A stretch of 64,000 bases of DNA, from the NCBI GenBank assembly GCA_022450525.1, contig JAKUQA010000007.1, forward strand, positions 1,361 through 65,360, written 5' to 3'. This document shows positions 1-64,000 of the stretch, in pieces. Source of the DNA: Dehalococcoidia bacterium (lineage in GTDB: Bacteria; Chloroflexota; Dehalococcoidia; Lucifugimonadales; UBA6952). Under the pieces are notes generated by a model. The model had not been told where the DNA came from. It worked only from the letters and a program-made list of their open reading frames with translations, and did no database searches. The position numbers and the translations under genes are program-made. Each line of letters begins with the position of its first letter. Positions within the stretch are counted from its first letter, which is position 1.

Positions 1-241
1 TTCCCGTTTCCCCAATCCAATCAGTCATTAATTGCCCTAACCAAGCATTTTTTAATGCTCCGTGTATAATTATTCCGGGGAGGTTATTATTTTTTGCAAA
101 TTCTACATCATAATGAATTTGATAGAAATCTCCAGATGCTCCGGCATATTTAACTAAAAGTTGGCTACTAGCATTTTTAGGGAGTGGTGTAACTTCAGAA
201 GCTTCTTCAATATCATCCCAGTATAAAGTTTCTTTTGACAT
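1..241 (-). CDS. MaoC-like (R)-hydratase/dehydratase hotdog subunit, partial (C-terminus lies beyond window start)
   Basis: Not in the ORF track because it runs off the edge. The reverse complement from the ATG at 241..239 reads MSKETLYWDDIEEASEVTPLPKNASSQLLVKYAGASGDFYQIHYDVEFAKNNNLPGIIIHGALKNAWLGQLMTDWIGETG. YAGASGDxxxIHxDxxFA resembles the hydratase-2 motif. An AAGGAG RBS lies at 254..249. The start is 19 nt after the stop of 261..716. Confidence 0.7.
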   Translation of the reverse strand, partial: MSKETLYWDDIEEASEVTPLPKNASSQLLVKYAGASGDFYQIHYDVEFAKNNNLPGIIIHGALKNAWLGQLMTDWIGETG

Positions 242-260
242 AATTAATCTCCTTATTGGT

Positions 261-716
261 TTAGTAACTAATACCGTTTGTTTTTTGTGTGGCTACAATT
301 TGACCTAATTGATTTTCATATCTTGTCTCTCTTGTAATGATGATCATCTTCCCTAATCGACCTTCGCGCTCGACGACATCTGCTAATTTTATCGTGACAG
401 TTATTCTGTCACCAGGTCGTATAGGTTCAAAATATTCCCAGTCGCTTCCAGCATCTAAATTTCGTGTAAATGGACTTTCTGCAGTTTCTGGCAATGACCC
501 TGGGCGAAGAGCACGATAAAAAGTTGGAGGTGCAATAATACCACCATATTTGGAATTCCGTGCTTTTATTTCATCACTGTATAGTGGGTTTTCATCACCT
601 ATTGCTTCTGCAAATCTTGCTATGTGACCTTTTTCAATTTCATAAGTTATTGGATCAGATTCTACACCAATAGCGTTACGTAATGATTCGGGGATTATAG
701 TATTTTCTTCTGGCAT
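261..716 (-). CDS. MaoC N-terminal-like hotdog protein (HadA-like partner subunit)
   Basis: 151 aa. ARFAEAIGDENPLY...IAPPTFY is typical of the non-catalytic N-terminal hotdog half of MaoC/FAS1-type dehydratases. It is paired with the catalytic-type hotdog gene at 1..241. Confidence 0.7.
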   Translation of the reverse strand: MPEENTIIPESLRNAIGVESDPITYEIEKGHIARFAEAIGDENPLYSDEIKARNSKYGGIIAPPTFYRALRPGSLPETAESPFTRNLDAGSDWEYFEPIRPGDRITVTIKLADVVEREGRLGKMIIITRETRYENQLGQIVATQKTNGISY

Positions 717-761
717 AATTCTTTCCTTAATTCTTTATGTAAAAGTAGTATCAGTCTATAC

Positions 762-1352
762 CTACTCTTGGTCGAAATCAACGATTTCATTACCATGTTT
801 TTCCACTGATTGCATTATAGCTGCTCTATTATTTGTCCAGTTATTTTTTTCTAATTCCATATACATAAAGTCATATCCATATTTGCGTACGGTTTCTATT
901 GTAGTAAATCCACACTTTTGAAAAGATTTTTGAGCTCGTGTATTCCACACAAGAGTATGGAGATATATTTTATACATGCCACGATATGTAAACATGTGAT
1001 CTAGTAACCCAACCATACTATCAAACCCATATCCATGATTCCAATAATCTCTGTCTCCAATCATTATTCCTATTTCACATTCCCCCATTAGCATATTTAT
1101 GTCGTAACACATCATATTACCAATATGCTTTCCTTCTGTGGTATCTATTGCGAATCTTATAGAATAAGGATTTGAATAATTTAATTCATATTTATAACCT
1201 CTGAGATATTCTTCAAAAGTTTGTTTTATTGGTCTGGATGCATCTAATCTTGATAATTCTTCATCACATCTCCAATTATAGTCATCTTGTGCATCTTCTA
1301 TAGATTTAGGACGCAAAAGTATTTTCCCAGAATTAATTATGCCTGATTCCAT
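762..1352 (-). CDS. GNAT family N-acetyltransferase (RimJ/RimL-like)
   Basis: 196 aa with an acetyltransferase-like core (GDRDYWNHGYGFD, QKCGF). Its start overlaps the NUDIX gene stop by 1 nt. Confidence 0.7.
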   Translation of the reverse strand: MESGIINSGKILLRPKSIEDAQDDYNWRCDEELSRLDASRPIKQTFEEYLRGYKYELNYSNPYSIRFAIDTTEGKHIGNMMCYDINMLMGECEIGIMIGDRDYWNHGYGFDSMVGLLDHMFTYRGMYKIYLHTLVWNTRAQKSFQKCGFTTIETVRKYGYDFMYMELEKNNWTNNRAAIMQSVEKHGNEIVDFDQE

Positions 1353-1780
1353 TATGTTATATTTTCGCTTTCTATAATTCTGGTAACTATATCTGATTCA
1401 CTTTGAAAGGTTAAAATTGATTTTGCATTATTTATTTCAATCCACTGTACTGTATCAAATTCATGGTCGTGATTTTCCAAATTACCTCCAATGATTTCCA
1501 TGAGAAAAAATGTGACTTCTTTAGGGTAGTATTTTTCTCCTTGTGGTACCAAGTATTCAATTGTTCCAATAGATTTTATTATTTTGCACTCTAATCCAGT
1601 TTCTTCTAAAACTTCTCGTAATGCAGTGTTCTCTATATTTTCACCATATTCACTTTTCCCTTTGGGTAGTGCGTAGAGATTTGTCTTAGCCCTATGACAT
1701 ATAATAATTTCTCCACCATTAGTTTTTCGATATATAACACCACCTGAAGCTATAATCTTTTTATTTTGTTTGATTTCCAT
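1352..1780 (-). CDS. NUDIX hydrolase
   Basis: 142 aa. A Nudix box is visible: GKSEYGENIENTALREVLEETGLE (GX5EX7REUXEEXGU). Confidence 0.85.
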   Translation of the reverse strand: MEIKQNKKIIASGGVIYRKTNGGEIIICHRAKTNLYALPKGKSEYGENIENTALREVLEETGLECKIIKSIGTIEYLVPQGEKYYPKEVTFFLMEIIGGNLENHDHEFDTVQWIEINNAKSILTFQSESDIVTRIIESENIT

Positions 1781-1804
1781 AATAATATATTAAAAATAAT
1801 GCTT

Positions 1805-2701
1805 TTATGATTCAAGGTTTTCTAATGCTAATTCCAAAGACTCCTTAATTTCTGGCAGGTCACTTGGTAAGCTTAAAAGCATTTTTTTGGCGATAGGTCC
1901 CCCGATAATACCTAATGATTCGATAGCACAGTTTTGCACTTCAATATCCTCATCATTCAATAATTCTTTTATATTTGGTAAAACAGATTCGTTCCCTAAT
2001 TTACCTAATGCTATTGCTGATTCATAACGTATTTCAGGTAAATCGTTATAAGTCTCTGTAATTACAGTGTTTAACCAGTTAATATTATCAGTTTCACCCA
2101 TAGCATATATTGCGCTTGATGTTAGCATTATGTCCTGAGAGTTATAAGCATCATTTATATGATGATTTATTGATTCAGTGTTAAAGCAAGCAGTAGATTC
2201 CAGAGTTCTTCTCCATAATTCTGAATCCATACTGGTATTAGTTAGAACAAAATTTGTAGAATTAACAATTTTTTCAGAAATCCGACCTAATATTTTCCCA
2301 TTTTTTATTAGATAGCAAAAGTTTCGCAGTAATTTAGATGCTTCGATTCTTACAGACTCTTCTTTGTCTTCTAGTAAGATTTCTGAGGCAGCATCGCCAA
2401 TACGATAGTCTTCACATTCCCACAAACCGTTAAGAGATTCTTTTCTAATATCAGGGCTTACATCTCTTAAAGTAAAATACAATATTTCATAAAATTCCAA
2501 CTCAAAGTTTTCTTCAGCGATTCGATTAATCTTTTGAATTAAGTTTAATTTTTGCAATTCAGATAAAGATACCCACCACTCCTGAAATTTATACATTTCT
2601 ATCGGGTTAATTCCCGAAAGTTCAGATAAATCATTTTCATCAAATTCTTGTAAAGAATCTTTGAGAGTATTTAATTTTAATAGTGTTTCATCGAGTGACA
2701 T
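1805..2701 (-). CDS. HEAT-repeat protein
   Basis: 298 aa. The C-terminal half shows PBS-lyase/HEAT-like repeats (IRYESAIALGKLGNESVLPNIKELLNDEDIEVQNCAIESLGIIGGP). Function unknown. Confidence 0.5.
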   Translation of the reverse strand: MSLDETLLKLNTLKDSLQEFDENDLSELSGINPIEMYKFQEWWVSLSELQKLNLIQKINRIAEENFELEFYEILYFTLRDVSPDIRKESLNGLWECEDYRIGDAASEILLEDKEESVRIEASKLLRNFCYLIKNGKILGRISEKIVNSTNFVLTNTSMDSELWRRTLESTACFNTESINHHINDAYNSQDIMLTSSAIYAMGETDNINWLNTVITETYNDLPEIRYESAIALGKLGNESVLPNIKELLNDEDIEVQNCAIESLGIIGGPIAKKMLLSLPSDLPEIKESLELALENLES

Positions 2702-2830
2702 TGTTTTATATATACAATTTCTAGGTAATCCTACACATTTTTGTAGCTAATATATATAGTAAACAGTACAAAACCATTGTTGCAATATGATATTCGTCAA
2801 TTGCATTAACTCAATATGTAATTATTTATA

Positions 2831-3478
2831 TTATTTTGAGTTTACAAATGATTTTCTATTTGGATAACATGTTTTACAAATTATGCAAGTATTACCTTTG
2901 CAACCACGAGCTGTACAATATTCCCTCCCAAAATAAATAATTTGTAAATGTAATTTATTCCAAGATTCTTTTGGGAATAGTTTCTTTAGATCTTTTTCAG
3001 TTTGTACCACATTTTTTCCATTTGTTAGTCCCCATCTTTGGGCTAATCTGTGGATATGGGTGTCAACAGGGAAAGCTGGGTGACCAAAACCCTGAGACAT
3101 AACAACACTTGCTGTTTTATGTCCAACCCCAGGTAATGATTCTAACTTTTCAAAATTTTCTGGAACTTTACTGTTATATTTTTCAACTAATATAAGAGAA
3201 AGGTCCCATATAGCTTTGGATTTTTTAGGAGCTAATCCGCACGGTCGTATAATATCGTAAATTTCCTCGACATTTAAAGTTATCATTGCATCGGGTTTAT
3301 TTGCTTTAGAAAAAAGTATAGGAGTTACTTGATTTACCCTTTCATCAGTACATTGGGCACTTAATAACACTGCAATAAGTAGTTCATAATTATTTGAGTG
3401 GGATAGTGGTATAGGTGTATTTGGATATAATTTTTCGAGGTAATTAGAAATGAAAACTACTCTGTCTTTTTTATTCAT
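2831..3478 (-). CDS. nth: Endonuclease III (DNA glycosylase/AP lyase)
   Basis: 215 aa. HhH-GPD signature LPGVGHKTASVVM, plus a C-terminal 4-Cys cluster region (CTARGCKGNTCIICKTC). Confidence 0.9.
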   Translation of the reverse strand: MNKKDRVVFISNYLEKLYPNTPIPLSHSNNYELLIAVLLSAQCTDERVNQVTPILFSKANKPDAMITLNVEEIYDIIRPCGLAPKKSKAIWDLSLILVEKYNSKVPENFEKLESLPGVGHKTASVVMSQGFGHPAFPVDTHIHRLAQRWGLTNGKNVVQTEKDLKKLFPKESWNKLHLQIIYFGREYCTARGCKGNTCIICKTCYPNRKSFVNSK

Positions 3479-3496
3479 AATATATTTTTACTTAAA

Positions 3497-3955
3497 TTAA
3501 GACTTAAAACTAATAATAATATCCCATTCGTCTTTTGTTACAGGTTGTACAGATAATCTTTGATTTTTAAAAAGTACCATATTTTCTAATTCAGGAATTT
3601 GTTTTAGTTCATCAACATGAATAGGAATATCGAATTTTTCTTTAACTTTAATATCAACCATGAACCAACGGGGATTATCTGGAGTACTTTTTTCATCAAA
3701 ATGGATATCATTTTGATCCCAAGATGTATGGTCTGGGTATGCTTCTTTTACAACCGTCACTGTGCCTACTATTATTCTTGGTTTTGAGTTTGAATAATAG
3801 AACAAAAGTTCGTCACCTAATCGCATCTTTTGCATATTATTTCGTGCTTGATAATTTCTCACCCCATCCCATTCGGCAGTTTGATCAGGTTCATTTTCTA
3901 AATCTTCAAATGAGTATGTATTGGGCTCTGATTTTATTAACCAGTAATTTTTCAC
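3497..3955 (-). CDS. EVE (PUA-like) domain protein
   Basis: 152 aa. The N-terminus MKNYWLIKSEPNTYSFEDL and WDGVRNYQARNNM are characteristic of EVE/DUF55 proteins. Confidence 0.65.
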   Translation of the reverse strand: MKNYWLIKSEPNTYSFEDLENEPDQTAEWDGVRNYQARNNMQKMRLGDELLFYYSNSKPRIIVGTVTVVKEAYPDHTSWDQNDIHFDEKSTPDNPRWFMVDIKVKEKFDIPIHVDELKQIPELENMVLFKNQRLSVQPVTKDEWDIIISFKS

Positions 3956-4064
3956 AACTTACTCCCTTATTCATTGTCCTATGTGTTAAACTGCCTATAT
4001 TATAACACTTCATTGTGTTTAATTATCTGCTAAGGTATAATCTTTTTTTATTTTAACTTGAGTT

Positions 4065-5117
4065 ATGTCAATGAAAATAGGAATATTAAATATCACAGGA
4101 TATGGTGGGGTTGAATTAGCAAGATTACTTGCTAATCATCCTGAAGCTGAAATAGTATCTGTAACTGGAAGATCTCTTGCTGGTGAACATATTTCAGATG
4201 TTTTTCCACAATTAGATTATATGGATATTACACTTGAAGATGAATTATCAGGTACAGTAGATGTTGTTTTTTCTGCATTGCCACAAGTTGCAAGTGCAGA
4301 AGCGTGTATGCCATTAATTAATCAAGGCGTTAAAGTGATAGATTTTAGTGCAGATTTTAGATTAAAGGATTCACAAGTTTACAAACAATGGTATGGTGAA
4401 AACCATCCTTCCCCTGAATCATTAAATAATTCAGTTTATGGTTTATCTGAAATAAATAATATTGAGATAAAAAATGCAAACCTAATAGCCAATCCAGGTT
4501 GTTATCCTACAAGTGCATTATTAGGACTTGCACCTTTAGTTTTTGGAGATTTGGTAGACACTGATATAATTATTGATAGCAAATCCGGAGTTTCGGGTGC
4601 GGGTAGAACCCTAAGTTTAGGGACTCACTTTTCAGAAGTTAATGAAAGTGTAAATGCTTATGGTTTAGATGGGCACCGTCATTTGCCCGAAATAGTTCAA
4701 GAAGTAAATGGATTTTATCAAAAAAATAATCTCAACCAATCTTCTAGAATAACTTTTGTACCTCATTTAATTCCTATGACAAGAGGTATTCTGAGTACTG
4801 CTTATCTGAATCCAAAATCAGGTCTCTTAAACTCCCTCGAAAAGGACCCAGATTTGATTTCTGAAATTTATAAAGAATTCTATACAAATTCTAAATTTGT
4901 TAAAGTTGCAAAAAGATCTCCTCAAACGAAGCAAACACTTGGAAATAATGATTGTATAATTTATCCTACTTTTGATAAATATACTGGCAGAGTAGTTGTA
5001 GTTAGTGTTATAGATAATCTAGTTAAAGGTGCTGCTGGTCAAGCCATACAAAATATGAATATTATGTTTGATTTACCTGAAGATACAGGCCTTCAGAATA
5101 TAGCAATGTTCCCTTAA
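4065..5117 (+). CDS. argC: N-acetyl-gamma-glutamyl-phosphate reductase
   Basis: 350 aa. N-terminal Rossmann motif (GILNITGYGGVELARLL) and the catalytic-Cys context NPGCYPTSA. Confidence 0.9.
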   Translation: MSMKIGILNITGYGGVELARLLANHPEAEIVSVTGRSLAGEHISDVFPQLDYMDITLEDELSGTVDVVFSALPQVASAEACMPLINQGVKVIDFSADFRLKDSQVYKQWYGENHPSPESLNNSVYGLSEINNIEIKNANLIANPGCYPTSALLGLAPLVFGDLVDTDIIIDSKSGVSGAGRTLSLGTHFSEVNESVNAYGLDGHRHLPEIVQEVNGFYQKNNLNQSSRITFVPHLIPMTRGILSTAYLNPKSGLLNSLEKDPDLISEIYKEFYTNSKFVKVAKRSPQTKQTLGNNDCIIYPTFDKYTGRVVVVSVIDNLVKGAAGQAIQNMNIMFDLPEDTGLQNIAMFP

Positions 5118-5158
5118 TATTTGCACAGCTTTTTTTAAGGCTGTAAGATATATGCCAT

Positions 5159-5232
5159 GCCCCTATCGTCTAGAGGCCCAGGACACAGCCCTTTCAAGGC
5201 TGAGATCGCGGGTTCGAATCCCGCTGGGGGCA
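5159..5232 (+). tRNA. tRNA-Glu (anticodon TTC)
   Basis: GCCCCTATCGTCTAGAGGCCCAGGACAC...CTTTCAA...GGTTCGAATCCCGCTGGGGGCA. The 7-bp acceptor stem has one G-U pair, the T-loop is GGTTCGAATCC, and the sequence is close to classical bacterial tRNA-Glu. No encoded CCA. Confidence 0.9.
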
Positions 5233-5233
5233 T

Positions 5234-5806
5234 TTACACCTTTTTATATTGATTTATATATTTGAGATAAACTATTTCTGCAGATACTACATTGTTTTTT
5301 ATATCTAAAATCGCCAAAGTCCCTAGATCATTTTTTTTATGTCGAATACCAGGATGTGCTGTACTGCCAGGATTTACAAATAATTTACCTTTATACCAGC
5401 CAATATATTCTTCATGAGTGTCACTAAAACAAATAACATCCACTGTTTCGCCAAATTTTTGTTCGAGTAAAGAATCTATTGAAGTAAGGTTTTTGAATTC
5501 AAGAGTATCGGAAAAAACTACAGAGGGACCCGGCCAGTTTATATCATGTATCATCCCTATACGTATATCGTCTATTTTTATAACTCTTGTTTGTTCTGCT
5601 AATCTATCCCCAGTTTCGTGAGGATCTCCATATCCTCTAACAGCTTTTACAGGGGCAATAGTTTCCAAATGGTCTAAAATTCCTAGTGTTTCTAAATCTC
5701 CACAATGGAGAATCAAATCAACAGTTGATAATATTTCCAGTACCTCAGTCGGCTGTCCTTTACCATCTCCTAATTCATGTGTGCATCCCACTACACCAAT
5801 ACGCAT
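5234..5806 (-). CDS. Metallophosphoesterase (YfcE/MJ0936-like)
   Basis: 190 aa. Calcineurin-like phosphoesterase motifs: GVVGCTHE, HCGD, SDTHE, NPGS. Confidence 0.75.
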   Translation of the reverse strand: MRIGVVGCTHELGDGKGQPTEVLEILSTVDLILHCGDLETLGILDHLETIAPVKAVRGYGDPHETGDRLAEQTRVIKIDDIRIGMIHDINWPGPSVVFSDTLEFKNLTSIDSLLEQKFGETVDVICFSDTHEEYIGWYKGKLFVNPGSTAHPGIRHKKNDLGTLAILDIKNNVVSAEIVYLKYINQYKKV

Positions 5807-5895
5807 AATTCACATCCAAAACTAATAGTATAATGCCCAACTATAACAAATATAAACTTCTGCTACAATTACTCTAGATAACAAACCTGCCTAAC

Positions 5896-5924
5896 TTGAC
5901 AGTGAACCTAGACAGTGATATGAT
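5896..5924 (+). promoter_or_regulatory. Sigma-70-type promoter of the ilv-leu leader
   Basis: TTGACA (5896..5901), an exact 17-nt spacer, then TATGAT (5919..5924). It sits just upstream of the T-box leader. Confidence 0.55.
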
Positions 5925-5929
5925 TTCTC

Positions 5930-6178
5930 TTCACTGCTATGATTGGAAGTAGTAGGGGGAATTAAGGCTAAATAGAGAGCTGACGTTAGCTGAAAGTCAG
6001 TAGCAATAGACCCCGAACTCGTCCATGAGCGGCCAACTTGAAAAATTAATTGATTAGAGTTGGGGGTGAGCTCCTGAACATAGCTCACAAAGAGTCTATT
6101 TCATAGGAATAGGAATTAGGGTGGTAACGCGGGAAAATTTGTCTCGTCCCTTATAGGGGGCGGGATTTTTTATTTTTA
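5930..6178 (+). promoter_or_regulatory. T-box leader (tRNA-sensing riboswitch), probable Leu specifier CUC
   Basis: The conserved T-box sequence AATTAGGGTGGTAACGCGGG lies at 6114..6133. Stem I elements are AGAGAG (5974..5979) and distal-loop-like GCTGAAAG (5989..5996). The specifier-loop geometry is AGUAGUA + GGGGG (5955..5959) pairing with CCCC (6011..6014), followed by GAA-CUC-G, with CUC at 6018..6020. An intrinsic terminator lies directly before ilvB. Confidence 0.8.
6142..6176 (+). terminator. T-box attenuator (intrinsic terminator)
   Basis: A stem of about 9 bp, TCTCGTCCC / GGGGCGGGA (includes G-U pairs), with loop TTATAG, followed by TTTTTTATTTTT. It lies 25 nt upstream of the ilvB ATG. 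Confidence 0.65.
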
Positions 6179-6200
6179 AAGATATTTTTTTGGAGGCATT

Positions 6201-7895
6201 ATGAAGCTTACGGGCGCTCAGATGGTATGTGAGAGTCTAATTCGCGAGGGTGTTGATACAATGTTTGGCATACCTGGAGGTGCAATTTTACCTTTGTACC
6301 AAACTTTTCATCAGTATCCTCAATTAAAACATATACTTGTTCGTCATGAGCAAGGAGCTGCAATGGCTGCAGATGGATATTATCGAGTAACCGGCAAGGT
6401 TGGAGTTGCAATGGCAACTTCTGGTCCTGGAGCAACCAATTTGGTGACTGGTTTAGCAACTGCTCAAATGGACTCGACTGCTATAGTTGCAATTACTGGG
6501 CAAGTATCCAGAGGTGCTATTGGTAAAGATGCTTTTCAAGAATGTGATATTACAGGTGTAACATTACCTGTAACTAAACACAATTATTTAGTTATGGATA
6601 TACACGATATACCTCGTGTAATAAAAGAAGCTTTCTACCTAGCTAAATCTGGCCGTCCTGGGCCAGTATTAGTTGATATTCCTAAAGATTTATTTACTGA
6701 AGAAGCTGAATTTATATATCCTGAAACAGTAGAAATTCCTGGATATAACCCTACTCTAGAAGGAAATATGTCTCAAATCAAAAAGGCAGCTTCCTTGATT
6801 AATTCAGCAAAAAAACCTGTTATTTTATCAGGGCATGGTGCTGTTTTATCACGTGCATTTGATGAAGTTAAAGACTTGGCAGAAAGAGCTCAAATACCTG
6901 TTATCACAACTTTGCTTGGTATAAGTTCATTTCCAGAAACCCACGTACTTAGTTTAGGCATGCCTGGAATGCATGGTGTTGCTTATGCCAGTATGGCCTT
7001 AGATCAAGCCGATCTAATTGTTAGTTTAGGTGCTAGATTTGATGATCGTGTAACTGGTAAACTCAGTTCTTTTGCCCCAAACGCTAAGATCATTCACATT
7101 GATATAGACCCTTCAGTTATAGGGCAAAATGTTAGAACACAAGTTCCATTAGTGGGTGATGTCAAAAGCGTTTTACAGACTCTTATTCCGCAAGTTAAGC
7201 AAAATAATCATGAAGACTGGGTACAGCATATTGAGGAAATGAGAATCAATCATCCTTCTCTTCGATTAAAAGAAAAAGATAATTTAACACAACAATATAT
7301 AATCAAGAAGATTTCAGATATAACACAGGGTGGTGCAGTTGTTGTAACAGGGGTTGGTCAACATCAAATGTGGACTGCTCAATATTATACTTTCTCACAA
7401 CCAAATTCATGGGTAACCTCAGGCGGACTGGGTACTATGGGGTTTGAAGTTCCTGCAGCGATGGGTGCTCAGGTTGGTAAACCCGATTCAGTAGTATGGT
7501 CTATTTGTGGTGATGGCGGTTTCCAAATGACTTTAAGTGATCTTGCAACTATTGTTGAAAATAAATTACCAATTAAATTTGCGATTATGAATAATCATTT
7601 CCTAGGAATGGTTAGACAATGGCAACATTTATTCTACGAAGATACATTTACAGCAACTCAATATTCAGGTAATCCTGATTTTGTTAAATTAGCAGAAGCA
7701 TATGGAATACATTCTTTTAGAGTGACTGAAAAATCCGAAGTTGATAACGCAATAACTGATGCTATGGAACACGATGGACCAGTATTAATAGATTTTATGG
7801 TGGATCCTGAAGAAAATGTATATCCTATGATTCCACCTGGAGAAAGTGTTCTAGAGATTGTAGAAGAACCTACGGAGGAACCAACGTGGCGATAG
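6201..7895 (+). CDS. ilvB: Acetolactate synthase large subunit
   Basis: 564 aa. ThDP-enzyme motifs (GIPGGAILPLY, GDGGFQM, MNNHFLGMVRQWQ). GGAGG RBS upstream. Confidence 0.93.
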   Translation: MKLTGAQMVCESLIREGVDTMFGIPGGAILPLYQTFHQYPQLKHILVRHEQGAAMAADGYYRVTGKVGVAMATSGPGATNLVTGLATAQMDSTAIVAITGQVSRGAIGKDAFQECDITGVTLPVTKHNYLVMDIHDIPRVIKEAFYLAKSGRPGPVLVDIPKDLFTEEAEFIYPETVEIPGYNPTLEGNMSQIKKAASLINSAKKPVILSGHGAVLSRAFDEVKDLAERAQIPVITTLLGISSFPETHVLSLGMPGMHGVAYASMALDQADLIVSLGARFDDRVTGKLSSFAPNAKIIHIDIDPSVIGQNVRTQVPLVGDVKSVLQTLIPQVKQNNHEDWVQHIEEMRINHPSLRLKEKDNLTQQYIIKKISDITQGGAVVVTGVGQHQMWTAQYYTFSQPNSWVTSGGLGTMGFEVPAAMGAQVGKPDSVVWSICGDGGFQMTLSDLATIVENKLPIKFAIMNNHFLGMVRQWQHLFYEDTFTATQYSGNPDFVKLAEAYGIHSFRVTEKSEVDNAITDAMEHDGPVLIDFMVDPEENVYPMIPPGESVLEIVEEPTEEPTWR

Positions 7896-8452
7896 GTGAG
7901 CATACTTTAGTTGCATTAGTATTACATCAACCAGGTGTTCTTAACCGAATATCAGGGATGTTTAGACGAAGAGGGTTTAATATTTCTAGCCTAACTGTAG
8001 GACAAAGTGAGTCAGAGGATTTAGCTCGTATGACTTTTGTTGTTCAAGGAGATGATGCAACTGTTGAACAAGTTACAAAGCAATTATATAAACTTGTTGA
8101 TGTCGTTCGTGTTACAGATTTAGATGAAGATAACTCTATTGTTCGAGAAATGGCTCTTGTTAAGGTTTCTGCTACTAATCAGAATAGATCTGAAATTATA
8201 CAGATAAGTGAAATATTTAGATCGAAAATTGTGGATGTAGGGGCAGAAACAGTTGTAATTGAAATTACTGGAGATCAGTCAAAGATTGATAGGTTTATTA
8301 TTTTATTACAACCTTTTGGAATCAGAGAAGTTATGCGTACAGGTGCAGTTGCTATGTCAAGAGGTAATGCTGTAACTGCTCAAATTGACAATAATGTTTC
8401 TGGTGCTTCAAGAGTCAATAATCGTCCAAAAGATTATGATCAAAATTTATAA
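7886..8452 (+). CDS. ilvN: Acetolactate synthase small (regulatory) subunit
   Basis: 188 aa. ACT domain start HTLVALVLHQPGVLNRISGMFRRRGFNISSLTVG. The GTG start overlaps the ilvB stop. Confidence 0.9.
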   Translation: MAIGEHTLVALVLHQPGVLNRISGMFRRRGFNISSLTVGQSESEDLARMTFVVQGDDATVEQVTKQLYKLVDVVRVTDLDEDNSIVREMALVKVSATNQNRSEIIQISEIFRSKIVDVGAETVVIEITGDQSKIDRFIILLQPFGIREVMRTGAVAMSRGNAVTAQIDNNVSGASRVNNRPKDYDQNL

Positions 8453-8476
8453 AAAATAGAATTAGAGGTGTATTAG

Positions 8477-9478
8477 ATGGCGGCAAAGGTATATTACGAT
8501 AAAGATGCGGATAGTTCTTATATTGCAGACAAAACTGTTGCAATAATTGGGTATGGTAGCCAAGGGCATGCTCATGCTTTAAACATGAAAGATAATGGCG
8601 TAAAAGTTATTATTGGTTTGTATGAAGGAAGTTCAAGTTGGTCTAAAGCTGAATCTGACGGTTTTGAAGTAATGACGACCTCAGAAGCTACAAAAAATGC
8701 TGATATCATAATGATGCTCCTACCTGATACGAGTCAAGCAGAGGTGTTTAAAAATGAAGTAGAGCCAAATCTAACTTCAGGTAAAAGTATTGCTTTTGCC
8801 CACGGCTTTACAATTCATTATCAAACAATTGTTCCTAATTCAAACATTGATGTTTGGATGATAGCTCCGAAAGCTCCTGGACATAGAGTTAGGGCAGTTT
8901 TTCAACAAGGTAATGGTGTACCTTCTCTAATTGCTGTACATCAGGACTATACTGGTAATGCGCAAAATATAGCACTCGCTTATGCACAGGCTATTGGTTC
9001 TATGAGAGCTGGTGTTTTAGAAACTACATTTAAAGAAGAAACAGAAACTGACTTGTTTGGTGAGCAGGCTGTTTTATGCGGTGGAGTTACTTCACTAGTT
9101 CAATCTGCATATGAAACCATGGTTGAGGCAGGATATCAACCTGAGTCAGCATATTTTGAAGTTATGCACGAATTGAAATTAATAGTAGATCTTCTTTACG
9201 AAGGTGGAATGGAGTATATGTGGTATTCAGTCAGTGATACTGCTGAGTATGGTGGACTTACTAGAGGACCAAGAGTAGTTGATGAATCAGTAAAAGAGAA
9301 TATGAAAAAAGTCATGGAAGAAATACAGAATGGAACTTTTGCCAGAGAATGGATTACTGAAAATGACGAAGGTAGACCAACTTTTCATAGAACAAGAAAA
9401 GAAAATGCCAGCCATCCGATTGAGTCCATTGGTAAAGATTTAAGAGGCATGATGCCTTGGCTAAAAGATACTGTTTAA
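8477..9478 (+). CDS. ilvC: Ketol-acid reductoisomerase (class I)
   Basis: 333 aa. [21 protein letters not shown] and [11 protein letters not shown]. Confidence 0.93.
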
Positions 9479-9511
9479 TTTAATTAAGCAAGGTAGATTA
9501 GGGGAGATATT

Positions 9512-11032
9512 ATGACAGATAAAGTGTTGATATTAGATACAACTCTACGTGATGGTGAACAAGCTGCTGGTGCGGCTATGACAATTGATGAAAAGTATGA
9601 AGTTGCACAACAACTTGACCGTCTGGGTGTAGATATTATTGAAGCAGGATTTCCCATGAGTTCTCCAGGAGACTTTGCGGCAGTGAAGAAAATTGCCGAC
9701 GAAATAAGACGACCAATTATAGCAGCGTTGTCACATGCAAATAATAAAGCTGTTGATAGAACATGGGAAGCAATTAAAGGAGCAGCCCATCCAAGAATTC
9801 ATATATTCTTATCAAGCTCAGATATTCATATAGCTCATCAATTGAAAAAGAACCGTGAAGAAGTTCTAGCAATGGCAGTTGATAATGTAGCTCGTGCTAA
9901 AAGTTATTGTGACGACGTTGAATTCTCTCCTATGGATGCAACTCGAACTGACCCAGAGTATTTATTTGGTATGCTAGAAGCATGTATCAATGCAGGTGCA
10001 ACAACCTTGAATATTCCAGATACTGTTGGTTATGCCGATCCAAGAGAGTTTGCAAGATTACTTGTCGACATTCAGGAAAAAGTTCCAAACATAGATAAGG
10101 CAAACATTAGTGTTCATTGCCACAATGATTTAGGTATGGCAGTTGCAAATAGTTTGGCAGCTGTAAAGGTAGGTGCTCGTCAAGTCGAAGGATGTATTAA
10201 TGGTATTGGAGAAAGAGCAGGAAATGCAGCTCTTGAAGAAGTTATTATGGCTCTCCATACTCGTAAAGACTATTATCAAGTCGATTTAAATATAGACCCG
10301 ACACAAATCTATAGGTCAAGTAGATTGGTTAGTGATATAACAGGATTTGCTATTCAACCTAATAAGGCTGTTACTGGTGGTAATGCATTTCGTCACGCTT
10401 CTGGTATACACCAAGACGGATTACTTAAGGATAGAACAACTTATGAAATTATGGATCCACAAATGGTTGGATGGCCAAGTAGTGAATTAGTTCTAGGTAA
10501 ACTTAGTGGAAGGCATGGTTTAAAATCTAGACTAAATGAATTAGGATATGAACCTTCAGATGCCGAATTAAATAGACTCTTTGAAGAATTTAAAGTGTTA
10601 GCTGATAAAAAGAGAGAAGTAACTGATAGAGACCTAGAAGCATTAATGAAGGATCAAAGAAGAAGTTTTGATGAAACTTTTACTCTAGATCAAATTCAAG
10701 TCACATGTGGAGATCAAGGAATTCCAACCGCAACAATTACTGTTACTGGCCCTGATGGGACTTCTAAGACGGATGCTGCAACAGGAACTGGTCCGGTTGA
10801 TGCTGTTTATCAAGCTATTAACAGAGTAATAAATGTAGATAATGAACTTACTGAATTCAGCGTTAAGTCAGTTACCGAAGGTATCGATGCGGTGGGAGAA
10901 GTAGTCATAAGAATTGTTAGTGAAGAGGCAGAATATGTTGGGCGAGGCGCTGATACTGATATAATCGTTGCATCTGCCAAAGCATATATGAATGCTCTAA
11001 ATCGTTTATTAAGTATTGGTGTAGTAAATTAA
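9512..11032 (+). CDS. leuA: 2-isopropylmalate synthase
   Basis: 506 aa. [23 protein letters not shown], and a C-terminal LeuA dimerisation/regulatory domain. Confidence 0.93.
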
Positions 11033-11069
11033 TAAGAATTCTTGTATCGATAATTCAAGAGAGGGAATC

Positions 11070-12476
11070 ATGGGGAAAACATTATTTGATAAAATTTGGG
11101 ATGAACATGTAGTTGTTCAAGATATTGATAAACCATCATTGTTATATATTGATTTGCATTTAATTCATGAAGTAACATCACCACAAGCATTTGATGGTCT
11201 TCGAGATACTAATCGAAAAGTTAGAAGACCAGAACTTACTATTGCCACTGTAGATCATAATGTACCTACTAAAGACAGACATTTGCCAATAGCAGATCAA
11301 ATTTCAAGAACGCAAATTGAGTATTTAGATAGAAATGTTAAAGAATTTGGTATTACCTATTATGGAATGAATAGTGCAGGTCAAGGGATTGTTCACGTCA
11401 TCGGACCAGAACAAGGCTACACACAACCAGGTAAAACAATTGTCTGTGGGGATAGTCATACATCCACCCATGGTGCTTTTGGGGCACTAGCATTTGGTAT
11501 AGGTACTTCTGAAGTAGAACATGTACTAGCTACACAATGTCTGCGACAAAGTAAACCCAAAACAATGGAAGTTAGAGTAGATGGGACATTACCTTTTGGG
11601 GTTACAGCTAAGGATATAATCTTAGGAGTAATTGGACAAATTGGTGTTGATGGTGCTGTAGGGCATGTTATTGAATACACAGGTGAAGCTATCCGCTCTT
11701 TATCTATGGAAGGTAGAATGACTGTATGTAATATGTCCATCGAGGCGGGCGGCCGAGCAGGAATGATTGCCCCAGATGAAACTACATATGAATATCTAAA
11801 AGGGCGACCTCACTGTCCTAAAGGCAGAAATTTTGATAAGGCTATAGAAAAATGGGATCAATATAAAAGTGATCCTGATGCTGAATACGATAAAGTGGTA
11901 ATAATCAATGCTGAAGATTTAGCTCCTTTTGTTACTTGGGGAACTAATCCAGGAATGGTTGCAAAAATAACAGATTCTGTGCCTAATCCTGATTCTTTTG
12001 AATTAGAAAGCCAACAGTTAGCTGGACAGAAAGCCTTAGAATATATGCAATTAAATGCAGGAACCCCGATAACTGACATACCATTAGACAGGGTTTTTAT
12101 TGGATCATGTACTAATTCTCGGATCGAAGATTTACGAGCAGCAGCAGAAGTCGTTAAAGGTTATAAAGTTAGCGAAACAGTTAATGCTATGGTAGTTCCT
12201 GGGTCATTTAAAGTTAAGGAAAAAGCCGAAAAAGAGGGATTGGATAGAATTTTTAAAGAATCAGGATTTGAATGGCGTGATGCCGGATGTTCCATGTGTT
12301 TGGGAATGAACCCTGATATTTTATCTCCTGGAGAACGATGTGCTTCCACTTCAAATAGGAATTTTGAAGGTAGGCAAGGTCCAGGTGGACTTACGCATTT
12401 AGTGAGCCCGCAAATGGCCGCAGCCGCAGCAATACAAGGTACTTTTGTTGATATCAGAGATTGGTCTTTTAGATAA
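11070..12476 (+). CDS. leuC: 3-isopropylmalate dehydratase large subunit
   Basis: 468 aa. Aconitase-family motifs ([29 protein letters not shown]). Confidence 0.93.
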
Positions 12477-12496
12477 TATAATTAAGGAAAATAATT

Positions 12497-13090
12497 ATGG
12501 AAAAATATAATAAAACAAATGGCAAAGTTCTTCCTTTAGATAGAGCAAATGTTGATACTGACCAAATCATACCAGCGAAGTATCTAAAAAGAGTAGAAAG
12601 GACTGGATTTGGGCAATATTTATTTGACGCCTGGAGGAAATTACCTGACGGTACACCGAATCCAGAGTTTATTCTTAATGATGATCGTTATAACGGGGCA
12701 ACTATTTTAGTTGCTGGTCCTAATTTTGGTAGTGGATCATCACGAGAACATGCACCTTGGGCTTTGAATGATTATGGCTTTAGAACTATTATAGCCCCAA
12801 GTTTTGCAGATATTTTTAGAAATAACTGCTTTCAAAATGGAATGCTGCCGATCGTTTTAGATCAGGCAATTATAGATAAAATTATTGAAAAGTCTTCTAA
12901 AAACCCAGACTACTCTTTAACTGTTGATCTTGAATCAGGAGTCATTAGTGATTCAGAAGAATTAACAATTGAATTTACAATTGATTCTTTTAAAAAACAT
13001 TGTTTACTCGAAGGTTTAGATGATATTGGTTTGACTTTGTCTGAAGAATCAATGATCAAAAACTTTGAATCGAGACACGTAATAAGTTAG
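12497..13090 (+). CDS. leuD: 3-isopropylmalate dehydratase small subunit
   Basis: 197 aa. [15 protein letters not shown] swivel-domain motif. Confidence 0.93.
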
Positions 13091-13099
13091 AACTATATT

Positions 13100-14263
13100 A
13101 TGTCGTTTTCGTTTAATATTGATAGCAATTGTGAAAAAGCCAGAGCTGGGACACTATTAGTAGATGGTAATGAAATCTCAACTCCGGTGTTCATGCCCGT
13201 AGCTACTAAATCTGCAGTACGTACTTTATCTTCTGCTGATTTGATTGAACTTAATTTTGATATTATTTTAAGTAATACTTATCATTTATATTTAACCCCC
13301 GGAACTAATGTTCTTTCACAATTCAATGGGTTACATAATTTCATGAAATGGCCTAAATCTATACTTACTGATAGTGGTGGATATCAAGTTTTTAGCCTAA
13401 ACCATAATACAAAGATTAGTGAAGAAGGGGTTGTTTTTAAATCTCATATTGATGGCTCTTCACATTTTTTTTCACCAGAATCAGTAATGGCTATTCAACA
13501 AATCATAGGATCGAATATCGTCATGCCCTTAGATCATTGTATATATTCTGCAGATGATGAAATAGATGTAAGAAATTCGATGCAAAGAACTCATGACTGG
13601 TTAATTAGATCTGTTAATTCTCATAATAGCTCGAATAGTGCATTGTTTGGAATTGTACAAGGAGGCGTATATTCAAATCTTCGGAAAGAATCATGTCTTT
13701 TTGAATCAGAATTAGATTTACCTGGTTATTCGATCGGAGGATTAGCTGTTGGAGAAGATAAATCAACAATGTATAGAATAGTTGAAGAATGTAATGAATA
13801 CCTTCCTTCTGATAAACCAAGATATTTAATGGGAGTTGGTTCGCCAGAAGATTTAGTTACATGTGTAAGTTTAGGTGTTGATATGTTTGATTGTGTGTTG
13901 CCTACTAGACTTGCTAGAAATGGGGCAATTTTTACAAAAGCAGGTCGTAAGAATATAAAAAAATCTACAAATAAATTACTCGATACGCCCTTAGAAGACG
14001 ATTGTCTATGTGAATGTTGTCAAAATTATTCAGCAGGATATATACATCAGTTATTTAAAGTATCAGAAATACTTGGTTATAGATTAGCAACTATTCATAA
14101 TTTGTTTTTTTTAAAACAACTTATGGTAAATATACGCAACTCTATTTTGAATAATACATTTAATTCATTTAAAAACGAATTTCTTTCAAATTACCAACCA
14201 ACTAATGAGATTGCCAGAATGGAACAGAAGAAACAATGGTTAAAGGGAAGAAATATTATTTAA
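13100..14263 (+). CDS. tgt: Queuine tRNA-ribosyltransferase
   Basis: 387 aa. TPVFMPVAT, LTDSGGYQVFSL, and the Zn site CxCxxC...H (CLCECCQNYSAGYIHQL). Confidence 0.9.
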   Translation: MSFSFNIDSNCEKARAGTLLVDGNEISTPVFMPVATKSAVRTLSSADLIELNFDIILSNTYHLYLTPGTNVLSQFNGLHNFMKWPKSILTDSGGYQVFSLNHNTKISEEGVVFKSHIDGSSHFFSPESVMAIQQIIGSNIVMPLDHCIYSADDEIDVRNSMQRTHDWLIRSVNSHNSSNSALFGIVQGGVYSNLRKESCLFESELDLPGYSIGGLAVGEDKSTMYRIVEECNEYLPSDKPRYLMGVGSPEDLVTCVSLGVDMFDCVLPTRLARNGAIFTKAGRKNIKKSTNKLLDTPLEDDCLCECCQNYSAGYIHQLFKVSEILGYRLATIHNLFFLKQLMVNIRNSILNNTFNSFKNEFLSNYQPTNEIARMEQKKQWLKGRNII

Positions 14264-15653
14264 TATCTGTCTGTTTATTGTTAAAAGGATTTTCTTTCTC
14301 GTATGCCCATGCAGCCTGATATATTGTAGATTCATCAAAATAAGGTCCAGCAATTTGAAAACCTAACGGTAGTCCATTAGTGGCTAACCCTGTAGGTATT
14401 GCACACGCAGGGTGCCCGGTAATATTGAATACAGTTCGTGCTTGCCTAGGATAGGTTCTTGCTACTGTTTCAGGTTCATCGATTCTACATGCTGTTTCCA
14501 TACTAGATGCAGTCATTATTAAATCAAAGTTTTTAAATTGGTTATTAATTTCTTGAGTGAGTTTTGTACGTGTTCGCTGTGCATTTACGTAATCTTCACC
14601 TTTTATAAAAAGTCCAGGCATGAGTCTTGTGCGTGTTGCCTTACTGTAGTCTTCTGGGCGTGTTTTGTACCACTGGTCATGGATTGATAATGCTTCACAA
14701 TACATTATTATTGAATTACATGAAGAAAAATGACTTAATGGCGAAACATGAATTTCTTCTACTATTGCACCAAGTTTTCGAAATGTATCAGCAGCATCGT
14801 CGATTGCTTTACACATTTCAACATCAGCTTTTAAGTCAGTAGTATAAAAATGTCGGATCAATCCTATACGTAGTCCTTTGACTCCTTTATGGAGAAATTC
14901 TGTAAAGTCAGGAAGTATTTGGTTTTTTTCGGTACTTGGGTCGTTTTTATCATATCCTGCAATAGCGTTTAAAAGTATGGCATTATCTTCTACAGTCCTT
15001 GTCATTGGCCCAACATGGTCAAGAGAAAAACTTAATGGCACAACACCAGCCTTACTTACCCTACCATAGGTTGCTTTCATTCCTATTATTCCACAAGAAG
15101 TAGCAGGATTTCTAACTGAGCCTCCTGTATCTGTACCTAATGCCGCTGGTAACATTCCACTTCCTACAGCTGATCCAGAACCACTTGATGAGCCTCCTGG
15201 ATGATGGTTGATATTCCAAGGATTTCTGGCAGGTGGGAAAGGGAGATCAAATGCTGGTCCTCCTATTGCAAATTCATGTAAGGCTAATTTCCCCATTAAA
15301 ATTCCACCTGAAGAATCTAATTTATCAGTCACATATGCGTTTGATTTAGGCATATTATCAATTAATATTTTTGAATGAGCTGTCGTTTCAAATCCCACAA
15401 CGTCAATGATATCTTTTAAGCCGAAAGGTATGCCTGTCATAGTTGTTAAGGATTTGTTTTTTAAGATTGCTTCTTCAGCTCTTTTTGCATCAGCGAGAGC
15501 TCTTTCGGGCGTAAATTTTATATATGCATTTAATTTAGGATCAAGTTGTTCGGTTCTGGATATTAATGCCTGTGTGTATTCTACTGGAGATAGTGTTCCA
15601 GAATGAATTTCTTCAGATGCTTCTTTGATTGTTAACCAATGTAAATCATTCAT
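14256..15653 (-). CDS. Amidase-signature family amidase
   Basis: 465 aa. The AS signature GGSSSGSGSAVGSGMLPAALGTDTGGSVRNPA is present. No gatB is nearby, so GatA is not assumed. Its stop overlaps the tgt stop convergently. Confidence 0.85.
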   Translation of the reverse strand: MNDLHWLTIKEASEEIHSGTLSPVEYTQALISRTEQLDPKLNAYIKFTPERALADAKRAEEAILKNKSLTTMTGIPFGLKDIIDVVGFETTAHSKILIDNMPKSNAYVTDKLDSSGGILMGKLALHEFAIGGPAFDLPFPPARNPWNINHHPGGSSSGSGSAVGSGMLPAALGTDTGGSVRNPATSCGIIGMKATYGRVSKAGVVPLSFSLDHVGPMTRTVEDNAILLNAIAGYDKNDPSTEKNQILPDFTEFLHKGVKGLRIGLIRHFYTTDLKADVEMCKAIDDAADTFRKLGAIVEEIHVSPLSHFSSCNSIIMYCEALSIHDQWYKTRPEDYSKATRTRLMPGLFIKGEDYVNAQRTRTKLTQEINNQFKNFDLIMTASSMETACRIDEPETVARTYPRQARTVFNITGHPACAIPTGLATNGLPLGFQIAGPYFDESTIYQAAWAYEKENPFNNKQTDIK

Positions 15654-15849
15654 TGTTATCTATATTTATTTTATTTGGAGTAAAAACATTTGATGGTTCA
15701 TCATACATGTGGTGTGAATCTGGCATTGTTTTTGTTAAAGATTCAGCTGTTTGTTTTGCGGAAGTTATCTCTTGTGAAAATTTATCCACAAGTATTTCAT
15801 AACCCGATTCTTTTAATTGATTGAAGAAAATTTCTGATTCAGAACTCAT
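15646..15849 (-). CDS. Small acidic protein, possible GatC/AtzG-like partner of the amidase
   Basis: The track ORF 15646..15879 overlaps the upstream gene. The internal ATG at 15849 (MSSESEIFFNQLKE...) is preferred. Its stop overlaps the amidase start by 8 nt. No recognisable motif, so the call rests on size and synteny only. Confidence 0.4.
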   Translation of the reverse strand: MSSESEIFFNQLKESGYEILVDKFSQEITSAKQTAESLTKTMPDSHHMYDEPSNVFTPNKINIDNNE

Positions 15850-15862
15850 AATATATACTTTC

Positions 15863-16141
15863 TTATTTACCACCAGCAACAGCAGGGACGATACTTACTT
15901 CATCTCCGGATTCAGTTGGAGTATTCATTCCTTCTATAAATCGTATATCTTCGCCGTTAAGATATATGTTTACAAAATATCGTAATTCACCATCTTCATC
16001 ACATAATCTTTCTTTCATTCCATTGTATTCTTTTTCAAGTAAGTCAATTAACTCTCCAATATTTCCAGCAGTTATTTCCACTTGATCTAATTCGTTTGTT
16101 AGCTTCCTTAATGGGCCAGGGATTCTAACTTTTATACCCAT
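15863..16141 (-). CDS. MoaD/ThiS-family ubiquitin-like sulfur-carrier-type protein, C-terminus ...AVAGGK
   Basis: 92 aa. Beta-grasp-like sequence (RYFVNIYLNGEDIRF...GDEVSIVPAVAGG) with one extra Lys after the Gly-Gly. Confidence 0.7.
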   Translation of the reverse strand: MGIKVRIPGPLRKLTNELDQVEITAGNIGELIDLLEKEYNGMKERLCDEDGELRYFVNIYLNGEDIRFIEGMNTPTESGDEVSIVPAVAGGK

Positions 16142-16168
16142 CGATTTTCCCCTCCAATTGTGTATATA

Positions 16169-16426
16169 TTATCCTTCAACTAGTGATTCATCATTTGCGT
16201 TATCATTTAAATCATCTACAGTGACTCCTGATGTTCTTGTCCATTCTAGGCATTTAGCTATTTCTTCTTCTGAACCGTCAATATCAAGAATAACCCATCC
16301 CATTTCTGGTCGAACATCAGCTCTTCTTATATTTGTAATTACATTAAAGTTTTTAGTAATGCTATATATAATAGGCTCTGTAACTAAATTAGTTGGGAAT
16401 GTAAATTTTACACGTTTTACTGACAT
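16169..16426 (-). CDS. NIL-domain protein
   Basis: 85 aa. VKRVKFTFPTNLVTEPIIYSITKNFNVITNIRRADV...GWVILDIDGSEEEIAKCLEWTRTSGVTVDDL matches the stand-alone NIL (MetN C-terminal-like) domain pattern. GGGAGGA RBS. Confidence 0.65.
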   Translation of the reverse strand: MSVKRVKFTFPTNLVTEPIIYSITKNFNVITNIRRADVRPEMGWVILDIDGSEEEIAKCLEWTRTSGVTVDDLNDNANDESLVEG

Positions 16427-16516
16427 TTATAATATCCTCCCATAAAATTTTAGCGTATCTAGATACAAATGTGCATCAAATAATGACTAATAATTGTGTA
16501 GGAATTATATCAAAAA

Positions 16517-16537
16517 CCTTAACAATTTGATAGTGAA
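16517..16537. repeat. 3'-flank half of the 16S precursor processing stem
   Basis: CCTTAACAATTTGATAGTGAA is the perfect reverse complement of 18201..18221. Confidence 0.8.
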
Positions 16538-16683
16538 GGGAAGGGTTCAGATCATAAATGACCTGAAATATAATTCTTTTTTTAACCTGCGTTTATTTTT
16601 TAATCTAGTTCCAGGTTATAAACCAAATACTGAAAATCAGTAAAATAAACGTCGACTTAAGGAATCCATTTAAGGAATCTCCC

Positions 16684-18190
<1,507 letters not shown>

Positions 18191-18200
18191 AAACCTTCCA

Positions 18201-18221
18201 TTCACTATCAAATTGTTAAGG
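18201..18221. repeat. 5'-flank half of the 16S precursor processing stem
   Basis: TTCACTATCAAATTGTTAAGG is the perfect 21-nt complement of 16517..16537. The geometry is typical of an RNase III stalk enclosing 16S. Confidence 0.8.
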
Positions 18222-18319
18222 TAAATAGTCTAAAGTTCGTTTAAAGAGAACCTGGCGGATTCTATTATTAAAAAAACAAAAGACAACTATCTAAAGAATT
18301 GCTCTTTAGGTAAAAAGCT

Positions 18320-18348
18320 ATAGTAGTTAATTTAGCCATATATGTCAA
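18320..18348 (-). promoter_or_regulatory. Candidate 16S rRNA promoter
   Basis: On the minus strand, TTGACA (18348..18343), a 17-nt spacer, then TACTAT (18325..18320). It lies about 130 nt upstream of the mature 16S 5' end. Confidence 0.45.
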
Positions 18349-18529
18349 GGCTAAACACTAGATTTAATCAAATCTAATGAATTTTGTTATAAATAACGTC
18401 ACTTCGATTGGAGTATTCTATAAAAACAGGTTCCATTTATGAATTAGCATTTAAGTTTATTGATATAGTTTCTTACTCAAGCGCCATTCTAGGAAATACC
18501 AATACATATAAATATATAAAACATATGAA

Positions 18530-19162
18530 TTATAGATGAAGATTATCGAGCTTATTTTCTAATGCTTTTTGTCGTAAAGACATGGTGAGATCCCCACGAG
18601 TCCTTTCTAATACTCCACGTAATTGATCAACGGTTCTACGCAATCCCCCAGTAACCGCTTCTGGATAATCTATTCCTGCAAGCATACTATATGTTTCGTC
18701 CATGCATTCCATCCATGTTTCACATGAATCTAAATTATCAGAACGCAAAGCATCCAGAATTGTCCTTCGTAGTTCACTCGCAGCTTCTGCTATACCATTT
18801 AAATATGGTGATATCTGCACACTCAACTCTAAAGCTGTAGGAATTTCCTTATTTGTTAGAAAAGCCAAAGCAACATTAGCTTCAGTAAATTCTTTTTGAG
18901 CATCTAGGACGTATCCTGAAGACATTATTGGTGTGTTTTCTATACTTTCATTATTGATTTTATCGATCAGTACTTTTGCTTCATTAACCAGTTTTAAACT
19001 TTCATCATACTGTTTTCGATGAGCATTTTTTATTGCAGCCGAACATAAGTGAATGATTTGACGAGTAAGCGGGTAAACTGTTTCTCGTTTATTATGGATA
19101 CTTTCAAGATCTTTCTTGGACAATTCTATATTGGTTTCGATTGATTTAATTATATTATTCAT
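18530..19162 (-). CDS. Translin-family protein (COG2178-like)
   Basis: The track ORF extends to 19246 and overlaps thiE. The ATG at 19162 (MNNIIKSIE...) is preferred. YLNGIAEAASELRR ... LRRTVDQLRGVLERTRGDL resembles the translin pattern YLxGxxxxxxELxR ... LRKRYDxLKxxxxKVE. Confidence 0.55.
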   Translation of the reverse strand: MNNIIKSIETNIELSKKDLESIHNKRETVYPLTRQIIHLCSAAIKNAHRKQYDESLKLVNEAKVLIDKINNESIENTPIMSSGYVLDAQKEFTEANVALAFLTNKEIPTALELSVQISPYLNGIAEAASELRRTILDALRSDNLDSCETWMECMDETYSMLAGIDYPEAVTGGLRRTVDQLRGVLERTRGDLTMSLRQKALENKLDNLHL

Positions 19163-19187
19163 AGTTCTTTCTCTTCGTTTTAATTTA

Positions 19188-19850
19188 TTAATTACTAAAG
19201 TTTTGTATTTTATCGACAAGGCTCTTTGTTGATTTTTCTGGGTCATCTGACAAACTTACAGCACTAATTACACAAATACTATCAGCTCCAGCTTCTAGTA
19301 CTAGATCGATATTATTTATATTTATTCCTCCAATTGCAACAACTGGTGGTAAAGGGGAGAGTTGTTTTATTTCAGTTAAATAACTTAGAGAAGAAGGTCG
19401 TGTGTTAGATTTTGAGTCTGTAGTAAACATAGCACCAATTGCAATGTAATCAGCTCCATTATTAATCGAAAGTTTGCTTTCTTCTATATTGTTATTTGAA
19501 GTTCCAATAAATTGATTAGGTTTTAGTATTTTCTTTGAATATGAATACGGTAGGTCATTTTGGCCTATATGCAGGCCATGAGAATCTGAAGCTACAGCCA
19601 AGTCTGCATGGTCATTTATGATTAATGCAGCATTGTATTCTTCACAAAGTTTTCTTAACTCAAGTGCAATTTTTAATTGTATGCCTTTATCATTTTGTTT
19701 ATCTCTCAACTGGATAGCTGTAGTTCCGCCTGATAGAGTTGCTTTTGCTAATTCAATAATTGAACTATCTTTCATTATTTCGGGATCTAAAATAACATAT
19801 AACCCTTTAACTCTATTGACTATATTCTTGGTAACATTTGAATCTTTCAT
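19188..19850 (-). CDS. thiE: Thiamine-phosphate synthase
   Basis: 220 aa. TMP-TENI family pattern (LYVILDP, IQLRDK, LIINDHADLA, GLHIGQNDL, IAIGGIN). Confidence 0.88.
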   Translation of the reverse strand: MKDSNVTKNIVNRVKGLYVILDPEIMKDSSIIELAKATLSGGTTAIQLRDKQNDKGIQLKIALELRKLCEEYNAALIINDHADLAVASDSHGLHIGQNDLPYSYSKKILKPNQFIGTSNNNIEESKLSINNGADYIAIGAMFTTDSKSNTRPSSLSYLTEIKQLSPLPPVVAIGGININNIDLVLEAGADSICVISAVSLSDDPEKSTKSLVDKIQNFSN

Positions 19851-20176
19851 AAATCTAATCCTTCAGGTAGGGTTCCATCTCTCGCAGCATCGATAGATTC
19901 TCTAATTGAATTAGGCATTTCCATATTCCAGTCAGAGAAGCTTTTTTCTACATTTCTTCCAATATTCCTAGGGTCATCGTAAAAGTTTCCTGAACTGGAA
20001 GAATTTGTTTCATGAATTTGTTGAATAGTTTTTGAAACAGAGAATTTACTCAAAATTCTTGTTAGATTATTAGAGGTGCATTTTTCACATACTGCTGTGA
20101 TACTACTGTTTATCGAACGAGTGAAAATGCTCGTTATAGCCGTACAATCCATACATTTATATTCATATATAGGCAT
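19847..20176 (-). CDS. FmdB-family zinc-ribbon protein
   Basis: 109 aa. MPIYEYKCMDC...CEKC is the canonical FmdB N-terminus. Confidence 0.7.
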   Translation of the reverse strand: MPIYEYKCMDCTAITSIFTRSINSSITAVCEKCTSNNLTRILSKFSVSKTIQQIHETNSSSSGNFYDDPRNIGRNVEKSFSDWNMEMPNSIRESIDAARDGTLPEGLDL

Positions 20177-20190
20177 ATTGTTCTCTTAAT

Positions 20191-20520
20191 TTATAATGAT
20201 TCAGAACTCTCTTTGTTTATTGTTTTACCATATTGTTCTAATTCTTTACCGAAATTATCACCCATATCTTTTCGCATTCCTTTAACCCATTGATTAATAC
20301 TGTCTGGATTATTATCATCTCGATCACTCAATGTTTCAAATGATGGTAAATTTAAACCATCATCCCAGGCTAGTTTGTGAGAAAATGATGACATTATTCT
20401 TTTAAGGTTCTTGCTTCCACATGAGGTATTGTTGCACACGATATTTGGTGTTTTACCATCTCGTATCAAGATACTGATAACATTATTACAGTCGGAACAT
20501 CTATATTCGTAAATAGGCAT
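20191..20520 (-). CDS. FmdB-family zinc-ribbon protein (tandem paralog)
   Basis: 109 aa. MPIYEYRCSDC...CNNTSCGS. Same length as its neighbour. Confidence 0.7.
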   Translation of the reverse strand: MPIYEYRCSDCNNVISILIRDGKTPNIVCNNTSCGSKNLKRIMSSFSHKLAWDDGLNLPSFETLSDRDDNNPDSINQWVKGMRKDMGDNFGKELEQYGKTINKESSESL

Positions 20521-20558
20521 AATTAATTACACATTTATATTTGGTTTATATTATATCA

Positions 20559-21170
20559 CTAATTAAAATCTTTAATAGGTGCAAAAGTTTTTCGGTGGAT
20601 TTTAGTAACTCCATTTTGTATTAGTTCACTTGCGTGTGATTTTGTATAGTAACCTTTATGACTTTTAAAGCTATAATTAGGAAAATATTTATCGTATTTT
20701 TCCATCATTCTATCTCTTGCAACCTTTGCAATTATGGACGCTGCAGCGATAGATATTGATATATTGTCTCCTTTGATTAACGAATTCTGATCTATATTAA
20801 TTTCCGGTATTTCTAAACTGTCGATTAGTAAATATTCTGGTTTTGGGGTCAGATGATTTATTGCTCTGATCATAGAAAGTTTTGTTGCAGGAACTATTCC
20901 AATATTATCAATTTCTTTTGCTGAAGAAATACCAATTCCATAGGTTAAAGAAAATCTTTTTATTAATATACTCAGTGAAGTACGTTTTTTTGAGGTTAGT
21001 TTTTTACTATCATTAATTTCTTCATAAAATTCGTAGTGTTTGTTTAAATCAAATATGACAGCTCCTGAAACCACTGGTCCTGCAATTGTTCCTCTACCAA
21101 CTTCATCTAACCCTGCTACGTACGTGTGATTTTGCTGAAATGCCTCTAATTCAAAATCTAAGGATGGCAT
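20559..21170 (-). CDS. rnhB: Ribonuclease HII
   Basis: 203 aa. GLDEVGRGTIAGPVV and AASIIAKVARD. Confidence 0.9.
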   Translation of the reverse strand: MPSLDFELEAFQQNHTYVAGLDEVGRGTIAGPVVSGAVIFDLNKHYEFYEEINDSKKLTSKKRTSLSILIKRFSLTYGIGISSAKEIDNIGIVPATKLSMIRAINHLTPKPEYLLIDSLEIPEINIDQNSLIKGDNISISIAAASIIAKVARDRMMEKYDKYFPNYSFKSHKGYYTKSHASELIQNGVTKIHRKTFAPIKDFN

Positions 21171-21175
21171 GCAGA

Positions 21176-22318
21176 TTAACTTTGTTGTTTTACTGTAGAA
21201 AGTTGATCAGAATCTGATTTGATTGATTTAGTAATTATACCACCACCGATAAGCTCTTGATTGGTGTATACTGCACAAATTTGACCTGGAGAAATTGCTC
21301 CTTGTAAATCGTCAAAAATTATTTTTGCACCAGTTTCGGTAGGTGTAATTGTCGCATTCACTTGAGGTGCCTTATATCGAACTTTTACTGTTACTTTTGT
21401 TGGTTTAACTATAGGAGTTCGTACAAAATTAACATTAGTAATTTCTAGACCTTTATTCAATAGTTGATGTTTTGGACCTACAGTAACTACACCATTCTCA
21501 GAATCGATACTGTTTACGTAAAGGGGGTTTGTAGATGGAGTAGAAGAAGAAATTCCTAAGCCTTTTCTTTGACCAACAGTAAAATTGTGAATTCCTTCGT
21601 GAGAACCAATTAAATTCCCGTCCTCATCATTTATTATACCGGGCTTTGTTGTAATTTTATCTGCAATAAAATCTCGGTAGTTTCCTGACGGTATAAAACA
21701 AATTTCCTGACTATCTGGTTTGTTTGCTACTGGTAATTTATAATCTGTAGCAATTTTTCTAATTTCTGGCTTTAAATATCCACCAATTGGTAAAAGTAAG
21801 TTTTTTAATTGATTTTGTTTCAATGTATGTAATACATATGATTGATCTTTACTCTCATCAACACCTTTTAACAAGGCATATTCGTTATCAATTATACCAA
21901 TCTGTGCATAATGTCCGGTAGCAATATAATCAGCTTCATAAGCTATGGCTTTTTGCATTAGAAAATTAAATTTAACTTTGTCATTGCAAGCTACACAAGG
22001 GTGAGGTGTTTTCCCTTTTTCATATTCTTTAACAAAATAACCAATTACAAATTGCTGAAATTCCTTTTCAAAATTGAGAAGGTAGTGAGGAATATCTAGT
22101 ATAGAACATACTTCACGGGCATCTTCCACATCTTCTAATGTGCAACAACCATGGTTTTGTTTTGTCAGAGAATCATCACCAGTTGTAGGAAATAACCGCA
22201 TGGTAATTCCTATAACTTCATATCCTTGCTCTTTAAGAATTACAGCAGCTACTGAGGAGTCAACACCTCCACTCATTGCAACTATAACTCTTTGCTTTTT
22301 ATCAGAATTTATCATCAA
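21176..22318 (-). CDS. mnmA: tRNA-specific 2-thiouridylase
   Basis: 380 aa. PP-loop VAMSGGVDSSVAA, and ATGHYA. Confidence 0.92.
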   Translation of the reverse strand: MMINSDKKQRVIVAMSGGVDSSVAAVILKEQGYEVIGITMRLFPTTGDDSLTKQNHGCCTLEDVEDAREVCSILDIPHYLLNFEKEFQQFVIGYFVKEYEKGKTPHPCVACNDKVKFNFLMQKAIAYEADYIATGHYAQIGIIDNEYALLKGVDESKDQSYVLHTLKQNQLKNLLLPIGGYLKPEIRKIATDYKLPVANKPDSQEICFIPSGNYRDFIADKITTKPGIINDEDGNLIGSHEGIHNFTVGQRKGLGISSSTPSTNPLYVNSIDSENGVVTVGPKHQLLNKGLEITNVNFVRTPIVKPTKVTVKVRYKAPQVNATITPTETGAKIIFDDLQGAISPGQICAVYTNQELIGGGIITKSIKSDSDQLSTVKQQS

Positions 22319-22422
22319 TTCAGATTAACATAGTCAGAACACACTATCAATATTATGCATGTATACTACTATACATATAGGTGTATACTAATTACGGCTA
22401 CGAATAAAACAATATACATTAA

Positions 22423-22791
22423 ATGAGCAAACAATCAGACGAAAACATTTTGAAAATAGCTAAAAAAGCAGTAGATGTTGCTTCAGATAAACAGGCTACG
22501 GATATATTACTTATTGATATTAAGGCAGTAGGAACATTTGCAGATTTTTTTGTTTTTGTTACTGTTGATAATTCACGTTTAATGAATGCCTTAATCGACG
22601 ATTTAAAGGTGTCGATAAAGCAAGAAGGTGCTGAACTATTTCATATTGAAGGAGAAATTGATTCAGGATGGGTATTAATGGATTTTGGTAATACTATAGT
22701 TCATTTGTTTTCACCAGATACCAGAAAATATTATGATCTTGATTCTTTGTGGCTTAAACCTCCAGCAAAACAAATCATTAAGATTCAATAA
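22423..22791 (+). CDS. rsfS: Ribosome silencing factor
   Basis: 122 aa. RsfS/iojap pattern (DILLIDIKAVGTFADFFVFVT, WVLMDFGNTIVHLF). Confidence 0.85.
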   Translation: MSKQSDENILKIAKKAVDVASDKQATDILLIDIKAVGTFADFFVFVTVDNSRLMNALIDDLKVSIKQEGAELFHIEGEIDSGWVLMDFGNTIVHLFSPDTRKYYDLDSLWLKPPAKQIIKIQ

Positions 22792-23230
22792 CCCATGAAG
22801 ATATATCTTTGTACTCTTCAAGCAGTTCTGATTTATCAAAAAATATTCCGAGTTCAGTTTGAGCAGATTCTACTGAATCAGACCCGTGAATAAGGTTTCT
22901 ACCTATATCAATACCAAAATCACCTCGTATTGTCCCTAGATTAGCTTCAACCGGATTTGTTGATCCCATTGTATTTCTTACTACTGCAACGCAATCTTTA
23001 CCTTGCAAAGCAATTGCAACAATTGGTCCTGAGGTTATAAATTCCACCAAAGGCCTGAAAAAAGGTTTATCTTCATGTGCAGAATAATGTTTTGAAGCTA
23101 ATGCATTGTCCATTTGCAGAAGTTTTAGTCCAATTATTGTTAATCCTCTTTGTTCTAAACGAGAAATTATTGGCCCTACTAGACTCCTTTGCAAAGTATC
23201 TGGTTTTAATAATACTAATGTTTTTTCCAT
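22778..23230 (-). CDS. ndk: Nucleoside diphosphate kinase
   Basis: 150 aa. TLVLLKPD and NLIHGSDS (active-site His). Confidence 0.93.
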   Translation of the reverse strand: MEKTLVLLKPDTLQRSLVGPIISRLEQRGLTIIGLKLLQMDNALASKHYSAHEDKPFFRPLVEFITSGPIVAIALQGKDCVAVVRNTMGSTNPVEANLGTIRGDFGIDIGRNLIHGSDSVESAQTELGIFFDKSELLEEYKDISSWVIES

Positions 23231-23242
23231 TTTGTTTCTCCT

Positions 23243-23941
23243 TTATTTTTTGGGTTTTGTTATAGTAGGGGGTTTTAAATAAAATGGTTCTATAACTGTT
23301 GCGTCGGCTATTTCGTTATTATTTAATTTATTTAACCCAATTGTAGCTAAGTTAATTATTCTTTCTGTAGAGGAACTATCAATTACCTTATATTTATTAT
23401 TAATTGATGATGATATAACACCATCGATTGATTCACCGCATATAATAACATCCTTATCATTAAATTTAGATTGATCAATTATTGATTCAATATTGTTAGA
23501 AAATGTATCAATATTGTCTATGTGAGTCTCATACAGTTCATGCATAGTATCGTGATGAAAATTATACATAGACCAGGCAATTTGCAATTTATTAAGTATG
23601 ATTACTGGGCATATTATGCTTTTACTTACACGATGATTATAAGCTTCGATTTCTAAACTTGTAGAGGAGACTAAAGGAAGATTATAAGACCATGAAATTG
23701 TTTTAGCAGTAGTTAACCCAACTCGTAATCCACTGAATTGGCCAGGCCCAATATTAATCGAAATCCCTTGAAGATCCTCGAATGTTAATTTAGAGTTGGA
23801 TAAGATCTTATGGATATTAGGTAGTAAGTCTGGGGTATGATTGTATGTTGTATTCCATTCAATTAATTCGACAATTGTAGTTTCTTTGTCGATTAAGGCT
23901 ATGCCTGAATTTTTATTTGAAGTATCTATTGCTAATAACAT
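23243..23941 (-). CDS. tsaB: tRNA t6A37 threonylcarbamoyltransferase complex dimerisation subunit
   Basis: 232 aa. MLLAIDTSN...GPGQFSGLRVGLTTAK. Confidence 0.8.
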   Translation of the reverse strand: MLLAIDTSNKNSGIALIDKETTIVELIEWNTTYNHTPDLLPNIHKILSNSKLTFEDLQGISINIGPGQFSGLRVGLTTAKTISWSYNLPLVSSTSLEIEAYNHRVSKSIICPVIILNKLQIAWSMYNFHHDTMHELYETHIDNIDTFSNNIESIIDQSKFNDKDVIICGESIDGVISSSINNKYKVIDSSSTERIINLATIGLNKLNNNEIADATVIEPFYLKPPTITKPKK

Positions 23942-24426
23942 TAATTTTTTATAATTGCATTTACTGCAGATTGTATATTCTTTAAAATTTTATCATGAAT
24001 GGTGCCTTTAGATAAAAATTTAAACACCCTTGAGACATCATCGACTATTTCTATATCTATAATAATATATGCTTGTGGCAACATGTCTATAAATTTATCA
24101 GGCCATTCTATAATACAAAGTGTATCTTCTCTAATTAGTTCAAGTATTCCGATATCATAAAAATCGATTTCATCTTCAATACGATAAAGATCAACGTGGT
24201 ATATAAGAAGTTCTGATCGATATTCATGAGCTATTACAAACGTGGGACTTTTCACTTTTATAGAAGAATCAATCTCTTTAACGATTGACTGAGTAAGGGT
24301 AGTTTTGCCTGTACCCAAGTCACCTTTCAAAAGTAGTAAAGAATCTTTTGTTACAAATTGAGCTATTGCTTGGCCTAGTAATTGTGTTTGTTTCTCTGAT
24401 GTGGAAATATAGCTAAAATTACTCAT
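23941..24426 (-). CDS. tsaE: tRNA t6A37 threonylcarbamoyltransferase complex ATPase subunit
   Basis: 161 aa. Walker A GDLGTGKTT, SPTF, HVDLYR. Confidence 0.85.
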   Translation of the reverse strand: MSNFSYISTSEKQTQLLGQAIAQFVTKDSLLLLKGDLGTGKTTLTQSIVKEIDSSIKVKSPTFVIAHEYRSELLIYHVDLYRIEDEIDFYDIGILELIREDTLCIIEWPDKFIDMLPQAYIIIDIEIVDDVSRVFKFLSKGTIHDKILKNIQSAVNAIIKN

Positions 24427-25433
24427 TATTTAAAGTGATCCCATCCATTATATTGATTTACTTTGTACGCTTTACCATCTTTTATCAATTCTATGACTCC
24501 TGATTCACCAGAACAAGCTTTTCCAATAATATGAGAATCAGGTAATAAGGATTTTACTTTGTCAATTTTATCAGATGAAATGCCAAATAAAATCTCATAG
24601 TCTTCTCCTCCATTAGTTACCATTTCAAAATCTAAATTAGGAAAGACTTTAGAAATCTCTGGATGAATAGGAATACAAGAGGAATTAATAGTGGCACTAA
24701 TTTGGCTAGCAATAAGCATTTTATTAAGATCACTAAATAAGCCATCACTTATATCCATGGCACATGTAGAACCCAATTCTTTTAATATTTTACCTTCATT
24801 TATTTTAGGTTGTGGCCTGAAATGAGCATTGTAAAACAGTTGCGTATTATATTCTGTTAGATTTGGCAATTCATCTTGTGATTTGGATAACTCCAATCCT
24901 GCTTTTGACAATCCAGTCAATCCAGTTATTCCAATCAAATCTTCATCTTTAAGTAAGGAGCGTTGCAGAGTAGGATTTTGGCAAATACCGTACATGGCAA
25001 CCGTTATAAAAAGCATTGGGGATTTTACAATATCTCCGCCAACAATTTTGGTATTATAAGTTGATGCGCATTCTATTATACCTTGATAAAGAGATTTTAA
25101 GTCCTGTAATTCCATTTCTCCAGGCAATCCTAAAGTTATTAAAGCCGTTGTGGGAGTACCACCCATAGATGCTATATCGCTTAGATTTGTTGCAACAGAT
25201 TTCCATCCAATGTCCATTAAATTAGATTTGCCAATTTCAAAATGAACGTTATCAACCATTGTGTCGGTAGTTGCTAATTGTAAACCTGATTGGGTTTGCC
25301 AAGCTGCAGTATCATCACCTACATCAATTTCTACACCTATAGTTTCACTAAGATAATTTTGTACTGCATCATTAGAAAGAGTATTAGAGATGTATTCAAT
25401 AATATTAAATTCACCAAAATTGTTTATTTTCAT
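24426..25433 (-). CDS. thiL: Thiamine-monophosphate kinase
   Basis: 335 aa. AIR-synthase-like fold motifs (GDDTAAW, TTDTMVDNVHF, DISDG). Confidence 0.85.
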   Translation of the reverse strand: MKINNFGEFNIIEYISNTLSNDAVQNYLSETIGVEIDVGDDTAAWQTQSGLQLATTDTMVDNVHFEIGKSNLMDIGWKSVATNLSDIASMGGTPTTALITLGLPGEMELQDLKSLYQGIIECASTYNTKIVGGDIVKSPMLFITVAMYGICQNPTLQRSLLKDEDLIGITGLTGLSKAGLELSKSQDELPNLTEYNTQLFYNAHFRPQPKINEGKILKELGSTCAMDISDGLFSDLNKMLIASQISATINSSCIPIHPEISKVFPNLDFEMVTNGGEDYEILFGISSDKIDKVKSLLPDSHIIGKACSGESGVIELIKDGKAYKVNQYNGWDHFK

Positions 25434-25548
25434 AATTATTTAAATGATTTATTATGTGTTAAAGGTTGTATTACCTTAGTTTTTTAGGTTTTTGCTATAT
25501 ATTCCCATAATAGCATGATAAGAATTAAAAATTATAGTAGGAAAAATA

Positions 25549-25577
25549 TTGACAGCATCTAATAGCAATGTTAAATT
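25549..25577 (+). promoter_or_regulatory. Candidate promoter of the tRNA-Lys/tRNA-Leu cluster
   Basis: TTGACA (25549..25554), a 17-nt spacer, then TAAATT (25572..25577). It lies about 17 nt upstream of tRNA-Lys. Confidence 0.45.
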
Positions 25578-25593
25578 CCGTGCAGGGTTCCGA

Positions 25594-25667
<74 letters not shown>

Positions 25668-25707
25668 TTTTCGTGGAGAACCTTTTTTGATGATCCATTA
25701 TATATGG

Positions 25708-25789
25708 GGGGAAGTGTCGGAATTGGTAGACGAGCATGACTTAGGATCATGTGCCGTGAGGCGTAGGAGTTCGAGTCTCCTCTTCCCCA
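25708..25789 (+). tRNA. tRNA-Leu (anticodon TAG), class II with long variable arm
   Basis: Acceptor GGGGAAG/CTTCCCC, anticodon stem CATGA/TCATG with loop CTTAGGA, a long variable arm TGCCGTGAGGCGT, and T-arm AGGAG-TTCGAGT-CTCCT. Confidence 0.9.
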
Positions 25790-25834
25790 CGAGCAACAAA
25801 TATAAAAAAGTTTAGTAGATATTTGGAGGATAAA

Positions 25835-26806
25835 GTGGCAGCACTTCTAGAAGTAAAAAATCTAAGAACACATTTTTATACTATTGAAGGTGAAGTTAAG
25901 GCTGTGGACGGTGTTTCATACGATCTACAACCTGGAGAAATTCTCGGCTTAGTTGGTGAAAGTGGTTGTGGTAAAAGCGTGAGTGCAATGTCAGTTATGC
26001 GTTTAATTCCATGGCCTCCAGGAAAAATTCTTGACGGTGAGGTTCTATTTGATGGAGTCGATCTTTTACAACTAGAAGAAGAAGAAATGCGCAAGATTCG
26101 AGGAAAAGAAATTGGTATGGTGTTTCAAGAACCTATGACTTCACTAAACCCAGTTTTAACTATAGGAAAACAGTTGACTGAAACTATGGAACTTCATTTA
26201 GGTTTAACTCCAGAAGAAGCTACTAATAGAGCTATTGAACTCTTAGAAATGGTAGGAATTCCAGATGCAGGTAGCCGCTTACCTCAATACCCTCATCAAT
26301 TTAGTGGTGGTATGAGGCAAAGAGTTATGATTGCTATGGCAATGAGCTGCAATCCGCGATTGATTATAGCTGATGAACCTACAACGGCTTTGGATGTGAC
26401 AATTCAAGCTCAAATATTAGATTTGATGCAAGATCTTTGTAGACAAAATGGTGTTGCATTAATTGTTATTACTCATAATTTGGGTGTTGTTGCGAGATAT
26501 GCAGATAGAGTTAATGTTATGTATGCTGGAAATGTCGTAGAACGAGGAAGTGCTCAAGAAATTTATCATAACCCACAACATCCATACACTAAAGGACTTT
26601 TGAATTCTGTTCCTCGTTTAGACGATACAGTTAAGAAGAAATTAGATCCTATTCAAGGATTGCCACCAAGTTTGAGTAAGCCTTGCTTGTGCCAATTTTG
26701 TGGAGAGCCTCAACCTACCTTAGTTGAAGTGTCGAAAGACCATCTTGCAGCAAGATGTAATGCGGATCCAAATTGTGTTGGTTGGTTCCCAAGAGATTTA
26801 GGATAA
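25835..26806 (+). CDS. Oligopeptide/dipeptide ABC transporter ATP-binding protein (OppD/DppD-like)
   Basis: Walker A GESGCGKS, signature FSGGMRQR, Walker B LIIADEPT, and the Opp-type C-terminal extension (HPYTKGLL). The track starts at TTG 25823. GTG 25835 is preferred because GGAGG (25825..25829) sits 5 nt upstream of it. Confidence 0.85.
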   Translation: MAALLEVKNLRTHFYTIEGEVKAVDGVSYDLQPGEILGLVGESGCGKSVSAMSVMRLIPWPPGKILDGEVLFDGVDLLQLEEEEMRKIRGKEIGMVFQEPMTSLNPVLTIGKQLTETMELHLGLTPEEATNRAIELLEMVGIPDAGSRLPQYPHQFSGGMRQRVMIAMAMSCNPRLIIADEPTTALDVTIQAQILDLMQDLCRQNGVALIVITHNLGVVARYADRVNVMYAGNVVERGSAQEIYHNPQHPYTKGLLNSVPRLDDTVKKKLDPIQGLPPSLSKPCLCQFCGEPQPTLVEVSKDHLAARCNADPNCVGWFPRDLG

Positions 26807-26856
26807 ATATTGACTATTTAGTTTAAAGTATTATTCTTTAATACTAGGAGAAAAAA

Positions 26857-27849
26857 ATGGTAGCAGAAAAAGAAAATCTAGTTGAAGTAAGTAATTTAAA
26901 AATGTATTTTCCTGTTAAAAAAGGAATTGTCTTTCAAAGGCATGTTGCAGACATTAAGGCTGTGGACGATGTTTCATTTACAATAAAAAAAGGTGAAACT
27001 CTCGGTCTTGTAGGTGAAAGTGGTTGTGGTAAAACTACAACTGGCCGATGCATACTGCAACTTAATACTCCTACAAGTGGATCCGTGAACTTTGATGGTC
27101 ATGAATTGACTGAAATGAAACCAGCAGACCTTAGAGCTTTTCGTAGTAGGATGCAAATGATTTTTCAAGATCCATATAGCTCTCTTGATCCCCGACAAAG
27201 CTGTGGAGGTATAGTTAGTGAGCCTTTGATTGTTCATAACATGGTTAAAAGTAAGAACGAAATAAAAGATCAAATCGAAGAATTGCTTTCAGTTGTAGGA
27301 TTAAACCCTTCTATGGCTGGCAGATTTCCACATGAATTTAGTGGAGGTCAGCGACAAAGAATTGGTGTTGCAAGAGCATTAGCTGTTCGACCTGATTTGA
27401 TAGTTTGTGACGAACCTGTTTCTGCTTTAGATGTGTCTATTCAAGCTCAGGTAATTAACTTATTAGAAGATCTTCAAGAACAATTCGATTTAACTTATTT
27501 GTTTATTGCACATGATTTATCCGTTGTTAGGCACATTAGTGATAGAATTGGTGTTATGTATCTCGGTCATATGGTTGAATTAGCAGATAGACTGGAATTA
27601 TATGACAATCCTCAGCATCCATATACTAAAGCATTACTTTCAGCCGTACCTATTCCAGATCCTGTTGCAGAGGCTACTAGAGAACGAATTGTATTAGAAG
27701 GTGATGTTCCAAGCCCATTAAACCCACCCGAAGGTTGTGTTTTCAAAACTCGTTGTTCAAAGGTAGGTTGTAGTGGTGGTGATGTCACTATGGAGTTAAT
27801 GGAGTCTACCCCAGGCCATTTTGTGGACAGTTGCGTTCACTCCAAGTAA
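26857..27849 (+). CDS. Oligopeptide/dipeptide ABC transporter ATP-binding protein (OppF/DppF-like)
   Basis: [45 protein letters not shown]. Confidence 0.85.
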
Positions 27850-27900
27850 TCTATTTGTGGTAATATATGTCTAAATGACATATAAATAGAATAACTCTGT

Positions 27901-29724
27901 ATGGAACAATCCCAAATACGAAATTTTTGTATAATTGCACATGTTGATCACGGAAAGTCGACACTTGCTGATCGGTTTTTGGAGATTACTAATTCAGTTC
28001 CCTCAAGATCTATGATGAATCAATACCTAGATCAAATGGATCTCGAAAGAGAACGAGGAATTACTATTAAAGCTCAAGCTGTTCGACTTAATTATGACTC
28101 TGTTGATAAAAAACCGTATCAATTGAATATTATTGATACCCCAGGGCATGTTGACTTTAGTAATGAGGTTTTTCGTAGTTTACGAGCATGTGATGGAGCA
28201 TTACTTTTAGTTGATGCAAGCCAAGGTATACAAGCACAAACTTTGGCGAATTTTTATTCTGCCTTGGAAGCAGATCTCACTATAATTCCTGTAATAAATA
28301 AAATAGACTTACCTTCTGCCAGAATTGATGAAGTTTCTGAAGAAATTCAACAAACTTTTGGGTTTAAAAGTAATGAAATCCAATTAGTATCAGCTAAAAC
28401 TGGTGAAGGGGTTAAAGAACTTTTAGATGCGGTAGTAGAATTAATTCCTCCACCATTAGGTGACAAAAATAAACCTTTGAGAGCTTTAGTGTTTGATAGT
28501 ACTTTTGATTCTTATAAAGGAGCAATAATATATGTACGTATTGTCGATGGAGAATTGCAAAAGTCGGATTCAACAAGATTTCTCAGTACTAATAAGCATG
28601 CTGATACTTTAGATATAGGGTTTTTCCAACCTACTATGACTCAGGCTAAAGGATTATCTACAGGAGAGGTTGGCTATGTTGCAACTGGATTAAAAAGTAT
28701 CAGAGACGTCACAGTAGGTGATACGTTATCTTTTGTAGATAGTGATGTGGACCCTATACCTGGATACCAAGAATTGAAATCAATGGTATATGCAGGTTTG
28801 TACCCTTCTGATGGTGAAAGTTATCAACAATTAAGAGATGCTCTAGAAAAATTACAATTAAACGATGCTGCTTTTAGTTTTCAGCCAGAATCGAGTGTAG
28901 CTTTGGGATTTGGCTTTCGTTGTGGATTTCTTGGTTTGTTACATATGGATGTTGTTCAAGAACGGTTAGAGCGTGAATATGATTTGGATCTTATAATTAC
29001 ATCGCCAAGTGTATTGTATAAGGTTTTAAAAAATGATGGTGTTGAATTAGAAATCCAAAACCCAAGTCAGTTACCATCTCAAGGCGAAATTATGGAATTA
29101 ATGGAACCTTGGCTAGAAGTAACTGTTGTAACTCCAACTCAGTATATAGGCGCAATAATGGAATTAATTACATCACGAAGAGGAGAATTAAGAAATATAG
29201 AATATATACAAAGTATTTCTTCTACTACAGATGACGATAAAAGTCGTGCTTTGTTATCTTTTTATGTACCGTTGTCTGAAGTTATTCTTGATCTTCATGA
29301 TCAAATTAAATCTAAATCTCAAGGATATGCTTCATTGGATTACAACCAGACACAATATAGGACAGCCAGTTTAAGTAAATTAGAAATATTAGTAAATTAT
29401 GAACCTGTAGATGCCCTTTCCTCTATTGTACATAGAGATAGAGCTACATACCAAGGTAGAAATGTAGTAAAACAACTAACAGAATTAATCCCACGCCAAT
29501 TATTTCCAATACCAATACAAGCATCTGTAAATGGAAGAGTTATAGCAAGAGAAACTGTCAGGGCTTTACGAAAAAATGTATTGGCTAAATGCTATGGTGG
29601 AGATATTACCAGAAAGCGTAAATTGCTACAGAAACAAGCAGAAGGTAAGAAAAGAATGAAAATGATAGGGCATGTAGAAGTCCCTCAAGAAGCATTTATT
29701 GCAATACTGAAAAACGATAATTGA
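27901..29724 (+). CDS. lepA: Elongation factor 4
   Basis: 607 aa. IRNFCIIAHVDHGKSTLADR, DTPGHVDF, and the LepA C-terminal domain (KCYGGDITRKRKLL). Confidence 0.95.
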   Translation: MEQSQIRNFCIIAHVDHGKSTLADRFLEITNSVPSRSMMNQYLDQMDLERERGITIKAQAVRLNYDSVDKKPYQLNIIDTPGHVDFSNEVFRSLRACDGALLLVDASQGIQAQTLANFYSALEADLTIIPVINKIDLPSARIDEVSEEIQQTFGFKSNEIQLVSAKTGEGVKELLDAVVELIPPPLGDKNKPLRALVFDSTFDSYKGAIIYVRIVDGELQKSDSTRFLSTNKHADTLDIGFFQPTMTQAKGLSTGEVGYVATGLKSIRDVTVGDTLSFVDSDVDPIPGYQELKSMVYAGLYPSDGESYQQLRDALEKLQLNDAAFSFQPESSVALGFGFRCGFLGLLHMDVVQERLEREYDLDLIITSPSVLYKVLKNDGVELEIQNPSQLPSQGEIMELMEPWLEVTVVTPTQYIGAIMELITSRRGELRNIEYIQSISSTTDDDKSRALLSFYVPLSEVILDLHDQIKSKSQGYASLDYNQTQYRTASLSKLEILVNYEPVDALSSIVHRDRATYQGRNVVKQLTELIPRQLFPIPIQASVNGRVIARETVRALRKNVLAKCYGGDITRKRKLLQKQAEGKKRMKMIGHVEVPQEAFIAILKNDN

Positions 29725-30597
29725 TCATATCAATTTTGATAATTTATATGTTGCTTCAGATAACCCTTTAGGTGTCCCACAATCATATCTAGTTGAAAAA
29801 ATTTTATACCCATAAGTCGTAATGTTATTGTTAATCATCTCATTAAGTGAATCAGTTAACTGTATTTCTCCTAATGCACCAGGCTTAGTGTTTTTTATAG
29901 CGTCAAATATTTCTGGATTAACAATATATCTTCCTATTACTCCGTAATCAGAAGGTGCTTTTTCGAGTTGAGGTTTTTCAACAATTTTGTTTATTTTTAC
30001 AATTTCATCGATAGCGTTAATATCTTCATCTGTGGATATGATGCCATAAGATGAAATCTCTGATTTATTTAAATGTTTTATAGTAAAATAGTTTGCATTG
30101 TTATCATTGAAACTTTTTATCATTCTTGAAAGTTCTGATTCTTTCTTTGATATCAATAAATCGTCAGGTAGGATAATAGCAAAAGGATTCTTAGATACTA
30201 TATCCTCTGCACACAAAATCGCATGTCCAAGCCCTAAAGGTTTATCTTGATTTATAAAGTAAAAGTTAAGATTCGATTTAAAATCTTCAATTTCGTTGAT
30301 CGTTTCTTCTGAACAGTATTTATATAATTTTTCTAAATAACTTTGTCCAAATGAAAAATAATCTTTTAGCATTTTTTTTCGTTCAGAAATTATTATAACA
30401 ATATTCTTTATTCCAGCATTACAAGCTTCTTTGACGATATAATGAATGCAAGGTTTATCTGCAACTGGTAATAGCTCTTTAGGAATGAATTCTGTGATCG
30501 GGTAAAATCGTGTACCCAAACCAGCTGCTGGTATTACTGCGGTATCTATCAAGTTTTTGTCCCATCGTTCGTCAATAGTAAGAATTTTTGATTTCAA
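29725..30597 (-). CDS. galU: UTP--glucose-1-phosphate uridylyltransferase
   Basis: 290 aa. AVIPAAGLGTRFYPITEFIPKELLPV and VEKP. Confidence 0.88.
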   Translation of the reverse strand: MKSKILTIDERWDKNLIDTAVIPAAGLGTRFYPITEFIPKELLPVADKPCIHYIVKEACNAGIKNIVIIISERKKMLKDYFSFGQSYLEKLYKYCSEETINEIEDFKSNLNFYFINQDKPLGLGHAILCAEDIVSKNPFAIILPDDLLISKKESELSRMIKSFNDNNANYFTIKHLNKSEISSYGIISTDEDINAIDEIVKINKIVEKPQLEKAPSDYGVIGRYIVNPEIFDAIKNTKPGALGEIQLTDSLNEMINNNITTYGYKIFSTRYDCGTPKGLSEATYKLSKLI

Positions 30598-30630
30598 CTT
30601 TATCAGATTCTTACTTAGTGGTAAACTTAC

Positions 30631-30900
30631 ATAGTCGTGCTAGATGGGGAGTTAGCGGTGCCCTGTACCCGCAATCCGCTACAGCGGGATTGATTACTTC
30701 CTGAGGCATTAATGAATATATCCAATGTTAGTTATTTGATGTTGATGTTCTGACTCTGAGCGGCAAGATTATATGAATTCCGTCAGGTCTGGAAGGAAGC
30801 AGCGGTAAATATGAAATTGGGTGCCTTAGATTAATCGGAGTAGAGTTGGATAATTAATACGTTATATAAATGATTGTCGAAGGAAGTTGCACGGCTTTAT
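30631..30900 (+). ncRNA. ffs: Signal recognition particle RNA, large Bacillus-type (with Alu domain)
   Basis: GTCGTGCTAGATGGGGAGTTAGCGGTGCCCTGTACCCGCAATCCGCT closely parallels the 5' Alu domain of B. subtilis scRNA. The domain IV core GTCAGGTCTGGAAGGAAGCAGCGG lies at about 30782..30805. The 3' end ..GAAGGAAGTTGCACGG pairs back to 5' TCGTGC. The ends are approximate (+/-5 nt). Confidence 0.85.
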
Positions 30901-30921
30901 AGAGAGGTATACGATTTCCTC

Positions 30922-31725
30922 ATGAATAATTCAGTAAAAACAAAAAAAAGTTTAGGTCAGCATTTTTTAAATGCAAATTGGGTTTTATCGTATATTATTA
31001 ATTCTGCAGAAATACAACCAAATGATACGGTTGTAGAGATTGGCCCAGGACGTGGCAAGTTAACTAAGGAATTAAGTCGACTCGCTGGATTGGTTAAGTG
31101 TATTGAATTAGATCAGAATTTACTTGATGATTTGAATGATAAATTTCCTGAAAGTTCTAATGTCCAAGTTATTTATGGAGATGCTCGTAGTATAGATATC
31201 TCTTCCATAGTTAATTCGGTTAATTATAAATTAGTTGCAAATCTACCTTATTATGCTGCTATGCCAATAATAATGAGATTTGTTGAATTACATAATCCCC
31301 CTAAATCAATTGTAGTTATGGTCCAAGATGAAGTTGCTCGTAATCTGACTGCCTTACCTGGGAAATTATCTATCCCCGCAGTGATACTTCAAAACTTTGG
31401 AGAAATCTCATATATAAAAAGAATACCGCCAAGTGTCTTCAAACCTTCTCCTAAAGTTTTTTCTGCCATAATAAAAATTGCTTTATTTGAATCTCCCCAA
31501 ATAGGCAAAGATAATCAACCAATGTTTTTCAACTTAATAAAAAAAGGTTTTTCTTCTAAAAGGAAAAAGTTATATAACAATATAACTAAGGCTTTTGATA
31601 TAGAAAAAACTCTATTTCTAGATATGCTTGTTGCTAGCAATATAGATATAGATAGTAGACCAGAATCCTTAACTTTTGATAATTGGAGAAATTTGTATTT
31701 ATCAATGAAAAATATTGGATATTAA
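30922..31725 (+). CDS. rsmA: 16S rRNA (adenine1518/1519-N6)-dimethyltransferase
   Basis: KKSLGQHFL, EIGPGRGKLT, NLPYY. The track start (TTG 30874) would overlap the 3' end of the SRP RNA. ATG 30922 (MNNSVKTKKSLGQHFL) fits KsgA N-termini. Confidence 0.88.
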   Translation: MNNSVKTKKSLGQHFLNANWVLSYIINSAEIQPNDTVVEIGPGRGKLTKELSRLAGLVKCIELDQNLLDDLNDKFPESSNVQVIYGDARSIDISSIVNSVNYKLVANLPYYAAMPIIMRFVELHNPPKSIVVMVQDEVARNLTALPGKLSIPAVILQNFGEISYIKRIPPSVFKPSPKVFSAIIKIALFESPQIGKDNQPMFFNLIKKGFSSKRKKLYNNITKAFDIEKTLFLDMLVASNIDIDSRPESLTFDNWRNLYLSMKNIGY

Positions 31726-32584
31726 AGCGATGTTTAATTTGTTATCTCATGCAAAATTAAATTTAAGTCTAGAGGTTAATAGTTTACTTGATAATGGGTT
31801 TCATAATTTAACTTCTATTATGCATACTCTGCATCTGCATGACGAAATATCTATTAGCCACTCAAAAAATACTAAAACAGTATTTATACCTTCAACTGTT
31901 GAAGGTAGTAATAATTCAATACTTGATGCTGTACACCTTTTTCAACAAGAATTTCATATTCCAGACCAAGTAGAAATTGTAACAACTAAAAATATTCCTA
32001 CATCATCTGGTTTAGGTGGGGGAAGTTCGAATTCAACTGCAGTTTTAAAAGAATTAATTAAAATAAATAAATTAGAAGTAGAATTATCAAAACAGAGAGA
32101 ATTAGCATTTCAATTAAGTTCTGATTCTCCTTTTTTTGTCTCCGGAGGATGTTCACTTGTTGAAGGACAAGGCGAAAAGATAACAACTGGACTAGGTATT
32201 AATAACCTATGGTCGATAATTTTCACCCCACTTAATATAGAGATTAGTAATAAGACCCGGTTTATGTATTCATTGCTATCTAAACAACATTACTCTGATG
32301 GATCTATAACAGCTGAAATTTTTAATTCAATCAATCAACCAAATAGTGATTTACTGCAACTTCTTAGTAATACGGTGAATACTTTTGAACAAGTAATCGA
32401 TCAAGCTTTTCTTGAGTACAAATATTTAAAAGATAAGTTATTATCATTAGGAGTATCCTTTGTGAGACTTTCAGGTAGTGGGCCTAGCTTTTATACAATT
32501 GTTGATAACCTAGATTACGCAAGAAATATCGCGAAAAAAATGAAAAGTAATAACTTGAGAATAATTACATCTGAATTACAGTAG
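31715..32584 (+). CDS. ispE: 4-diphosphocytidyl-2-C-methyl-D-erythritol kinase
   Basis: 289 aa. AKLNLSLEV and the GHMP kinase motif PTSSGLGGGSSNS. Conserved rsmA-ispE synteny. Confidence 0.85.
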   Translation: MDIKAMFNLLSHAKLNLSLEVNSLLDNGFHNLTSIMHTLHLHDEISISHSKNTKTVFIPSTVEGSNNSILDAVHLFQQEFHIPDQVEIVTTKNIPTSSGLGGGSSNSTAVLKELIKINKLEVELSKQRELAFQLSSDSPFFVSGGCSLVEGQGEKITTGLGINNLWSIIFTPLNIEISNKTRFMYSLLSKQHYSDGSITAEIFNSINQPNSDLLQLLSNTVNTFEQVIDQAFLEYKYLKDKLLSLGVSFVRLSGSGPSFYTIVDNLDYARNIAKKMKSNNLRIITSELQ

Positions 32585-32598
32585 GGGAGTAGTAATTT

Positions 32599-33750
32599 AT
32601 GAATATAAATAATTGCCATAATGTTGATGACTTTAAAAAATTAGCAAGGAAAAGATTGCCATCACCTATATTTCATTATATTGATGGTGCAGCTGATGAT
32701 GAATCTACATATAAGCGTAATACTGAATCATTTGAAGATTGCGATTTGGTGCCAAATGTTTTGGCAGGTGTGGATAATATAGATATCTCAACAACCGTTA
32801 TGGGGCAAAAATTATCTATGCCATTATTTTTAAGCCCAGTTGCATTACAAAGATTATTTCATTACCAAGGAGAAAGAGCTGTAGGTAGAGCTGCAGAAAA
32901 ATTTGGAACAATGTTTGGTATTAGTAGTCTTGGAACTGTGAGTATTGAAGAAATTGGAGCTACTATAAATGCACCCAAAATCTTCCAATTATACTTTCAT
33001 AAAGATAGAGGATTAACTAATAGTATGATTGAAAGATGTGAGGAAAATAATTTTGATTGTCTTGCTTTAACAGTAGATACTATTGTCGCTGGGAATAGGG
33101 AAAGAGATCTTGTAACTGGATTTACTTCTCCCTTTAACCTCACATTAAAAAGCTTAGTTAGTTTTGCAACTCATCCACAATGGGCACTTAGACATTTCAC
33201 AAGTGATAAGTTTGAATTATCTCAAGTAAAAGATTATGTGAGTCACGGTACAAATATAGCTACAAGCGTTTCAAATTATATTAATGAAATGTTGGATCAG
33301 ACAATGAATTGGGATGATGCGATTGCTATAAGGAAAAAATGGAAAAAGGGGTTTTGTTTAAAAGGTATTATGAGTGTTGAAGATGCAAAAAAAGCAGTGG
33401 ACATAGGTGCTGATGCAATAATGCTTAGTAATCATGGAGGACGCCAACTAGATGGATCACGCTCACCTTTTGATCAACTACAAGAAATTGTTGATGCGGT
33501 TGGGGATAAAATTGATGTTATTTGCGATGGTGGAATTAGGAGAGGTACTCACATCCTCAAGGCATTAAGTTTGGGTGCAAAAGCCTGTAGTGGAGGAAGA
33601 TTATATTTATACGCATTGGCAGCTGGTGGTCAACGTGGGGTGGAGAAGACCCTAAATAATTTAAAAAATGAAATTGAAAGAGATATGAAACTGATGGGTT
33701 GTAATACGCTCAGTGATCTTTCAAGAGACAATATAAGATATAGGAACTAG
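32599..33750 (+). CDS. FMN-dependent alpha-hydroxy acid dehydrogenase/oxidase (LldD/glycolate oxidase family)
   Basis: 383 aa. SNHGGRQLD, DGGIRRG, and TIM-barrel FMN family features. Substrate not assignable. Confidence 0.85.
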   Translation: MNINNCHNVDDFKKLARKRLPSPIFHYIDGAADDESTYKRNTESFEDCDLVPNVLAGVDNIDISTTVMGQKLSMPLFLSPVALQRLFHYQGERAVGRAAEKFGTMFGISSLGTVSIEEIGATINAPKIFQLYFHKDRGLTNSMIERCEENNFDCLALTVDTIVAGNRERDLVTGFTSPFNLTLKSLVSFATHPQWALRHFTSDKFELSQVKDYVSHGTNIATSVSNYINEMLDQTMNWDDAIAIRKKWKKGFCLKGIMSVEDAKKAVDIGADAIMLSNHGGRQLDGSRSPFDQLQEIVDAVGDKIDVICDGGIRRGTHILKALSLGAKACSGGRLYLYALAAGGQRGVEKTLNNLKNEIERDMKLMGCNTLSDLSRDNIRYRN

Positions 33751-33875
33751 AAATTTTCTAAGTTTCTAACCACTGTAGTATTTGTTTATTGCTTATAATC
33801 TTTAGTAATAGTAAAATTGCTTGGTGTGTTTTTTTACATATACCTAAAACATTTCAAAACTAATAAAGGCACTTA

Positions 33876-34568
33876 ATGAACATAGATATGCACGTCCATA
33901 CCTCTTATGGTAGTAGTGATAGTAACTTGTCTCTAGATGAATTACATAATAAATCTAAAATTCTTAACATTGATGCAGTTTGTTTAACAGAACACGGTGG
34001 TCCGTGGAGCTTGCAATCAATAACGCAAGCGCAGCAAAAAATGGATAATTTAAAATTGTTGAATGCAATGGAGATTGAGACCGAAGTAGGTCATATAACT
34101 GCATTTGGATTTACACAATATATTTCCGGTATGAGAAATCCTGAAAGTTTAAGACAAATTGCTGATAAAGAAGGAGCTTTTATCGTTTTAGCACATCCCT
34201 TTAGAAATTTTACACAAAAGCCACCATATAACAATAATAATCTTTTATTCAAAGATTACAAAATCAAACCTGAAACTGTTGAAGATGTAGCAAAACATCC
34301 TATATTTGAGTTAGTTGATGCCATTGAAGTTCTCAATGGAGGAACGACATTACGAGAGAATTTATGGGCATGGGACATTGCAGAATATCTAGGTAAGCCA
34401 AAGATTGGGGGTAGCGATGCCCACTCATTTAATGGTGTTGGTAGGTATATGACTGTATTTGAAGATGAGATTGATAGTGTTGAGTCTTTATTGTATAGTC
34501 TACGCAATAGCAGTTATTATCCTGCTCAATTAGATGATAATAATGAGGTTGTACCATTTCGTAGATAA
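33876..34568 (+). CDS. PHP-domain metal-dependent phosphoesterase
   Basis: 230 aa. N-terminal IDMHVHTSYGSSDS, plus LAHP and GGSDAH motifs. Paralog of 50935..51597. Confidence 0.7.
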   Translation: MNIDMHVHTSYGSSDSNLSLDELHNKSKILNIDAVCLTEHGGPWSLQSITQAQQKMDNLKLLNAMEIETEVGHITAFGFTQYISGMRNPESLRQIADKEGAFIVLAHPFRNFTQKPPYNNNNLLFKDYKIKPETVEDVAKHPIFELVDAIEVLNGGTTLRENLWAWDIAEYLGKPKIGGSDAHSFNGVGRYMTVFEDEIDSVESLLYSLRNSSYYPAQLDDNNEVVPFRR

Positions 34569-34586
34569 TTTTCTTTGGAGGTTGTA

Positions 34587-35702
34587 ATGTCTAACTATTC
34601 TCCCTTAGTTCTTATATGTATTGATGGATTCGATCCTGTGTATTTTGATGCAATAGAAACTCCCAACATGGATCGAATGATTGAAAATGGCTTTTACACT
34701 GTCGGTAAATCAATGTGGCCTTCAGTGACTAATGTAAATAATGTATCAATAATAACTGGTCAATACCCTAGTGTTCATGGTATTTGTTCTAACTATAGAT
34801 ACATCCAAGAAACCAAAGAAGAAGTTTATATGGAATCGGGGGAATACATATTGGCCCCCACTATATTTTCCATGTGTAAAAGTAAAAACATAACAACTGT
34901 ACTTTCAACATCCAAAGATAAACTGAGAAGGCTCCTTGGAGACGACGCAACACATGTTAGTTCTGCTGAAAAGCCTGATAAATGGGTGGTCGACATTTTG
35001 GGGGATCCACCTTCTATTTATTCTTTAGAATGTAATGGGTGGACTATTAATGCAGCTGAGTTAGCTATGGAAAAATACAAACCTGAATTTGTATATATTA
35101 CAACAACTGATTGGGCGCATCATAAATTCCCACCAGAATCAATCGAAGCTAAAACACATATTAATATCATAGATACTGCTGTAGGGAATATTATGAATAA
35201 ATTTCCAGAAGCAACTATTATGCTTAGTGCAGATCATGGCATGTCAAGAAAGACAAATTTGATTGATTTAGGAAAAATTCTCAAACAAAATGGAATTGAT
35301 AATCTTGCCGTTCCGATAATAAAAGATGAACACGTTGTCCATCATTCTAACCTAGGAGGGGCATATTTTATCTATCTAGATGATTCTGTAGTATCAAAAT
35401 CTATAGATATACTGAATGCATTAGAAGGGGTTGATTTAGCAATGACATCCGAGGAAGCAGTAACAAAATATAACCTACGTCTTGAACGAATAGGTCAAGT
35501 CATAGTTACTGCAGATAAGGATACAGTATTTGGTGATACCAATTTGGTTGAAATGCCAGGTGATTTACGATCACACGGTTCAGAACATGAGCAAAACATC
35601 CCAATTATTGGATATAATCTAAAAAATACTAATTATACATTTACAGAAAATCGCCATATGGGGACATATGTTATCGAGCAGTTGGGTTTATTGAATAAAT
35701 AA
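34587..35702 (+). CDS. Alkaline-phosphatase-superfamily metalloenzyme (NPP / phosphonoacetate-hydrolase-like)
   Basis: LICIDGFDPVYF, PSVTNVNNVSIITGQYPSVHGICSNY (Thr nucleophile context), SADHGM, RSHGS. ATG 34587 is preferred over the track's TTG 34575 because GGAGG lies 5 nt upstream. Confidence 0.7.
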   Translation: MSNYSPLVLICIDGFDPVYFDAIETPNMDRMIENGFYTVGKSMWPSVTNVNNVSIITGQYPSVHGICSNYRYIQETKEEVYMESGEYILAPTIFSMCKSKNITTVLSTSKDKLRRLLGDDATHVSSAEKPDKWVVDILGDPPSIYSLECNGWTINAAELAMEKYKPEFVYITTTDWAHHKFPPESIEAKTHINIIDTAVGNIMNKFPEATIMLSADHGMSRKTNLIDLGKILKQNGIDNLAVPIIKDEHVVHHSNLGGAYFIYLDDSVVSKSIDILNALEGVDLAMTSEEAVTKYNLRLERIGQVIVTADKDTVFGDTNLVEMPGDLRSHGSEHEQNIPIIGYNLKNTNYTFTENRHMGTYVIEQLGLLNK

Positions 35703-35899
35703 ATTTTATAAATTCTTAACTAATTGCCTGTTAATAAATATTTCTTCAATTAATTTGGTTTATATCTAAATATCCTCTCGTTATCGATAGTTTCTTTCTT
35801 ATCCATAGAAATATTCTATACTTAATCAAAATATGCTTGATGTCTTTAATCATTACATATTATTCTGGCAAAAAGATAAGTATAAATAAGGATTAGTAT

Positions 35900-37327
35900 A
35901 TGGCAGATTATGATATAACGGTTATTGGAGCCGGACCAGGTGGGTATGTTGCTGCTATACGTGCAGCTCAATTGGGCTACAAAACTGCTTTAATCGAAAA
36001 ATCAGAAATCGGTGGGACTTGTTTAAATTGGGGTTGTATTCCAAGTAAAGCATTATTAAAGAATGCAGAAGTATTAGATCTTATCAAAGACTCAGAGCAC
36101 TATGGCATAAACATAGATTCTTATATTGCTGATTACGAAGTTGGATATAACCGTAGCCGTGAAGTTGTAAATAAATTAGTGACTGGTATTAACCATCTTT
36201 TAAAGAAGAATAAAGTTGATGTTATAAATGGCTCTGCTAGGTTTGTATCAAAATCCTCATTATTAGTAGATATTACTGATCCAAAAGAAAATGTTGGCGA
36301 ACGAGTGCAATCTGCTGATGAGTTTCCAATTGAATCAAAAAATATAATCATTGCAACAGGTGGTGTTCCAAGAGAATTGCCACAAGCTCCATTTGATGGA
36401 GATAAAATACTTAATAGTAAACAAATATTAGAAATGAATAAACTTCCTAAGTCTTTGGGTATTATTGGCGCTGGACCTATCGGTGTAGAATTTGCCTCTT
36501 TATTTAACTCATATGGTGTTGATGTTACTCTCATAGAAATGCTACCTGATGTAGTTCCTAATGAAGATAAAGAAATAAGCTCAACTCTCAATTCTTCTTT
36601 TTCAAAGCGAGGAATAAAGATTCTTACTGAAACCACTTTAGATTCAGTCAAAACAACAGCCAAAAGTGTATCTTTACAGCTTACAGGAAAAGGTAATGAG
36701 AGTATTAACTTAAAGTTCGATAAAATTTTAGTAGCAATTGGGATTACTCCCGCTACAAATACTTTAGGTATAGATGCATTGGGTGTTGAATTGATTAATG
36801 GATGGATTAATGTTGATTCTTCTATGAAAACAAATATACAGAATGTATTTGCAATAGGTGATGTTACTGGTGTTTTACCTTTAGCACATGTTGCTCAGTC
36901 TCAAGCAGTATTAGCGGTCGAAAGAATTCATGGTGATAGTGTTCCAGATATTAATTATATCAACATGCCAAAAGCTACTTATTGTAATCCTCAAGTTGCT
37001 AGTTTCGGATTAAGTGAATCCCAAGCAAAAGATGAAGGTTACGAAGTTAAAGTTGGAAAATTTCCCTTTTTGGCAAGTGGAAAGGCTATTGCTTCTTCAC
37101 ATTCAGAAGGTTTTTGTAAAATAGTAGTTGATTCTGAATATGGAGAAATACTAGGAGTGCATCTTATCGGGCCGGAAGTTACAGAATTACTTGCTGAATT
37201 ATCCATGGTTCAAGCTTTAGAAGGTACAGTGGATGAATTAGCATTATTAACCCATGCACACCCAACATTATCAGAAACACTAAAGGAAGCTGCATTAGCA
37301 GCATTAGGAAACCCTATACATATCTAA
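35900..37327 (+). CDS. lpd: Dihydrolipoyl dehydrogenase (E3)
   Basis: 475 aa. GAGPGGY, the redox disulfide GGTCLNWGCIPSK, and C-terminal HAHPTLSE. Confidence 0.92.
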   Translation: MADYDITVIGAGPGGYVAAIRAAQLGYKTALIEKSEIGGTCLNWGCIPSKALLKNAEVLDLIKDSEHYGINIDSYIADYEVGYNRSREVVNKLVTGINHLLKKNKVDVINGSARFVSKSSLLVDITDPKENVGERVQSADEFPIESKNIIIATGGVPRELPQAPFDGDKILNSKQILEMNKLPKSLGIIGAGPIGVEFASLFNSYGVDVTLIEMLPDVVPNEDKEISSTLNSSFSKRGIKILTETTLDSVKTTAKSVSLQLTGKGNESINLKFDKILVAIGITPATNTLGIDALGVELINGWINVDSSMKTNIQNVFAIGDVTGVLPLAHVAQSQAVLAVERIHGDSVPDINYINMPKATYCNPQVASFGLSESQAKDEGYEVKVGKFPFLASGKAIASSHSEGFCKIVVDSEYGEILGVHLIGPEVTELLAELSMVQALEGTVDELALLTHAHPTLSETLKEAALAALGNPIHI

Positions 37328-37349
37328 TTTAAGGGTAAAGGAGGAGATT

Positions 37350-38345
37350 ATGGCGCTAAAAAATAAAGCTGTAAGTAATAAAACTTCTAAATCTGAATAT
37401 TTTGAATTGTTAGAAAAAATGATATTAATCCGTTTATTTGAAGACAGATGCTCCGAGCATTATTCAAGGGGTAATATAAAAGGATTTCTCCATTTATATA
37501 CCGGAGAAGAAGCTATTGCAGTAGGGTCAATTTCATGTTTGGAAAAAGAGGACTATGTTATTACTCATTATCGAGATCATGGTCATGCACTTGCTAGAGG
37601 AGTTGAAGCAAAATACGCTATGGCAGAACTTTTTGGAAAATCCACAGGAACTACTGGTGGAATAGGTGGATCAATGCATATATTTGACGCAACAAAGAAT
37701 TTCGCAGGCGGTCATGCGATAGTTGGTGGACAATTACCAATTGGAGTAGGTTTAGCCTATGCTGCCAAATATAAAAATACTGGAGCAGTCACTCTTTGCT
37801 TTCTTGGTGATGGAGCATTAAACGAAGGTGAGTTTCACGAATCTATGAATTTAGCTGCTTTATGGGACCTACCTATAGTATTTATTTGTGAAAATAACTT
37901 ATACGGAATGGGTGTTCCTGTAGAAGAAGCTGTGGCTAAAAAGGATATTTTTGAAATTGGTCATGCATATGACATGCCATGTTCTCGTGTTGACGGCATG
38001 AATGTTTTAGAAGTTAAAGAAGTTACCAATAAAATAATTAAAGATGTCCGAAATGGAAAAGGTCCATATTTTCTTGAAGCACAAACATATAGATTCCGTG
38101 GTCATTCAATGGCTGATCCTTCCATGTATAGAGGGTCAACAGAGGAAGAGCTATGGAAATTACGAGATCCAATTAATTTGCATTGGTCTTGGTTAAAAGA
38201 AAATGGTTATGCTAAGGATGAATTGAACGAGATCTATGAAAAAATGAATTCAGTGATGGACGACGCTGTTCAATTTGCTACAGAAAGTGAATTTCCGACT
38301 ATAGATGATTTATACAAAAACATCTATTTTGAAAATGTTGGATAG
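37350..38345 (+). CDS. 2-oxoacid dehydrogenase E1 alpha subunit (PDH/BCKDH/acetoin type)
   Basis: 331 aa. ThDP motif GDGALNEGEFHESMNLAALWDLPIVFICENN, and YRFRGHSMADP. Confidence 0.9.
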   Translation: MALKNKAVSNKTSKSEYFELLEKMILIRLFEDRCSEHYSRGNIKGFLHLYTGEEAIAVGSISCLEKEDYVITHYRDHGHALARGVEAKYAMAELFGKSTGTTGGIGGSMHIFDATKNFAGGHAIVGGQLPIGVGLAYAAKYKNTGAVTLCFLGDGALNEGEFHESMNLAALWDLPIVFICENNLYGMGVPVEEAVAKKDIFEIGHAYDMPCSRVDGMNVLEVKEVTNKIIKDVRNGKGPYFLEAQTYRFRGHSMADPSMYRGSTEEELWKLRDPINLHWSWLKENGYAKDELNEIYEKMNSVMDDAVQFATESEFPTIDDLYKNIYFENVG

Positions 38346-38354
38346 GAGGTCTTT

Positions 38355-39335
38355 ATGCCTAATGTTTTAACTTATAGAGAAGCATTAACTAAAGGTATTC
38401 GTGAAGCACTCATTGATAACGACGATTGTTTTTTAATGGGAGAAGATGTTGGCGCTTATGGTGGAGCCTATGCTGTCAGTAAAGGTCTTTTGGAAGAGTT
38501 TGGCCCAAAGCGTATCGTTGATAGTCCATTATCTGAATCTGCAATAGTTGGGTTGGGAACTGGTTCTTCTATGGTCGGTTTAAAACCAATTATTGAAATA
38601 ATGACAATTAATTTTTTACTAGTTGCTTTAGATCAATTAGTCAATCACGCAGCTAAAATTCGGTACATGTCAGCAAATCAGTATGCAGCTCCATTTATGG
38701 TAAGAACGGTAACTGGAGGAGGAGCTCAATTAGGCGCAACACATTCTCAGTGTTTTGAACCTTGGTTAGCTAGCGTACCTGGACTTAAAGTAGTAGCTCC
38801 CTCATCTCCATATGATGCATTAGGATTATTTCGATCCGCAATAAAAGAAAAGGATCCTATAGTTTTTGTTGAACATATTTTATTGTATGGATCTAAAGGA
38901 ATTGTTGATGAAGATTATTATGAAATACCTATTGGTAAAGCTAATGTTGTACGATCTGGTGATAATTTAACCTTAGTTGCATATTCGAAAATGGTACCGC
39001 TATGTATAGAGGTGGCAAATACACTAGAAGAACAAGGAATAGATGTAGAAGTTATCGATCTGAGGTCATTACGTCCATGGGATAAGGAAACAATTATCAA
39101 TTCTGTAAATAAAACAAATAGACTAGTTATTGTTGAAGAAGCATGGAGATCTGGTGGGTTTGGAGCAGAGATAGCTAGTACAGTTCAAGAAGAGGCGTTT
39201 GACTCTTTGGATGGACCAATTGGACGTGTTGGTGGTCTTGAGGTACCAATGCCTTATACAAGTGTACTAGAATCTCAAGTAATCCCTAGTAAGGATCGTA
39301 TAATTGAATATATACATCAAAATCTAAATACATAA
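38355..39335 (+). CDS. 2-oxoacid dehydrogenase E1 beta subunit
   Basis: 326 aa. Transketolase-like pyrimidine-binding and C-terminal domains (GEDVGAYGGAYAVSKGL, DLRSLRPWD). Confidence 0.9.
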   Translation: MPNVLTYREALTKGIREALIDNDDCFLMGEDVGAYGGAYAVSKGLLEEFGPKRIVDSPLSESAIVGLGTGSSMVGLKPIIEIMTINFLLVALDQLVNHAAKIRYMSANQYAAPFMVRTVTGGGAQLGATHSQCFEPWLASVPGLKVVAPSSPYDALGLFRSAIKEKDPIVFVEHILLYGSKGIVDEDYYEIPIGKANVVRSGDNLTLVAYSKMVPLCIEVANTLEEQGIDVEVIDLRSLRPWDKETIINSVNKTNRLVIVEEAWRSGGFGAEIASTVQEEAFDSLDGPIGRVGGLEVPMPYTSVLESQVIPSKDRIIEYIHQNLNT

Positions 39336-39354
39336 TAGTAATTGGAGTAGAGTA

Positions 39355-40599
39355 ATGTCCGATAATATTGTTATGCCGCAAATGGGTTATGATATGAAAG
39401 AAGGTACCCTAGTACGATGGCTTGTAAAAGAAGGTTCCTCTTTAAAACGAGGAGACCCTATTGCTGAGATAGAAACTGACAAAGCTGTTGTTGAAATTGA
39501 AAGTTATTTCACAGGGTTTATTGGTAAAATTTTAATAAACGAAGGTGAATCAGCAGAAGTAGGAAGCTCGATTGCAGTAGTTGTGAAAGACATGAATGAA
39601 TCTGTCTCAGATCCTTCAAGTGGAACAAATACTATATCTGAAGAGTCTTCTTCTAAAGTAAATGAAAAGAATACTGCCAAAAATATTCCAGTTGATCAAC
39701 CACCTGTTGATATTCCTGTTGTTGATCAATCGCCATCAGAAAAAATCAAAATTAGTCCAGTAGCAGAAAAACTAGCTATAGAGCAAGGTATAGATTTAAA
39801 TAAAATAAATGGGACAGGTCCAGGTGGACGTATTACCAAAGCTGATATTGAAGCACAAGTTTCAAATAATAAACCGACAGAACAGCCTGTAGCTAAAACT
39901 CCACCACAAACTGTATTACCTGGTGAGAATATACCTCTTTCGACAACACGATCTGCTATTGCACGAATAACAGCACAGTCTAAAAATGGTATTCCTCATT
40001 TCTATGTTAGTATGTCAATCGATATGACTGATGCGCTCGTAATGCGTCAACAATATGGAAAACTTTATCCTAATTCTGGCATTACAGTAAATTCATTAGT
40101 TTTGATGGCTGTAAAATTAGCACTTATTGATTATCCAATATTTAATTCTTCGTTTCGTGAGGACCATATAGAAGTTAAACCAGACATTAATTTGGGTATA
40201 GCTATATCAGTTGATGATGGGCTTATAGTTCCTGCTATCACACAAGCTCAAGACTTATCAATTATTGAAATATCATCTGCTGCAAGAGACCTTGCAAAAA
40301 GAGCTAAAGAAGGCAAATTACGCCAAGAAGAATATTCGGGAACATTTAGTGTTAGTAATTTAGGAATGTTTGCTGTGGACGATTTCAATGCAATTATTCT
40401 TCCACCTCAAGTTGGTGTACTTGCGGTAAGTTCTGTCATTAAACGACCAGTAGTTATTGATGACAAAATTGTCATCCGCGAAATTATGAATGTTCAATTA
40501 TCGTCTGATCATCGAGTTATAGATGGTGTCGATGCAGCAAAATTTGCTAAACAAATAAAAGATTATCTTGAAATGCCTATCTCTTTATTTGTATCTTAG
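39355..40599 (+). CDS. Dihydrolipoamide acyltransferase (E2)
   Basis: 414 aa. One lipoyl domain (EIETDKAVVEIES), a subunit-binding domain (SPVAEKLAIEQGIDLNKINGTGPGGRITKADI), and the catalytic DHRVIDG. Confidence 0.9.
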   Translation: MSDNIVMPQMGYDMKEGTLVRWLVKEGSSLKRGDPIAEIETDKAVVEIESYFTGFIGKILINEGESAEVGSSIAVVVKDMNESVSDPSSGTNTISEESSSKVNEKNTAKNIPVDQPPVDIPVVDQSPSEKIKISPVAEKLAIEQGIDLNKINGTGPGGRITKADIEAQVSNNKPTEQPVAKTPPQTVLPGENIPLSTTRSAIARITAQSKNGIPHFYVSMSIDMTDALVMRQQYGKLYPNSGITVNSLVLMAVKLALIDYPIFNSSFREDHIEVKPDINLGIAISVDDGLIVPAITQAQDLSIIEISSAARDLAKRAKEGKLRQEEYSGTFSVSNLGMFAVDDFNAIILPPQVGVLAVSSVIKRPVVIDDKIVIREIMNVQLSSDHRVIDGVDAAKFAKQIKDYLEMPISLFVS

Positions 40600-40600
40600 T

Positions 40601-41431
40601 ATGAAAAATCAACTTCTAAAACGACGTTTGGGTAGAACTAATTTACAGGTTACTGAACTCGGTTTTGGTGCCATGGATACCCCTCAAGTTCCAGAAGGTA
40701 AGGATGCATTACTTTCAGCAATAAATCTAGGTGTCAATTTTATTGATACTGCTCGTATCTATGACGGTAGTGAATTTTTGATAGGCCAAATACTTCCTTC
40801 TTTTAATAGAGACGATTTAATAATTGCCTCTAAAACAATTAATAGAACTCGGGATGGAGCACAACATGATGTTGATAGAAGCTTAAGTTTAATGAATTTA
40901 AATCGGATAGATTTGTATCAACTAGATGATGTCGCAATGGAAGATTGGGATTTAATTTTACAAGAGAATGGTGCTTTAGAAGGATTAAAAATTGCTAAAT
41001 ATCGTGGTTTGATAAATCATATAGGTATTTCTTCTCATGATTTATCTCTCATTGATATTGCAATAGAATCAAAGCTTTTTGATACGGTAATGATAGAATA
41101 CTCTGCATTTTACTCTGAAACATATAATTTAACTAAGAAAGCATATCAAAATGACATTGGTGTAATTGCTATGCGTCCACTCGGTGGTTCAGGAAGAATG
41201 ACGAGCCTTCGTACAGTTATGGAGAGGAATTCGTTATCGGATAACATTACCCCATCTAATTTATTAGAATTTGTTTTATCTAATTCTAATATTGCAGTAT
41301 CGATAGTAGGCACTAGGTACCCTGATAGAGTAAAATCTAATGTAGAAACTGTTTTGCATTATAAACACTTAAATAACAGTGAAAAAGAAAAATGTAAGCA
41401 AGCTGCTGGTAAATTATTTGAGCTTTTGTAA
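40601..41431 (+). CDS. Aldo/keto reductase
   Basis: RRLGRTNLQVTELGFGAM, FIDTARIY, and GISSH are AKR hallmarks. ATG 40601 lies right after the E2 stop. The track start 40568 overlaps E2. Confidence 0.75.
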   Translation: MKNQLLKRRLGRTNLQVTELGFGAMDTPQVPEGKDALLSAINLGVNFIDTARIYDGSEFLIGQILPSFNRDDLIIASKTINRTRDGAQHDVDRSLSLMNLNRIDLYQLDDVAMEDWDLILQENGALEGLKIAKYRGLINHIGISSHDLSLIDIAIESKLFDTVMIEYSAFYSETYNLTKKAYQNDIGVIAMRPLGGSGRMTSLRTVMERNSLSDNITPSNLLEFVLSNSNIAVSIVGTRYPDRVKSNVETVLHYKHLNNSEKEKCKQAAGKLFELL

Positions 41432-41445
41432 TTAAAGGAGATTTG

Positions 41446-42108
41446 ATGCAGGTTAGATTAGTAAGTTACTCCCAGCCAACTGAAGACTTTAGTAAAGATG
41501 GAGTAGATAATGCCCAAGAGTTAATTGCTTATTGTGCAAAAGTTTCAAACCCTTCAAATCAGATAAATAAAGAAACAAGTGAAAGATTAATTCGATATTT
41601 AATCAAGAACGCTCATTGGTCGCCTTTGGAAATGGTGAACGCGTGTTTAGAAGTAGAAACTACTCGTGATATTGCTAGACAAATGTTGCGACATAGAAGT
41701 TTTAGTTTTCAGGAATTTAGTCAAAGATACGCCAATCCTACTAAAGACTTAGATTTTATTTTACGAGAAGCGCGTCTCCAAGATCCAAAAAACAGACAAA
41801 ACTCTATAGAAGTTAATGACCTTGATCTACAATCAAAATGGAATCAATTACAAAATGATGTTATTGATAAGGCTAAAACTGCCTACAAATGGGCAGTTGA
41901 AAACGGTATAGCAAAAGAGCAAGCACGAGTTGTTTTACCAGAGGGTAACACAGTTAGTCGTTTATATATAAATGGCACATTAAGAAGTTGGATCCACTAC
42001 ATAGACTTAAGAAGCGCCCATGGAACCCAAAAGGAACATATTGAAATTGCTAAGGCTTGCGCAGAAGTGATTGCACAGATTTTTCCTATGGCAAAAGACA
42101 TAAATTAA
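41446..42108 (+). CDS. thyX: FAD-dependent thymidylate synthase
   Basis: The ThyX motif RHRSFSFQEFSQRY is present. An AAGGAG RBS lies upstream of ATG 41446. Confidence 0.92.
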   Translation: MQVRLVSYSQPTEDFSKDGVDNAQELIAYCAKVSNPSNQINKETSERLIRYLIKNAHWSPLEMVNACLEVETTRDIARQMLRHRSFSFQEFSQRYANPTKDLDFILREARLQDPKNRQNSIEVNDLDLQSKWNQLQNDVIDKAKTAYKWAVENGIAKEQARVVLPEGNTVSRLYINGTLRSWIHYIDLRSAHGTQKEHIEIAKACAEVIAQIFPMAKDIN

Positions 42109-42262
42109 ATTTAATAATCAGAGCAGTCTCTGGTGTATCCACAGTTCTGACATTTTATTTTACAATGTATTGCGAGCATTGAAGACTTACATATATCACA
42201 AATATATTGTCTGATATTTGAATTGGTGGTAACTATATTAGCTTCTTTAGAATTTGTGTTTT

Positions 42263-42694
42263 TTATCCCCATTTTTTACCCACTTCAGATGGTTGTTTGA
42301 GCTCATGAGTTATAACTCGATCAATTAAACGACCATCTTCGTCTACTGAAACTGCTTCTGTCACGATATAAGTTTTTCCACGTTTTTTGTATTTATCTGC
42401 TATCCATGATTTAACAGTTAATTTTTTTCCCGGAATAGGAGGGTTATAACAATAAAACGAGCATCTGGCATTTACTGAACCATTATCTTCATATTTCTTG
42501 TTATATTGCTTTGTGTCGACTTTTTGAGCAACAGTAGGGAACGCAGCATCTGTATCCATAACACCTTTTCTGAATTGAGTGAGCATATCATTGGTATAGA
42601 TATATTCCCATGTATCAAATGTTTCTCCTATTTCAAGCTTGTCCCAATCGAGCAAAATTTTGTTATTATCTTCAGAAACTTTATTTAATGCCAT
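42263..42694 (-). CDS. Hypothetical protein, possibly hotdog-fold
   Basis: 143 aa. The single-domain size and pattern (GKKLTVKSWIADKYKKRGKTYIVTEAVSVDEDGRLI) are reminiscent of MaoC-like hotdog proteins. This is weak. Confidence 0.4.
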   Translation of the reverse strand: MALNKVSEDNNKILLDWDKLEIGETFDTWEYIYTNDMLTQFRKGVMDTDAAFPTVAQKVDTKQYNKKYEDNGSVNARCSFYCYNPPIPGKKLTVKSWIADKYKKRGKTYIVTEAVSVDEDGRLIDRVITHELKQPSEVGKKWG

Positions 42695-42820
42695 ATTAAT
42701 TCCTCCTGAATATAAATTTTAAACTTTATAATCTTGATGATATATAGTTTGAATTTGGATAACTATCAATGGTATCTTTATATTGGTATAATAATACATA
42801 ATGTAAAATGATGGTGCAAT

Positions 42821-44005
42821 TTGGATATAGTATTTAAAGCAATAATAAATGAAACAAAGCAAAAAAATGATTTTGCTGTAGCTACAGTTGTTAAAACTAA
42901 AGGTTCTACACCACAGAAAACTGGATCCAAACTTCTTATCAAAAAAGACGGATCATCCGTGGGTACTTTAGGCGGTGGTTGTGTCGAAGGTGATATTTGG
43001 TTTGCTGCTACCGAAATTTTAAAATCAAAAGGAAATTCTGAATATAAAGAGTATTTTTTGAATGAAGATATTGCTGCTAGAGATGGCTTAGTCTGTGGTG
43101 GAACAATGTACTTTCTTATTGAGCCTTTTTATCAGGATAATTTATTTAATTCATTTGCTACTAATGTCGTAGAAGCATACAACGGGAAAAACTCTGTAGG
43201 TTTAGCTACACTTATCGATAAGCAAAATTCAACTCCTGAGCAAAAGATATACTTTGATTCAGCTGGTAACCCATCTAGCTCATTTAATAATAAAGATATA
43301 GATAAAGTAGTACAAAATACAATTTTAGATTTAATTCCATATGGGAAGTCTAAAATGATTGATATCGATGAAAATATATCAATATACATTGAAACTTATG
43401 CTAGTCACCCAACTTTAATATTAATAGGTGGAGGTCATATTTCTAAATCTTTAGCTCCTTTAGCTCATTCTATTGGATTTAAAAGCATTATTATTGATGA
43501 TCGTGAAGACTTTGCAAATCCTGAAAGATTTCCTGAAGCCGAATACACAATTGTTTCAGATTACAAAAATGCATTCAAATTAAATGAATTTGAGGTAAAT
43601 AAGAACTCTATGATTGTCATTGCTACCAGAGGTCATAATTTTGATGATATTGCACTAGAGTCAGCTATAAACACTAATGCTGGTTACATTGGATTAGTAG
43701 GTTCAGAAAGAAAAGCAATTATGATATTTGAACAATTGCTCTCCAGAGGAATTGATATAGCAAAATTAAAGACTATAAATACTCCAATTGGTTTAGATAT
43801 CAAAGCTGCAACTCCTGAAGAAATTGCTGTTAGTATAATAGCAGAACTGATTCAATATAGACTGGGTGGTAAAGGTGGTAGTCTGAAGATTAAAGATCAA
43901 AAAATTGATAGTATTTATAACAAACTACAAAAGAAAGCTAAAATTCCAAAAAACATTGATGGAGATCAAAGTGTTCTTCATCCAATAAGAGGATCATCTC
44001 GATAA
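42821..44005 (+). CDS. XdhC/CoxI-family molybdoenzyme maturation factor
   Basis: 394 aa. N-terminal XdhC_CoxI pattern (FAVATVVKTKGSTPQKTGSKLLI...LGGGCVEGD) plus a Rossmann-like C-domain (LILIGGGHIS). TTG start. Confidence 0.7.
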   Translation: MDIVFKAIINETKQKNDFAVATVVKTKGSTPQKTGSKLLIKKDGSSVGTLGGGCVEGDIWFAATEILKSKGNSEYKEYFLNEDIAARDGLVCGGTMYFLIEPFYQDNLFNSFATNVVEAYNGKNSVGLATLIDKQNSTPEQKIYFDSAGNPSSSFNNKDIDKVVQNTILDLIPYGKSKMIDIDENISIYIETYASHPTLILIGGGHISKSLAPLAHSIGFKSIIIDDREDFANPERFPEAEYTIVSDYKNAFKLNEFEVNKNSMIVIATRGHNFDDIALESAINTNAGYIGLVGSERKAIMIFEQLLSRGIDIAKLKTINTPIGLDIKAATPEEIAVSIIAELIQYRLGGKGGSLKIKDQKIDSIYNKLQKKAKIPKNIDGDQSVLHPIRGSSR

Positions 44006-44023
44006 TAATATAGAAGGTAATTT

Positions 44024-44629
44024 ATGGTTTACCAAAATGTAGGAGCTATTCTTACCTGTGCTGGTTTATCTACTAGAATGAATGAAAATAAAGCATTTAT
44101 AAACTGGAACGGTCTCCCTTTAATTGAACAACAAATAAACTTATTAATAAATTCTGGCCTTAATCAAATAGCAGTTGTTGTAGGGTATGAACAAGATAGA
44201 TTCCAATATATTAAGGATAAATATTCTTTAGTAACTTTAATAGAGAATAAAGATTATAAATCTGGTCGAGCATCATCTATTAAAACAGGTCTTTCAGTTT
44301 TACATTCATCAACTGACAATGTTTTGGTTCTTGGCGTAGATCAACCCAGAACCAGGTATATTGTTCAAACCGTAATAGAAAGGCACATTTCTTCTAATTC
44401 GCTAATTTCATATCCGGTACATCATGATAAAGGGGGCCACCCAATTATCTTTAATAAAGCAACTTATAACGATATAAATGATATAGATGAAGAATCAAAC
44501 GGTTTACGTTATGTAACCAAGAAATATAATGAATATATAAATAAGATTGATTTAGACGATGAAAAGGTTTTGTTAGATCTTAATACTAAAACTAATTATT
44601 TAGAGGCGTTAGAAAACTTTAATAACTAA
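44024..44629 (+). CDS. MobA/MocA-like nucleotidyltransferase (molybdenum cofactor nucleotidylation)
   Basis: 201 aa. GAILTCAGLSTRMNENKA and LGVDQP motifs, adjacent to XdhC. Confidence 0.65.
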   Translation: MVYQNVGAILTCAGLSTRMNENKAFINWNGLPLIEQQINLLINSGLNQIAVVVGYEQDRFQYIKDKYSLVTLIENKDYKSGRASSIKTGLSVLHSSTDNVLVLGVDQPRTRYIVQTVIERHISSNSLISYPVHHDKGGHPIIFNKATYNDINDIDEESNGLRYVTKKYNEYINKIDLDDEKVLLDLNTKTNYLEALENFNN

Positions 44630-44633
44630 TAAT

Positions 44634-45476
44634 TTACAATTTAGCGCGTTCTTCTTCGGTAGCGATTTTAAATATTGTCCAATGACGTAACTGAGCGATA
44701 TCGCTTCCACTACTGTCTTGTAAAAGAACATCGAAATTAACAAAATGGTGAGCTTTTCTTTCATAAATATCGAGTATATGCGCTCCGCCGATTACTGTAG
44801 TGCCTTCAGGTACAGATTGTCTATGTTGTACCCGACTTTTTGTATGCATTGAAGTTGGAATATCAAAATTGTGCCTCATAAGTTGTTCAGCCCAGCCGGC
44901 AATCCATGAAGGGTGGGCAATTTTTGATTCTCCTATAAATAGAGGGTTTGTTGTTATTTGTTTTACCGTAGTAAATTCAGACGCAAGTTCATTATCAAAA
45001 GTAACTTGCATAGCATTCCAATCTGTATGTTTTGGAGTTTCATCTAAAGAAAGAGAGGGTTTTGTTTTAATCTCTGATTTGGGAGTCATTGATGTGGGCT
45101 TTATGAATTCTTTTTCCCAAGGAGCATTCCCGACACCAACTTCCCCGGTAACACAGACCACATTAAACTCATTAATCATTTCTATTGTCCAATTATTAGT
45201 TGAATTATTTTGAGTTGCTTGGATAGATAATTTGTCTCCAGGAAATGTAGGTTGTCGAAATGAGTATTCAGCCCATCCACTATCTAACCATTTTTCGCCC
45301 AATGCTTGTAATATAGTCTCTGTTGCCCATCCCCATACTGTCACTCCACCTACAAGTGGGCCTTTAAAACCGTATGCTTGTGCAACTTCTGTAGAATGAA
45401 TAGGGTTAGAAATATCAGGGCTATCTTCATGCCCTAAATATGCAATTATCGAGTTTTTTATTGTTGGGTTTTTCAT
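44634..45476 (-). CDS. Double-hotdog (MaoC-like) protein
   Basis: About 280 aa. The N-half YGFKGPLVGGVTVWGW...FRQPTFPGDKL and a second hotdog-like half. Start moved to ATG 45476 (MKNPT..) to avoid overlap with sufU. Confidence 0.5.
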   Translation of the reverse strand: MKNPTIKNSIIAYLGHEDSPDISNPIHSTEVAQAYGFKGPLVGGVTVWGWATETILQALGEKWLDSGWAEYSFRQPTFPGDKLSIQATQNNSTNNWTIEMINEFNVVCVTGEVGVGNAPWEKEFIKPTSMTPKSEIKTKPSLSLDETPKHTDWNAMQVTFDNELASEFTTVKQITTNPLFIGESKIAHPSWIAGWAEQLMRHNFDIPTSMHTKSRVQHRQSVPEGTTVIGGAHILDIYERKAHHFVNFDVLLQDSSGSDIAQLRHWTIFKIATEEERAKL

Positions 45477-45489
45477 AAATAAATAATTA

Positions 45490-45915
45490 TCAGGAGAGGC
45501 TATCTTCAAGTGTAGACCATGAAAGTAGTGAACACTTAATTCTTACTGGAAAATTTCTAACACCTTCAAGTATTTCTAGATCTTGTAATAATTCTAGGTT
45601 ACTTTGCTCACCTTGCATCATTTTCCTGAATTCTTCACGAATTGCTAAGGCTTCTTGGATTGATTTTCCTTTGATGGACTCAGTCATTAATGATGCAGTT
45701 GCTTGACTAATTGCGCATCCATGACCTTGAAAACCAACTTCTTGAATTACTTGATTGTTATCCACATTAAGTTGTAAGTTAACTTCGTCACCGCAAAAAG
45801 GATTATATCCCCGAGCTTTGTGTAATGGTTCAATAATTTCGGATGAATTACGTGGATTTTTATAATGGTCTAGTATAACCTCTTTGTATAGATCGTTTAA
45901 TTCGTTTGGTAACAT
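45490..45915 (-). CDS. sufU: Fe-S cluster assembly sulfur-transfer/scaffold protein SufU
   Basis: 141 aa. LYKEVILDHYKNPRN, NPFCGD, GCAIS, and C-terminal Cys context. Confidence 0.85.
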   Translation of the reverse strand: MLPNELNDLYKEVILDHYKNPRNSSEIIEPLHKARGYNPFCGDEVNLQLNVDNNQVIQEVGFQGHGCAISQATASLMTESIKGKSIQEALAIREEFRKMMQGEQSNLELLQDLEILEGVRNFPVRIKCSLLSWSTLEDSLS

Positions 45916-45936
45916 TTGCTTATCTAAGTTTATATA

Positions 45937-47160
45937 TTATTTAAAATAATTAATAACATCATTCATACCATCGACCAATTTATCTATGTCATTATAATCA
46001 TTATATAGATAAAAGCTAGCTCGAGATGTTGCCGATAACCCTAGTTTTTTATGATATGGCATACCACAATGATGACCTGTTCTAATTGCTATGCCTCTTT
46101 GATCTAGTATAGTCCCGATGTCGTGTGGATGAATATCATTCATACTAAATGTAGCTACACCACCACGCATTTCTGGATTTGTAGGTCCAATAATTTCTAG
46201 ACCAGGTATTTCTGTAAGCCGATCTAAGGCATACTTTATTAAATCTTTTTCATGTTGTCTTACGTTTTCCATACCAATGTTAGATAAATAATCAATTGCT
46301 ACACCTAAACCTATAGGGTCAATAAAATTTGGTGTTCCAGCTTCAAATTTGGTTGGAATATCATTCCATGTAGCGCTGCTATAAGTAACTTCTTTTACCA
46401 TTTCGCCACCTCGGAGAAATGGCTCTAATTTTTCAAGAATTTCAGTTTTTCCATACAATATACCTATACCTGGTGGAGCCAGCATTTTATGCCCTGAAAA
46501 TGCTAAGAAATCACAATCAATTTGCTGTACATCGACTGGCATGTGGGGAACACTCTGTGCGGCATCAATGCACACTTTAGCCCCAACAGATTTAGCTTTT
46601 TTAATGATTTCATCAATTGGATTAATTGTTCCAGTAAGATTTGAAACATGTACAATTGAAACTATTTTTGTGCTCTCGGTTATTAATTTATCTATTGAAG
46701 AAAGGTCTAAAGTTCCTTCTGGTGTTGTTGGAATTATTCTGAGTTCACAATTTGTTTTTTGTGAAACAAATTGCCATGGGACAAGATTACTATGGTGTTC
46801 TAGTTCTGTTACAACGATATTTTCTGTAGAGTCAATATTGTTTAATCCCCAAGCATATGCTACAAGGTTTAATGCTTCTGTAGTGTTTCTTACATACACT
46901 ATTTCATCATTAGATTTAGCATTAATAAATTTAGCAACTTTTTCTCTGGCTAGTTCATATCTCTCAGTAGCTTCCATACTTGTTGTATGTACGCCTCTGT
47001 GGACATTTGAATTATATAATTCATAACTTTCCACTATTGATTGGATAACTTGGTTGGGTTTTTGTGTTGAAGCAGCATTATCTAGATATACTAATGGAGT
47101 ATTATTGATTTGTTTTTTTAATATCGGAAAATCTTTTTTTATACTATTTATATCCATCAT
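45937..47160 (-). CDS. sufS: Cysteine desulfurase (group II)
   Basis: PLP Lys in FSGHKM and the active-site loop RTGHHCGMP. The ATG at 47160 (MMDINSIKKDFPIL) lies 1 nt after the sufD stop. The track's longer ORF overlaps sufD. Confidence 0.92.
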   Translation of the reverse strand: MMDINSIKKDFPILKKQINNTPLVYLDNAASTQKPNQVIQSIVESYELYNSNVHRGVHTTSMEATERYELAREKVAKFINAKSNDEIVYVRNTTEALNLVAYAWGLNNIDSTENIVVTELEHHSNLVPWQFVSQKTNCELRIIPTTPEGTLDLSSIDKLITESTKIVSIVHVSNLTGTINPIDEIIKKAKSVGAKVCIDAAQSVPHMPVDVQQIDCDFLAFSGHKMLAPPGIGILYGKTEILEKLEPFLRGGEMVKEVTYSSATWNDIPTKFEAGTPNFIDPIGLGVAIDYLSNIGMENVRQHEKDLIKYALDRLTEIPGLEIIGPTNPEMRGGVATFSMNDIHPHDIGTILDQRGIAIRTGHHCGMPYHKKLGLSATSRASFYLYNDYNDIDKLVDGMNDVINYFK

Positions 47161-47161
47161 T

Positions 47162-48499
47162 TTACAACCAATTATCGAGTCTGTTTTCAATTTGTTTTTC
47201 AATATAATTTTTATTATTTGTATCACTTTCGATTCTACCCAAAACATCTCCTACAAATCCTCGTACTAAAAGTTGTTTGGCTACAGTACTACTAATCCCT
47301 CTACTTGTTAAGTAGAAAAGGCTTTCTTCATCAATTTGGCCACAAGCTGCCCCATGTTTACACATGACATCATCACAATAAATCCAAAAAGCAGGCTTTG
47401 TGTATGCTTCAGCTTCACTTGAAAGCAATAAATTTTTATCTTCTTGAGCAGCATCTACTTTAATAGACTTTTCCCTTACAATTATACTTCCATGAAAAAC
47501 TGATTGTGCATTTCCGTTAAGTATTCCTTTGTAAGTTTGGTCTGAATATGAATAGGGGCTTTTATGGTCCACAATTACCTGATTATCAACGTGTTGGTTT
47601 GTGTTTGGCAAGTACAGTCCAAGTAAATTTGCAGTTGATTCTTCTCCTAATAATTCTACATTCAAATTGTTCCGAACAATTTGTCCTCCAAAGTCTAGAT
47701 AAAACGAGTTAAAAGTAGAGTTTTGTTCTAAGATTGCCACGGTGTTATTGATATTATTAGTATCCTTACTATAGTTTTGAAATCTTGAGTAATTTAATTT
47801 TGAAGATTTAGATAGTACAAATCTGGTTGTTGTATTGATTAAATTTGATGAAGATTCTGAACCCAAACAATATTCTTCTAAATTTATATAACTACCTTCA
47901 TCGATCACAACTAATATTAGAGGGGAAATAACAAAATGATTCTTTTGCGAATCATTATATTCAATATTAATTATTTGAATTGGTTTACTTGGATTTGTGT
48001 TTTTAGGTAGGTAAATAAACACACCATCTTCAAAAAGCGCAGTGTTGAAATTCATAAATGGGTCTTCTGCATTTGATAAATTTTCTAAATGAGGGGTTAT
48101 CAATGAAGAATGTAAATCTAAAGAGTTTTTTAAAGAGTCAATAATTATTGAGTCATTAGAAGTTTGAGAAAGGCTTTGTTGAAATACGCCATTTATAAAT
48201 ACTAGATAGTTATCAGATTTATAAGAAGGGAGTTCTGAAGAAATACTTTCCAAATTATTTGGTGTTTTGAAACTGTTCTCAAAAAGTTTATATTCATTTT
48301 GCAGTATTTTATTGACGTCTGTATATTTCCAATCTTCATTCCCTTTTCGGTGAGTAGGAAATCCAGAATCCATTAAATTGTCAAATGCCTTTTTTTTAGC
48401 TGACAATATTAACTGCGATGTTGTTTTATCAATATTCGAAACAACATCGTTGTATACTGTAATATATGGTTTGGTATTTGGAATTTCTTGTATCGACAT
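47162..48499 (-). CDS. sufD: Fe-S cluster assembly protein SufD
   Basis: 445 aa. SufB/SufD beta-helix family C-terminal pattern, positioned between sufC and sufS. Confidence 0.85.
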   Translation of the reverse strand: MSIQEIPNTKPYITVYNDVVSNIDKTTSQLILSAKKKAFDNLMDSGFPTHRKGNEDWKYTDVNKILQNEYKLFENSFKTPNNLESISSELPSYKSDNYLVFINGVFQQSLSQTSNDSIIIDSLKNSLDLHSSLITPHLENLSNAEDPFMNFNTALFEDGVFIYLPKNTNPSKPIQIINIEYNDSQKNHFVISPLILVVIDEGSYINLEEYCLGSESSSNLINTTTRFVLSKSSKLNYSRFQNYSKDTNNINNTVAILEQNSTFNSFYLDFGGQIVRNNLNVELLGEESTANLLGLYLPNTNQHVDNQVIVDHKSPYSYSDQTYKGILNGNAQSVFHGSIIVREKSIKVDAAQEDKNLLLSSEAEAYTKPAFWIYCDDVMCKHGAACGQIDEESLFYLTSRGISSTVAKQLLVRGFVGDVLGRIESDTNNKNYIEKQIENRLDNWL

Positions 48500-48505
48500 G
48501 AGCTA

Positions 48506-49243
48506 TTAATTAAATATTTCGTACCCTTTCTCTTCTACTTGAAGAGCGAGAGTTTTATCACCAGATTGAATGATTTTGCCATCCATAAAAATATGTACAT
48601 AATCAGGAATTACATAATTTAGTATACGTTGGTAGTGAGTAATGATGACTGTTGATTTAGATTCAGATCGTAATTTATTTATACCGTCAGCAACTGATCT
48701 AACAGCATCAATATCTAAACCTGAATCAGGTTCGTCAAGTATCATTAATTTAGGATCGAGAACAGCCATTTGAAGTATTTCATTTTTCTTTCTCTCACCA
48801 CCAGAAAATCCATGATTTACAAATCTTTGTATCAAATCAGAATCAACATTGAGTTCTTCGGATTTACTTTTTAATAGTCGATTAAATTTTAAAACATCTA
48901 ATTCTTCGTTGTTATTTTGTTTTTGAATTGAATTATATGCAGATCTCATAAATTGATCCATACGCACTCCGGCGATTTCCAAAGGGTGCTGAAAGGATAA
49001 AAATATGCCTAATTGAGCTCGTGTTTCTGGTAACATTTCAATGATACTTTGATCTTCAAAAAGAATATCTCCAGAATCAACTATATAATTAGGCTTTCCC
49101 GCCAATGTATATGATAGTGTGCTTTTGCCAGAACCATTAGGTCCCATGATGGCGTGAACTTCGCCAGGTTTAATACTTAAGTTAACACCATTTAAAATAG
49201 TTTTACCACTAACGGTGGAATATAGATCCTTAACTTCTAACAT
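48506..49243 (-). CDS. sufC: Fe-S cluster assembly ATPase SufC
   Basis: 245 aa. GPNGSGKST, FSGGERKKNEILQ, LDEPDSGLD. Confidence 0.93.
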   Translation of the reverse strand: MLEVKDLYSTVSGKTILNGVNLSIKPGEVHAIMGPNGSGKSTLSYTLAGKPNYIVDSGDILFEDQSIIEMLPETRAQLGIFLSFQHPLEIAGVRMDQFMRSAYNSIQKQNNNEELDVLKFNRLLKSKSEELNVDSDLIQRFVNHGFSGGERKKNEILQMAVLDPKLMILDEPDSGLDIDAVRSVADGINKLRSESKSTVIITHYQRILNYVIPDYVHIFMDGKIIQSGDKTLALQVEEKGYEIFN

Positions 49244-49244
49244 A

Positions 49245-50738
49245 TTATCCGACTGCCCCTTCTAGATTTGCTTCTAATAATCTTGTTGCTTCAACTGCAA
49301 ACTCTAGTGGCAATTGAGTAAATACTTCTTTACAGAACCCATTTATAATCAGGGAGTGGGCATCTTCAGAAGATATACCTCTTTGATTACAGTAAAAAAG
49401 TTGATCCTCACTAACCTTTGATGTGAAGGCTTCATGCTCTAGATGTGAAGTATTATTTTTTACCTCGACATATGGCGCAGTGTGAGCTGCACACTGATCA
49501 CCGATTAATAAGGAATCACATTGGGTAAAATTCCATGCGTTTTCAGCTTTTGGGTTAATTCGAACAAGCCCACGATAAGTTCCAACGCCTTTATCAGCAG
49601 AAATTGTCTTAGAGATAATTGTACTTCTAGTATTATTACCTAAATGTATCATCTTAGTGCCAGTATCAGCTTGTTGATGTCCTTTTGTTAAAGCAACTGA
49701 ATAAAATTCTCCAACTGAATTATCCCCTTGTAAAATTACACTTGGATATTTCCATGTAATAGCTGAACCAGTCTCAACTTGTGTCCAAGAAATTTTTGAA
49801 TTATCTCCTATGCATCTTCCTCGTTTGGTTACAAAATTATATATCCCACCTTTACCATTTTCATCCCCGGGATACCAGTTTTGTATAGTTGAATACTTTA
49901 TTTCGGCATTGTTCAATGTGACCAATTCAACTACAGCAGCGTGAAGTTGATTTGTATCAAACATGGGGGCACTACACCCTTCGAGGTAACTGACATAGCT
50001 GTCATCTTCCGCAATTATTAAAGTTCTTTCAAATTGACCAGTTTCCTGAGTGTTTATCCTGAAATATGTTGTCAATTCAAATGGGCAACGCACACCTTTG
50101 GGTATATAGCAAAAGGATCCCTCGGAAAAAACAGCAGAATTTAAAGCAGAATAGAAATTATCAGAGTAAGGTACAACTGAGCCCATGTATTTTTGAACAA
50201 GATCAGGATATTTTTGAACTGCCTCTGATAAGGGGCAAAATACTACCCCATATTTGGATAACTCTTCTTTAAAAGTAGTAGCTATTGAAACACTGTCAAA
50301 AATGGCATCTACAGCCACACCTGCCAATTTCTTTTGTTCTGCAATGGGTATACCTAGTTTTTCATAAGTAGCTAGTAGTTCTGGATCGACTTCATCTAAA
50401 CTTTGTAATTCTTTTTTCGGTTTTGGTTCAGAATAATAATACATATCCTGAAAATCTATAGGATCATGATTTATATTTGCCCATTCTGGAATATTTTCAT
50501 TTTCAACAAGTTGAAGGAAATGATTGTATGCTTTGAGTCGCCATTCTAATAACCAATCTGGTTCATTTTTTTTATTTGAAATAAATCTGATTATGTCTTC
50601 ATTCAGCCCTTTTGGGGCAGTTTCAGATTCTATATCTGTGACGAATCCATACTGATAACTTTTTGCTATTGAATCTTTTACTTCTACATTTGTTCCATCA
50701 TCGAATTCGCTTTCGCTTATAGAGTTTTTGGTTGTCAT
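49245..50738 (-). CDS. sufB: Fe-S cluster assembly scaffold SufB
   Basis: 497 aa. Highly conserved SufB core ([44 protein letters not shown]). Confidence 0.93.
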
Positions 50739-50934
50739 TTGATTCCTTTTATTAATCTGTTTGTTTTCATGTCTATTAATTAGTTAGCAATATTTATCTA
50801 ATTATGCATTGTATTTGTAATATAGACATTGACCAGTAGACAATAAAGCTATTATGCTACCGTGTGTATATAATCATACCACAATATATGACTGAGTTGA
50901 AGTATCCTGTTGTATGCGAGAAAGGTAAAAATTA

Positions 50935-51597
50935 ATGAATTTAGATTTGCATTGCCACTCTGTATCTTCTGATGATTCTAGAGCAACTGTTGAGCAATAT
51001 CTTAAATGGATTGTATCGTTAAGAAAAAAAGGCTATATAGTTGATGGCATTGTTTTAACTGAGCATAGAAAATTTGATATTGATTTAGATTATACAGAAT
51101 TGAGTGATAAATATGACGTCTTAGTACTTAAGGGGTCCGAACTTGATACCAGACATGGCCATTTTCTAGTTTATGGCGTGACAAAACAAATGCTAAATAA
51201 AATAGATTTTGGAAATGTCAAAATGGATTCGATTGAATTAATGAAAATTGCAAAAGAATCGGGAGCTATAGCTTTTCCAGCACACCCTGGTAGATTTGGT
51301 ATTGGTTTTTGTGAGTATTCTGATAGTGATCTTGATTTTGCTCAAGTAAGTATTGTAGAACATTTAAATGGAAGCTATCGATCTGGTGAATTAGAAAGAA
51401 CAGAAAAATTAATATCTGACAAAGGATATGCAGGAACAGGCGGTAGTGACGCTCATTTTGTTAGCGCTATAGCTACATGCTTGACTGAATTTAGGACGAG
51501 TATTCATAATGAACAAGATTTAGTATCGGCTTTAAATCAAAAAACATTTAGAGCTATTACACTGGAAGAAACAAGAAAACCCGATGATGTGAATTGA
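50935..51597 (+). CDS. PHP-domain metal-dependent phosphoesterase (paralog)
   Basis: 220 aa. LDLHCHSVSSDDS, AHPGR, GGSDAH. Confidence 0.7.
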   Translation: MNLDLHCHSVSSDDSRATVEQYLKWIVSLRKKGYIVDGIVLTEHRKFDIDLDYTELSDKYDVLVLKGSELDTRHGHFLVYGVTKQMLNKIDFGNVKMDSIELMKIAKESGAIAFPAHPGRFGIGFCEYSDSDLDFAQVSIVEHLNGSYRSGELERTEKLISDKGYAGTGGSDAHFVSAIATCLTEFRTSIHNEQDLVSALNQKTFRAITLEETRKPDDVN

Positions 51598-51604
51598 GGT
51601 AAAT

Positions 51605-52069
51605 ATGTCAGAAGATTTGAATAAAGATCAGATTGACTATGATAAAAGTCAACTTAATAAAGAATATCCTGCAGGTTCTTTTTTAGTAACTGAAAAAGAA
51701 GTAGCTATGTATTGTAATTCCATTGGCGAATTATCTGAAATTTGTCATGACAAATCTAAAGCATTAGAGGCAGGGTATCGTGATATTGTTGCTCCTCCTA
51801 CGTTTTGTGCCCTTTTTGTAAGGGGATTTGATAGACCAGATATTAACTTAAATTTTGGTAAATCTGGATTTCATGCAGGTGAAGCAATTGATGTTTTAGA
51901 GCCAATATGTGTTGGTGATACACTCGATGCTTCAATCCAGTTAAGTGATGTATATATCAAAACAGGCAGATCAGGTCAAATGGTATTTATTGTCTGGGAA
52001 CACATTTTTAGAAATCAAAATGGAAATATCGCTGCAAAAGTTAGAGAATCACATGTGAGGAGAGAGTGA
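51605..52069 (+). CDS. MaoC N-terminal-like hotdog protein
   Basis: 154 aa. YCNSIGE...IVAPPTFCALF parallels 261..716. Its stop overlaps the next start (GTGATGA). Confidence 0.65.
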   Translation: MSEDLNKDQIDYDKSQLNKEYPAGSFLVTEKEVAMYCNSIGELSEICHDKSKALEAGYRDIVAPPTFCALFVRGFDRPDINLNFGKSGFHAGEAIDVLEPICVGDTLDASIQLSDVYIKTGRSGQMVFIVWEHIFRNQNGNIAAKVRESHVRRE

Positions 52070-52521
52070 TGAAATATATCGAAGACATAGACTTAGGAGA
52101 CGAATTTGGTCCAGTACAAATTGAGGTAAGACCTGATGATGTTATCGATTTTTGCAAAACATGGATTCGTGATGAAGAAAATAGTAAAAATATATTCAAT
52201 GCTGCTCCTACAAGATTTACAGACGAAGAATTTGCTAAAAGCGAAGGGCTTCCTGGAGCTATTGTTCCCGGTATTATGAGTATGGCATATCTAGCTAGAT
52301 TACTAAATACTGCTTGGCCCGATGGTACTATAACTCAGCTAGATGTAGTTTTTCGACAGTTAGTCCTGCACAATCAAACAATTAATTTAGTCGGGGTGGT
52401 AACTGATACGGTCTCAGATGATTCTGAGAATTATATTGAATGTGATGTGTATATTGAAAATAATGAAGGATCGAGACTTGTTGGTGGAAAAGCACGTTTG
52501 AACATACCAACAAAACATTAA
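52066..52521 (+). CDS. MaoC-like hotdog protein (hydratase motif degenerate)
   Basis: 151 aa. GLPGAIVPGIMSMAYL matches the MaoC central-helix region, but no GDxNPxH-like motif is visible. Confidence 0.6.
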   Translation: MMKYIEDIDLGDEFGPVQIEVRPDDVIDFCKTWIRDEENSKNIFNAAPTRFTDEEFAKSEGLPGAIVPGIMSMAYLARLLNTAWPDGTITQLDVVFRQLVLHNQTINLVGVVTDTVSDDSENYIECDVYIENNEGSRLVGGKARLNIPTKH

Positions 52522-52525
52522 ATAT

Positions 52526-53788
52526 TTACAGTGTATTTCCTATAATTTTTTTATTCCACATTTTAGCTATATCTTCTTGATTAATTCCTAAAATAGAATT
52601 AAGTATTTCCTCATTATGTTCCCCATAAATATTTGCACGTTTGAATAGTGGTTCTTGAATATCTCGAAATTCCCAAATGTTTTTTGGGTAACTATGTTCA
52701 CCGGCAATGGGATGATCAATTTTAATGAAATAGTCTCGGCTAGTTAAATGTTCGTTGTAAACAATTTCTCGTTCATTCATGATAGCAGCAGAGGGAATAA
52801 AATGTTTTTGGAGTAAATGCATTAATTCAAATTTATCATACTGTACAGTCCAGTTATTTAGGATTTCATCAATCTCATCATGATATTTGATTCTTTCCAA
52901 AGCATTTTTATATAGTGAATTATTCAAAAGGTCATTAGATTCAAATAGGGTACATAAATTTCCCCAGTCTACGTCGTTTCTTATTGATATAGCTATCCAT
53001 TGATTATCTCCTTTAGACTTATAAACACCTTGAGGAGCTCTTGAAGGATGTCTGTTTCCTATCTGAGTGGGGTTTTTACTATTCATACTATATTCCATTA
53101 AGTATTTTGTAAGATGTGGGATAAATGTTTCGGCCTGTGAAAGATCTATACTTTGCCCAGTCCCTTTTGTATCTCTATGAAATAATGCCATACAAACAGA
53201 TACTACTAAGTTTAGTGCTGCAATAGCATCGGTATGATATATAGACATAGTTTCAGTTGGTTCCGTATCAGGTGGAGTCCGAAGCAACCAATGTCCAGTA
53301 AAAGCATCGAGTCCACTACCTAATGTTACATATTTCTGATAGGGGCCATCAACACCCCATCCAGGCATAGATACCATAATTAGATCTGGTCGGTATTGTT
53401 TCAGTGTCTTGTAGGATATACCGAGATTTTCCATAGTTCCAGCAGAATATCCTTCGATTACTACATCGCTACATTTTACTAACTCAAACAAGGTCTTTTT
53501 CCCCATTTCAGTTTTTAAATCTATAGATAATCCTTTTTTATTTCGGTTTGCCATATTGTGACTTGCGTATCCGTCCCAAGGTCGCTCTTGGCTTAATTCA
53601 TTTTCAACTAATCCTCTACGGGCTGAAATTACATCATGAGGTCTTGTTATTGGGGCCCTTGGATACGATTCAATTTTGATGATTTCTGCACCAAGATCCC
53701 CCATAAGGGAATTCCCCATAGGTCCTGCCCAAACTTCAGTTAATTCCAATATTCGTATATTTTTCAAAGGGTAATTATTTATATTCAC
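52526..53788 (-). CDS. Family III CoA-transferase (CaiB/BaiF)
   Basis: 420 aa. N-terminal RILELTEVWAGPMGNSLMGDLGAEIIKIE is typical of the family. Confidence 0.85.
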   Translation of the reverse strand: MNINNYPLKNIRILELTEVWAGPMGNSLMGDLGAEIIKIESYPRAPITRPHDVISARRGLVENELSQERPWDGYASHNMANRNKKGLSIDLKTEMGKKTLFELVKCSDVVIEGYSAGTMENLGISYKTLKQYRPDLIMVSMPGWGVDGPYQKYVTLGSGLDAFTGHWLLRTPPDTEPTETMSIYHTDAIAALNLVVSVCMALFHRDTKGTGQSIDLSQAETFIPHLTKYLMEYSMNSKNPTQIGNRHPSRAPQGVYKSKGDNQWIAISIRNDVDWGNLCTLFESNDLLNNSLYKNALERIKYHDEIDEILNNWTVQYDKFELMHLLQKHFIPSAAIMNEREIVYNEHLTSRDYFIKIDHPIAGEHSYPKNIWEFRDIQEPLFKRANIYGEHNEEILNSILGINQEDIAKMWNKKIIGNTL

Positions 53789-54999
53789 TAAATAGTTCCA
53801 TTAGACTTTAATATGCATAAATCTTTTACAGGAACACCAAGAAATTTATTCAAAATTTCTTTAGTGTGTTGACTTAATTTGGGAGCAGTGGAACTTATAT
53901 TCCATTCTAACTTAGAAAAACGAAATGGTGCTCCAGTATATGTGATTTCACCAGCCAATTCGTGTTGGGATTTAACAAAATAGGATCTGTGAACTAATTG
54001 AGGATCTAAAAAGAGATCGCCGATTTGGTTTATAGGAGTACACATTACACCGTATTCTTGACATATTTCAAAGACTTTTTGTTTTGGCCTTACAAGCAGC
54101 CATTCGAGGAGATAGGTTTCAAACTCTTCTTGTTTTGATTCTCTATTTGCAGGTATTGACCAATTAGGATCATTCAACAAATCTTCTTTCCCAATTGCAC
54201 TGCATAATCGCCTGAAAAATCTATCTTCTCCTGAACCAAATACAATATAGCCATCAAGACACGGATAGCATCCAGTAGGGTATCTAAGGTCTACTGATCC
54301 TCTCTGAAGTAATCTTTTTGTATATTGATCAAACACAGTACGGGTATCAACATTTCCAATCTGGGCTTCCATTCCAGATATTTCAATTAGATGCCCTTTG
54401 GTATTCTTATTTCTAGCAAATATTGCAGCCATAGAAGCAGCTGCAGCAGTTGTACCTATCTGATACAAAATTACATCAGAGCCATATTGAAGGGGGGGGC
54501 CGTCTGCTATTCCGTGCGGTGACATTCTGTTAGTGAGGGCAAATGAAATAAAATCGTTTGTTTCATAATCTTCATACGGCCCATTATTACCGAAAGGCGT
54601 GATGTGTGTAATGATTAAGCTTGAATTCAATTTATTGAGTAGCTCTAGAGGTAATCCTATTTTGTTTAAATAACTAGATGGTTTATCAATAACAAGTAAG
54701 TCACTTTTTTTAATCAATTCAATAAATAATGCTTTACCATCGCTTGTATCTAAATTTAAAGTGATACTTTTTTTATTAGTATTCAAATTTAGATATAATC
54801 CACTCGTTTCGCTATTGGGTATATCGTTTGGGAAAGGTGCAGATTTTCTACTTGAATCACCCTCTTTAGGCTCGATTTTTATAACATTTGCTCCATAATC
54901 AGCAAATAGTTTTGTGCAATATGGCGCAGACACATAATCACCAATTTCTAATATTATTAGATTTTTAAAAGCTGTTTTGTAAGTATCTTTCATAATCAT
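53788..54999 (-). CDS. Family III CoA-transferase (CaiB/BaiF)
   Basis: 403 aa. LIILEIGDYVSAPYCTKLFADYGANVIKIEP. Its stop shares 1 nt with the downstream paralog's start. Confidence 0.85.
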   Translation of the reverse strand: MIMKDTYKTAFKNLIILEIGDYVSAPYCTKLFADYGANVIKIEPKEGDSSRKSAPFPNDIPNSETSGLYLNLNTNKKSITLNLDTSDGKALFIELIKKSDLLVIDKPSSYLNKIGLPLELLNKLNSSLIITHITPFGNNGPYEDYETNDFISFALTNRMSPHGIADGPPLQYGSDVILYQIGTTAAAASMAAIFARNKNTKGHLIEISGMEAQIGNVDTRTVFDQYTKRLLQRGSVDLRYPTGCYPCLDGYIVFGSGEDRFFRRLCSAIGKEDLLNDPNWSIPANRESKQEEFETYLLEWLLVRPKQKVFEICQEYGVMCTPINQIGDLFLDPQLVHRSYFVKSQHELAGEITYTGAPFRFSKLEWNISSTAPKLSQHTKEILNKFLGVPVKDLCILKSNGTI

Positions 55000-55163
55000 A
55001 TTGGTTTTTTATTTTTTACCATTAAAAAATTCTAATGGTCATCGGTCAAGTATATAATCTGGTATTAATAGTTAATTATTTTAGATAGTATTACTTATTA
55101 TTCATTAATTAACTTGTTTTTAATAAGTGTGGTATATTTTACGTAAATTATTGGAGTTTTTTT

Positions 55164-56231
55164 ATGAATATGGATTTAATTAAAGAAATTACATTAACAG
55201 AAATAGTTTTTGCCATAACTATAGTTTCTACAGGGCTGATTATAGCGATTGTTTTGTTTTTTATTTTTCGTAGAATACAGCAAAACCTCAAAGCGAATAA
55301 TCAATCTCAACTTGCTGCTGTTATAAAAGACTTTGACAAAATGGTTATTATTTCTTCAATATTCATATCCATCTATATGGCATTGCTTTCTATTGAAGTA
55401 ATACGTTCTAGCCTCTCACAATTCAACCAAGTATTTACAATTTTACTTATCGCTCTTATTTCTTATACTCTTGAAAAGTCAAAACGGCATTTACTTGAAT
55501 GGTACTCGATAAAAATAAACTATAACAATTCCCCACAAATAAAAACCTTGAAAACATTAATACCTACGGTCCAATGGTTTTCAACTTTAGTAATAATTTC
55601 ATTATCATTATTAATCTGTTTAGATATTATTGGGATCTCAATCGCACCACTAATTGCCGGTTTAGGTATTGGAGGCTTAGCTGTTGCATTAGCTCTACAA
55701 GGCACATTGAGTAATTTTTTTGCTGGAGTAAATGTTCTTACTGATGGGAACATACAAGTAGGGGATTATATCGAACTTGCCGATGGGTATGGAGGATATG
55801 TTTCAACAATTGGTTGGAGATCTACTCGTATTAGAACTCTTTCAGACAATACAGTTACAATTCCTAATGGTCGTTTAGCTGATACAATCGTTACTAATTA
55901 TAATCATCCAACGGATGAAATGTCTGTCTTTATAAAAATGGGTGTTGGGTATTTTGAGAATCTTGATAATGTTGAAAACGTAGTAATTGAAGTTGCTACT
56001 CAAGTTATAGAGACTACCGAAGGAGCTGTTTCGCAACACGCACCAACTGTTTGGTATGAAGAATTCGGTGATGATAATGTAAATTTTTATGCAGTAATGA
56101 GGGCAAAGGGTTACATCGATTCTTGGAGAGTCAAACATTCATTTATAAAAGCTATTTCTACCAGATTCCGAACAGAAAACATTGAGATATCTTTCCATAA
56201 CACAAATATATTTATGAGAGACGAATCATAA
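55164..56231 (+). CDS. Mechanosensitive ion channel (MscS family)
   Basis: 355 aa. Multiple TM helices followed by the MscS core (GLAVALALQGTLSNFFAGVNVL...QVGDYIEL...GYVSTIGWRSTRIRT). Confidence 0.8.
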   Translation: MNMDLIKEITLTEIVFAITIVSTGLIIAIVLFFIFRRIQQNLKANNQSQLAAVIKDFDKMVIISSIFISIYMALLSIEVIRSSLSQFNQVFTILLIALISYTLEKSKRHLLEWYSIKINYNNSPQIKTLKTLIPTVQWFSTLVIISLSLLICLDIIGISIAPLIAGLGIGGLAVALALQGTLSNFFAGVNVLTDGNIQVGDYIELADGYGGYVSTIGWRSTRIRTLSDNTVTIPNGRLADTIVTNYNHPTDEMSVFIKMGVGYFENLDNVENVVIEVATQVIETTEGAVSQHAPTVWYEEFGDDNVNFYAVMRAKGYIDSWRVKHSFIKAISTRFRTENIEISFHNTNIFMRDES

Positions 56232-56239
56232 ATTAAATT

Positions 56240-56683
56240 ATGTTACTGAATTCATATACCTTATTGATAATTAAAAATGTTATTACTGTCATTTATGGTA
56301 GCTGGTTTATATACATTGGTGTACAGCACTTCGTAGATCCAGAATGGTTTGAGCCTATCGTTCCAAGTTTCCTTGGTTTTCCTAAATTCTGGGTTTTAGT
56401 AAGTGGTTTCTTAGAGATAGTATTGGGTATGTTTTTAATAATTCCTTTGACAAGAAAATTTTCCGGAGTTTGTTTAGTTTTATTCTTAATAATTATATAT
56501 ATTGCAAATATCAATATGTGGATATTCGATATACCTATAGGTGGCAATAGACTTTCTACCCAGGGTCATATAATACGAGCGTTAGCGCAAGTTTTGTTAA
56601 TAATTATTGCCTTATATATATCTGAAATTAATCCAATAAATTATTTGCGTATCAAATTTAACAACGCTCGAAATCGTAATTAA
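56240..56683 (+). CDS. Small integral membrane protein (possibly DoxX-like)
   Basis: 147 aa with about 4 hydrophobic helices. The family assignment is tentative. Confidence 0.45.
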   Translation: MLLNSYTLLIIKNVITVIYGSWFIYIGVQHFVDPEWFEPIVPSFLGFPKFWVLVSGFLEIVLGMFLIIPLTRKFSGVCLVLFLIIIYIANINMWIFDIPIGGNRLSTQGHIIRALAQVLLIIIALYISEINPINYLRIKFNNARNRN

Positions 56684-56876
56684 ATTACAATTATGCAAAA
56701 AAATAGCCATCTTCTGGCTTGAATAGCCATTTAGGGTTTTTCCTATTGACAATATACTTGCTCGACTGTATCGTTTGATGTTAATGTGATAAGAACATAG
56801 GTTTAACATGTAATAGATGTGTTTAACCTGTATTTCGCTTTTTTATTTATGTGTGTTATTAATGGGAGGTTTTGTT

Positions 56877-58721
56877 ATGACAAACAAGTTTACCAAACTT
56901 ATGACCCTTGGTTGTTTGGTGCTCTTGGTATCTGGCCTGTCAATCTCTTGTGGTGGAGATGATGATTCATCTTCAACAGCAAGTACATCGACAGCAAGTA
57001 CCAGTACGAGTACAGCGAGCACTAGTACTGCAAGCACAAGCACTGCAAGTACTGCAACTACTGAGGCATCGACAGCAACTAACGTTGTTACAGGAATCGC
57101 TGCTTACAGCGAAGGTCAAAAAGGTGAAGTAGCAAAAGCAACACCAGTAACTGTGGATAAAAGTTCATTTACATCAATTAAACGTGGTGGAATTTTGAAC
57201 CAAGCTCACAGAAGAAGCCCTCGATACTTTAGACAGGACCTTTCTACTGCTAGTGATGAAACTGCAGCTTCTATGCCTATATTCAACGGATTACTATGGA
57301 CTGCACCACCAACTCATACCCAGGTCACTGGCGACATCGCTAAAGACTGGACAATTATGAATGCTGGTAAAACATATATCTTTGATCTTCATGAAAACAT
57401 TGTTAACCACAATGGTAACAAGTTTGATTCTGAAGATGTTAAGTTTACACTTGAATGGCTCGGTGCTGAATCAGATAACCGACCACCACACTCAAGCGTA
57501 TCTGCTGGTGGAGAATCCATATTTAAAGACATAAGAACAAATGGTCCAAATCAAATTATCATTGATTTGAACGCTGCTGATTCTGTTTTCTTCCCACAAT
57601 TAGGCCAACGCTACATGAATATGCACACTGAGGCTGACTTTGATGAAGAAGGTTCTAAAGATGCACCTGTTGGAACTGGTCCTTATGCTATGACTAGCCA
57701 CGTACCAGGTGAAAAGATTGAATATCGAAAACACAGCGACTACTTTAAAGCCGGTCTTCCATATCTTGACGGAATAGATACTTTCATTATTCGTGACCCA
57801 ACCCCTCGATTTGCTGCATTCGAAGCAAAACGACTTGATATTATCTTGATGGGTAGTAGTCATGGTTTGTATTCAGATATTGCGACTGCTATGGAAAAAC
57901 GACACCAAGGTGAAGTTACTTGGTATGAAGGTCTTCATACTGTAGGTAGAGGTGTTCACTTCAACCACAGAAAAGAAGGTCCTTGGTCAGATAAGAGAGT
58001 TAGACAAGCTGTTAATTTAGCTATTGATAGAGATGCAATCTGTCAGGCAATACCAGCTTGTTTCCCTGGCTATCAATTACCATCAGCAACCTATGGTATT
58101 ACAGACCGAGCAGCTTTGAACGACAGAGCTGGCTGGGCTCCTGCAGGTCCTGCTAAGGACGCAGAAATTGCAGCAGCTAAGCAACTCATGGCTGACGCTG
58201 GATATCCAAATGGATTTGAAGTTGATGTTTTGTGTAGAGACTCAGTTGACTATGCAGAAAGACTTTGTCCAGTTGCTGAATTCTTATTGAGAGAAAGCTT
58301 GAACATCCGATCTACTCTCGATGTTAAAGAGACTGGTGCTTGGAACGAAGCACAACAGCAAACAGGTGAATGGATGATGGAATTTGGTTCTGCTAACTCA
58401 GCAAACGTTGACCATCCATACAACTGGCTCGAGTACTGGGGATTCTGTGGAGAGGGATTGTTTGAAAACATCCGTGGTTGGTGTAATGAAGATTATGACC
58501 AACTTCTCCGAGACATGAGAGCAGAAACTGATACCGCTAAACTTACAGATTTAGCTACTCAGGCAATTGCTATTCTTGATGAGGAAGTTCCTTCAGCTCA
58601 CTTATTCTGGCCATCCAGATTCTCAATCCGCTGGAATTATGTAATGAATCCTGCTGATGAGAAAAATGCTGGACAGTATTCTGCAGCAAGAAGATTTGAA
58701 AATCAGTGGCTCAATAAATAA
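56877..58721 (+). CDS. ABC transporter substrate-binding lipoprotein, family 5 (peptide/nickel type)
   Basis: Start moved to ATG 56877 (GGGAGG lies 7 nt upstream). Signal peptide with lipobox-like LSISC, an S/T/A-rich linker, then an SBP_bac_5-like body (GTGPY, YRKHSDYFK, LPYLDGI). Confidence 0.85.
   Translation: MTNKFTKLMTLGCLVLLVSGLSISCGGDDDSSSTASTSTASTSTSTASTSTASTSTASTATTEASTATNVVTGIAAYSEGQKGEVAKATPVTVDKSSFTSIKRGGILNQAHRRSPRYFRQDLSTASDETAASMPIFNGLLWTAPPTHTQVTGDIAKDWTIMNAGKTYIFDLHENIVNHNGNKFDSEDVKFTLEWLGAESDNRPPHSSVSAGGESIFKDIRTNGPNQIIIDLNAADSVFFPQLGQRYMNMHTEADFDEEGSKDAPVGTGPYAMTSHVPGEKIEYRKHSDYFKAGLPYLDGIDTFIIRDPTPRFAAFEAKRLDIILMGSSHGLYSDIATAMEKRHQGEVTWYEGLHTVGRGVHFNHRKEGPWSDKRVRQAVNLAIDRDAICQAIPACFPGYQLPSATYGITDRAALNDRAGWAPAGPAKDAEIAAAKQLMADAGYPNGFEVDVLCRDSVDYAERLCPVAEFLLRESLNIRSTLDVKETGAWNEAQQQTGEWMMEFGSANSANVDHPYNWLEYWGFCGEGLFENIRGWCNEDYDQLLRDMRAETDTAKLTDLATQAIAILDEEVPSAHLFWPSRFSIRWNYVMNPADEKNAGQYSAARRFENQWLNK
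56958..57083 (+). repeat. Imperfect short tandem repeats encoding an S/T/A low-complexity linker
   Basis: The DNA reads ..ACAGCAAGTACATCGACAGCAAGTACCAGTACGAGTACAGCGAGCACTAGTACTGCAAGCACAAGCACTGCAAGTACTGCA.. It encodes DDDSSSTASTSTASTSTSTASTSTASTSTASTATTEASTATN immediately after the lipid-modified Cys. Confidence 0.8.
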
Positions 58722-58747
58722 TTGAGTAAATAGAAACTGAATTTAAT

Positions 58748-58784
58748 GAAGAGCGCGATTATTAATCGCGCTCTTCTCTTTTGT
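58748..58784 (+). terminator. Rho-independent terminator after the SBP gene
   Basis: A perfect 12-13 bp stem GAAGAGCGCGAT(T) / (A)ATCGCGCTCTTC with a short AT loop, followed by TCTTTTGTT. Confidence 0.8.
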
Positions 58785-58806
58785 TAACAATGTAGGAGAA
58801 TTCTAA

Positions 58807-60012
58807 ATGACAAAATCCTGGTCCTATCTAGTCGCATTATCTGCTGGACATATGGTTAAACACTTTTATCAACAAGGAATATTGTTATTAATACCTTTTG
58901 TTAAGGCATCATTAGGATTGACAGATGTTCAGGTAGGATTGCTAGGAACTTCTCGTACAATCTTCTCATCAGCTATGAATATACCTGCAGGCATTATGGC
59001 CGATGTTTGGAGAGATAAAATCTCCATTATGCTTACTGCCAGTTTACTTTCGTTATCAATTGGATACTTTTTATTAGGTGTAGCCCCAAATTTTATAATT
59101 GTCTTTTTAGGAATTGCCATCACAGGTATGGGCACGTCTTTATGGCATGCACCGGCTTTTGGCTCCCTTGCCGTAGTTTATCCTGATAGAAAAGCAACAG
59201 CTATGGCAGGGCATCGAATGGGTGGATCAATTGGAGATACATTTGCCCCATTTGTTATTGGTGCAATTCTTGGTGGAATTAGTCTCTCATTTTTATCGAC
59301 TGATGCTATTAAATGGGAATCTCTCTCCTTATTCATGAGTATTCCTGTAGCTTTATGTGCCATTTTGGTTGCTATATTTTTTAGAAATAAATCGAGTATT
59401 GCTGGTGATTCTTTAAATATTAATGAATATTTTGTTGCTGTAATCCCATTACTAAAAAATAAAGCTGTTCTCAGTATGGTTTTATTATCTGGAATACGTG
59501 GTATGTCACATAATTCATTGTCTATATTTCTTATGGTCTACATGGTAGAAGACTTAGGGTTTGGTTCGTTTACTGCAGGTTTCCACTTATCCCTTCTTAC
59601 TCTATTTGGTGTGATATCCGCACCTATCATGGGCATGATATCTGATAAAAAAGGAAGAAGATCTATAATCTTTTTTGCTATAGCCACTACAGCTATTTTA
59701 GTATTTTTATTGATACCTTTTGGTACAGGGATAATGCTAACTGTAATATTGGCACTTTTGGGTACTGTCTTATATACCGTCAATCCTATTATGTTAGCTA
59801 CTGCCCTTGATTCTGCAAATAAAGGTACAGAAGGCTCTGCTACATCCCTTATGTTTACAGGTGCTGCAATATTTTCTGCTTTTGGCCCTGTATTTGCTGG
59901 GTATCTTAAACAAACATATGGCACTATGGATGCAGTCTTTTGGTTTGTAGGAATTATGATGACAATTAGTGCAATTGCAACCCTCATAGTACCAATGAAG
60001 ACAAATCAATAG
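58807..60012 (+). CDS. MFS transporter
   Basis: 401 aa with about 12 hydrophobic segments, and an MFS-like loop motif (GMISDKKGRR). Confidence 0.8.
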   Translation: MTKSWSYLVALSAGHMVKHFYQQGILLLIPFVKASLGLTDVQVGLLGTSRTIFSSAMNIPAGIMADVWRDKISIMLTASLLSLSIGYFLLGVAPNFIIVFLGIAITGMGTSLWHAPAFGSLAVVYPDRKATAMAGHRMGGSIGDTFAPFVIGAILGGISLSFLSTDAIKWESLSLFMSIPVALCAILVAIFFRNKSSIAGDSLNINEYFVAVIPLLKNKAVLSMVLLSGIRGMSHNSLSIFLMVYMVEDLGFGSFTAGFHLSLLTLFGVISAPIMGMISDKKGRRSIIFFAIATTAILVFLLIPFGTGIMLTVILALLGTVLYTVNPIMLATALDSANKGTEGSATSLMFTGAAIFSAFGPVFAGYLKQTYGTMDAVFWFVGIMMTISAIATLIVPMKTNQ

Positions 60013-60024
60013 TAATATAACTAT

Positions 60025-60882
60025 ATGAGCTTTATTAAACTAGATAACTATTCTTTTCACTACCATCATTATAATGGCGATGGTCCTGATCTTGTATTAC
60101 TTCATGGATTAGCTTCTAATTTGAATATATGGAATTTAGTTGCGCCAGTTTTGTCACAAAACTTTAATGTATACACACTTGACCAAAGGGGCCATGGACT
60201 TTCTTCTAAACCAGATATTGGTTATGATTTCGATTCTATATCTAATGATCTTACTTCTATTTGTAGCAAGCTAAACTTACATTCCCCACTTATTGTTGGG
60301 CATAGCTGGGGTGCTAATGTTGTTATTCATACCCTTGCAAACAATAAGGACAATTATTTTAGAGGCGGAGTGTTGGTTGATGGGGGAGTGTTAAATATTT
60401 CAAAAACGAATCGTTCCCCTTGGTCTGAAATCGAAACTCGTTTGGCACCTCCTGTGTTAACTCATTTAACATTAAATCAATTATTACAAAGAGTCCGAGA
60501 AAATCGAAAAGAAGACTGGAACAAAGCTTTTGAAGATGTTTTAACTAATTCTTTTGAAGTTGTTAACGGTTTAATTAAACCTAGACTATCTCGAGAAAAT
60601 CATATGAAGATACTATATGAAATATGGAACGAAAACATTTCATTGTCATTAGAATCTATCAATTCACCTGTGCTAATATTGCCTGTATCCTCTGATAATA
60701 GCGAATCTGTTAGCCCTAATATGCATGGAGTTAGTAAAAAAGATGCGGTAAATATGGCAATGTCTAAATTATCCAAATCAGAAGTGATATGGTTAAAAAA
60801 TTCTATTCATGATGTTCCCATTCAAAATCCAAAGCTTATAGTCGATGCTATTTTACAATCAAAAGATACTCTATTTACTTAA
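60025..60882 (+). CDS. Alpha/beta hydrolase
   Basis: 285 aa. HG oxyanion motif (LLHGLASN), nucleophile elbow GHSWGA, and a C-terminal His (SIHD). Confidence 0.8.
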   Translation: MSFIKLDNYSFHYHHYNGDGPDLVLLHGLASNLNIWNLVAPVLSQNFNVYTLDQRGHGLSSKPDIGYDFDSISNDLTSICSKLNLHSPLIVGHSWGANVVIHTLANNKDNYFRGGVLVDGGVLNISKTNRSPWSEIETRLAPPVLTHLTLNQLLQRVRENRKEDWNKAFEDVLTNSFEVVNGLIKPRLSRENHMKILYEIWNENISLSLESINSPVLILPVSSDNSESVSPNMHGVSKKDAVNMAMSKLSKSEVIWLKNSIHDVPIQNPKLIVDAILQSKDTLFT

Positions 60883-60947
60883 TTTGATTTTTATTAATTT
60901 CTATTGGACAATATTAGTAGAGTATTTAAAAATAGGTATTTTCACAT

Positions 60948-61973
60948 TTGACTAATTCTACTCCTAATCTAAACTATGGCTCAATTTTATTTCTTGGTTC
61001 TGGTGAGACAGCATCAGCTGGACGTATATTACATGAGCAACTATTTCAAAAGCTTTCCAAGAAAAAAATAAATGTTGCAATATTGGAAACTCCGGCTGGT
61101 TTTGAACCCAATTCTGAACAAGTAGCCTCAGAAGTTTCTGATTTCTTCACAGAAAAACTCCAAAATTACCACCCTGATGTAAAAATTATCCCTGCTAGAA
61201 GACGTGATGGTAATTTTAGTACAAATTCTGAAGAAATAATTAGTGATATCAAATCTGCAGACCACATATATTTAGGTGCTGGAAGCCCAACATACTTAGT
61301 AAAACATTTAGAAGATACACTTGCTCTAGAGGCGCTTCATAATCAACACAAAAAAGGTTCGTCGATCTGTCTGACTAGTGCTTCTTCTATTGCTTTTGGG
61401 AAATGGACTCTACCAGTTTATGAAATATTCAAAGTCGGTTTGGATTTATACTGGCAAGATGGGTTAGATTTTTTTTCCAGATTTAATCTTGATTTATCTG
61501 TTATCCCTCATTGGAATAATAATGACGGTGGAAAAAAAATTGATACTAGCAGATGTTATTTAGGTAAAGAGAGGGTCGATAAACTTTTAAAAATGCTTCC
61601 AGATGAATCTGTTGTTTTAGGGCTAGATGAACACACAGGTTTGCTCTTAGACTTTTCCCATAAAGCTGTTAGTGTTGTGGGTAAAGGTTCTGTGCATCTC
61701 ATACAAGGTGGTTATGAAAAAATATATACCAACGGTGACGAATTCAAATTTGAAGATTTAGGAGATTTTACAATGCCTGAAGATGATCTCTCCTTATTAA
61801 ACAATTCAATACTCGAAGAAATTCCAAGAAATATTATTGAATTAGCAGAAAAGAGATTACAGTCAAGAAAAAATAAAGAATGGGATGAAGCCGATAGACT
61901 AAGGTCTAAAGTTTCTGAACTCGGTTATCAGATAGAAGATAATAATGATGGTTACAGTGTATCAAAATTATGA
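60948..61973 (+). CDS. Peptidase-S51 (PepE/cyanophycinase)-like domain fused to a CysRS-type C-terminal tail
   Basis: 341 aa. ADHIYLGAGSPTYLVKHL...ICLTSASSIAFG...VIPHW parallels PepE's IVIVGGGNTFQLL...YIGWSAGANLA...INPHF. The last ~47 aa, NIIELAEKRLQSRKNKEWDEADRLRSKVSELGYQIEDNNDGYSVSKL, parallel the E. coli CysRS C-terminus [47 protein letters not shown]. TTG start. Its stop overlaps the next ATG (ATGA). Confidence 0.6.
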   Translation: MTNSTPNLNYGSILFLGSGETASAGRILHEQLFQKLSKKKINVAILETPAGFEPNSEQVASEVSDFFTEKLQNYHPDVKIIPARRRDGNFSTNSEEIISDIKSADHIYLGAGSPTYLVKHLEDTLALEALHNQHKKGSSICLTSASSIAFGKWTLPVYEIFKVGLDLYWQDGLDFFSRFNLDLSVIPHWNNNDGGKKIDTSRCYLGKERVDKLLKMLPDESVVLGLDEHTGLLLDFSHKAVSVVGKGSVHLIQGGYEKIYTNGDEFKFEDLGDFTMPEDDLSLLNNSILEEIPRNIIELAEKRLQSRKNKEWDEADRLRSKVSELGYQIEDNNDGYSVSKL

Positions 61974-62497
61974 GATATATATATAAAATGTGGTATTTAT
62001 TTAATGGATTTTCATTTCTATGGGTATTAACTTTAGCTATATTGTTTTTTGGCGTGATTTTTTATAAATATATACCTCGCCCACAATTTGTAATCTTATT
62101 TACAGTATTAATTGGTAGTGTCTTTATTCTTTCACAATTTCTATATGCATCACGACAAACAGCTGGTATAAATTCTTATGAAAATGCTATTGATGAGATA
62201 CAAACCAAAGAATTTAACCTGGTATTTTTATACTCCAATTACTGAATTGGTTGCAAAACTGCAAAGCCGATCGTGGATCAGCTAGAAAAAGAATTAAAAA
62301 ATGAAATTAATGTAATTAGACTCGATGTTATGACTGAAGCAGGACGAGATTTCAGAGAAGAATTCTCTGTTCGTGTCACACCTGGATTTGTTTTAGTTAA
62401 TGATGAAAATAAAGAGTTATGGCAGTTTATTGGAATACCAAATTCCAAAACGTTCATAGAGAAAATCAAAAAAACAATAAAGGATACAAATGTATAA
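61970..62497 (+). CDS. Membrane-anchored thioredoxin-fold selenoprotein candidate (UxxC; in-frame TGA at 62243..62245 read as Sec)
   Basis: Track ORFs 61970..62245 and 62273..62497 are in the same frame and are separated only by one TGA. The joined 175-aa product has 2 TM helices, then ...LVFLYSNY-U-IGCKTAKPIVDQLEKEL...RVTPGFVLV...FIEKIKK. This is the Trx layout, with TGA at the first-Cys position of CxxC. Confidence 0.7.
62246..62285 (+). promoter_or_regulatory. Candidate SECIS region downstream of the first UGA
   Basis: Hairpin GGUUGC(A)-loop-(U)GCAA^AG^CC at 62249..62268, and mini-hairpin GAUC-GUG-GAUC at 62269..62279 (loop G 28 nt after the UGA). Both are conserved in the paralog. Not folded computationally. 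Confidence 0.35.
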
Positions 62498-63083
62498 ATT
62501 AAATTCTATATTTCCATCGAGCAAAATAACAATAGTTGTTCTTCTATTAACTACTATGATAACTATTCTTGGTTGTGGAGATTCTTCTACCGATACCACA
62601 TCAGATAAATCCGAATATGATATTAACTACGAAAACAAAGATTTGTCTGTAAAATCCATTACTGAAGATGCTAGTAGTAGCAATATTAATATAGCTCCAT
62701 TAGATTCCACTCCTAAGGTTCAAGACACAATTAATACTAATGAGCAAACAATCTCTCTGGAATCTGATAACTATTCAAAACAACTCGAAATAATAGAAAT
62801 TGATACAGACAACAAATTAAGTTTAGTTTTTCTATATTCAGACTACTGAATTGGTTGCACTAAAGCAAAACCGATCGTTGATCAGTTAGAGAATGAATTA
62901 AATCCTGAGATTGAAATCAAAAGGGTTGATATTCTTACTGAATTTGGTAATGAATTTAGTAACGAATACTCTATAAGTACACCAGGGTTTATATTACTAA
63001 ATAACTCAAACGAAGAATTATTGCGGTTTAGAGGGGTACCTAATAAGACGCAATTCGTTGAACGTTTAAAGGAATATATCTAA
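62490..63083 (+). CDS. Thioredoxin-fold lipoprotein selenoprotein candidate (UxxC; in-frame TGA at 62847..62849 read as Sec)
   Basis: The track ORF 62490..62849 ends ...LVFLYSDY at TGA. The same frame continues for 77 sense codons (IGCTKAKPIVDQLENELNPEIEIKRVDILTEFGNEFSNEYSISTPGFILLNNSNEELLRFRGVPNKTQFVERLKEYI) to TAA at 63081..63083. The N-terminus has a signal peptide with lipobox ILGC and a polar linker. The ATG overlaps the upstream stop. Confidence 0.7.
62850..62889 (+). promoter_or_regulatory. Candidate SECIS region downstream of the second UGA
   Basis: GGUUGC-ACUAAA-GCAA^AA^CC at 62853..62872, and GAUC-GUU-GAUC at 62873..62883. The architecture matches the first copy. Confidence 0.35.
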
Positions 63084-63091
63084 ATATATAA

Positions 63092-63490
63092 TTAACTTGA
63101 TGGTATTTCCATTATTTCAATTCTGCTACCATCTGGCGTCCCTATAAATGCTATAGACATACCAGTAGCTGGATTTACATTGGGACCTTCTAAGACACTT
63201 GCCCCAAGTGTTTCTAGTCTAGTTAGTTCCTTTTCCATATTATCAACTTCAATACCAAAATGTTCTATACCAAGATGAACTCCAGAACCTAATTCAGGTA
63301 AAACTTCATTAGTTCTAGCTCCTGATATATTTATCGCAACACCATCTTTTGTTTTACAACGTACAAATTGGTCTCCTGAGTCTCTGAATACGCTACTTAA
63401 TATTTCAAATTGAAATGCTTCAACATACCAATTTGCTACTTCCTCAGGATTTTGAGATTTAATATGTACATGATTAAATTTATATGCCAT
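63092..63490 (-). CDS. VOC-family (glyoxalase/bleomycin resistance/dioxygenase) protein
   Basis: 132 aa. N-terminal FNHVHIKSQNPEEVANWY and HFGIEVDN metal-ligand-type motifs. Confidence 0.7.
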   Translation of the reverse strand: MAYKFNHVHIKSQNPEEVANWYVEAFQFEILSSVFRDSGDQFVRCKTKDGVAINISGARTNEVLPELGSGVHLGIEHFGIEVDNMEKELTRLETLGASVLEGPNVNPATGMSIAFIGTPDGSRIEIMEIPSS

Positions 63491-63499
63491 TAGCTTCTC

Positions 63500-64000
63500 C
63501 TATTCATTGACGACTTTATTTGTAAGTATTCCTATATTTTCAACTTCTACTTCAACAATATCTCCATGGCTCATATTTTCTGGATGGCCAGATGTACCGG
63601 ACCATATCATATCTCCAGGAGATAATGTGATTGCTTGGCTTATAAAACTGATTAATTTCCCAAAGTTAAAAAACATATCAGATGTATATGCTTTTTGAAC
63701 TTCTTGTCCATTAACTCTTACAATCATTGCATTTTGCTCTCTAGGGTTGAATGAAGTTTCTATCCAGGGTCCAATAGGAGCGAATGTATCAGATCCTTTT
63801 GCTCTCCAGAATTCTCTATCATCTCTTTGCCATGTTCTTTCAGATATATCATTACCGCATGTGTATCCAAAAATATTATCCCATGCAGTATTCTCATCAG
63901 CACGTCTGGTTGTTTTCCCTATAACAGCAATGCACTCACCTTCATATTGAATACCACTAGGTGAATCTTTAGGAATAACTACATTTTCTCCTTCTCCAAT
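63500..64000 (-). CDS. Fumarylacetoacetate hydrolase (FAH) family protein, partial (N-terminus beyond window end)
   Basis: The track lists only the M-started tail 63500..63727. The frame is open to the window edge and reads ..IGEGENVVIPKDSPSGIQYEGECIAVIGKTTRRADENTAWDNIFGYTCGNDISERTWQRDDREFWRAKGSDTFAPIGPWIE..., which is typical of the FAH family. Confidence 0.85.
   Translation of the reverse strand: MGEGENVVIPKDSPSGIQYEGECIAVIGKTTRRADENTAWDNIFGYTCGNDISERTWQRDDREFWRAKGSDTFAPIGPWIETSFNPREQNAMIVRVNGQEVQKAYTSDMFFNFGKLISFISQAITLSPGDMIWSGTSGHPENMSHGDIVEVEVENIGILTNKVVNE

Follow-up and report, generated by a model that had tools for sequence, protein, structure and literature searches.

Surface thioredoxin-family lipoproteins of Gram-positive bacteria, such as the ResA/StoA-type proteins and the pneumococcal Etrx1 and Etrx2, begin with a lipobox-containing signal peptide, from which a linker leads to a thioredoxin-fold domain placed outside the single membrane. 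These TlpA/ResA-like proteins are usually encoded near the CcdA electron donor and, to our knowledge, use Cys only. One of the two genes described here, gene B, encodes a product with the same predicted layout, and the two paralogues likewise lie side by side. Thioredoxins containing selenocysteine (Sec) (Trx, PF00085, UxxC) form an experimentally verified prokaryotic selenoprotein family, and several extracytoplasmic UxxC selenoproteins have been predicted, namely PF13098 (thiol:disulfide interchange protein), cd02966 (thiol-disulfide isomerase-like), a Prx-like thiol:disulfide oxidoreductase and DsbA/DsbG-like proteins (PMC13188914 Table 1). Bacterial SECIS (bSECIS) elements are expected to have a loop of 3-9 nt that begins with G followed by G or U, a stem of at least 4 bp (PMC13188914, Fig. 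2 legend), a spacing of 16-37 nt and a region minimum free energy (MFE) of -7.5 kcal/mol or lower (PMC13188914). The genomes of marine Dehalococcoidia are reported to rank near the top for number of selenoprotein genes, and BSepDB lists Dehalococcoidia MAGs with 46-49 of them (PMC13326102).

The locus under study lies in a 64-kb stretch of Dehalococcoidia DNA analysed as a whole (hereafter the window; 34.5% GC). Its paralogous genes A and B very probably encode selenoproteins, each with an internal UGA decoded as Sec in the UxxC motif of a thioredoxin fold. Sec-containing Trx and the products of genes A and B share a thioredoxin fold above the Pfam cut-off, Sec (predicted for genes A and B) as the first residue of UxxC at the start of alpha1, a Cys resolving residue and a conserved cis-Pro. 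However, the motif is [YF]-U-[IVL]-[GA]-C rather than W-C/U-G-P-C, and a two-TM anchor or a predicted lipoprotein signal is present, so that the domains are predicted to lie outside the cell. The predicted extracytoplasmic UxxC selenoproteins are comparable in being membrane-tethered or exported oxidoreductases with a likely extracytoplasmic redox role, but the best domain here is the classical Thioredoxin (PF00085); Thioredoxin_2 (PF13098) remained below its cut-off of 27 bits (19.6 and 21.5 bits), and the joined products gave no Pfam match to AhpC/TSA, Redoxin or DsbA. The classical thioredoxin-like domain also sets the pair apart from the ResA/StoA/Etrx proteins. Unlike the CcdA/DsbD-dependent reductases (ResA/TlpA/CcmG type), genes A and B lack a TlpA/Redoxin domain and such a neighbour: no CcdA/DsbD-type electron donor was found within 6 kb on either side, and no DsbD in the Pfam listings of the window.

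Reading frames across two in-frame TGA codons

The features of the locus are as follows.

60948..61973, + strand: upstream co-oriented gene, cyanophycinase-like, its tail similar to the end of Cys-tRNA ligase (C-terminus)
61970..62497, + strand: gene A, predicted two-TM thioredoxin-fold selenoprotein, 175 codons including the Sec codon (joined translation)
62012..62149, + strand: gene A membrane anchor, TM1 ~62012-62071 and TM2 ~62081-62149
62177..62488, + strand: gene A thioredoxin domain, alpha0-beta1-[U-x-x-C]alpha1-beta2-alpha2-beta3-beta4-alpha3
62243..62245, + strand: gene A predicted Sec codon TGA, first position of U-I-G-C
62266..62282, + strand: gene A candidate SECIS hairpin, GCCGAUC-GUG-GAUCAGC, with one C·A mismatch
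62490..63083, + strand: gene B, predicted lipoprotein-type thioredoxin-fold selenoprotein, 197 codons including Sec
62490..62576, + strand: gene B putative signal peptide with lipobox I-L-G-C, Cys codon 62574-62576, read directly from the sequence
62802..63080, + strand: gene B thioredoxin domain, Pfam PF00085
62847..62849, + strand: gene B predicted Sec codon TGA, with the resolving Cys TGC at 62856-62858
62870..62886, + strand: gene B candidate SECIS hairpin, ACCGAUC-GUU-GAUCAGU

Called conventionally, the ORFs 61970..62245 and 62490..62849 terminate in ...LVFLYSNY* and ...LVFLYSDY*, each at a TGA followed by ATT GGT TGC, the shared stop context pointed out in the initial annotation. The joined translations bear out its claim that both frames stay open past the TGA, for 83 codons in gene A (until TAA 62495-62497) and for 77 codons in gene B (until TAA 63081-63083). 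A random codon is a stop in ~7% of cases at 34.5% GC, and from base composition we calculate a chance of ~0.002-0.003 for each of these open stretches, in agreement with the view that 77 open codons are unlikely by chance. The ORF 62273..62497 is, as proposed, only the tail of the gene A frame, and what looks like its GTG 'start' corresponds to the apical loop of a hairpin described below. The downstream stretch of gene B had been described as devoid of a start codon; none gives an ORF of at least 30 aa, and a single late in-frame TTG is present.

TGA is otherwise an ordinary stop in the window, as had been noted for conserved genes, since LepA, GalU and SufU stop at TGA at the ends of their family profiles: residues 5-606 of the 607-aa LepA match profile positions 2-595 of 595, while GalU is aligned to position 260 of 261 and SufU to 136 of 137. 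Among ORFs of at least 120 aa in the window, TAA is used 47 times, TAG 11 times and TGA 7 times. A scan of all TGAs in the window with open frames on both sides revealed no credible case besides genes A and B. A YHS-domain gene just outside the window was considered as a further selenoprotein and rejected as an ordinary Cys protein.

The thioredoxin-fold layout initially proposed, with the TGA in place of the nucleophilic Cys, is recovered by PF00085, whose match spans the TGA in each of the joined products (38.7 bits, 1.1e-9 for gene A; 28.9 bits, 1.2e-6 for gene B; gathering cut-off 23.5). In the AF2 model of the gene A product (pLDDT 88.9), beta1 lies ahead of the TGA column and helix alpha1 begins right after it, the column itself lying at the N-terminus of the helix. 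The fold of the model is beta-alpha-beta-alpha-beta-beta-alpha, with the redox motif at the alpha1 N-terminus and the cis-Pro before beta3, and its top PDB matches are thioredoxins (TM-score on the target 0.8-0.88, rmsd 1.6-2). The resolving Cys of gene A is TGC 62252-62254; the cis-Pro is CCT 62381-62383, and this P132 is invariant among aligned homologues. The two TM helices attributed to this product are backed by the model (helices 9-28 and 32-54 of P0001) and are separated by a short loop containing K/R. An alternative start of gene A, ATG 61988, is a better fit to homologue N-termini (M..NQYSF).

The lipoprotein signal (ILGC) and polar linker proposed for the other product are likewise readable directly in the sequence. 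Read by eye as a pattern match, the gene B signal-peptide/lipobox sequence MYKLNSIFPSSKITIVVLLLTTMITILGC fits [LVI][ASTVIL][GAS]C, and an S/T/D/N-rich linker follows the lipobox and reaches ~62800. The lipobox is kept in the orthologue P0004, which is read through as one 198-aa protein. The thioredoxin domains of genes B and A share 52% identity (P0004 row of the table of relatives).

The Sec/Cys column across the protein family

An exhaustive phmmer search returned 288 relatives, and related loci were gathered with a 7-sequence alignment. The homologues are single continuous proteins of ~160 aa that combine a thioredoxin domain with two membrane helices, which answers in the negative the question whether the two halves are normally separate genes. 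Full-length members carry C or 'W' at the column, and wherever the DNA behind a 'W' was inspected (P0002, P0005 and P0009), the codon proved to be TGA. The column thus holds either TGA or a Cys codon (TGC/TGT) among homologues, and the Cys looked for at this position does occur. In species-representative genomes with GC contents of 29-67%, TGA occupies the column in 20/24 and TGC in 4/24. As far as seen, the family is restricted to Chloroflexota and one MAG labelled Bacillota, and no neighbour gene is shared across the family at 26 of its loci.

Curated NCBIfam selenoprotein families (seleno_*, PDO_seleno_TRX, TsoB and others) gave no match above cut-off, PDO_seleno_TRX reaching 15.7 bits against 185 and TsoB 20-21 bits against 805. 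The TrxA equivalog TIGR01068 scored 34.0 and 24.3 bits against a cut-off of 96.8; these scores, together with the motif Y-U-I-G-C instead of W-C-G-P-C, indicate that the products are not TrxA orthologues.

The same TGA stands at both sites in each of 10 metagenome assemblies obtained independently in different projects, and both TGAs are kept in three related species (loci L011, L017 and L018) at 83-86% DNA identity. Purifying selection acts on the stretch behind each TGA, where dN/dS is 0.10-0.18 at a dS of 0.5-0.9, similar to or below that of the upstream part, from which we conclude that this stretch is translated. The argument from paralogue conservation, according to which the shared TGA speaks for Sec and not for decay, is reinforced by this selection on the downstream frame and by the persistence of the TGA across species.

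A hairpin written into the coding sequence

The check for a bacterial SECIS suggested in the initial annotation revealed a small hairpin downstream of each TGA that agrees with the published bSECIS description. The loops, GUG at 62273-62275 in gene A and GUU at 62877-62879 in gene B, lie 27 nt past the UGA, and the stem consists of 4 bp and 2 further pairs; the closing pair is G-C in gene A and A-U in gene B. The MFE amounts to -6.0 kcal/mol locally and -9.7 for 63 nt in gene A, and to -3.6 kcal/mol locally and -8.1 for 63 nt in gene B. Compared with the consensus bSECIS model, the 3-nt loop starting with G-U, the upper stem of at least 4 bp and the spacing of 27 nt are the same, whereas the hairpin is tiny, only its stem is AT-poor, and a C·A mismatch is found in this lineage. 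With this mismatch and their low local stability (-6.0 and -3.6 kcal/mol alone), the hairpins of genes A and B are weaker than those of all other family members.

Across 30 TGA genes, the hairpin is 84.7% paired, against 22-43% in slid controls, and compensatory changes occur at three pairs (GC16/AU8, UA18/GC9/CG1 and AU17/GC11); none of 500 shuffles matched the score observed, although the covariation is partly confounded with coding constraints and sequence relatedness. The hairpin is absent from 7 Cys forms, in which the mean local MFE is about -1 kcal/mol versus -7.3 in Sec forms. In gene A it is made of the codons for K-P-I-V-D-Q-L, and its sequence is specific to the family because it is at the same time the coding sequence of K-P-x-V-D-[RQG]. 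Codons that are rare in this genome are used within it (CCG 5%, ATC 13%, GTG 9%, CAG 18%), and CCG, ATC and CAG are conserved in 8/8 copies of the lineage. The family clearly illustrates mutual constraint between an RNA signal and a protein motif, and it yields a detection rule: TGA-N6-TGY, then a hairpin that pairs a CCN codon with an NGG (or CAG) codon four codons on.

Another hairpin, located immediately downstream of the UGA (AUUGGUUGC...GCAA..CCGAU in the window; UGCC..GGCA in relatives), is not claimed as part of the SECIS. It is 80% paired across the family, mostly via fixed Cys (UGC) and Ala (GCN) codons, and is broken by synonymous changes in gene B of L011. Rfam returned nothing meaningful, a lone SECIS_5 match (E = 4.3, 17.7 bits against 50) being attributable to chance. 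The hairpin of gene B is also the sole 'terminator-like' match on the minus strand.

Proposed decoding of the UGA codons and predicted location of the products

The Sec reading is supported by the covariation of the SECIS hairpin, the purifying selection past the TGA, a tRNA-Sec gene beside a family member and the abundance of selenoprotein genes in marine Dehalococcoidia (PMC13326102). The tRNA-SeC gene was predicted by ARAGORN ~1 kb from a Sec-form family member in L036, the only such hit in the window and 26 loci. The window, its ~10-kb flanks and the related loci of the lineage yielded no selA, selB, selD or tRNA-Sec, and tblastn searches of all the DNA analysed with E. coli SelA, SelB and SelD matched only ThiL and LepA. 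A database search starting from E. coli SelA retrieved enterobacterial sequences only. The AIRS-domain gene at 24426-25433, the only one seen, was considered as SelD and rejected, as it is ThiL. When metagenomes were scanned with an AT-biased SelA pattern (SGDKLLGGPQAG), the matches listed were mostly from gut Clostridia and did not include this lineage; two marine AT-rich SelA lineages were among them, Verrucomicrobiales and a rare organism, neither of which is the present one.

We infer that the UGA in each mRNA would be decoded as Sec by the SelB/Sec-tRNA(Sec) pathway, the standard mechanism in bacteria. SelB would be recruited by the small hairpin that begins 20 nt past the UGA, exposes its GUG or GUU loop at 27 nt and is formed by the codons of the conserved K-P-I-V-D-Q peptide. 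Each product would then adopt a thioredoxin fold whose U-I-G-C redox centre lies at the N-terminal end of helix alpha1; in this centre, Sec would replace the attacking (nucleophilic) Cys and the Cys three residues on would act as resolving residue.

Were translation to end at the TGAs, the locus would yield short peptides of 91 and 119 aa, membrane-bound or secreted, and for gene A a separate 74-aa protein, or consist of decaying pseudogenes. Public annotation takes this form, with GenBank and gene callers labelling MCH2522671.1 and MCH2522672.1 as 'hypothetical protein' and listing a 'thioredoxin family protein' of 83 aa, and Sec machinery was not seen locally in the window and flanks. Nevertheless, termination would cut the thioredoxin fold between beta1 and alpha1 and leave the downstream part of gene B with no usable start codon, while the apparent GTG start of the gene A tail is a hairpin loop. 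Given in addition the strong purifying selection on the downstream sequence, the continuity of the Cys homologues and the conservation of the TGA in 20 species, we regard true termination as highly improbable. Sequencing or assembly error would turn both products into ordinary CxxC thioredoxins, and a single base is all that separates TGA from TGC or TGT. This concern, raised at the outset, is not borne out: TGA is identical at both sites in the 10 assemblies and recurs in divergent strains and in the 20 species, which makes error a negligible prospect.

Read-through might also deliver a residue other than Sec, such as Trp or Gly through a reassigned or suppressor tRNA, Cys through delivery by SelB, or whatever unspecific leaky termination would admit. 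Cys insertion by a tRNA-Sec-like tRNA-Cys delivered by SelB has been reported for a few bacteria, some gene callers used code 4 and hence W (P0001, P0002 and P0005), and the window, flanks and lineage loci contain no recognized Sec machinery of this genome. On the other hand, TGA terminates LepA, GalU and SufU precisely where their profiles end, and the in-frame TGAs are confined to the redox-active column, where homologues have Cys and where Trp or Gly would destroy the active site. Moreover, the TGA is accompanied by a structured element at canonical SECIS spacing that is lost in Cys forms, and a tRNA-Sec gene adjoins one family member. SelB-delivered Cys would leave the same trace in sequence data as Sec; taken as a whole, non-Sec read-through appears quite improbable.

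The gene A domain would be tethered by its N-terminal two-TM hairpin and that of gene B by a lipidated Cys and a long polar linker. Across 36 family members, K/R residues average 2.4 in the TM1-TM2 loop, 0.2 at the N-terminus and 1.2 in the region after TM2, which has a net negative charge. The gene A product is predicted to be an N-out/C-out two-TM hairpin with its thioredoxin domain outside, and the gene B domain is predicted to be held outside the cell by its lipid-modified Cys; these two anchors together place both domains, by prediction, on the outer face of the cytoplasmic membrane. This location is deduced from the positive-inside rule and the lipobox pattern, and the AF2 helices and K/R distribution are consistent with the membrane-associated, possibly extracytoplasmic position suggested in the initial annotation. 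Exported proteins or external disulfides may be the targets of both proteins, which would function as selenol/thiol-disulfide oxidoreductases.

More tentatively, and with more doubt than confidence, we propose that genes A and B represent a selenoprotein family not previously recognised as such, of Chloroflexota-wide, exported and membrane-tethered 'selenothioredoxins', mostly in Sec form (20/24) and with a SECIS hard-wired in K-P-x-V-D-R, whose tandem pair in this open-ocean bacterium would constitute an extracellular selenol redox relay. In oxygenated seawater, such a relay could serve to repair exported proteins that have become oxidised or to reduce disulfides outside the cell. Should the outside location be right, SAR202-type bacteria would devote selenium to redox reactions at the cell surface in oxic seawater, which would bear on why marine Dehalococcoidia carry many selenoprotein genes (PMC13326102). 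Because UxxC thioredoxin-fold selenoproteins are already known, the reassignment itself is a correct but fairly ordinary annotation fix, unsurprising to a selenoprotein specialist. It restores two genes of a globally abundant marine bacterium (SAR202-type Dehalococcoidia) that public records break up into three fragments devoid of meaning. The same mis-annotation runs through the family: among the best 150 representatives, ~23 are orphan fragments of ~75 aa that begin just past the column, and in the one checked (P0054) an in-frame ORF ending in TGA precedes.

The start of gene B overlaps the end of gene A by 8 nt. The TGA stop of the upstream cyanophycinase-like gene overlaps the ATG of gene A (ATGA), and this gene probably belongs to the same operon as gene A.

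Two reading frames continued across an in-frame TGA

The selenoprotein reading of two tandem thioredoxin-like genes, made in the initial annotation from an in-frame TGA at the first position of a UxxC motif, is well supported and, given the known selenoproteins of this kind, not surprising. The two genes are:

61970-62497, plus strand: gene A, with TGA at 62243-62245
62490-63083, plus strand: gene B, with TGA at 62847-62849

As first described, the ORFs called at 61970..62245 and 62490..62849 close with ...LVFLYSNY and ...LVFLYSDY, in each case at a TGA followed by ATT GGT TGC, and the frames stay open beyond it for 83 codons in gene A (to TAA 62495-62497) and 77 in gene B (to TAA 63081-63083). 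With a window GC content of 34.5%, the chance of each open stretch, calculated from composition (~7% of random codons are stops), is ~0.002-0.003. The proposed thioredoxin layout was borne out by Pfam Thioredoxin (PF00085), which matched both products across the bridged TGA (38.7 and 28.9 bits; cut-off, 23.5). The genes overlap by 8 nt, and the ATG of gene A overlaps the TGA stop of an upstream 341-aa gene (ATGA); all three are probably co-transcribed.

Reassignment of UGA, or its unspecific read-through, is contradicted by the active-site position of the two TGAs and by the normal use of TGA as a stop elsewhere, as the initial annotation had held. Among window ORFs of at least 120 aa, 47 end with TAA, 11 with TAG and 7 with TGA, and the well-conserved LepA (profile positions 2-595 of 595), GalU (1-260 of 261) and SufU (1-136 of 137) each terminate at a TGA that coincides with the end of the family profile. 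Moreover, a scan of every TGA open on both sides revealed no further credible in-frame TGA in the 64 kb. The organism therefore uses the standard code, and the two TGAs are exceptions to it. Sequencing error is excluded: many marine metagenome contigs carry the neighbouring 341-aa protein unchanged, and the ten compared, from ten assemblies, all have both TGAs and differ at 0-2 positions over the 1.1-kb region; 20 species share the codon. Separate genes or pseudogenes are likewise contradicted, since the thioredoxin fold is continuous over the TGA, the downstream part of gene B lacks a start codon (as already noted), the downstream sequence is under selection, and Cys homologues are continuous, their halves not being normally separate. 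Three related lineages at species level (L011, L017 and L018; 83-86% identical) retain the two genes side by side, each with its TGA, in agreement with the paralog conservation seen at first; between them and the window, dN/dS after the TGA is 0.10-0.18 at dS 0.5-0.9, a constraint equal to or stronger than that before the TGA, so the downstream sequence is translated. Among named genomes, MAG LRMED-149 is closest (85.5% DNA identity); the window comes from an abundant SAR202-type member of the marine Dehalococcoidia.

A Chloroflexota family with probable Sec forms and Cys forms

With gene A in its read-through form (P0001) as query, phmmer run exhaustively against 1.84 billion representatives returned 288 relatives. 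Core members of the family are ~160 aa long and combine a conserved N-Q-Y-S-F motif at the N-terminus with two hydrophobic helices and a thioredoxin domain bearing [YF]-S-x-[YF]-(C or 'W')-x-[GA]-C. In every case checked (P0002/L011, P0005/L012-14 and P0009/L016), the 'W' is TGA in the DNA, gene callers having applied code 4 to short contigs. Approximately 23 more representatives are ~75-aa fragments starting just past this column, e.g., MGCLTAKPIVD...; the one checked (P0054/L015) has an in-frame ORF ending in TGA upstream. When one genome was scanned for each species, 24 family loci emerged, all in Chloroflexota (Dehalococcoidia/SAR202 and Anaerolineae, including Sec forms in MAGs UBA1123 and UBA1152) except for one MAG labelled Bacillota. 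The column holds TGA in 20 loci and TGC in four, across genomes of 29-67% GC; this split is the classic Sec/Cys signature, which the initial annotation had proposed looking for in homologues.

Serine also occurs at the column in P0014 (L045 705-1022), P0023 and P0032. In P0014 the codon, TCA, is one base from TGA and a full SECIS-type hairpin (-6.8 kcal/mol) is retained, which looks like a recent Sec-to-Ser change. Tandem duplication recurs as two adjacent Sec forms in the Bacillota-labelled MAG (L040, 4322-4324 and 4794-4796), whose taxonomic label may stem from gene transfer or misbinning, and as two adjacent Cys forms in a Dehalococcoidia MAG (L039, 9695 and 10025).

Thirty TGA-bearing genes, aligned gap-free over a stretch beginning 12 nt upstream of the TGA and ending 60 nt downstream of it, share a hairpin at columns 36-52 (consensus GCCUAUC-GUG-GAUAGGC, the codons of K-P-I-V-D-R-L) with 84.7% pairing. 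Compensatory changes occur at pairs 36-52 (GC 16, AU 8), 39-49 (UA 18, GC 9, CG 1) and 40-48 (AU 17, GC 11). None of 500 shuffles reached the observed covariation or pairing, and pairing fell to 22-43% when the 3' partners were shifted by 1-3 columns. In 28 of 29 distinct sequences, the third position of the Pro codon is paired with position one of the R/Q/G codon (CCU with AGG, CCG with CAG or CGG, CCC with GGG), even in genomes of 57-67% GC; there, GC content, as opposed to measured codon usage, would usually lead one to expect other codons than CCU and AGG. Local folding energy averages -7.3 kcal/mol in Sec forms, versus 0 to -3.8 (mean about -1) in seven Cys forms. The two window hairpins are:

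62266-62282, plus strand: gene A SECIS hairpin, -9.7 kcal/mol for the region, -6.0 alone
62870-62886, plus strand: gene B SECIS hairpin, -8.1 kcal/mol for the region, -3.6 alone

Both fit the constraints published for bacterial SECIS elements (PMC13188914, Fig. 2 legend) in their 3-nt loop starting G-U, at least 4 stem pairs, 27 nt from UGA to loop and region folding energies, answering the SECIS check initially proposed. They are the family's weakest and contain a C·A mismatch. Their codons are rare in this genome (CCG 5% of Pro, ATC 13% of Ile, GTG 9% of Val, CAG 18% of Gln), and each of the lineage's eight copies keeps them.

A second small hairpin lies between UGA and SECIS (62252-62263; alignment A4 columns 22-33), reading UGCA-AAAC-UGCA in gene A and UGCC-NNNN-GGCA in relatives. 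Formed by Cys and Ala codons, 80% paired across the family and with one covarying pair, it may be either functional or a codon by-product. Both SECIS hairpins left annotation artefacts: the GTG 'start' (62273-62275) of the listed ORF 62273..62497 is the loop of the gene A hairpin, and the region's only terminator-like match (62887..62869, minus strand) is the gene B hairpin on the opposite strand. In GenBank, pieces of 61970-63083 stand as separate 74-119 aa entries (MCH2522671.1, MCH2522672.1, MBA66436.1 and MQG84552.1), named 'hypothetical protein [Dehalococcoidia bacterium]' or 'thioredoxin family protein [SAR202 cluster bacterium]', none with a selenoprotein flag.

Sec machinery, fold and predicted location

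Neither selA, selB, selD nor tRNA-Sec was found in the window and its flanks; the one AIRS-domain gene there is ThiL. Indirect support for Sec machinery comes from an Anaerolineae MAG (L036), in which a tRNA-SeC gene (5100-5196, minus strand) lies ~1 kb from a Sec-form member, and from BSepDB, whose entries come from species possessing the Sec pathway and which places two Dehalococcoidia MAGs, UBA1141 included, among the ten bacteria richest in selenoprotein genes, with 49 and 46 (PMC13326102). The UBA numbers of UBA1123 and UBA1152 are near that of UBA1141. SelB-delivered Cys at UGA is possible though improbable, sequence alone fitting either residue. In L036, the Sec-form member (TGA 3929-3931) directly follows a double-thioredoxin gene (3057-3773; region 3057-5196). 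The lineage's SelA was absent among the SelA matches listed in a metagenome scan, which is uninformative and was not counted against the Sec reading. That scan yielded a marine AT-rich contig (36% GC) of a rare organism with a selA-selB operon (L054 44-3309) and a marine contig with tRNA-SeC and a partial selA (L078 3544-3636), whose SelA is near-identical to that of L113, labelled Verrucomicrobiales in GenBank.

Genes A and B fit known UxxC thioredoxin-type selenoproteins: Thioredoxin (PF00085, UxxC) is listed among the experimentally verified prokaryotic selenoprotein families, and those listed as predicted include several of exported UxxC oxidoreductases (PMC13188914 Table 1). With at most 34 bits against a cut-off of 96.8, neither gene is a TrxA orthologue. 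Curated NCBIfam selenoprotein models matched neither gene, and the selenoprotein reviews consulted make no mention of Chloroflexota members or of the present membrane-tethered subfamily.

The AlphaFold2 model on the family alignment (pLDDT 88.9, confident) comprises helices 9-28 and 32-54, then alpha0, beta1 (76-82), alpha1 (87-102), beta2, alpha2, beta3, beta4 and alpha3, with Sec, residue 86, capping alpha1. In the PDB it is matched best by classical thioredoxins (TM-score 0.8-0.88 on target, rmsd 1.6-2 Å). By analogy with thioredoxins, the first-position residue, which would here be a selenolate as judged from fold and motif, would attack the disulfide of the substrate, and the mixed intermediate would be resolved by the Cys three positions further along. 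In 36 members, Lys/Arg average 2.4 in the inter-helix loop, 0.2 at the N-terminus and 1.2 in the 15 residues past TM2, where acidic residues outnumber them; by the positive-inside rule, the loop would therefore be cytoplasmic and the thioredoxin domain outside. Gene B has, in place of the two-helix anchor, a putative signal peptide with I-L-G-C as its terminal lipobox, followed by a polar linker of ~75 residues, conserved in its orthologue P0004, and its domain is thus also predicted outside. The membrane-associated, possibly extracytoplasmic location first suggested is accordingly the predicted one for both. Family neighbourhoods differ between clades and hold no conserved partner gene and no CcdA/DsbD.

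Other features of the window

The upstream gene (60948-61973, plus strand) is an odd fusion of an N-terminal cyanophycinase/peptidase-S51-like region (TIGR02069, 2.5e-11, below cut-off) and a tail of ~47 aa similar to the very end of Cys-tRNA ligase (TIGR00435 418-464/466, E 0.0026); its protein has no Pfam match on record. Three RNA features were located:

16687-18189, minus strand: complete 16S rRNA gene
5930-6154, plus strand: T-box leader (127.5 bits)
30635-30894: large-type SRP RNA

No 23S or 5S rRNA lies in the 64-kb window, and the rRNA genes thus appear unlinked. The T-box leader precedes a branched-chain amino-acid cluster (6201-13090) encoding acetolactate synthase large and small subunits, ketol-acid reductoisomerase, a LeuA-like protein and aconitase-type LeuC/LeuD.

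Follow-up and report, generated by a model that had tools for sequence, protein, structure and literature searches.

Tandem thioredoxin-like genes of a Dehalococcoidia bacterium with an in-frame UGA and a conserved candidate SECIS hairpin in each

In this study, we describe two adjacent genes, A and B, in a stretch of 64,000 nucleotides from a Dehalococcoidia bacterium (hereafter, the window). They are probably tandem paralogues for thioredoxin-fold thiol:disulfide oxidoreductases in which the nucleophilic Cys of the CxxC motif is replaced by selenocysteine (Sec), giving U-I-G-C, and each Sec-UGA is probably served by a SECIS hairpin in the coding sequence just downstream (Table 1). We regard this explanation, taken as a whole, as likely, with Sec insertion at both UGAs predicted from sequence comparison. 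The original prediction had drawn two hairpins after each UGA as candidate SECIS elements. Its second hairpin, extended here by three base pairs, is the one we retain: the UGA falls on a Cys, the TGA is kept, the stem covaries, and the fold is confined to Sec forms among the family members compared. The first hairpin does not stand up to the same comparison.

Table 1. Genes, predicted selenocysteine codons and hairpins, with hairpin apices of three distant Sec lineages
Feature	Position	Strand	Description
Upstream gene, 341 aa	60948..61973	+	Weak peptidase S51/cyanophycinase-like part, then cysteinyl-tRNA synthetase C-terminus-like tail
Gene A, membrane-anchored thioredoxin-like selenoprotein (predicted)	61970..62497	+	175 codons, motif U-I-G-C
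Gene A in-frame UGA, predicted selenocysteine codon	62243..62245	+	Aligns with first Cys of CGPC
Hairpin 1 of the original prediction, gene A	62249..62268	+	GGUUGC-AAAACU-GCAA-AG-CC; unsupported as a conserved structure
Candidate SECIS hairpin, gene A	62265..62283	+	AGC[C]GAUC-GUG-GAUC[A]GCU; loop 62273..62275; upper stem 62269..62272 with 62276..62279
Gene B, lipoprotein-type thioredoxin-like selenoprotein (predicted)	62490..63083	+	197 codons, lipobox I-L-G-C, motif U-I-G-C
Gene B in-frame UGA, predicted selenocysteine codon	62847..62849	+	Motif position as in gene A
Hairpin 1 of the original prediction, gene B	62853..62872	+	GGUUGC-ACUAAA-GCAA-AA-CC; unsupported
Candidate SECIS hairpin, gene B	62869..62887	+	AAC[C]GAUC-GUU-GAUC[A]GUU; loop 62877..62879
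Apex in lineage L040			CCUGUC-GUU-GACAGG
Apex in lineage L033			CCUAU-AGUUG-AUAGG
Apex in lineage L036			AGCCUG-CCGUAGA-CAGGCU

Both reading frames are open across the TGA, and the Pfam Thioredoxin match (PF00085) spans the UGA with 38.7 bits in gene A and 28.9 bits in gene B (cut-off 23.5). In an alignment with solved thioredoxins, the UGA takes the place of the first Cys of CGPC, and the K-P-I-V-D-Q-L-E that follows it coincides with the conserved helix after that motif. The translation of gene A begins with hydrophobic segments and that of gene B with its lipobox. The ATG of gene B overlaps the end of gene A, and the stop codon of the upstream 341-aa gene overlaps the ATG of gene A (an ATGA overlap, as read from the sequence), so the upstream gene and gene A probably belong to one operon; the order of the upstream gene and the thioredoxin-like genes is retained in one diverged lineage. 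The window as a whole is densely coding and has 33% GC; a bacterial 16S rRNA gene lies in it, along with a large SRP RNA and a T-box leader. Marine metagenomes, those of Tara among them, contain near-identical contigs, with marine Dehalococcoidia MAGs as the closest genome records. Public fragments of genes A and B carry the labels "SAR202 cluster bacterium" or Chloroflexota, and public gene calls either split both genes at the UGA (gene A into fragments of 91 and 74 aa) or put Trp in its place.

All 23 distinct sequences of the clade and the six distant lineages retain the TGA, as does every A orthologue and every B orthologue examined. Residues 3' of it are conserved while their codons vary; at L+26 and R+34, for example, four codons specify one amino acid. 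Word-indexed protein searches returned a narrow clade with no Cys forms. It took an exhaustive profile search to reach the wider family, which consists of membrane-anchored thioredoxin-like proteins of about 160 aa with the motif YS[DN]Y-[U/C/S]-x-[GA]-C-x3-KP-x-V-D-R-L-E. Among its best 150 cluster representatives, many have Cys at the active-site position, three have Ser, about 22 are called with Trp (W), and some 25 or more are fragments with an end or a start at this position, the shape that gene calling gives to Sec forms.

With ARAGORN, Rfam, and domain searches on candidate ORFs, no selA, selB, selD, or tRNA-Sec was found in the 64-kb window. Two ORFs considered as Sec machinery were rejected, an AIRS-family ORF at 24426..25433 being thiL and a 607-aa GTPase being LepA. 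We infer that selA, selB, selC, and selD are present in the source genome; 46-49 selenoproteins have been recorded in Dehalococcoidia genomes (PMC13326102). No plausible gene with an in-frame TGA other than A and B was found in the window, the remaining cases being antisense or off-frame stretches.

The pairing GAUC-GU(G/U)-GAUC proposed by the original prediction at 62269..62279 and 62873..62883 is present in both genes, and the GUK loop begins, as predicted, at the 28th nucleotide after the UGA, a spacing of 27 nt. The GAUC stem is conserved, but its predicted extent was too short: three lower pairs belong to the element, which in the close clade has the 19-nt RNAalifold consensus A-R-C [C] GAUC GUK GAUC [A] G-Y-U. 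From the base upward, it is made of the lower pairs A-U, R-Y, and C-G, a C/A mismatch, the 4-bp upper stem GAUC/GAUC, and a GUK triloop that is itself the Val codon ten codons after the Sec; 19 nt separate the UGA from the base of the hairpin. The G/A and C/T differences between the two genes, which had been noted as variable letters, are more than mere variation, for they form one compensatory change from a G-C to an A-U pair.

The hairpin is thermodynamically weak. In gene A, it lies within the minimum-free-energy fold, with -6.0 kcal/mol alone and -9.7 kcal/mol together with an adjacent mini-hairpin. In gene B, it appears in the same register in the local fold, with -3.6 kcal/mol alone and -6.8 kcal/mol at best when enforced. 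The folding of about 60 nt after each UGA, suggested as a check, thus yields the supported hairpin in gene A, but the minimum-free-energy fold of gene B prefers hairpin 1. By plain folding energy, the region does not stand out from its dinucleotide shuffles (z = -0.6 to -1.2), so that energy alone would have wrongly dismissed the element. Rfam gave no SECIS-type match, either at gathering thresholds over the whole window or at E up to 10 on 62150..63000, a search that is uninformative for such short elements. Upstream sequence can also pair around the UGA (CCAAU/AUUGG in A, UUCAG/CUGAA in B), but these pairings are not the same in the two paralogues and were set aside on inspection.

Covariation, which the original prediction had proposed as a check in homologues, supports the extended hairpin. 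Near-identical strain contigs (L001-L008) give no informative variation, and the comparison was made on an ungapped alignment (A6) of 25 Sec sequences, 19 of one clade and six distant lineages, each from a different 50%-identity cluster (L033, L036, L037, L038, L040, and L048). All 25 have the hairpin in the same register, with 86.5% of the cells of the 8-position stem paired, and RNAalifold recovers it. Compensatory changes occur at four of the eight stem positions: 30-46 (AU/GC/GU), 33-43 (GC/UA), 34-42 (AU/GC), and 35-41 (UA/CG). Column shuffles reach the observed values in 0-6 of 500 trials on four of five measures, the fifth, the count of further pair types, not exceeding the shuffles (436/500). 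When the 3' partners are slid by 1-3 nt, 7.5-36.5% of the cells remain paired, with far less covariation. The Val codon GUN, ten codons downstream of the Sec, is at the centre of each distant hairpin; these hairpins are built from different sequences (Table 1), and the loop G-U (columns 37-38) is invariant in all 25. Two G-U pairs in the stem favour the + strand RNA, rather than a DNA palindrome, as the functional strand. Within the close clade, 10 sequences have G-C as the R-Y pair and the other 10 have A-U, none being intermediate, and the state largely follows the paralogue; judged from these sequences, this single covarying pair may reflect one event combined with A-to-B gene conversion.

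At the nucleotide level, the conservation described by the original prediction is borne out throughout. The 13 nt from each TGA (TGAATTGGTTGCA) are identical in A and B at 62243 and 62847, GCAAA(G/A)CCGATCGT(G/T)GATCAG(C/T)TAGA is common to both genes, and the segment GCAAARCCGATCGTKGATCAGYTAGA is nearly identical between them. The rest of the genes has diverged as stated, with 52% overall identity and 23-43% toward the 3' ends (ungapped), and the 45 nt or so after the UGA are far more alike than this remainder; ungapped identity is 77-83% in 30-nt windows starting -15 to +30 nt from the UGA. The CCG Pro codon, which had been called rare-looking, has a share of 5% in the window. TGC (23%), ATC (13%), and CAG (18%) join it for a joint probability of about 3e-4, and across 20 distinct homologous sequences, some with no more than about 70% protein identity, all four codons show little or no change. 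Among 1000 recodings of the same peptides with window codon usage, an equally good SECIS-type hairpin arises in 0.3% for A and 4.3% for B. The conservation pattern after the UGAs thus exceeds chance. In A orthologues, synonymous diversity is 0.066 at codons +3..+13 and about 0.29-0.30 elsewhere, a four-fold dip; in B orthologues, the dip is weak (0.17, against 0.16-0.26). The 13-nt identity directly after the TGA is specific to the source genome, as other lineages vary there (ATT/ATA/ATG/ACT/TTA and GGT/GGA/GGG/GAA). In two lineages (L016 and L013), the B paralogue is A-like between the UGA and about +45, a tract suggestive of gene conversion.

The Cys forms of the family provide the counterpart. 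Local 25-nt folds contain the same-register hairpin in 8 of 8 Sec lineages (-3.6 to -10.2 kcal/mol) and in none of five Cys-form controls (0 to -2.1 kcal/mol), namely L042, L043, L044, L046, and the high-GC homologue L024. In-register pairing extends over 6-7 of the 8 positions in Sec forms and over 1-6 in Cys forms, with L042 keeping six. In one Cys homologue, the peptide AKPIVDQ is identical but its codons are GCC AAA CCC AUA GUC GAU CAA, which implies that the nucleotide pattern is not a by-product of the protein sequence. The Val (GUN) at the loop is fixed in Sec forms, while Cys forms have V, I, or F. Equal conservation in Cys-containing genes, which the original prediction had named as the sign of a protein-level or codon-level signal, was not what we found: these genes use other codons, and none of the five favours the hairpin. 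With these five controls, the hairpin is specific to Sec forms, conserved, and covarying.

These comparisons also bear on the choice between our explanation and three others. The UGAs could be ordinary stops in split or decaying genes, or Trp codons, as some public gene calls assume. Gene callers do yield separate fragments, or W at the site with code 4, and the Sec machinery is not seen in the 64-kb window; yet the TGA stands exactly at the catalytic position in every homologue, with both flanks under protein-level constraint, and other family members have Cys or Ser there. Where DNA was fetched for hits called with W, the codon is TGA in seven of seven and TGG in none. The 61 long ORFs of the window end in TAA (45), TAG (10), or TGA (6), as in the standard code, and gene density is normal under code 11. 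This reading is hardly credible. Somewhat less remote, though still very improbable, is the view that there is no RNA element at all and that the similarity of A and B comes from protein-level constraint on the thioredoxin alpha-2 helix combined with gene conversion between tandem paralogues. The match of K-P-I-V-D-Q-L to the conserved helix, the A-like tracts in the L016 and L013 B genes, and folding z-scores of only about -1 speak for this view. It does not account for rare codons frozen across lineages down to 70% protein identity, for a same-register hairpin formed with compensatory changes from different sequences in six 50%-identity-cluster lineages, or for Cys forms of the same or similar peptides that use other codons and do not favour the hairpin locally. 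Nor is GATC enriched in the window (193 observed, 216 expected), and with GATCGTKGATC present only at the two sites, a DNA-level GATC or palindrome explanation was likewise rejected.

The remaining alternative concerns which structure is the SECIS, and here we think it improbable, if less so than the preceding two, that the element comprises the GGUUGC...GCAA..CC hairpin and a short GAUC-GUK-GAUC hairpin side by side. Both can be drawn in A and B (-6.0 kcal/mol combined), hairpin 1 is the minimum-free-energy choice for B, TGC with its 23% usage is found in 24 of 25 Sec sequences, and synonymous variation in A orthologues is lowest at codons +2..+9. GGUUGC also starts the SelB-binding hairpin of E. 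coli fdhF, a resemblance that we count as a lead and not as a test. The pairings of hairpin 1 exist where they had been predicted, but homologues break them and show no compensatory change. Of 25 sequences, 12 lack pair 15-28, 6 lack 14-31, and 4 lack 16-27; changes of GGT (to GGA/GGG), GGA (to GAA), and GCA (to GCT) are among those that break pairs. In the six distant Sec lineages, compensatory changes are likewise absent from this register, and folding 60 nt of each yields no hairpin common to them at this place. Its GG/CC pairs, moreover, compete with the covarying lower pairs of the supported hairpin. The loop of hairpin 1 starts only 9 nt from the UGA, which is too near, and neither of its first two nucleotides is a G; hairpin 1 therefore lies outside the bSECIS model (PMC13188914).

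For the preferred reading, that is, Sec-UGAs each followed by the extended second hairpin, we propose a mechanism by analogy with E. coli and Moorella. SelB-GTP carrying Sec-tRNA(Sec) would use its C-terminal winged-helix domain to bind the apical G-U loop at the moment when the UGA occupies the A site and the hairpin sits just outside the ribosomal mRNA entrance, and would deliver the Sec-tRNA to the A-site UGA in competition with release factor 2. The only codons available for the hairpin would be those of the thioredoxin alpha-2 helix (K-P-I-V-D-Q-L), and the need to form it from codons of a conserved helix would freeze codon choice, with the locally rare CCG, AUC, and CAG as the outcome, and would explain the switch from AAG/CUA to AAA/UUA.

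The hairpins of A and B are a real but ordinary example of a known mechanism, and the understanding of Sec decoding is unchanged. A bolder reading, which we consider doubtful, is that the family carries a distinct "minimal" class of SECIS: a weak hairpin of 6-8 positions whose G-U opens a fixed Val codon of the thioredoxin alpha-2 helix and which is locked 27 nt from the UGA in lineages of different 50%-identity clusters. Some members fall below the usual energy threshold, and in the source genome the tandem copies may be kept uniform by gene conversion. If this were true, the SelB of SAR202/Dehalococcoidia would need far less RNA for recognition than the E. coli paradigm has it, and one amino acid of the protein, the Val that is always GUN in Sec forms, would be imposed by the SECIS. 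Of more immediate use, two predicted selenoprotein genes are restored from "hypothetical" fragments or Trp mistranslation in public annotation, where many relatives in abundant marine Chloroflexota are misannotated likewise. The candidate recoding signal is narrowed to a 19-nt element with natural compensatory variants and Cys-form negative controls, a set on which SECIS and selenoprotein predictors could be trained for AT-rich genomes, in which energy thresholds fail. The case also illustrates how an RNA signal in a coding region may freeze codon choice.

How do these hairpins compare with known SECIS elements? The prototypes in bacteria are those of E. coli fdhF and fdnG and the SelB-SECIS complex of Moorella thermoacetica. 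The bSECIS consensus of Zhang and Gladyshev calls for an upper stem of 4-16 bp that carries an apical loop of 3-9 nt, for a G as first or second nucleotide of the loop, mostly with G or U after it, for a distance of 16-37 nt from UGA to loop, and for a minimum free energy of -7.5 kcal/mol or lower (PMC13188914). Like the elements it describes, the hairpins of A and B lie in the coding sequence just 3' of an in-frame UGA aligned with Cys. Their GUG or GUU triloop caps a 4-bp stem (the loops of distant Sec forms have 3-7 nt) and begins with G then U. The 27-nt spacing is shared by A, B, and all six distant Sec lineages, with no indels from U to the loop, and the element is limited to the Sec forms of a family that also has Cys forms. 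In contrast, the A and B hairpins are very small and weak, with 7 pairs, a C/A mismatch, a triloop, and -3.6 to -6.0 kcal/mol. Set against the bSECIS model, along the lines of another suggested check, the hairpins agree in loop, stem, G position, and spacing, with a mixed outcome for energy: gene A passes -7.5 kcal/mol only with the adjacent mini-hairpin, gene B misses it even at its best, and the distant Sec forms range from -5.3 to -10.2 kcal/mol.

As for the proteins, UxxC thioredoxin-like selenoproteins are among the commonest marine selenoprotein families (PMC1088965, PMC2398784), and A and B resemble them in their thioredoxin fold, in the predicted replacement of the N-terminal Cys by Sec, and in their marine origin. 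The NCBIfam selenoprotein-specific models gave no match to genes A and B. The GOS "Trx-like 3" subfamily, a cd02950-like UxxC group, counts 212 Sec and 183 Cys members (PMC2398784), and the family of A and B shares with it the coexistence of Cys homologues and a roughly balanced Sec/Cys ratio. The two may be the same family, the resemblance being one of motif, habitat, and Sec/Cys ratio only. Unlike the GOS thioredoxin-like selenoproteins, the genes described here come as two tandem copies, one with a transmembrane anchor and one of lipoprotein type. With proteins of the TlpA/ResA/DsbE type and TxlA, the products of A and B have in common a single thioredoxin domain behind an N-terminal membrane anchor or lipobox. 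They differ from these in matching plain Thioredoxin (PF00085), rather than Redoxin or AhpC-TSA, and in their predicted active site, U-I-G-C.

The candidate 19-nt SECIS hairpin varies naturally at its C/A mismatch in two homologous loci of related contigs (L016:1498 and L026:2998). One of the two substitutions found, CGG in place of CAG (Arg for Gln), creates a C-G pair at the mismatch; the other, CUG in place of CAG (Leu for Gln), leaves the position unpaired, and the remaining stem is kept in both. Two B genes from related contigs, L016:2105 and L013:2093, carry A-paralogue-type sequence between the UGA and about +45 nt, recognizable by K-N/K-T, GTG and AAG...CTA, and are B-like outside this tract. 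Judged from these sequences, gene conversion between the tandem A and B copies is probable in both.

Many database entries of this thioredoxin-like family display Trp at the active site because the genetic code applied to short contigs was one in which TGA specifies Trp. In other entries the UGA marks one end of the protein, and only an N- or C-terminal fragment is recorded. Entries of these two kinds come from the public protein clusters P0001, P0002, P0008, P0009, P0016 and P0019-P0036. In members P0024, P0038 and P0045, Ser replaces Sec/Cys at the first active-site position (S-x-A-C).

In translation, gene A begins with two hydrophobic segments, whereas gene B begins with a signal peptide and lipobox (..TILG-C-GDSS); the gene B product would therefore be a lipid-anchored predicted selenoprotein, probably extracytoplasmic. 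The stop codon of the gene upstream overlaps the start of gene A, and the order of this gene and the selenoprotein genes is kept in a diverged lineage. The tail of its 341-aa product is similar to the anticodon-binding domain found at the C-terminus of cysteinyl-tRNA synthetase (CysRS).

Features located in the window, with strand and score or basis
Feature	Coordinates	Strand	Score or basis
T-box leader	5930..6154	+	127.5 bits
ilvB-ilvN-ilvC-leuA-leuC-leuD cluster	6201..13090		
Complete 16S rRNA gene	16687..18189	-	
AIR-synthase-family ORF, thiamine-phosphate kinase ThiL	24426..25433	-	247.8 bits
341-aa protein gene	60948..61973	+	weak peptidase S51/cyanophycinase-like region and CysRS-like tail
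Gene B N-terminus, signal peptide and lipobox	62490..62580	+	translation

The AIR-synthase-family ORF was considered as selD, one of the Sec machinery genes, and rejected, its selD score of 56.6 bits lying below both the selD cut-off of 125 and its ThiL score of 247.8 bits. The rRNA genes appear to be unlinked, since the complete 16S gene is followed downstream on the same strand by an amidase gene and neither a 23S nor a 5S gene occurs anywhere in the 64-kb window.

The ilv-leu cluster lies directly downstream of the T-box leader, an arrangement which suggests that branched-chain amino-acid synthesis is under tRNA-sensing control; in this suggested T-box-type control, the cluster resembles the Bacillus ilv-leu operon.
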